The notes under the pieces: generated by a model
Seen by the model: only the letters and a program-made list of their open reading frames with translations
What the model was told of the DNA's origin: nothing
Databases searched by the model: none
Shown: positions 1 through 24,000 of the stretch, piece after piece
Layout of the letters: every line of letters starts with the position of its first letter
Numbering within the stretch: the stretch's first letter is position 1
Assembly (NCBI RefSeq): GCF_900110535.1
Contig: NZ_FOJA01000001.1
Location: 1,561,393 to 1,585,392 of the forward strand
Origin: Halobacterium jilantaiense
GTDB lineage: Archaea; Halobacteriota; Halobacteria; Halobacteriales; Halobacteriaceae
Direction of reading: 5' to 3'
Length of the DNA: 24,000 bases
Position numbers and translations under genes: made by a program

Positions 1-788
1 TCGACGCGGTCGGTGCTGTCGACGCCGTCGACGACGATGGAGACGAGGTCGCCGCGCTCGTCGGTCACCGGCTGGACGGAGAGTTCGAGGACGCGCTCGC
101 CGGCGACGCCCGACCGCGTGGCGACGGCGTGCCCGAACTCGCCGTCGGCCGCCGTCTCGACGAGCCGGCGGACGTCGGCCGCCGCCCGCTCGTCGTCCGG
201 CCACCACGGTAGCGTCCAGAACGGGTCGCCGACGACGGCGTCGGCGCTCGCGTCGACCATGTCTCGGGCGGCCTGATTGACCCGGGAGAGCGTGCCGTCG
301 GGGTCGAGCACCCAGGTCGCGGTCCGGGTGTCGTGGAAGGTGGCGTCGAACTGCCGGGCGCGCTCGCGTTGCGTCGTCGCTCGCTGGGCGTCCCGGAGTG
401 CGCGCTCGGTCCGCCGGCGGGCGTCCTCGACCGTGTCGTCCAGCGCGCCGTCGACCGCGAGGTAGTCCGTGACGCCGGCGGCGATGGCGTCGCTGGCGAT
501 TCGCTCGCTCCCGTCAGCCGTCCCGAGGAGGACCGGCAGGGACGTGGTCGCGTCGCGGAGGCGTTCAGCGACGGCGACGCCCGTGGTCTCGGGGAGTACG
601 TGTTCGAGGACGAGGCAGTCCGGGCTCGTCTGTTGGATGGCGTCGCGGGCGGCCGCCGCGCGCTCGTAGCTGTGGACGGTCGCGTCGGTCCGGTCCCGGA
701 GCGAGTCCGCGTAGGCAGTTATCCAGGGCGTGTCGCCGACGGTGACGACCACGGCGTCGTCGAGAACGGTGTTCGAGTCAGGAATCAT
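1..788 (-). CDS. Signal-transduction protein with an N-terminal receiver-like domain followed by a PAS domain (HTR-like/bat-like). Partial: about 262 N-terminal codons, with the C-terminus beyond the window edge
   Basis: The ORF is absent from the track because it runs off the window. The ATG is the complement of cat at 786-788. I scanned the reverse frame by eye and found no in-frame tta/cta/tca down to position 1. The translation starts MIPDSNTVLDDAVVVTVGDTPWITAYADSLRDR. It continues with PDCLVLEHVLPETTG, LPVLLGTADGS and AGVTDYLAV (CheY-like receiver layout), then FDATFHDTRTATWVLDPDGTLSRVNQAARDMV and GDPFW (PAS-like). Confidence 0.7.
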   Translation of the reverse strand, partial: MIPDSNTVLDDAVVVTVGDTPWITAYADSLRDRTDATVHSYERAAAARDAIQQTSPDCLVLEHVLPETTGVAVAERLRDATTSLPVLLGTADGSERIASDAIAAGVTDYLAVDGALDDTVEDARRRTERALRDAQRATTQRERARQFDATFHDTRTATWVLDPDGTLSRVNQAARDMVDASADAVVGDPFWTLPWWPDDERAAADVRRLVETAADGEFGHAVATRSGVAGERVLELSVQPVTDERGDLVSIVVDGVDSTDRV

Positions 789-949
789 GGGGGAGCGTGA
801 CGTGTCCGGGGAAAACGGCGGACGGCGTCGAACGGTACTGCGCGACCGTACCCGCCGGACGCGCAAAACCCCCCGGGTTTACAGTTAAACCCCGCTTCGT
901 CGGTGCTGTTTCGATATCAACCCGGTTCGGTGAGGCGAGTGCGCCCGAG

Positions 950-2506
950 TCAGCGGTAGAGGTCGAGGCGCTGGAAGACCGCGCCGAGCAGCACCGCAAT
1001 CGGGATGATTTCGAGGCGACCCACCCACATGTTGAGTATCAGCATCGCCTTCGCGGTACCGGGCATCGTCGGCCCGGTGATGCCGGAGTCCAGTCCGACG
1101 TTGCTCTGCGCGCTCATCACGTCGAAAATGACGTACTCCAGCGGATGGCCGGGCGAGAGCACGCGCAGTAGAACGGCGACGCCGATTGCGAGGAACGCGA
1201 CCCAGAGCACGAACACGACGGTCGCCTCCGTGTACTCGCTCTCGGCCTGTTTCTCGCTGAGTTTCCGCTCGCCGAGTTTCATGTACCGGATGGCCGAATC
1301 CGGTCGGAAGACCTCCCGAATCTGCCAGACCGTCCCGCGGACGAGCGTCGCGACGCGAATCAGTTTGAGGCCGCTAGTCGTCGAACCCGCAGCGCCCCCG
1401 GTGAGCATCCCCAGGCACGTCAGTAGGGTGGCACCGGCGCTCCAGACCTGCTCGGTGCCGCCGCCGACGGTCGCGCTCCCGAAGCCGGTGTTCGAGGTCG
1501 CGGAGACGAACTGGAAGAGGCTCACCCGGAACGTCTCCTCGAACGTGGCGTACTGGCCGTTCGCGTACAGGATGCCCGTGAGGGCGAGCGACCCGGCACC
1601 GAACCAGAGGAACACCCACCGGGTCTGGAGGTCGGTGTAGAAGTTCCGCAGTTCGCCCTTGAACAGCAGGTAGTGGATGGGGAACGCGATGCTGCCCGCG
1701 ACCATGATGGGGACGGTCGCGTACTCGATGAGCGGGCTGCCGTAGTGCCCGATGGAGTCCGCGTGGACCGAGAAGCCGCCGGTCGCGATGCCCGTCATCG
1801 CGTGGTTGATGGCGTCCCACAGCGGCATCCCGACCAGGAGGTAGAGCAGGATGGAGCCGAGCGTGAGCCCGACGAATATCTTCCAGATTTCTCGGACGGT
1901 CGTCACGATGCTCGGGTGAATCTTCTCCGAGCGCGCTTCGCTCTCGTAGAGCGTGTACGACCCGCTGCTCCCGCCGCCCCGACGGAGAATCGCGACCGTC
2001 AGGACGATGACGCCGACGCCGCCCACCCACTCGATGAGCGACCGCCACCAGTGCAGCGACCGCGGCAGTTTCTCCTCGACGGCGGCCATCGTCAGCCCGG
2101 TTCCGGTGAACCCGCTCATGCTCTCGAAGACGGCGTCGAGGGGGTGGCGGAAGATGGCCGTCGTCGCGTCCATCGGCGGCGTGTTCGCCCACACCGGGAA
2201 CGGGTCGACCTGAATCGTCCACGCGACGAAGAGGAACGGCAGTCCGCCGAGGACGCCGACCAGCATCCACGCGGTCGCCGCCGTCACCATCGCGTCCCGC
2301 TTCGCCGGCGGGTCGGCGTCCCGGTAGCGGCGCGCCAGCGCGGTGCCGACGCCCGCCGCCACGACCGCCGACCCGAGGAACGCCGGAATGGCGTAGAACT
2401 CGGCGTTCGCGGCTGCGACGACGACGGAGGCGACCATCATCAGTGAGACGGCCTGCACGATGCGGCCGACGTCGCGGCCGACGGTCCGCGTGTCGACTCG
2501 CATCAT
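950..2506 (-). CDS. trkH: TrkH-family K+ uptake membrane subunit
   Basis: 518-aa ORF with ATG at 2506 and many hydrophobic segments. It has four pore-loop motifs typical of TrkH/KtrB/HKT: SGFTGTGLT, TGGFSVH, TSNTGFG and QSNVGLD. It lies 115 nt downstream of trkA on the same strand. Confidence 0.92.
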   Translation of the reverse strand: MMRVDTRTVGRDVGRIVQAVSLMMVASVVVAAANAEFYAIPAFLGSAVVAAGVGTALARRYRDADPPAKRDAMVTAATAWMLVGVLGGLPFLFVAWTIQVDPFPVWANTPPMDATTAIFRHPLDAVFESMSGFTGTGLTMAAVEEKLPRSLHWWRSLIEWVGGVGVIVLTVAILRRGGGSSGSYTLYESEARSEKIHPSIVTTVREIWKIFVGLTLGSILLYLLVGMPLWDAINHAMTGIATGGFSVHADSIGHYGSPLIEYATVPIMVAGSIAFPIHYLLFKGELRNFYTDLQTRWVFLWFGAGSLALTGILYANGQYATFEETFRVSLFQFVSATSNTGFGSATVGGGTEQVWSAGATLLTCLGMLTGGAAGSTTSGLKLIRVATLVRGTVWQIREVFRPDSAIRYMKLGERKLSEKQAESEYTEATVVFVLWVAFLAIGVAVLLRVLSPGHPLEYVIFDVMSAQSNVGLDSGITGPTMPGTAKAMLILNMWVGRLEIIPIAVLLGAVFQRLDLYR

Positions 2507-2621
2507 GTGTCGTCGGTCGACGGCAGCGCGCGCTCGCCCCCGGTGTTCGAGCGGCCGGCGAGTGTTCGGCGGCGACCGTAGAGTGCGTTGTACATTGGTA
2601 GTGAGAGTGTCGAGCAGTCGG

Positions 2622-3311
2622 TTACGCGGAGTGGTCCTCGTCGTGGCCGAAGACGTCGGTGAGTTCGGGGTCGGCTCCGGTGGCCGAGTAGACGGTCAGG
2701 AGGTCGCCGGCCTCGATTCGCGTGTCGCCGCGCGGCGTCAGCGGGCCGTTCCCGTCCCCGTCCCGGTCGATGGCTACGATGAGGACATCGTCCGAGAGGA
2801 TGTCGGCGTCGCCGGCTTCCGTGAGCGTCTTCCCGGCGATGGGCGCGTCCGCCGTGACCGTGATTTCGAACACCTCGGCCTCCTCGCCGATGCGCATGTA
2901 GTCGACGATGGCCGGACGGGAGACCGCCCGGTAGAGGTGACCCGCGATGAGCTGCTGTGGGTTCTCGATGGTGTTCACGCCGATCTGGCGGAAGAGGTTC
3001 ATGTGTTCGGGGTCGTGGACGACCGACGTGATCGCCGGGATATCGAACTCCTCGGCGAGCAGGCAGACCATCACGTTCGTCGCGTCCTGGTCGGTCGTCG
3101 AGATAATGGCGTCCGCCCGGTCCGCCCCGGCGTCCGCCAGCGTTTCCTTGACCGTCGCGTCGTCGTTCAGCACGAGACAGTCGTGGGCGCTGGCGATCTC
3201 GTCGGCCTTCTGTGCGTCCCGCTCGACGACCACGACCTCGTTTCCGGACCTGGTCGCGATGTCTATCAGCGGCGTTCCGATGTCGCCTGCGCCGACAACG
3301 ATGATGTACAT
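2622..3311 (-). CDS. trkA: TrkA K+ uptake regulatory subunit (RCK_N/TrkA_N plus RCK_C/TrkA_C)
   Basis: 229 aa with ATG at 3311. The N-terminal Rossmann motif is MYIIVVGAGDIGTPL...EVVVVERD. The C-terminal RCK_C-like segment is EVFEITVTADAPIAGKTLTEA...VAIDRDG...PRGDTRIEAGDLLTVYS. Confidence 0.9.
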   Translation of the reverse strand: MYIIVVGAGDIGTPLIDIATRSGNEVVVVERDAQKADEIASAHDCLVLNDDATVKETLADAGADRADAIISTTDQDATNVMVCLLAEEFDIPAITSVVHDPEHMNLFRQIGVNTIENPQQLIAGHLYRAVSRPAIVDYMRIGEEAEVFEITVTADAPIAGKTLTEAGDADILSDDVLIVAIDRDGDGNGPLTPRGDTRIEAGDLLTVYSATGADPELTDVFGHDEDHSA

Positions 3312-3428
3312 GAGTAGTGTGGCTGTAGAGAGGGTGTCTGCCGGACCGTTCAGTCGTGATGTGGGTTCGCTGTGTCGGGTGCTGTCGCCGAACGGGCGAC
3401 CCGTCGGCGGCGCGACGACGGCTGCACG

Positions 3429-3776
3429 TCAGTCACCGTCACCGCGGACGGCTCCGAGGTAGTGCCACCGGTACTTGCCGGCCGACGCGCCGTCCACGTC
3501 CGGCTCGTACTGCACCCGGTACGCGAACGGCCCGCTGTCGGCACCCGTCTCGGCCGGCCGCTCGACGACGACAATCGTGTAACCGTCGTGGTCCTCGGTG
3601 CGGACGAGTTCCTCGCCCTCGCGCGCCTTGATTGCGTCCGTCAGAGACGGCTTCGCTCCGAGGCGTCGCTGGGCGTACTCGACGACCGCGCGGAGCTCCC
3701 GGTCGCTGCAGTCGTCGAGGACAGTCCGGACCTGTTCGGGGACGTCGCCGGCCGTGTCTGTGTCGGGTCCTGTCAT
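3429..3776 (-). CDS. Hypothetical acidic cytoplasmic protein (115 aa), function unknown
   Basis: ATG at 3776. The composition is acidic and protein-like (MTGPDTDTAGDVPEQVRTVLDDCSDRELRAVVEYAQRRLG...YRVQYEPDVDG...), with GC-rich third codon positions like the neighbouring genes. I recognise no motif. Confidence 0.6.
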   Translation of the reverse strand: MTGPDTDTAGDVPEQVRTVLDDCSDRELRAVVEYAQRRLGAKPSLTDAIKAREGEELVRTEDHDGYTIVVVERPAETGADSGPFAYRVQYEPDVDGASAGKYRWHYLGAVRGDGD

Positions 3777-3910
3777 GGTTCGTGGGTCGCAGTGCCGTCT
3801 GCGCCGGCCGCCGGCCGTAGCGACCGGGCGGTGACTACCGGACTCGTGGGCCCGGCGTCTGGCTACGACACCGCTAGATTATCGCTGCAAAATAAAGATT
3901 GGTATCCAGA

Positions 3911-3954
3911 TTTCGGAGGCGAAACAGAACAGCACGTATTTTTTCGGTGCGAAA
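3911..3954. promoter_or_regulatory. Pair of inverted repeats, TTTCG-N4-CGAAA (3911-3924) and TTTCG-N3-CGAAA (3942-3954). Candidate operator in the divergent promoter region upstream of the Lrp/TrkA_C regulator
   Basis: Read directly: tttcggaggcgaaa and tttcggtgcgaaa. The centres are about 30 nt apart. They lie in the only AT-rich part of the 3777-4054 intergenic region. Confidence 0.3.
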
Positions 3955-4025
3955 TAGCTGTCGAGTGTGGCGAGCTGTCTGACGACGGACCTGACCGACC
4001 GACGCCAGTCGCGCCCATCGGGGAG

Positions 4026-4032
4026 TAAATAT
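4026..4032 (+). promoter_or_regulatory. TATA-like element (taaatat) for the Lrp/TrkA_C regulator gene
   Basis: It sits 23-29 nt upstream of ATG 4055, matching the leaderless spacing seen at other genes in this window. Confidence 0.4.
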
Positions 4033-4054
4033 GCGCGCTAATCGTACGTCCGGT

Positions 4055-4798
4055 ATGGACCACCGGGTCGACGAAATCGACAAGCGCGTCCTCTACCACC
4101 TGTCGCGGGACGCCCGGAACACGACCGCCGCAGACGTCGCCGAAGAGATGGACGTGACGCCGGCGACCATCCGGAACCGCATCCACCAGCTCGAAGCCGC
4201 GGGCATCCTCCGGGGGTACCTCGCCGACGTCAACTACAAAGCCATCGAGGGGCACGTCACGTACCAGTTCAGTTGCACGGCCCCGATTCCCGAACGGGAC
4301 CGGCTCGCGCAGGCCGCCCTCGACGTCTCCGGCGTCGTCTCCGTCCGCGAACTGATGACGGGCAAGACCAACCTCGCCGTGACGGCTGTCGGGTCGAACA
4401 CCGACGACATCAGCCGCATCGCCGGTGAGCTCTCCGACGCCGGGCTGGAGATCGAGGACGAGAGCGTCGTGGAGAACGAGTACCACCAGCCGTACAACCC
4501 CTTCGGCCCCGACGACGTCCCCGTCGGCCCGTCGCTGACCGACTTCATGAGCCTCGCGGGCGGTGCCGAAGTCGTCGAGTTCACCGTCTCCGAGGGTGCC
4601 GACGTCGCCGGGCTGACCATCGAGCAGGCGGTCGAAGACGGACTGCTCGCCGACGAGATGCTGGTCGTCGGCATCGAGCGCGACGGCGGCGTCCTCACGC
4701 CGAAAGGCGAGACCGTCATCCGGACCGGCGACGTCGTCTCGCTGTTCTCGAAGTCCACGCTGGAGCGAGACGCCCTCGAAGTGTTCGGCACGCAGTGA
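4055..4798 (+). CDS. Lrp/AsnC-family transcription regulator with a C-terminal TrkA_C (RCK_C) domain (Trh-type regulator)
   Basis: The N-terminus MDHRVDEIDKRVLYHLSRDARNTTAADVAEEMDVTPATIRNRIHQLEAAGIL is an HTH_AsnC domain. The middle part, LADVNYKAIEGHVTYQFSCT...LAVTAVGSN, is a RAM-like domain. The C-terminus VVEFTVSEGADVAGLTIEQA...VVGIERDGGVLTPKGETVIRTGDVVSLFSK is an RCK_C domain. The track start at 4031 is also an ATG. I prefer 4055 because taaatat at 4026-4032 sits 23-29 nt upstream of it. Confidence 0.85.
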   Translation: MDHRVDEIDKRVLYHLSRDARNTTAADVAEEMDVTPATIRNRIHQLEAAGILRGYLADVNYKAIEGHVTYQFSCTAPIPERDRLAQAALDVSGVVSVRELMTGKTNLAVTAVGSNTDDISRIAGELSDAGLEIEDESVVENEYHQPYNPFGPDDVPVGPSLTDFMSLAGGAEVVEFTVSEGADVAGLTIEQAVEDGLLADEMLVVGIERDGGVLTPKGETVIRTGDVVSLFSKSTLERDALEVFGTQ

Positions 4799-4844
4799 TG
4801 ACCACCGGCGACGAGCCGACTGACTCGGCGGTCGGACTCCGCGC

Positions 4845-5567
4845 TCAGTCCCGCAGGACGACCACCGGAACGTCGACCCGGTCGGCGAGCCGCCGGTAGA
4901 CACCGCCCAGAAACGCCGACTCAGAGGGACTCTCGCCCGTCTCTCCCATCACCACGAGGTTGTGTCGCCGCGCGCGCTTCGCGACCGCCACACTCGGGTT
5001 ATCGCCGATGTCGACGGTCACGTCGACGACGTCCTCCGCGAATCCGGCCTCGACGAGGTCCGCACGGACGCTCTCGAGCATCGCCTCGCCCGCGTCGGCC
5101 GCAGCCCGGTCGGGCGCGACGTGGTACAGCTCCAGCGTGAACATCGAGTGTCGATTCAGGCCGCCGAGAAATGTCAGGAGGTCCGCCCGGCGGCGGTCGT
5201 CCCGGAGCGGCACCAGGACGTTCGCCCACTTCGTGATGTTGCCCCCCATCAACACCGCGTCCACGTCGGACTCGTCCGCGATGCGGTCCTGGAGTTTCGC
5301 CTCCGTCGCCCCCGACTCTCCGAAGAACAACTGCACCGACGTGGACGCGCCGCCACGGCTGAACGCGGCAGCCAACTCGTAGAGGACCGACTGCGCGTCC
5401 GGTTCCCGGCTCGCGCGCACCGCCTCCCGGTCGGCCTCCTCCGGGACCTCCCAGTACCCGAACAGCACGACGTCGAACCCGCTCAAGCCGACGATGTTCT
5501 CGTCGTCCAGCGGGTAGACGTCCGGCTCCGGGAACACCACGGGGACGAGCAGCGTTGTTCTGGACAT
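4845..5567 (-). CDS. Universal stress protein family protein (tandem USP-like domains)
   Basis: The track ORF extends to 5732, but the first 55 codons are Arg/Pro/Ala-rich and not protein-like. I trimmed it to ATG 5567 (cat at 5565-5567), giving MSRTTLLVPVVFPE.... The C-terminal half has the USP signature NLVVMGETGES...FLGGVYRRLADRVDVPVVVLRD. Confidence 0.8.
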   Translation of the reverse strand: MSRTTLLVPVVFPEPDVYPLDDENIVGLSGFDVVLFGYWEVPEEADREAVRASREPDAQSVLYELAAAFSRGGASTSVQLFFGESGATEAKLQDRIADESDVDAVLMGGNITKWANVLVPLRDDRRRADLLTFLGGLNRHSMFTLELYHVAPDRAAADAGEAMLESVRADLVEAGFAEDVVDVTVDIGDNPSVAVAKRARRHNLVVMGETGESPSESAFLGGVYRRLADRVDVPVVVLRD

Positions 5568-5846
5568 CGCCAACGCCTCCGAGTGGGTCGACCGGCCAGA
5601 AAGCCCTATCGGAGGCAGCAGGGGAGCCGCAGCCGACGGTGGCCGCACACCGTCCCCGTGCGTCGCAGCGTGAGCCGCGGGCGCTATCCCCGCGAGACGA
5701 GCACTCCAGCGTGTTCGGACTGACGGTGCCACACTGACGAAGCGGACCGTCGCACCTCGTGACGAACTCCGGATACCGAGCGTTCCGAGAGCAGGACAAG
5801 CGGAGCTCGGCTGCCACTCAGCCAGAGAGTCCCCGTGATAGTTCTG

Positions 5847-7235
5847 TCAGTGGTGGTCGTGCCCGTCCGAGATGACCGGGTCGGCTGTGGCGAACTCCCC
5901 GGGTGTGTCTTCGAACGCTCGCTCGCACGCCTTCGAGCAGAAGTAGTAGGTCTCGCCGTCGTACGTGGCGCTCGCTCCGTCGTCGTCGGTCCGCATCCCG
6001 CAGACTGGGTCCCGGTACTGTCCGGGCGCTCCCAGCCCGCGCCGGTACACGTAGAAGAGGAACCCGGAGACCGCGAACGCGATCACGTTGAGGTAGAACG
6101 TGTAGTTCAGTTCGAAGTACGTCTGCTCACTCGCAGTCACGCCGGCGGCGAGATCGGGGACGATTCCCAGCACGTCGAACAGTTGCTCCATGAGGAAGCC
6201 CGTGAACGCCATCGTCACGAAGAACACGCCGAAGATGTAGGCCATCACCGTCCAGCCGTAGTACTTCCGGTAGAAGTTGAGCACGGGGACCGTGATGAGG
6301 TCGGCGTAGACGAACGCGATGACGCCCGCGAAGCTGACACCGCCGCCCCAGAGCGCGACGGCGAACGGGACGTTCCCCATGCTGCCGACGAAGCTGACGA
6401 CGGCGATGGCAACGCCCATGACCGCGTTCTCGGCGCTGACCAGCAAGCCGTCGCCCTGCAAGAAGAGCGTGTTCCAGACCCACTGGGGCACGAACACGAT
6501 GACGAACCCCGCAATCAGGAACCCCGCAATCACGTCCTCGTAGAGCATCGACCACTCCTTGCGGTACTGGTTGGCGACCCTGTACCAGCCGCCCCACGAT
6601 AGCAGTTCGTCCCGCCAGCCGCCGCTGCTTGCCACCTCCTGCTGGTAGGTCTCCATGCACCCCGCCGAGCAGAACTGCAGGGTTTCGCCGCCGTCTGTGA
6701 CGAGTGAGTACTCCTCTTTGCCGTCCATCCCGCACGTCGGGTCCGCCGAAACACCGTGGTCGCGGTCGCGCTGATTCAGTTCGGCGCGGACCTCGTCGAA
6801 TAGATTCTCCGGGAGCGTCAGGTGGACGATGACCGCCATCACCGCGATGAGAAGCAGGCCGCCGAGTAACTCGGCCACGAGGAACTCCCAGCCGAGCAGG
6901 AGCAGAATCATCAGCCCGAGCTCGACGATGAGGTTCGTCGACGCGAACATGAACGCGAGGAAGTTCACGACGTGCGCCCCCTTCTTGAACAGCCCCTTCC
7001 CGATGGCGACGGCCCCGAAGCTACAGCCACTGCTGGCCGCACCGAACAGCGTTGCCTTGGTGACACCCGTGACGTCGCCCTCACCCAGCACGGCCGCCAT
7101 CCGCTCTTTCGAGACGTAGACCTGGACGAGACTGGTTATCACCAGCCCCATGATGATCGCCCACGCCGCGGTCCAGAGGAAGCCGACACCGATTCGGAGC
7201 GCCTCGACTACTGTCGTGCCCAGTGTCGCCAGCAT
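5847..7235 (-). CDS. Predicted permease (DUF318/ArsP-type, COG0701-like) with one internal and one C-terminal YHS (TRASH-like) metal-binding domain
   Basis: 462 aa with ATG at 7235. The membrane core contains GAASSGCSFGAVAIGKGLFKKGA in the first half and GSMGNVPFAVALWGGGVSFAG in the second. Two YHS-type motifs are present: DPTCGMDGKEEYSLVTDGGETLQFCSAGCMETY (residues ~165-198, nt 6642-6743) and DPVCGMRTDDDGASATYDGETYYFCSKACERAF (residues ~409-444, nt 5904-6011). The tail is His-rich (DGHDHH). The start lies 10 nt downstream of the SHOCT gene stop. Confidence 0.8.
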   Translation of the reverse strand: MLATLGTTVVEALRIGVGFLWTAAWAIIMGLVITSLVQVYVSKERMAAVLGEGDVTGVTKATLFGAASSGCSFGAVAIGKGLFKKGAHVVNFLAFMFASTNLIVELGLMILLLLGWEFLVAELLGGLLLIAVMAVIVHLTLPENLFDEVRAELNQRDRDHGVSADPTCGMDGKEEYSLVTDGGETLQFCSAGCMETYQQEVASSGGWRDELLSWGGWYRVANQYRKEWSMLYEDVIAGFLIAGFVIVFVPQWVWNTLFLQGDGLLVSAENAVMGVAIAVVSFVGSMGNVPFAVALWGGGVSFAGVIAFVYADLITVPVLNFYRKYYGWTVMAYIFGVFFVTMAFTGFLMEQLFDVLGIVPDLAAGVTASEQTYFELNYTFYLNVIAFAVSGFLFYVYRRGLGAPGQYRDPVCGMRTDDDGASATYDGETYYFCSKACERAFEDTPGEFATADPVISDGHDHH

Positions 7236-7244
7236 ACCGGGGTG

Positions 7245-7628
7245 TCACTCGTTTTCGAGGCGTGCTCGGCGTCGTTCGTACTCCTCGTCACTCAGGTCGC
7301 CGCGGGCGTAGGCAGTCCGAAGTGCTTCGAGTGCCGGGTCGGTCGAGTCATCCTGCGTGGTCACCGCCCGGTAGCCGAGGTAGACGGCCCCGGCGAGGAC
7401 GGCGAGGAAGAGCAGTTGCATCCCCGCGCCGACGACCAGCATCCATCCGGGTGCCTCGCCACTTCCCCACATGTGGTCGCCCCACGATCCGCCCATCATC
7501 GGTCCGCCGCCCATCATCGGCCCGCCACCCATCACCCCGAACCCCATGACGAACGCGGGGACGACGATGAGGGCGACGGCAATTGCGAGCACGACCCAGA
7601 CGAGCTGTCGGTTGGTGTTAGTGGTCAT
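7245..7628 (-). CDS. Small two-TM membrane protein with a Met/Gly-rich loop and a C-terminal SHOCT domain
   Basis: The track start at 7649 is a GTG. ATG 7628 (cat at 7626-7628) gives MTTNTNRQLVWVVLAIAVALIVVPAF. The loop reads MGGGPMMGGGPMMGGSWGDHMWGSGE and is followed by a second TM segment. The C-terminus ALEALRTAYARGDLSDEEYERRRARLENE is SHOCT-like. A TTTAGA element (complement of 7668-7673) would place the TSS near 7644, downstream of the GTG. Confidence 0.75.
   Translation of the reverse strand: MTTNTNRQLVWVVLAIAVALIVVPAFVMGFGVMGGGPMMGGGPMMGGSWGDHMWGSGEAPGWMLVVGAGMQLLFLAVLAGAVYLGYRAVTTQDDSTDPALEALRTAYARGDLSDEEYERRRARLENE
7489..7536 (-). repeat. 18-bp tandem repeat (about 2.6 units) inside the SHOCT-protein CDS, encoding (GGGPMM)n
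   Basis: The units are ccgcccatcatcggtccg (7489-7506), ccgcccatcatcggcccg (7507-7524) and ccacccatcacc (7525-7536). Confidence 0.85.
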
Positions 7629-7805
7629 GGTAGCAGGGCCTCGAATCACGTCGAGACGCGGTCCCTATCTAAACTGACGGGCACATCGTTTAATGCAGTT
7701 GTTCTTACGGTATGAAGGATAACGAGTGCGTGAGTTTTGGAATCCAAGGCCAAAAACCCAGATACTGGCTCTCTGAGCAGGTGAGTAGAAACCGACTGGT
7801 GCGAC

Positions 7806-7818
7806 CGAAAGATAATAT
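7806..7818 (+). promoter_or_regulatory. BRE-like cgaaa plus TATA-like gataatat promoter of the heliorhodopsin gene (leaderless transcript predicted)
   Basis: The TATA-like element at 7811-7818 ends 24 nt before ATG 7842 and is immediately preceded by the purine-rich cgaaa. Confidence 0.5.
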
Positions 7819-7841
7819 CATCTGGTTGTGAAGAACGTCCC

Positions 7842-8615
7842 ATGGGACAGACCACACCAAGCGACTGGAATCTCCGGCGATTCAACGCAGCCATGGGAGT
7901 TCTACACTTCCTCCAAGGGGCGGTGATGCTCTCCCTGAGTTCCTCGCGGCGGTGGACGGTCACCGCGACGCGTCTCGACTTCAACACGGAGAGCCAGCAA
8001 CTCGAACCCGTCATGGAGTCGATCGGGACAATCGAGTTGGCCTATCTGGCGGTCGCATTCCTGTTCATCTCTGCAATCGCTCACGCGCTGATTGCAACGG
8101 TTCTCTACGACCGCTACGTCTCCTATCTCAAGCAGGGTACGAACCCGTACCGGTGGTACGAGTACGCAGTCAGCGCCTCGATAATGGTTGTCCTGATTGC
8201 CATGCTCGCGGGCGTCTGGGACCTGGGCACGCTAATCGCCCTGTTCGGTCTCGTCGCGGTGATGAATCTCTGCGGACTGGTCATGGAGCGCCACAATCGG
8301 CTGACTACGGATACGGACTGGAGTTCGTTCGTCGTCGGTTCGGTCGCCGGTGTCGTCCCGTGGCTCGTCATCGCCGTCTCCATCATCGGCACGTTCGACG
8401 CCGGCGGCAGCCCACCGGACTTCGTGATTATCATCTACGTCTCGCTGTTCGTCCTGTTCAATCTCTTCGCGATTAACATGCTGTTGCAGTACCTCGAGGT
8501 CTGGAAGTGGCAGGACTACCTGTACGGTGAGCGCGCGTACATCGTGTTGAGCCTCGTGGCGAAGTCGCTGCTGGCCTGGCAGGTCTACTTCGGCGCGCTG
8601 AACTCACCAGTGTAG
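7842..8615 (+). CDS. Heliorhodopsin-family retinal protein (7 TM)
   Basis: 257 aa with ATG at 7842. A cgaaa + gataatat element (7806-7818) sits 24-36 nt upstream. These blocks match my recollection of heliorhodopsin 48C12: RFNAAMGVLHFLQ, NPYRWYEYAVSASIMVVLIA, VAGVVPW, LFNLFAINMLLQY and GERAYIVLSLVAKSLLAWQVYFGAL. Lys241 (aag 8562-8564) lies in the last TM segment and Glu107 (gag 8160-8162) in the third. Confidence 0.85.
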   Translation: MGQTTPSDWNLRRFNAAMGVLHFLQGAVMLSLSSSRRWTVTATRLDFNTESQQLEPVMESIGTIELAYLAVAFLFISAIAHALIATVLYDRYVSYLKQGTNPYRWYEYAVSASIMVVLIAMLAGVWDLGTLIALFGLVAVMNLCGLVMERHNRLTTDTDWSSFVVGSVAGVVPWLVIAVSIIGTFDAGGSPPDFVIIIYVSLFVLFNLFAINMLLQYLEVWKWQDYLYGERAYIVLSLVAKSLLAWQVYFGALNSPV

Positions 8616-8802
8616 CGTCCGCGACGCGAGCCGATAGCGGCGAGAGCGGTCGCTGACAGACGCCGATCTCTACTGGGCGTCACCGGACTCACAGCGAGCA
8701 CAATCGCACACGTGGCTCTCGAACGAACCGACGCACACTGCGTTCAGTTCCCTCCCGTCCCGCTGCCATCTGCTGGTTTCGGTTAGAATAATCGGCCACT
8801 GA

Positions 8803-8820
8803 CGCGAAGGCGTTTGAACC
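8803..8820 (-). repeat. Degenerate copy (16 of 18 nt) of the tRNA-Arg 3' part (T-arm plus 3' acceptor strand)
   Basis: cgcgaaggcgtttgaacc (8803-8820) compares with cgcgaagggatttgaacc in the tRNA gene (8908-8925), in the same orientation and 105 bp apart. The flanks do not fold into a tRNA. Confidence 0.5.
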
Positions 8821-8903
8821 GATCCGAGACTCGCTGCGCTCGTCTGGTCCGGCGGGAATCCATCCCGGTTTTCGTCGCTCCGCGTTGGCGTCGCGACAGA
8901 ACA

Positions 8904-8976
8904 CGGGCGCGAAGGGATTTGAACCCCTGACATCTTGGTCCGGAACCAAGTGCTCTGTCCGCTGAGCTACGCGCCC
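8904..8976 (-). tRNA. tRNA-Arg (anticodon CCG), 73 nt, no intron, CCA not encoded
   Basis: The reverse complement folds by hand into a full cloverleaf. The segments are GGGCGCG TA GCTC AGCGGACA GAGC A CTTGG TTCCGGA CCAAG ATGTC AGGGG TTCAAAT CCCTT CGCGCCC G. All stems pair, with one G-U in the T stem, and the T loop is TTCAAAT. Confidence 0.93.
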
Positions 8977-9002
8977 TCGGTGTCCAGTAGTGGGGTCTCG
9001 GG

Positions 9003-9007
9003 TATAA
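9003..9007 (-). promoter_or_regulatory. TATA-like element (TTATA on the minus strand) for tRNA-Arg
   Basis: tataa at 9003-9007 lies 27-31 nt upstream of the tRNA 5' end (8976). Confidence 0.4.
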
Positions 9008-9022
9008 CGGTTGTGAGTCGCG

Positions 9023-10483
9023 TCAGGCGGGGTCGGGCTGGTCGTCCTCGGGGGGCGTGTCGCTGTCGCCGTCGCTCTCGTCGTCGTCGGCGTCGACGAT
9101 TGTGTTCTTCCAGGTGCCCCGCGTGAACCAGAGCGCGGCGGCGATAGCGCCGACGATGTTCCCGAGCGCCATGCCGACCCAGATGCCGGTCGCGCCCCAG
9201 CCGAGGACGAACGCGAAGACGTAGACGGTGGGGACGCGGCCGAGCCAGAGCGCAATCATGGAGATGACCATCGAGGTCTTGGTGTTGCCGGCACCGCGGA
9301 ACGCGCCGAGCATCACTTGGAGAATCCCGACGAAGACGAACTCCACCGAGCGGATGCGGAGGTACGTCGTGCCGTAGTCGATAATTTCGGCGGCGTTCTC
9401 GCTGCCGGGCGCGAGGAACACCGAGACGATCGGTTCGGGGAAGACGGCGGCGACGATGGCGACGCCGAAGAGGACGGCGGCGGCGAACTTCGCGGCGAGC
9501 CAGACGGCGCGCTCGGCGCGTTCGGTGTTCTTGGCACCGAGGTTCTGGCCGACCATCGTGTTCGTCGCGCGGCCGAGCCCCATCGCTGGTAGGAACACCA
9601 GCGAGATGAGGCGGTTGCCGAGGCCGAACGCACCAACGACGGCCGGCGGGAAGCTCGCGACCATCGCGGTGAGCGTGATCATCGCGAGCGCGGTGGTGGA
9701 CTGCTCGGCGGCGCTCGGCGTGCCGACGCGGACGATGCGGGAGATCATCGAGAAGTCGGGGTAGAACTGCGAGAGTTCGATTTCGGGGCCGGCGTTCGTG
9801 TAGAAGAGGACGTAGACGCCGATAACGGCGGCGACGGCGCGCGCGAAGATGGTCGCGACGGCGGCACCTGCGATACCCATCTCGGGGAACGGCCCGTAGC
9901 CGAAGATGAGGAACGGGTCGAGGATGACGTTGATAGCGACGCTGACGAACATCACGATCATCGGCGTCCGGGTGTTGCCGTACCCCCGCATCAGCGAGGA
10001 GAACACGAAGAACCCGAACAGCGCGGGCATCCCGAGGAAGAAGACCTCCATGTACTCGGCGGCCTTCGGCACGACGAGTGCTGCGGTCTCGGGGTCGGCT
10101 GGCAGGAGCGCGAGCATGTCTCCGGTGACGAAGTGCCCGACGACGCCGAGGACAGCTGAGAGACTGACCACGAAGCCAAGCGTCTGAGCGGCGACCTTCC
10201 CCGCAGAGCCTTCGCTGTCGGCACCAGTGAACTGCGCGACGAGGATGGAGCCCGCGGTCGTGAAGCCGCCACCGACGGAGATGAGGAAGAACACGAGCGG
10301 GAACGCCAGCGAGATGGCGGCCACCGCGTTCCCGGAGAACTGGCCGAGCCAGAAGGTGTCGGCGAGGTTGTACGCGACCTGCAGCAACTGGATGACGACA
10401 ATCGGCCACGCCAACTCGACCATCGGCCCGAGGAGGTCCCCCTCGGTGATGGACGACGACGCAGAAGTAGAGGACTCGCTCAC
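9023..10483 (-). CDS. MATE-family efflux transporter
   Basis: 486 aa with about 12 hydrophobic segments. The N-terminal block ITEGDLLGPMVELAWPIVVIQLLQVAYNLADTFWLGQ is typical of MATE/NorM/DinF. The C-terminal tail is acidic. The start is a GTG at 10483, directly after an in-frame stop. A GTTTTGAA element (complement of 10510-10517) lies 27-34 nt upstream. The next ATG (10423) would remove the conserved N-terminal block. Confidence 0.85.
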   Translation of the reverse strand: MSESSTSASSSITEGDLLGPMVELAWPIVVIQLLQVAYNLADTFWLGQFSGNAVAAISLAFPLVFFLISVGGGFTTAGSILVAQFTGADSEGSAGKVAAQTLGFVVSLSAVLGVVGHFVTGDMLALLPADPETAALVVPKAAEYMEVFFLGMPALFGFFVFSSLMRGYGNTRTPMIVMFVSVAINVILDPFLIFGYGPFPEMGIAGAAVATIFARAVAAVIGVYVLFYTNAGPEIELSQFYPDFSMISRIVRVGTPSAAEQSTTALAMITLTAMVASFPPAVVGAFGLGNRLISLVFLPAMGLGRATNTMVGQNLGAKNTERAERAVWLAAKFAAAVLFGVAIVAAVFPEPIVSVFLAPGSENAAEIIDYGTTYLRIRSVEFVFVGILQVMLGAFRGAGNTKTSMVISMIALWLGRVPTVYVFAFVLGWGATGIWVGMALGNIVGAIAAALWFTRGTWKNTIVDADDDESDGDSDTPPEDDQPDPA

Positions 10484-10597
10484 TACGCAGTGCCAGGAGT
10501 CGAGGGTAGTTCAAAACTCCGGAACGCACAGAACCGGCAATCCGAGCGCCTTACCGGAAGAATAGCTGCCCGAGAGCGGACGGCGGCGGGCTCGCTG

Positions 10598-11176
10598 TCA
10601 GGGTGTCTCGTTCGTCTCCAGGGAGAACTCCGCCGTCGGGTGGGCCGTACACGTCAGCATGTAGCCCTCCTCGATCTCCGAGTCGCCCAGCGACTCGTTG
10701 TTCGAGTGACGGATGTACTCGCTGGCGTCCTCGCCGCTGGCGACGCGGCCCCCACAGGACACGCACTGGCCCTGGCGGCAGGCGTACGGGAGGTCCCAGC
10801 CCTCGTCCTCGCCGGCGTCCAGCAGCGTCTCGTTGTTCGCGACCTCGATGGTCTCGCCCTCGTTGACGAACTCGATCTCGTAGTACTCGACCTCGTCGTC
10901 CGCGATGTCGTCGGGGTCGAAGCCCTCGTCTTCCTCCTCGGAGTCCTCGAGTTCGCCCTCCGCGCCGCCCGCGACAGCGCCAGCGCCACCGCCGCCGCCG
11001 ATGGAGCGGTTGTACGGCTCCGGGAAGTCAGTCTCGGGCACCGTGGCGGCTCGCTGCTCGAGGACGTCGGCAGCGATGTCCTCCGGGGCGGGATTCGACG
11101 CCCCCTTCGCGAAGTGGAGGACGACGAACGTGAGCGCCGCCCCCAGGCCGATCGCGAGGCCCAGTGTGTTCACCAT
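10598..11176 (-). CDS. Plant-type [2Fe-2S] ferredoxin domain protein with an N-terminal transmembrane anchor and a Gly-rich/acidic linker
   Basis: 192 aa with ATG at 11176. The TM segment is LGLAIGLGAALTFVVLHF. The linker reads GGGGGAGAVAGGAEGELEDSEEEDEGFDPDD. The cluster motif is PYACRQGQCVSCGG (C-x4-C-x2-C) plus the distal MLTC. Confidence 0.85.
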   Translation of the reverse strand: MVNTLGLAIGLGAALTFVVLHFAKGASNPAPEDIAADVLEQRAATVPETDFPEPYNRSIGGGGGAGAVAGGAEGELEDSEEEDEGFDPDDIADDEVEYYEIEFVNEGETIEVANNETLLDAGEDEGWDLPYACRQGQCVSCGGRVASGEDASEYIRHSNNESLGDSEIEEGYMLTCTAHPTAEFSLETNETP

Positions 11177-11358
11177 GCGCGGCGGTACGGAAGCGCAGTT
11201 TAACAGTATTGTGATTGCGCGACGGCGCGGCTTCCTCGGTTTTGGCCGTTGAGATCGCTCAGAACGGATTATTGATTCCTCTACTGATAGAGAGCTGAGT
11301 TAGGTAGCCACCTAGAAACTGTGAAACCGCTCAACTCGGTGGAGCTAGCTCCGCCGAT

Positions 11359-12198
11359 CTACAGGTTGTTGTCTATATATGTCCGAATATCACTCCGGGT
11401 ACAGTCCGAAACAAATTCTGCTTGTTTGTCAGCGCTATCGGAAACAGCACCACAGTCAGCATACCACTCGTAGGAATTCCGGGCCAGCAGCGAGTATTTA
11501 TGCGTCCCGCCATTCTCCCTCGTAGTTGCATCATGATAGGTGGCGTTGTGGAGTGTTGCCAAGGCCCGGAATGCTGACCCGACGGCGAATGTCTCTTCGT
11601 AGAAACCGCCTGTGTCGTACGCTTTGGGCGCATCCTCGAAGAACGCCATGTCAACTATTGCTACCTTCCCACTGGAGCCTCCCGCAGTTCCCCAAACTGC
11701 ACTGCCATCGCCGCGTACCATATCGTTCCTGTCATTATAGTCCAGAATCAGGAACGCATCCCGCCCATCGTATTTGACCCAGTCCGAGTCCTCTTTCATG
11801 TGCGAGTCGATGTCCATCGCTCGCTCTTGCAGACCAGTACTATTCGTCGCACTCTCTCGGATTGGTTGAGACAGAGGCGCGCCCTGAATCTCGCGGCTGT
11901 ATTCGTTGCCATCTTCGATCTCGTCCGCCCAGATTTGCTTGACCCCCTCGGCAATAACGGTCGTCAGATAGTTCGGTTCAATTTTATCCCTGTTTTCCAG
12001 ACGATCGACTAGGTCGTTGTTCTCCGGATCCCAGTTGTTTTCCAATTGAGTTGTTCTATAGACAGGGATTCTATCCGCGTTAACGGCCTGGGCATTTGAA
12101 GACGCAAACACCGGAAGGGAACAGGCACCTCCGGCGAATGCGAGTGATCTGAGGACACTACGCCGGCTCACACCAGAACTGCCGGGGTTTTCCGACAT
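11359..12198 (-). CDS. Orphan secreted protein, probably a Tat-exported lipoprotein, function unknown
   Basis: The track start at 12225 is a TTG. ATG 12198 (cat at 12196-12198) gives MSENPGSSGVSRRSVLRSLAFAGGACS, with a twin-arginine motif and a lipobox-like GGAC. Codon usage is atypical, with many A/T-ending codons. Single 60-nt lines counted by hand give 43-57% GC. Confidence 0.7.
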   Translation of the reverse strand: MSENPGSSGVSRRSVLRSLAFAGGACSLPVFASSNAQAVNADRIPVYRTTQLENNWDPENNDLVDRLENRDKIEPNYLTTVIAEGVKQIWADEIEDGNEYSREIQGAPLSQPIRESATNSTGLQERAMDIDSHMKEDSDWVKYDGRDAFLILDYNDRNDMVRGDGSAVWGTAGGSSGKVAIVDMAFFEDAPKAYDTGGFYEETFAVGSAFRALATLHNATYHDATTRENGGTHKYSLLARNSYEWYADCGAVSDSADKQAEFVSDCTRSDIRTYIDNNL

Positions 12199-12225
12199 AT
12201 TTCCCCGTTTCAGACGGAGATACAA

Positions 12226-12348
12226 AACGTTTTTTGCTGTATTTAGTCAGCGGAATCTAATTTTTTCGTTAAGCAATTAAATTTTATTTATAAATAATTA
12301 CAATAAGCGAACTCTAGTCGTTGGCCTAAGCAGAAGGCTTTTTTCTCC
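12226..12348. other. Extremely AT-rich divergent intergenic region containing a 14-bp AT palindrome ttatttataaataa (12284-12297)
   Basis: Line 12241-12300 has 11 G+C of 60 by hand count. The region lies between the orphan lipoprotein gene (minus strand) and the DJ-1/PfpI gene (plus strand). Confidence 0.8.
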
Positions 12349-12366
12349 GTGCCGCAGCTGACGTAC

Positions 12367-12960
12367 ATGACCATCAAGATTGCAACCATCGTCTTTGAGG
12401 GGTTCGACGAGCTCGACGCAGTCGCGCCCTACGAGGTGTTCCAGACGGCCGCCGAGATGGGTGCCGACCTGGACGTGTCGATGCGCACGCTCGTGCCGGA
12501 CGAGGGTGTGACCGCACGCCACGGCCTGACCGTCGAGCCGGACGACGTGCTGCTCGGCACGCCCGACCTCGTCGTCGTCCCCGGTGGCGGGTGGAACGAC
12601 CGCGAATCCCGGGGTGTCTGGTCGGAGGTCGAGAACGGCACGCTCCCCGAGCGCCTCGACACGCTCCACGAGGGCGGCGCGACCATCGCTTCGGTCTGCA
12701 CGGGCGCGATGCTGCTCGCAGACGCCGGTCTGCTCGACGGCCGGCCCGCGACCACCCACGAGTCCGCGAAAGACGACCTGCGCGAGGACTACCCCGACGT
12801 GGACGTCCGCGACGACCGCTTCGTCGACGACGGCACGATTCTCACCGCGGGCGGCGTCACCGCCGGCATCGACCTCGCGCTCCACGTCGTCGAGCGCGAG
12901 TGCTCGCCGGGCATCGCCGAGCAGGTCGCCGACGAAATCGAGTACGACTCCGGGTACTGA
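12367..12960 (+). CDS. DJ-1/PfpI (ThiJ) family protein
   Basis: The track start at 12349 is a GTG. ATG 12367 gives MTIKIATIVFEGFDELDAVAPYEVF. The nucleophile-elbow motif is IASVCTGAMLLADAGLLDGRPATTH, followed by LTAGGVTAGIDLALHVV. Confidence 0.85.
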   Translation: MTIKIATIVFEGFDELDAVAPYEVFQTAAEMGADLDVSMRTLVPDEGVTARHGLTVEPDDVLLGTPDLVVVPGGGWNDRESRGVWSEVENGTLPERLDTLHEGGATIASVCTGAMLLADAGLLDGRPATTHESAKDDLREDYPDVDVRDDRFVDDGTILTAGGVTAGIDLALHVVERECSPGIAEQVADEIEYDSGY

Positions 12961-13029
12961 CCGCGGCTCCCGAGTCGCCTCGCGGCCCCTCGAACACCGC
13001 AGTGCTCCCTTCGCTCGCTCCGAGCCGCG

Positions 13030-13938
13030 CTACTCTTTTCGCGCCACGTCGTGTCTGCCGAATCCGTACCGCAGCCGGTTCGCCAGCCGCCGCGAGAACC
13101 GGCCCTCGCCGTCACCGCTCGCCCGCGAGCCGAAGCGCTCGGAGAGCGCCTGGTAGATGAGCGGCAGCGGGACCTCCTGTTCGAGGGACTCCTGAACGGT
13201 CCACGTGCCCGTGGAGCCGCCGGCCACGTGGTCGGCGACGTCGCCGAGGTCGCTGCCCTCCTCGCGGAACGCCTCCTCGCAGAGTTCGAGCAGCCACGAC
13301 CGGATGACCGCGCCGTTGTTCCAGGTGCGCGCGACGGCCTCCAGGTCGAGGTCGTAGCGGCCCTCGTGGAGCAGTTCGAAGCCCTCGCCGTAGGTCTGCA
13401 TGAGCGCGTACTCGACGCCGTTGTGGACCATCTTCACGTAGTGTCCGGAGCCCGCCGGCCCCATGCGGTCGTGGCCCGCGGGACCGGTCGCGACGGCGTC
13501 GAAGACGGGGATCAGTTCCTCGTACGCCCACTCCGGGCCGCCGACCATCAGCGAGAAGCCGTGTTCTGCCCCCGCGGGGCCGCCGGAGGTACCGCAGTCC
13601 AGGTAGGCCACGTCGTACTCGTCGGCGCGCCGCGTCGAGTCCTCGAAGTGGCTGTTTCCGCCGTCGACGACGATTGCATCGTCACCGAGTTCTGGGACGA
13701 GTTCGTCGAGCGCGGCGTCGACCGGGTCGCCCGCCGGCACCATCAGCCAGACGCGGGGGTCGTCGCCGAGTTCGGCGGCGAGGTCGGGGAGCGAGTCGAC
13801 CGCGGTCGCGCCGGCGTCCGCCGCGTCCGCGCGGGCGTCCGCGTCGATGTCGAACGCCACGACGTCGTGGCCGGCGTCGAGACACCGGTCGACGACGATG
13901 CGCCCCATGCGGCCGAGGCCGACAACTCCGAGTTCCAT
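13030..13938 (-). CDS. gnd: 6-phosphogluconate dehydrogenase, short (~300 aa) decarboxylating type
   Basis: 302 aa with ATG at 13938. The Rossmann motif is MELGVVGLGRMGRIVV. Other family motifs are VDGGNSHF, YLDCGTSGG and GSGHYVKMVHNGVEYALMQTYGEGFELL. Confidence 0.88.
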   Translation of the reverse strand: MELGVVGLGRMGRIVVDRCLDAGHDVVAFDIDADARADAADAGATAVDSLPDLAAELGDDPRVWLMVPAGDPVDAALDELVPELGDDAIVVDGGNSHFEDSTRRADEYDVAYLDCGTSGGPAGAEHGFSLMVGGPEWAYEELIPVFDAVATGPAGHDRMGPAGSGHYVKMVHNGVEYALMQTYGEGFELLHEGRYDLDLEAVARTWNNGAVIRSWLLELCEEAFREEGSDLGDVADHVAGGSTGTWTVQESLEQEVPLPLIYQALSERFGSRASGDGEGRFSRRLANRLRYGFGRHDVARKE

Positions 13939-13983
13939 ACCGAAGCCTCCCCGCGACGGAAGGTAGTAATTGCGATGCGGGCG

Positions 13984-15834
<1,851 letters not shown>

Positions 15835-15920
15835 TGCGAATCGAAACACTCGGTGGGCCGAAGTGGATTACGGAAGCGGCGACCGAAAGGCTGGCGTACC
15901 GGCTGCTCGATACCGCCGGT

Positions 15921-16172
15921 ATGCGCGTGACGGTTCCCGTACTCGTCGCCCTCCTCGCTGCGAACGACCTGTTGTTGCTGTGGCTGCTGGACGCCAGCAC
16001 CGCCGAGTCGTTGCTGTTGCTCGGCGCGACGTTCCTCCTCGTCCTCCCCGTCGTGCTCGTCGCGAGCGCGGTGGCCGGCGAGGACGCACCGTCCCGGACA
16101 GCCCTCGGTCGGGAGGTCGACGACCTCCGGCAGCGAGTCGCCCGTCTCGAAGACGAGCGCGACGACGGCTAG
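15921..16172 (+). CDS. Small hypothetical membrane protein (83 aa, two hydrophobic segments plus a charged C-terminal helix)
   Basis: The track start at 15834 is a TTG. ATG 15921 gives MRVTVPVLVALLAANDLLLLWLL...LLLLGATFLLVLPVVLVASAV...REVDDLRQRVARLEDERDDG. Third codon positions are GC-rich like the neighbours. Its stop overlaps the convergent ATPase stop within ctag (16169-16172). Confidence 0.5.
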   Translation: MRVTVPVLVALLAANDLLLLWLLDASTAESLLLLGATFLLVLPVVLVASAVAGEDAPSRTALGREVDDLRQRVARLEDERDDG

Positions 16173-17044
16173 TCGAGCGGCCGCCGCGGGACGATTCGGG
16201 GTTCCCCGTCGTACGTGACCGCGGCGTCGACCTCGAAGACGTCCGCGAGCAGGGTTTCGGTGACCACGTCTTCGGGCGGTCCCCAGTCGTAGACCTCGCC
16301 GTCGTCGAGCGCGACGAGGTAGTCCGCGAACCGGGCCGCCTGCTGGAGGTCGTGGAGGACCACGCAGACCGTGACGTCGCGGTCCTCGTTGAGCGTGCGG
16401 ACGACCTCCATCACTCGGAGCTGGTGGTGCAAGTCGAGGTACGTCGTCGGCTCGTCGAGCAGGAGCACGTCGGTGTCCTGAGCGAGCGCCATCGCGACGA
16501 ACGCCAGTTGCTTCTGGCCGCCGGAGAGCTCCGAGACGGGGGTGTCTCGGAGGTGGTCGACGCCCGCGAGGTCGATGGCGCGGTCGACGTGCGCCTCGTC
16601 GTCGCTGCTGAGGGGGTCGAGGAAGCCGCGGTGGGGGTAGCGGCCGTGCGAGACGAGGTCGCCGACGGTGAGGCCGCCGGGGGCGTCGTTCTCCTGAGCG
16701 AGCAGCCCGAGTTCGCGGGCGAGCTGTTTCGGCTCGCGTGTCTGGACGTCCTCGCCGTCCAGCAACACGGTGCCGTCCATCGGGTCGAGTTCCGCGGAGA
16801 ACCCCTTGAGCAGCGTTGACTTCCCGGAGCCGTTCGGGCCGACGAGCGCCGTCACCTCGCCCTCGGGGACGACGATGTCCTCGCAGTCGACGACGACGCC
16901 CTCGCCGTAGCCGAGCCGGAGTCCCGAGCCGAGCAGCGCGGCGGAGTCGACGGGGTCCTCGTCAGTGACGGGGTCGGCGGCTGCGTCGGTCGCGTCCGCG
17001 GCGCGGTTCGGTTCGTCGGTGTCGGTGTGTGGTGTCGGTGGCAT
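16169..17044 (-). CDS. ABC importer ATP-binding protein (FepC/FecE/BtuD type; iron-siderophore or cobalamin class)
   Basis: The track ORF extends to 17641, but its first ~198 codons are Arg/Pro-rich and overlap the permease gene in another frame. I trimmed it to ATG 17044, which is 2 nt after the permease stop. It has Walker A GPNGSGKSTLL, signature LSGGQKQL and Walker B VLLLDEPTTYLD. Confidence 0.88.
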   Translation of the reverse strand: MPPTPHTDTDEPNRAADATDAAADPVTDEDPVDSAALLGSGLRLGYGEGVVVDCEDIVVPEGEVTALVGPNGSGKSTLLKGFSAELDPMDGTVLLDGEDVQTREPKQLARELGLLAQENDAPGGLTVGDLVSHGRYPHRGFLDPLSSDDEAHVDRAIDLAGVDHLRDTPVSELSGGQKQLAFVAMALAQDTDVLLLDEPTTYLDLHHQLRVMEVVRTLNEDRDVTVCVVLHDLQQAARFADYLVALDDGEVYDWGPPEDVVTETLLADVFEVDAAVTYDGEPRIVPRRPLD

Positions 17045-17046
17045 GC

Positions 17047-18168
17047 TCAGAACTCGTTGAAGGATTCGGTGCGGCGCAGCAACAGCAGGAAGTACGGCCC
17101 GCCGACCAGCCCGGTGACGACGCCGACCGGGACCTGGATGCCGCCGAGCCCGAGGCGCGCGACGACGTCCGCGACGACCACGAGGGCGGGGCCGGCAAAC
17201 AGACAGCCCGTGAGGAGTTTCCGGTAGTCGCTGCCGACCGCGGTGCGGACGGCGTGGGGGACGACGAGCCCGACGAAGCCGACGAGCCCGGCGACGGAGA
17301 CGGCCGCGGCGGTGGCGAGGATGGCGAGCGCGGAGAGCCCGAAGCGCATCGTCTCGACGCGCATCCCGAGCGAGCGGGCGCGGCGCTCGCCGAGCAGGAG
17401 GACGTCGAGTTGGCGGGCGGCGACCAGGGCCGCGGGGACGACGAGCAGCGTCGGGAGGACGACGAGGCGGACGTCCATCCAGCCGACACCGGTCAGCGAC
17501 CCGGCGAGCCAGGAGACGGCGGTGCGCATCGCGCCGTTGGAGTCGATGAAGTAGAAGACGCCGGTCTGGAGGCTGTTGAAGATGGTGCCGACGACGACGC
17601 CGCCGAGGACGAGTCGGACCGGCGTGGTGCCGCCGCGCCACGCGACGGCGTACACGAGCAGGAACGCGCCGGTGCCGCCGACGGCGGCGGCCAGCGGCAG
17701 GAAGTAGGTGCCCAGAGAGAGCACGATGGTGACGACGACGGCGAAACCGGCACCCGACGACACGCCGAGGATGTAGGGGCTGGCGAGCTCGTTCCGGGTG
17801 ATGGCCTGGAAGATAGCGCCCGCGACGGCGAGGTTCATGCCGACGAACACGGCGACTGCGACCCGGGGCATCCGGAGCGTCCAGACGACCGCCGTGGCGT
17901 CGCTGAGCACGGAGAGGTCGCTGTAGACGCCGAGCGTGTGGGCGAGGCCGTCACCGAGCAGGATGGTGGCGAGAACCCGGGGATTCGTCCAGACCGCGCG
18001 GTCGAACATCGCCCGCCAGACGGTCTCGAAGGGCATCGGGTAGGCCCCGTAGCGGATCTGGACGAGCGCGCCGAGGACGACGGCGACGGTGCTCGCGACC
18101 ATCGTGAGGACGAGCGCGTCGTCGAGGTTCGGGAGCAGGACGTCTCGAACGCGGAACTGTCGTGACAT
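17047..18168 (-). CDS. FecCD/BtuC-family ABC importer permease
   Basis: 373 aa with ATG at 18168 and about 9-10 hydrophobic segments. The FecCD-like blocks are ELASPYILGVSSGAGFAVV and GIQVPVGVVTGLVGGPYFLLLLRR. It appears translationally coupled to the ATPase gene. Confidence 0.88.
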   Translation of the reverse strand: MSRQFRVRDVLLPNLDDALVLTMVASTVAVVLGALVQIRYGAYPMPFETVWRAMFDRAVWTNPRVLATILLGDGLAHTLGVYSDLSVLSDATAVVWTLRMPRVAVAVFVGMNLAVAGAIFQAITRNELASPYILGVSSGAGFAVVVTIVLSLGTYFLPLAAAVGGTGAFLLVYAVAWRGGTTPVRLVLGGVVVGTIFNSLQTGVFYFIDSNGAMRTAVSWLAGSLTGVGWMDVRLVVLPTLLVVPAALVAARQLDVLLLGERRARSLGMRVETMRFGLSALAILATAAAVSVAGLVGFVGLVVPHAVRTAVGSDYRKLLTGCLFAGPALVVVADVVARLGLGGIQVPVGVVTGLVGGPYFLLLLRRTESFNEF

Positions 18169-18264
18169 CGGTGGTGGTGCCCGGTGTGTCGGAGCGCGCC
18201 CGGTGGGCGGGCGGGCGTGCTCATGTCGGTCGGCCCGTGAGAGGCCGGCCGCTTCTCTCGTTCT

Positions 18265-18278
18265 TTAGGCCGGCCTAA
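18265..18278. promoter_or_regulatory. Perfect 14-bp palindrome ttaggccggcctaa between the binding-protein and permease genes. A second aggccggcc copy lies at 18242-18250
   Basis: Read directly. It is 20 nt downstream of the binding-protein stop and 97 nt upstream of the permease ATG. Confidence 0.35.
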
Positions 18279-18297
18279 TAGTTCAAAAGCGTTCCGT

Positions 18298-19458
18298 CTA
18301 CGACGTGACGATGCCAGCGAGTTCGTCCCGGTCGAACAGCTCGCCGGAGAACCGGTCGGGGTAGAGCCGGGTCGCGAACCGTTCGGTGAGGAACAGGTGG
18401 CCGAGCGGCCCGAGGTAGATGGGGCCGCCCCGGTAGACGTCGCCGTTCTCGACCGCCGTGATGCGGCTGGCCGTGTCGTGGTTCTGCATGAAGGAGACGA
18501 CGGTGTCCCGGAACGCCTCGGGAGTCTTGTCCTCGTGGCCGCGCACGAACAGCACCTCGGGGTCGAGGTCGAGCAGCGTCTCGTAGTCGATTTCGGAGCG
18601 CTGGCTCTGGGAGAGCGCTTCCACGTCCGAATTCGCGATGGCGTCCCGGACGTTCAGGTCGCGGAAGGCCTTCTTGTTCGCGCCCTCGCCGCCGAGGTGG
18701 TACGGGGAGAACGACGTGGGCTCGGCCTTGCCGCCCCAGACGAGCGCGGCCCGCGGCCCCTCGTCGGGGGCATCCGCGGCGATGCGGTCGACGTAGTCGT
18801 CGTGGAACGACCGCAGGGCCTCGAAGCGCTCGGTCTCCTGGACGACCTCGGCGACCTTCTCGAAAGCACCGTACAGCGTGTAGTAGTCGTAGTCGTGCCA
18901 GCCGTCCGTCCGCCGGAAGATGGTGTTCCCGAGGAACGGCGCGGCGCGCTCCTCGAGGAAGGAGACGTCCTCGCCGTTCAACTCGAAGACGTTGGTGAGC
19001 CAGTTCGGGTCCATCAGGTAGAGGTCGGGGTCGAGGTCGAGCAGCGTCTCCTGAGAGACGCCGGCGTTCACGAGGTCGACGATGCCGGAGTCGTCGACGC
19101 CGACGCCGTCGAGTTCATCGTAGTGGCCCGTGTGGAACCGGCCCTTCTTTCCGACCGACGCGACGGCGTCGCCGTGCCCGAGCGCGACGAGCATGTCGGC
19201 GTAGCCGGGCTCGTAGACGGAGATAGACTCGGGGACGCGGTCGAACTCGACCTCGCCGACGGGCGTCATCGACACCGAGTACGAGTCGCTGGCCTCGGTG
19301 GTGGTCTCCTCGCTCGCCTCCGCGCTGGTCGCCGTGTTCTCGGTGTCGGTCGGTTCGTCGGTCGTCTCGCTACCGCCCTCGCTGGGGCTCGTACAGCCTG
19401 CGAACAGCCCTGCGAGGGTCATAGCGCCGCCCGCTCGGACGAAGTCTCGTCGGTGCAT
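18298..19458 (-). CDS. ABC importer substrate-binding lipoprotein (iron-siderophore/cobalamin class periplasmic binding protein), Tat-exported
   Basis: 386 aa with ATG at 19458. The signal is MHRRDFVRAGGAMTLAGLFAGC (twin-Arg plus lipobox), followed by an acidic Thr/Glu-rich linker. It heads the FecCD permease and ATPase genes. The substrate class is inferred from the partner genes. Confidence 0.78.
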   Translation of the reverse strand: MHRRDFVRAGGAMTLAGLFAGCTSPSEGGSETTDEPTDTENTATSAEASEETTTEASDSYSVSMTPVGEVEFDRVPESISVYEPGYADMLVALGHGDAVASVGKKGRFHTGHYDELDGVGVDDSGIVDLVNAGVSQETLLDLDPDLYLMDPNWLTNVFELNGEDVSFLEERAAPFLGNTIFRRTDGWHDYDYYTLYGAFEKVAEVVQETERFEALRSFHDDYVDRIAADAPDEGPRAALVWGGKAEPTSFSPYHLGGEGANKKAFRDLNVRDAIANSDVEALSQSQRSEIDYETLLDLDPEVLFVRGHEDKTPEAFRDTVVSFMQNHDTASRITAVENGDVYRGGPIYLGPLGHLFLTERFATRLYPDRFSGELFDRDELAGIVTS

Positions 19459-19466
19459 ACCCGTTT

Positions 19467-19480
19467 TTGGCCGGCCTAAA
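19467..19480. promoter_or_regulatory. Near-palindrome ttggccggcctaaa between a TATA-like element (complement of aaataag, 19483-19489) and the binding-protein start codon. Candidate operator
   Basis: The 16-mer tttttggccggcctaaa context matches the 18264-18279 site at 14 of 16 positions. It lies at -9 to -22 relative to ATG 19458. Confidence 0.35.
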
Positions 19481-19708
19481 GCAAATAAGACCGTCGATTT
19501 TTCGGCCTACCTAAATCGAGGACGGGGCGACCGCGTGACACCGTCCCAGCGCCCGCCAGCGCCGCGTTGGACGGGAAGCTTTATCACCGCGCCACCGCAC
19601 TGCAGACGTATGCGCGTCGGCTCCGCCGTAGTACGTGTGTAAATCCATTTCTCCGGCCGAGCACCGCGACCCGACCGGCCAACCGCGGGACCGACGACTC
19701 AGACACCC

Positions 19709-22354
19709 ATGACAGAGCTTCCGGACAGCTACGACCCCGACAGCATCGAACCCAAGTGGCAGGACGAGTGGCAGGCCAGCGACGTCTACAGCTTCGACCC
19801 CAGCGACTCCGACACCCAGTACGTCGTCGACACGCCGCCGCCGTACCCCTCCGGGAACCTCCACCTCGGCCACGCGCTCGGCTGGTCGTACATCGACTTC
19901 GTCGCGCGCTACCGACGCCTCAAGGGCGACGCCGTCCTCTTCCCGCAGGGTTGGGACTGCCACGGGCTCCCGACCGAGGTCAAAGTCGAAGAAGTCAACG
20001 ACATCCACCGCACGGACGTCTCCAGCGACGAGTTCCGCCAGATGTGCATCGACTGGACGGACGACCGCATCGACGAGATGAAGGCGACGATGCAGGAACT
20101 CGGCTTCTCGCAGGACTGGGACGCCGAGTACCGCACCATGGACCCCGAGTACTGGGGGAAGACCCAGGAGTCCTTTTCCGCGATGGCCGACGAGGACATG
20201 GTCTACCGCGACGAACACCCGGTGAACTGGTGTCCGCGCTGCGAGACCGCCATCGCCGACGCCGAGGTCGAGAACATCGACCGCGAGGGCACGCTGTACT
20301 ACGTCACGTTCGACGGCGTCGGCAACGACGACATCGAAATCGCGACCACGCGGCCCGAACTGCTGTCGGCCTGCGTCGGGATGGCCGTCAGCCCCGACGA
20401 CGAGCGCTACGAGGACCGCATCGGCGACACCTTCGAGGTGCCGCTGTTCGGGCAGGAGGTCGAACTGCTGGCCGACGACGAGGTCGACGCCGACTTCGGC
20501 TCCGGCGCGGTCATGATCTGTACGTTCGGCGACAAGCAGGACGTCGACTGGTGGGCCGAGTACGACCTCGACCTCCGCGCCGTCTTCACCGAGGACGGCC
20601 GCCTCGGCGAGCAGGCCGGCGAGTTCGCCGGTCTCACCATCGACGAAGCCAAGGGCGAAATCGCGGACGCCCTCGACGACGAGGGCTACCTGAACGACTC
20701 CGAGCCCACGGAGCAGAGCGTCGGTGCCTGCTGGCGCTGCGACACGCCCATCGAGATTCTCTCCAAGGAGCAGTGGTTCGTCGAGGTCGACCAGGACCTC
20801 ATCCTGGAGAAGGGCGAGGAGGTCGACTGGATTCCGGACCACATGCACGACCGTCTCGTCGACTGGACGGAGGGCATGGACTGGGACTGGGTCGTCTCCC
20901 GGCAGCGCGTCTTCGCCACCCCCATCCCGGCGTGGGAGTGCAACGACTGCGGGTACTGGCACATCGCCGGCCGCGAGGAAGCCCCGGTGGACCCGACCGA
21001 AGACGACCCCGCCGTCGGTGCCTGCCCCGAGTGCGGTGCCGAGGACTGGACGGGCGAGACCGACGTGATGGACACCTGGATGGACTCCTCCATCACGCCC
21101 CTGCACCTCTCCGGGTGGCCGGCCGACATCGACCTCGACGAGTTCGAGCCGGTCGACCTCCGGCCGCAGGGCCACGACATCATCCGCACGTGGGCGTTCT
21201 ACACGCTGCTGCGGACGGGCGCGCTCACCGACGAGAAGCCGTGGGACGACGTGCTCGTCAACGGCATGGTGTTCGGCCCGGACGGCAACAAGATGTCCAA
21301 GAGCCGCGGGAACGTCGTCCAGCCGGACGAGGCCATCGAGGAGTACTCCGCCGACGCCGTCCGGCAGGCGCTCGCGCTCGGCGGCCGCCCCGGCAGCGAC
21401 GTTCAGTTCCAGTGGAAGGAGGTCAAGTCCGCGTCGCGGTTCCTCACGAAGCTCTGGAACATCGCGAAGTTCTCCTCCGGACATTTCGACGAGGACACCC
21501 CGGACATCCAGGACCCCGCCTACCGGGACGCCGACCGCTGGCTGCTCTCCGAACTCTCCCGCGTCACCGAGGAGGTCGACGAGGCCATGGAGGAGTACCG
21601 CTTCGACCGCGCGCTCCGCGAACTCCGGGAGTTCGCGTGGGAGGACCTCGCCGACGACTACGTCGAACTCGTGAAGGGGCGGCTGTACAACGGCCGGCCC
21701 GGTGAGCGCGACGCCGCCGAACACACCCTCTACACGGCCGTCACCGCGGTCGCTCGGATGCTCGCGCCGTTCAGCCCGCACGCCACGGAGGAGATCTGGC
21801 GGAACCTCCCCGGCACCGAGGGCAGCGTCCACACCGCCGAGTGGCCGAGCGTCGACCTCCGCGACGAGGACGCCGAACTCGCCGGCCAGCGCATCGCCGA
21901 GGTCGCCAGCGACATCCGCGCGTGGAAGTCCGACCAGGGGATGCCGCTGAACGCTGACCTCGACCGCGTCGAACTCTACTTCGACGTCGACGAGGACGGG
22001 AACGCCCACTTAGACACCTACGACCTCAGCGAGACCGTCAACGCACCCATCAAGCTGGTGGACGGCCGGCCGGACGTCGAACTCGTTCCGGTCGAGGTCG
22101 ACGGCGACGACTCCGAGATCGGGCCGGAGTTCCGCAGCGACGCCGGCACCGTGATGCAGGCCATCGCGGAAACAGACCCGGCGGCAATCCAGGCTCAGAT
22201 GCACTCCGGGGACACCGTCACCGTCGAGGCCGACGGCCAGTCCTTCGACCTGGACGCCGACTGGCTGGAGGTCACCGAGGAGTACCGGGCGTCCTCCGGC
22301 GAGGAAGTGAACGTCATCGAAGCGTCGTTCGGTACCGTCCTCGTCTACGAGTGA
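19709..22354 (+). CDS. valS: Valine--tRNA ligase (class I aminoacyl-tRNA synthetase)
   Basis: 881 aa. The N-terminal block is [15 protein letters not shown] (HIGH motif), followed by [10 protein letters not shown] and [10 protein letters not shown] (KMSKS). The length and the TPPP motif favour ValRS over IleRS or LeuRS. Confidence 0.85.
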
Positions 22355-22416
22355 CGCGCTGCACGGGCTGAGACCGCGACGCGGATTTTTTCCTCGCTCG
22401 CGGCGACGCCACGGAT

Positions 22417-22716
22417 ATGGACGTCTTTGGCTGGCTCGTCACCGCCGGCGTCGCCGCCTACCCGTTCTTGTCCGCGTACATGTACTGGGACTACCGACGC
22501 GGCGGCCGGTCGCGGGCGAAGTTCCTGAAGAACGTCAGCGGCGTCGGGACCGGGTTCTCGATACTGCTCCAGCAGGCCGCCGAAGTCTGGCTCGCTGGTG
22601 CCGTCGGTGACGTCGTCGTGCTCGCGTCGATCGTCCCGCTTGCGGTCGGCATCTGGGCGTTCTACCGGGCGTACGTCGCTGCCGGGGACTCGGAGGCCGG
22701 CACGCCGCCCGGGTAG
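22417..22716 (+). CDS. Small hypothetical membrane protein (99 aa, ~3 TM)
   Basis: ATG at 22417 with a T6 run 26-31 nt upstream. Hydrophobic segments include FGWLVTAGVAAYPFLSAYMYW, GVGTGFSILLQQAAEVWLAGAV and VVLASIVPLAVGIWAFY. Confidence 0.55.
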   Translation: MDVFGWLVTAGVAAYPFLSAYMYWDYRRGGRSRAKFLKNVSGVGTGFSILLQQAAEVWLAGAVGDVVVLASIVPLAVGIWAFYRAYVAAGDSEAGTPPG

Positions 22717-22772
22717 CCCCCGCCGTCGCCCGGAACCCGACCGCTTTTTCTCGTGGCCGCCGGACTTCAGGT

Positions 22773-23876
22773 ATGGACGCCCGCGTCGAGGAACACGCCG
22801 AGGTACTGGTCGACTGGAGCGCGCGAATCGAGGACGGCGACGACGTCGTGTTGAGCGTCGGCCCGGACGCCCACGAGCTCGCGGTCGCCGTCGCCGAGAA
22901 GGTCGGCGAGCGCGGCGCGAACCTCGTCACGACGTACTCGTCGGACGAAGTCAGTCGCGCCTACAAGCTCGCCCACGACGGGGACTTCGACGAGGCCCCC
23001 GCGCACGAACTCGCGCTCGTGGAGAACGCGGACGTCTACCTCTCTGTCGGCGGCGGACGCAACACCAGCGAGGGGTCGGACGTCCCCGCCGACGTCCGCG
23101 AGGCGTACGGCAAGTCCCGGGAGCAGCTCCGGGAGGCCCGCATGGACATCGACTGGGTGAGCACGGTCCACCCGACGCGGTCGCTCGCCCAGCAGGCGAA
23201 CATGTCCTTCGAGGAGTACCGGGACTTCGCGTACGACGCCGTCCTCCGCGACTGGGAGACGCTCGCCGACCAGATGGCGAACATGAAAGACGTCCTCGAC
23301 GACGGCAGCGAAGTCCGACTCGTGAAGGAGGACACCGACCTCACGATGAGCATCGAGGGGCGGACGGCCGTGAACTCCGCAGCCTCCGTCGCCTACGACT
23401 CCCACAACCTCCCCTCCGGCGAGGTGTTCACCGCGCCAGAGGCCACCGAGGGCGAGGTGCTGTTCGACGTGCCGATGACGCTCCGCGGCGAGCGCGTGCA
23501 GGACGTCCACCTCACTTTCGAGGACGGCGAGGTCGTCGACTACTCGGCCGCCCAGAACGAGTCCGTCGTCGGCGAGATTCTGGAGACCGACGCGGGCGCG
23601 CGCCGCCTCGGCGAACTCGGCATCGGCATGAACCGCGGCATCGACCAGTTCACGGACTCCATCCTCTTCGACGAGAAGATGGGCGACACCGTCCACCTCG
23701 CGCTCGGCCGCGCCTACGGGTCGAACTTCCCCGAGGGCAGCGAGGACGAAGCCAACGACTCCGCCGTCCACGTCGACATGATTACGGACATGAGCGAGGA
23801 CTCGTTCATGGAAGTCGACGGCGAGGTCGTCCAGCGCAACGGCACCTTCCGGTGGGAAGACGGATTCAGCGAGTAA
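22773..23876 (+). CDS. Aminopeptidase, family M29 (AmpS/PepS-type thermophilic metalloprotease family)
   Basis: 367 aa. Motifs seen are HNLPSGEVFTAP, RRLGELGIGMN, ILFDEKMGDTVHLALGRAY and SAVHVDMI. A ctttttc element lies 23-29 nt upstream of the ATG. Confidence 0.82.
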   Translation: MDARVEEHAEVLVDWSARIEDGDDVVLSVGPDAHELAVAVAEKVGERGANLVTTYSSDEVSRAYKLAHDGDFDEAPAHELALVENADVYLSVGGGRNTSEGSDVPADVREAYGKSREQLREARMDIDWVSTVHPTRSLAQQANMSFEEYRDFAYDAVLRDWETLADQMANMKDVLDDGSEVRLVKEDTDLTMSIEGRTAVNSAASVAYDSHNLPSGEVFTAPEATEGEVLFDVPMTLRGERVQDVHLTFEDGEVVDYSAAQNESVVGEILETDAGARRLGELGIGMNRGIDQFTDSILFDEKMGDTVHLALGRAYGSNFPEGSEDEANDSAVHVDMITDMSEDSFMEVDGEVVQRNGTFRWEDGFSE

Positions 23877-23969
23877 GACAGGCTTACCGGACCACAGCGG
23901 AGAGCCAGCCTGTACGCAGTAACGCGAGCGTACGCGGCCGGTCGCCGTCGCGGTTTTTAGCGTACCTTT

Positions 23970-24000
23970 TACAGTGGCGAGCCACCGGCTTGCCACTGTA
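23970..24000. repeat. 9-bp perfect inverted repeat tacagtggc ... gccactgta with a 13-nt spacer, touching the window edge
   Basis: Read directly: 23970-23978 and 23992-24000. A T5 run at 23953-23957 precedes it, downstream of the aminopeptidase stop. Confidence 0.6.

Follow-up and report, generated by a model that had tools for sequence, protein, structure and literature searches.

Two heliorhodopsins (HeRs) are the closest described relatives of the protein considered here: TaHeR, the crystallized HeR of a Thermoplasmatales archaeon (PDB 6IS6, 7CLJ, and 7U55), and the founding, actinobacterial member of the family, 48C12 (PDB 6SU3 and 6UH3). Kovalev et al. (2020) defined archaeal HeR subfamilies, together with a residue set that covers the Schiff-base region, the polar cytoplasmic cavity, and surface clusters (PMC7049168). 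Two short motifs, ESL and SxxxK, have also been defined for heliorhodopsins (PMC9601134). In bacteria, the precedents for HeR partners are glutamine synthetase, photolyase, and a multidrug ABC exporter, and most helR genes lie outside operons (PMC11109279). The haloarchaeal type-1 rhodopsins (BR, HR, and SRI/II; PF01036) share with HeRs a seven-helix retinal-protein fold and a Lys in helix 7, but the HeR counterion is Glu and not Asp, helix 7 carries SxxxK and not DxxxK, and the topology is inverted. For haloarchaea specifically, Bulzu et al. (2021) assigned the HeRs of “aerobic Halobacterota” to cluster C12 and provided a supplementary figure on HeR neighborhoods in Halobacteria. In the literature searched, no haloarchaeal HeR experimentally characterized for retinal binding, topology, photocycle, or transport was found.

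How does the locus in Halobacterium jilantaiense compare with these systems? The favored reading, to which a probability of roughly 0.85 can be attached, is that this species carries an intact, expressed-looking, TaHeR-like archaeal HeR whose gene is accessory and has landed in a slot beside a tRNA-Arg(CCG) gene. The features on which the argument draws are listed here in their order along the window, that is, the whole 24-kb stretch of DNA that was analyzed.

Start of the window: genes for a response-regulator/PAS protein, TrkH, TrkA, and an HTH-TrkA_C regulator (Pfam)
4797..8902: species-specific variable segment of 4.1 kb between the HTH-TrkA_C gene and tRNA-Arg, holding the Usp, ArsP-type permease, SHOCT, and HeR genes
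4845-5732, minus strand: Usp (Pfam)
5847-7235, minus strand: ArsP-type permease with a C-terminal YHS/TRASH domain (Pfam)
7245-7649, minus strand: SHOCT protein (Pfam)
7805..7841, plus strand: conserved upstream stretch; the blastn match to the Halosimplex and Natrinema copies (loci L001 and L056) starts at 7805
7842..8615, plus strand: HeR coding sequence, ATG start, 257 aa (Pfam, NCBIfam, and PDB matches)
8803..8820: imperfect 18-nt copy (16/18) of the tRNA-Arg 3' end, 85 bp past the tRNA (blastn-short, E = 0.81)
8904..8976, minus strand: tRNA-Arg(CCG), its 3' end toward the HeR gene (ARAGORN; Rfam, 68 bits)
Beyond tRNA-Arg: genes for a MATE transporter, a 2Fe-2S ferredoxin, a DJ-1/PfpI protein, and 6-phosphogluconate dehydrogenase (Pfam)
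13984-15849: ABC exporter (Pfam)
After the ABC exporter: iron-type ABC importer (FecCD permease plus binding protein) and class-I tRNA synthetase (Pfam)

An initial annotation, which compared the product with 48C12, had assigned the gene at 7842..8615 to the HeR family, and the assignment stands. The peptides that it quoted (RFNAAMGVLHFLQ, NPYRWYEYAVSASIMVVLIA, VAGVVPW, and GERAYIVLSLVAKSLLAWQ) are all present in the 257-aa open reading frame, and the 48C12 strings set against them agree with the PDB sequence of 48C12 as aligned. The protein matches the Pfam Heliorhodopsin profile PF18761 over its full length (positions 1 to 242 of 242; E = 5.6e-99; 330.8 bits against a cutoff of 26.7) and does the same for the NCBIfam HeR equivalog NF038020 (positions 1 to 244 of 244; 349.1 bits against a cutoff of 100). 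The best PDB match is TaHeR (6is6; E = 5.5e-79), to which the protein is 52% identical over 244 aligned residues. Next comes 48C12 (6su3; E = 7e-45), with 39% identity.

The key residues were mapped through a HMMER alignment onto 48C12 numbering, which is essentially identical for the Schiff-base Lys and the counterion Glu. Lys241, Glu107, and the pair His22/His81 occupy the positions claimed for them (K241=K241, E107=E107, H22=H23, and H81=H80, with the 48C12 residue given second). The list of further positions kept relative to 48C12 is long (N15, Q25, S77, R91, Y92, N101, R104, W105, Y108, S111, S113, D127, E149, P173, W174, S201, Q216, K222, Y226, E230, R231, S237, S242, W246, and Q247), and none of the 48C12 residues N16, H23, H80, S76, S111, S237, E149, and E230 has been lost. 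The residue set of Kovalev et al. is essentially complete. The His pair and the polar Schiff-base cavity are present (H22, H81, N15, N101, Y108, R104, E230, and Y92), the ESL motif appears as E107/S111/L118, and SxxxK appears as S237..K241. Among 25 aligned HeRs that are haloarchaeal either in name or by their nearest match, 84 alignment columns do not vary; H22, S77, H81, E107, S111, E149, S237, and K241 belong to these.

Relative to 48C12, Q213 is replaced by M, I142 by N, and N138 by V, giving a TaHeR-like pocket (N142, M213, and V138); the Lys, Glu, and His pair are also those of TaHeR, which likewise carries the variants N142 and M213 (48C12 numbering). Variants of the N142/M213 type mark archaeal subfamilies in the scheme of Kovalev et al., who linked Asn at 142 to several subfamilies, archaeal subfamily 4 among them (PMC7049168). 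In addition, the dimer-interface residue Y179 of 48C12 is S in the H. jilantaiense protein, and P40 of the AB loop corresponds to T39. Compared with TaHeR, the protein has a four-residue insertion in the EF loop (FDAGGSPP versus AESVP) and three Arg in the AB loop, and its host is an aerobic extreme halophile. The gene almost certainly encodes a functional HeR.

Could the protein instead transport ions, as a proton channel or pump in the manner of some viral HeRs? Pushkarev in 2018 and Shihoya in 2019 reportedly detected no transport for 48C12 or TaHeR, and it is with these two proteins, not with the divergent viral subfamily 2, that the H. jilantaiense HeR groups, keeping the HeR-typical residues. 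Viral HeRs are reported to transport protons (PMC11109279 and PMC12873467), and their fold and chromophore site are shared with the protein studied here. Even so, an ion-transporting role is very improbable.

The fold agrees with the family assignment. An AlphaFold2 model built from the 25-HeR alignment is of moderate confidence (pLDDT, 74.6; pTM, 0.66) and consists of seven long helices and a two-stranded hairpin at residues 37 to 65 (strands 37-48 and 53-65), which is the HeR AB loop. In this model, K241 lies within the last helix (residues 226 to 254), as the initial annotation required of a retinal-binding Lys, and the counterion E107 lies in helix 3. Foldseek against the PDB ranks TaHeR 6is6 first (TM-score, 0.86/0.88; rmsd, 2.0 Å), followed by 48C12 (TM-score, about 0.8), and the top matches are all HeRs (0.79 to 0.88). 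Type-1 rhodopsins match the model only at TM-scores of 0.5 to 0.6, with 13 to 17% identity. Identity as a type-1 microbial rhodopsin was rejected on this low identity, the SxxxK motif, the Glu counterion, and the lack of a match to the bacteriorhodopsin-like Pfam profile PF01036 at an E value of ≤1.

The orientation of the protein in the membrane is a subtler matter. Lys and Arg residues in the loops number 7 on the N-terminal side and 3 on the opposite side (9 versus 3 if R104 and R231 are counted), an indirect test of topology. The bias is modest, and its sign is the one predicted for a cytoplasmic N terminus. The AB loop, presumed to be extracellular, carries R36, R37, and R44, unlike 48C12, in which the positive residues are all cytoplasmic (PMC7049168). 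Given the indirectness of the charge count and these three Arg residues, topology is treated here as a matter of homology: the 52% identity to TaHeR suggests a cytoplasmic N terminus, that is, the inverted topology.

What might such a protein do? Its chromophore site is that of a complete HeR, no residue of the polar cytoplasmic cavity has been lost, and purifying selection acts on the gene. If the analogy with TaHeR and 48C12 holds, K241 would be the attachment site of all-trans retinal and E107 its counterion. A bop gene is annotated in H. jilantaiense (PMC6465532), which makes a supply of retinal plausible; among the Pfam-scanned genes of the 24-kb window, there are no type-1 opsin, brp, blh, or crt genes. 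If the protein behaves as its characterized homologues do, its photocycle would be slow and it would neither pump nor transport ions. The light signal would then be passed by direct contact to a partner protein, altering the activity of that partner. The odds that the HeR is a signaling or regulatory photosensor acting through a partner, as the bacterial precedents suggest, appear to be about even.

A different role for the absorbed light would be harvesting. Under this alternative, a carotenoid bound at the lateral fenestration would serve as a second antenna, and the two-chromophore protein would function in light capture and not in signaling. Haloarchaea are rich in carotenoids, which counts in its favor; their dominant carotenoid, bacterioruberin, is however a C50 compound without the keto/hydroxy ring typical of known antennae, which counts against it. 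The motif proposed for the carotenoid site combines aromatic residues at positions 162 and 206 of 48C12 with small residues at 166 and 210, Gly169, and Asn207 (10.1101/2025.11.27.691015). It is intact in the H. jilantaiense HeR as F163, S167, G170, F206, N207, and A210, and G170, F206, and N207 are invariant across the 25 aligned HeRs. Nevertheless, the claim of an antenna comes from a preprint that used docking and sequence statistics and that itself counts the motif in 91% of HeRs (10.1101/2025.11.27.691015), so that the presence of the motif does not discriminate between functions. An antenna role also leaves the use of the absorbed energy unexplained. The light-harvesting alternative is unlikely.

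If the HeR acts as a photosensor, where is its partner encoded? The gene is monocistronic, with the upstream SHOCT gene divergent and the downstream tRNA convergent. A TATA-like element, GATAATAT, lies at 7811-7818 inside the conserved upstream stretch, at -31 to -24 from the HeR ATG. This is the expected TATA-box position for a leaderless mRNA in haloarchaea, and the spacing implies a leaderless transcript. The element is a putative promoter, predicted from its position and from what is generally known of haloarchaeal promoters to give a leaderless, monocistronic transcript, and if this is correct, the mobile unit discussed below brings its own promoter. Neighbors were surveyed by clustering the open reading frames of 55 high-GC, almost exclusively haloarchaeal HeR loci, and no family occurs in more than 7 of the 55, in keeping with the general scarcity of helR operons (PMC11109279). 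The commonest, a subtilisin-like protease by sequence, is found at 7 loci, and a family of ABC exporters lies less than 8 kb from the HeR gene at 6. A conserved operon partner among the neighbors was rejected on these counts. As the gene is monocistronic and no neighbor is conserved, the partner is probably unlinked and encoded elsewhere in the genome.

The same neighborhood raises the alternative that the HeR is a light-dependent regulator of a nearby transporter, either the ABC exporter at 13984-15849 or the adjacent pair made up of SHOCT and the ArsP/YHS metal-type permease. There is precedent in the bacterial pairing of a HeR with the multidrug ABC exporter OmrDE (PMC11109279), and the 6 of 55 loci with an ABC exporter family close by fit such a role. 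Metal or cation genes also recur near the closest HeR copies: the window has ArsP-YHS and SHOCT, locus L085 has a multicopper oxidase, locus L002 has MgtE, and Halorubellus sp. JP-L1 (L086) has a P-type ATPase, a DUF411 protein, and a SHOCT homologue (58% identical). This is a raw recurrence, and haloarchaeal flexible islands commonly carry metal and cation genes, which tells against reading much into it. Moreover, the transporter genes nearby are not in an operon with the HeR gene (SHOCT is divergent), and the ABC exporter is part of the conserved backbone, occurring without a HeR in the closest relative. Finally, the seven closest HeR copies sit in seven different gene contexts, with no neighbor common to all. 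Regulation of a nearby transporter is distinctly unlikely, and a photosensor with an unlinked partner remains the preferred reading.

Comparison with related genomes suggests how the gene came to lie where it does. The MATE gene on the far side of the tRNA provides a reference, because its homologues follow taxonomy: 92% identity in one assembly, 77 to 85% in other Halobacterium species, and then Salarchaeum, Halarchaeum, and Halorussus. These Halobacterium homologues, along with a database protein identical to the HeR, named for H. jilantaiense and encoded on a 2.82-Mb contig, bear out the haloarchaeal-type chromosome proposed at the outset. Three MATE loci were compared, those of GCA_021729015.1 (L082, presumably a Halobacterium), Halobacterium noricense (L083), and Halobacterium hubeiense (L084). 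In all three, MATE is followed by tRNA-Arg(CCG), and in none of them does the slot at the tRNA hold a HeR. For the closest relative, L082, DNA identity to the window is 85 to 90% over 1224-4796 and again over 8903-11232, and no alignment covers 4797-8902. The slot in L082 holds genes for a 441-aa protein, a Fic-domain protein, and a Zn-ribbon protein, and H. noricense and H. hubeiense have yet other genes there. The synteny breakpoint with respect to all three loci, at 8903, is exactly the 3' end of tRNA-Arg(CCG). The HeR gene is accessory.

The HeR gene itself follows a different pattern of relationship from that of its MATE neighbor. Its nearest homologues lie in other genera and families, at 88 to 93% protein and 84 to 88% DNA identity. 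Protein identity is 91% to the HeRs of Halosimplex amylolyticum and Natrinema mahii, 90% to that of Halorubellus sp. JP-L1, 88% to that of Halosimplex sp. TS25 (on a plasmid), 83% to that of Halosegnis, and 79% to that of Halorhabdus; the only other Halobacterium HeR among the matches listed, from H. rubrum, is 60% identical. By blastn, the DNA in common with the Halosimplex and Natrinema loci is limited to 7805-8622, that is, 37 nt upstream plus the open reading frame, at 88% identity. Those two copies are 94% identical to each other over 916 bp and have nothing else in common. Within the genus Halobacterium, whole-chromosome ANIb is 78 to 81% (PMC7002104), a range that the 88% identity of this cassette exceeds. 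Base composition differs as well: the HeR gene has a GC content of 0.60 and a GC3 of 0.82, versus a GC3 of 0.86 to 0.96 for most neighboring genes, and low-GC patches (0.48 to 0.57) surround the closest HeR copies. The gene was probably acquired horizontally, and the scenario that suggests itself is a promoter-plus-ORF cassette that would circulate across haloarchaeal families and has entered, in this case, the hypervariable slot that borders tRNA-Arg(CCG) on its 3' side.

Are there traces of the mechanism of insertion? No integrase domain was found among the Pfam-scanned window genes, and no clear att repeats bound the 4.1-kb segment, for which the repeat search gave only low-complexity GC-rich families. 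The imperfect copy of the tRNA 3' end at 8803..8820 may be a remnant of an attachment site, though an E value of 0.81 is not significant alone. No tblastn match to HeR was obtained in 50,697 phage records that were searched for haloviral copies. In PLSDB, the only plasmids with a match are from Chloroflexota and Lactococcus petauri; the plasmid location of the Halosimplex sp. TS25 copy comes from the genome scan described below.

A gene that lies beside a tRNA in a variable segment of lower GC content, without a linked partner, might also be a nonfunctional passenger brought in by a genomic island. However, dN/dS is 0.08 to 0.12 at a dS of about 0.4, and it is 0.11 to 0.12 against the close homologues. 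A ratio of about 0.1 indicates purifying selection, so that the gene has been maintained since its transfer, and it contradicts the idea of a dead gene. The closest genomic copies are separated from the gene by a dS of about 0.42, which further implies that the transfer was not recent. The open reading frame is intact, its catalytic and structural residues are kept, and the promoter-like upstream element is conserved. The passenger explanation is extremely improbable.

How widespread are HeRs among the haloarchaea? The initial annotation implied that a haloarchaeal copy would be a rarity, and this does not survive comparison. The database protein that is 100% identical to the product is already named “heliorhodopsin HeR [Halobacterium jilantaiense],” and it stands alongside dozens of named haloarchaeal HeRs. 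A genome scan with one genome per species gave 375 HeR relatives, of which the best 80 were examined by name. The scan returned no self-match for H. jilantaiense, so absences in other genomes are to be read with care. Among these best 80 of 375, 53 bear Halobacteria names (at least 53 species, in about 20 genera), and a further one, A07HR60, is a probable haloarchaeon. The genera include Halosimplex, Halorhabdus, Haloarchaeobius, Halovenus, Halolamina, Halapricum, Halovivax, Halorubellus, Salinibaculum, Halostella, Halosegnis, Natronoarchaeum, Halorubrum, Halorientalis, Natrinema, Natronomonas, Halodesulfurarchaeum, and others. Several carriers are cultured, Halorubrum kocurii, Halolamina pelagica, Halovivax asiaticus, and Halosimplex carlsbadense among them. 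The rest of the best 80 are Thermoplasmata/Thermoplasmatota metagenome-assembled genomes (MAGs), Saccharibacteria, and a few other bacterial MAGs (one from Dehalococcoidales).

Within this distribution, the H. jilantaiense protein belongs to a subclade of 257 to 258 aa whose members are 77 to 93% identical to it: those of Halorubellus sp. JP-L1, Halosimplex (TS25, rubrum, and amylolyticum), Natrinema mahii, Halosegnis marinus, and Halorhabdus salina. Most haloarchaeal HeRs, including that of “Halobacterium rubrum,” fall in another subclade with an N-terminal extension, a length of 265 to 280 aa, and only 58 to 63% identity. Given the database name, the work of Bulzu et al. (2021), and the many carriers in Halobacteria, both the gene and the presence of the family in the class are already known and annotated, and finding a HeR in H. 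jilantaiense will not surprise specialists. What is added is the horizontal history of the gene and the hot spot at tRNA-Arg, a modest contribution: single-gene spread together with a tRNA-adjacent landing site extends what can be said about the movement of rhodopsin genes among haloarchaea.

A bolder interpretation would make the 257-aa subclade a mobile promoter-plus-gene cassette that inserts repeatedly in islands of metal and cation genes and lends its hosts light-controlled transporters. The islands would be the 3' hot spot of tRNA-Arg(CCG) here and, often, settings with a YHS permease, SHOCT, a P-type ATPase, a multicopper oxidase, or MgtE. This is an improbable proposition, a long shot, but a portable photoregulatory module would, if real, give archaeal HeRs a physiological role. 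The practical value of the locus is more immediate. H. jilantaiense is a cultured host in a genus with mature genetics, it has an annotated bacteriorhodopsin gene, and congeners lack a HeR at the same locus. With retinal likely to be available, this combination allows a clean knockout and knock-in comparison. It is not unique as a model, since many other cultured haloarchaea carry HeRs.

One further arrangement deserves mention. Two Haloarchaeobius genomes have the same MATE-tRNA-Arg(CCG) pair, and about 1.2 kb past it, beyond a gene for a 255-aa protein, lies a more distant HeR, 65 to 68% identical to that of H. jilantaiense. Its orientation with respect to the tRNA is the opposite one. Either the flank of this tRNA is a recurrent landing site for HeR genes or the association is an old one.

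The heliorhodopsin (HeR) gene lies in a H. jilantaiense-specific segment that ends at the 3' end of a tRNA-Arg(CCG) gene, and a short stretch just inside that segment resembles the tRNA. The sequence at window 8803-8820, GCGAAGGCGTTTGAACCG, is identical at 16 of 18 positions to the 3' end of the tRNA-Arg gene (8908-8925), from which it is separated by 85 bp. It may be the decayed copy of an attachment site; taken alone, the match is not significant (E 0.81).

Is the same tRNA found beside HeR genes in other haloarchaea? It is in Haloarchaeobius, whose more distant HeRs are 65 to 68% identical to that of the window:
L005 6757-8780, Haloarchaeobius HeR locus
L012 6734-8780, Haloarchaeobius HeR locus

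At both loci, HeR is located about 1.2 kb past the same pair of a MATE transporter gene and tRNA-Arg(CCG) as is found in the window, with a 255-amino-acid gene between tRNA and HeR; with respect to the tRNA, HeR points the other way from that in the window. Either this flank has served as a landing site more than once, or the linkage is old.

Annotated heR genes are also carried by bacterial plasmids, a further sign that genes of this family move with mobile DNA:
NZ_CP141705.1, Lactococcus petauri plasmid, 10.5 kb, mobilizable, from a fish-associated host
CP069395.1, Chloroflexota plasmid

HeRs are also encoded by metagenome-assembled genomes of Saccharibacteria, members of the CPR (loci L068, L070, L074, and L077-L080). 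Because these proteins are 51 to 55% identical to the haloarchaeal protein of the window, on a par with many Thermoplasmata copies, the comparison suggests inter-domain transfer inside this branch of the HeRs. In the species-level genome scan for HeR, no 100% self-match from H. jilantaiense was returned, while the identical protein is on record elsewhere; this genome thus seems to be absent from the scanned collection or masked in it, and negatives from that collection need to be read with care.

A second H. jilantaiense-specific insertion, with a GC content of 0.49 to 0.56, separates the ferredoxin gene from the DJ-1 gene; in L082, the closest sequenced relative, its flanks lie just 59 bp from each other. 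Its features are as follows:
11233-12393, insertion, about 1.16 kb
11359-12225, minus strand, single ORF, about 280 amino acids

The N terminus of the ORF product resembles a twin-arginine signal (SRRSVLRSLAFAGGAC), and a Pfam scan of the ORF gave no match.

Genes for metal or cation handling seem to turn up repeatedly in the vicinity of the closest HeR copies, with examples at four loci:
window 5847-7649, ArsP-YHS permease and SHOCT
L086 6990-12233, Halorubellus JP-L1, P-type ATPase, DUF411, DUF302, SHOCT homologue (58% identical), and ArsP fragment (an 84-bp piece of the gene)
L085 754-1827, metagenome contig, multicopper oxidase
L002 6793-7812, Halosimplex plasmid, MgtE

As for the protein itself (7842-8615), three arginines, R36, R37, and R44, occupy the presumed extracellular AB loop of this haloarchaeal protein, unlike the founding heliorhodopsin, 48C12, for which a "positive-inside, negative-outside" pattern has been described. 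R36 is conserved in the 257-amino-acid HeR subclade, whereas Glu predominates at position 37 among the relatives.
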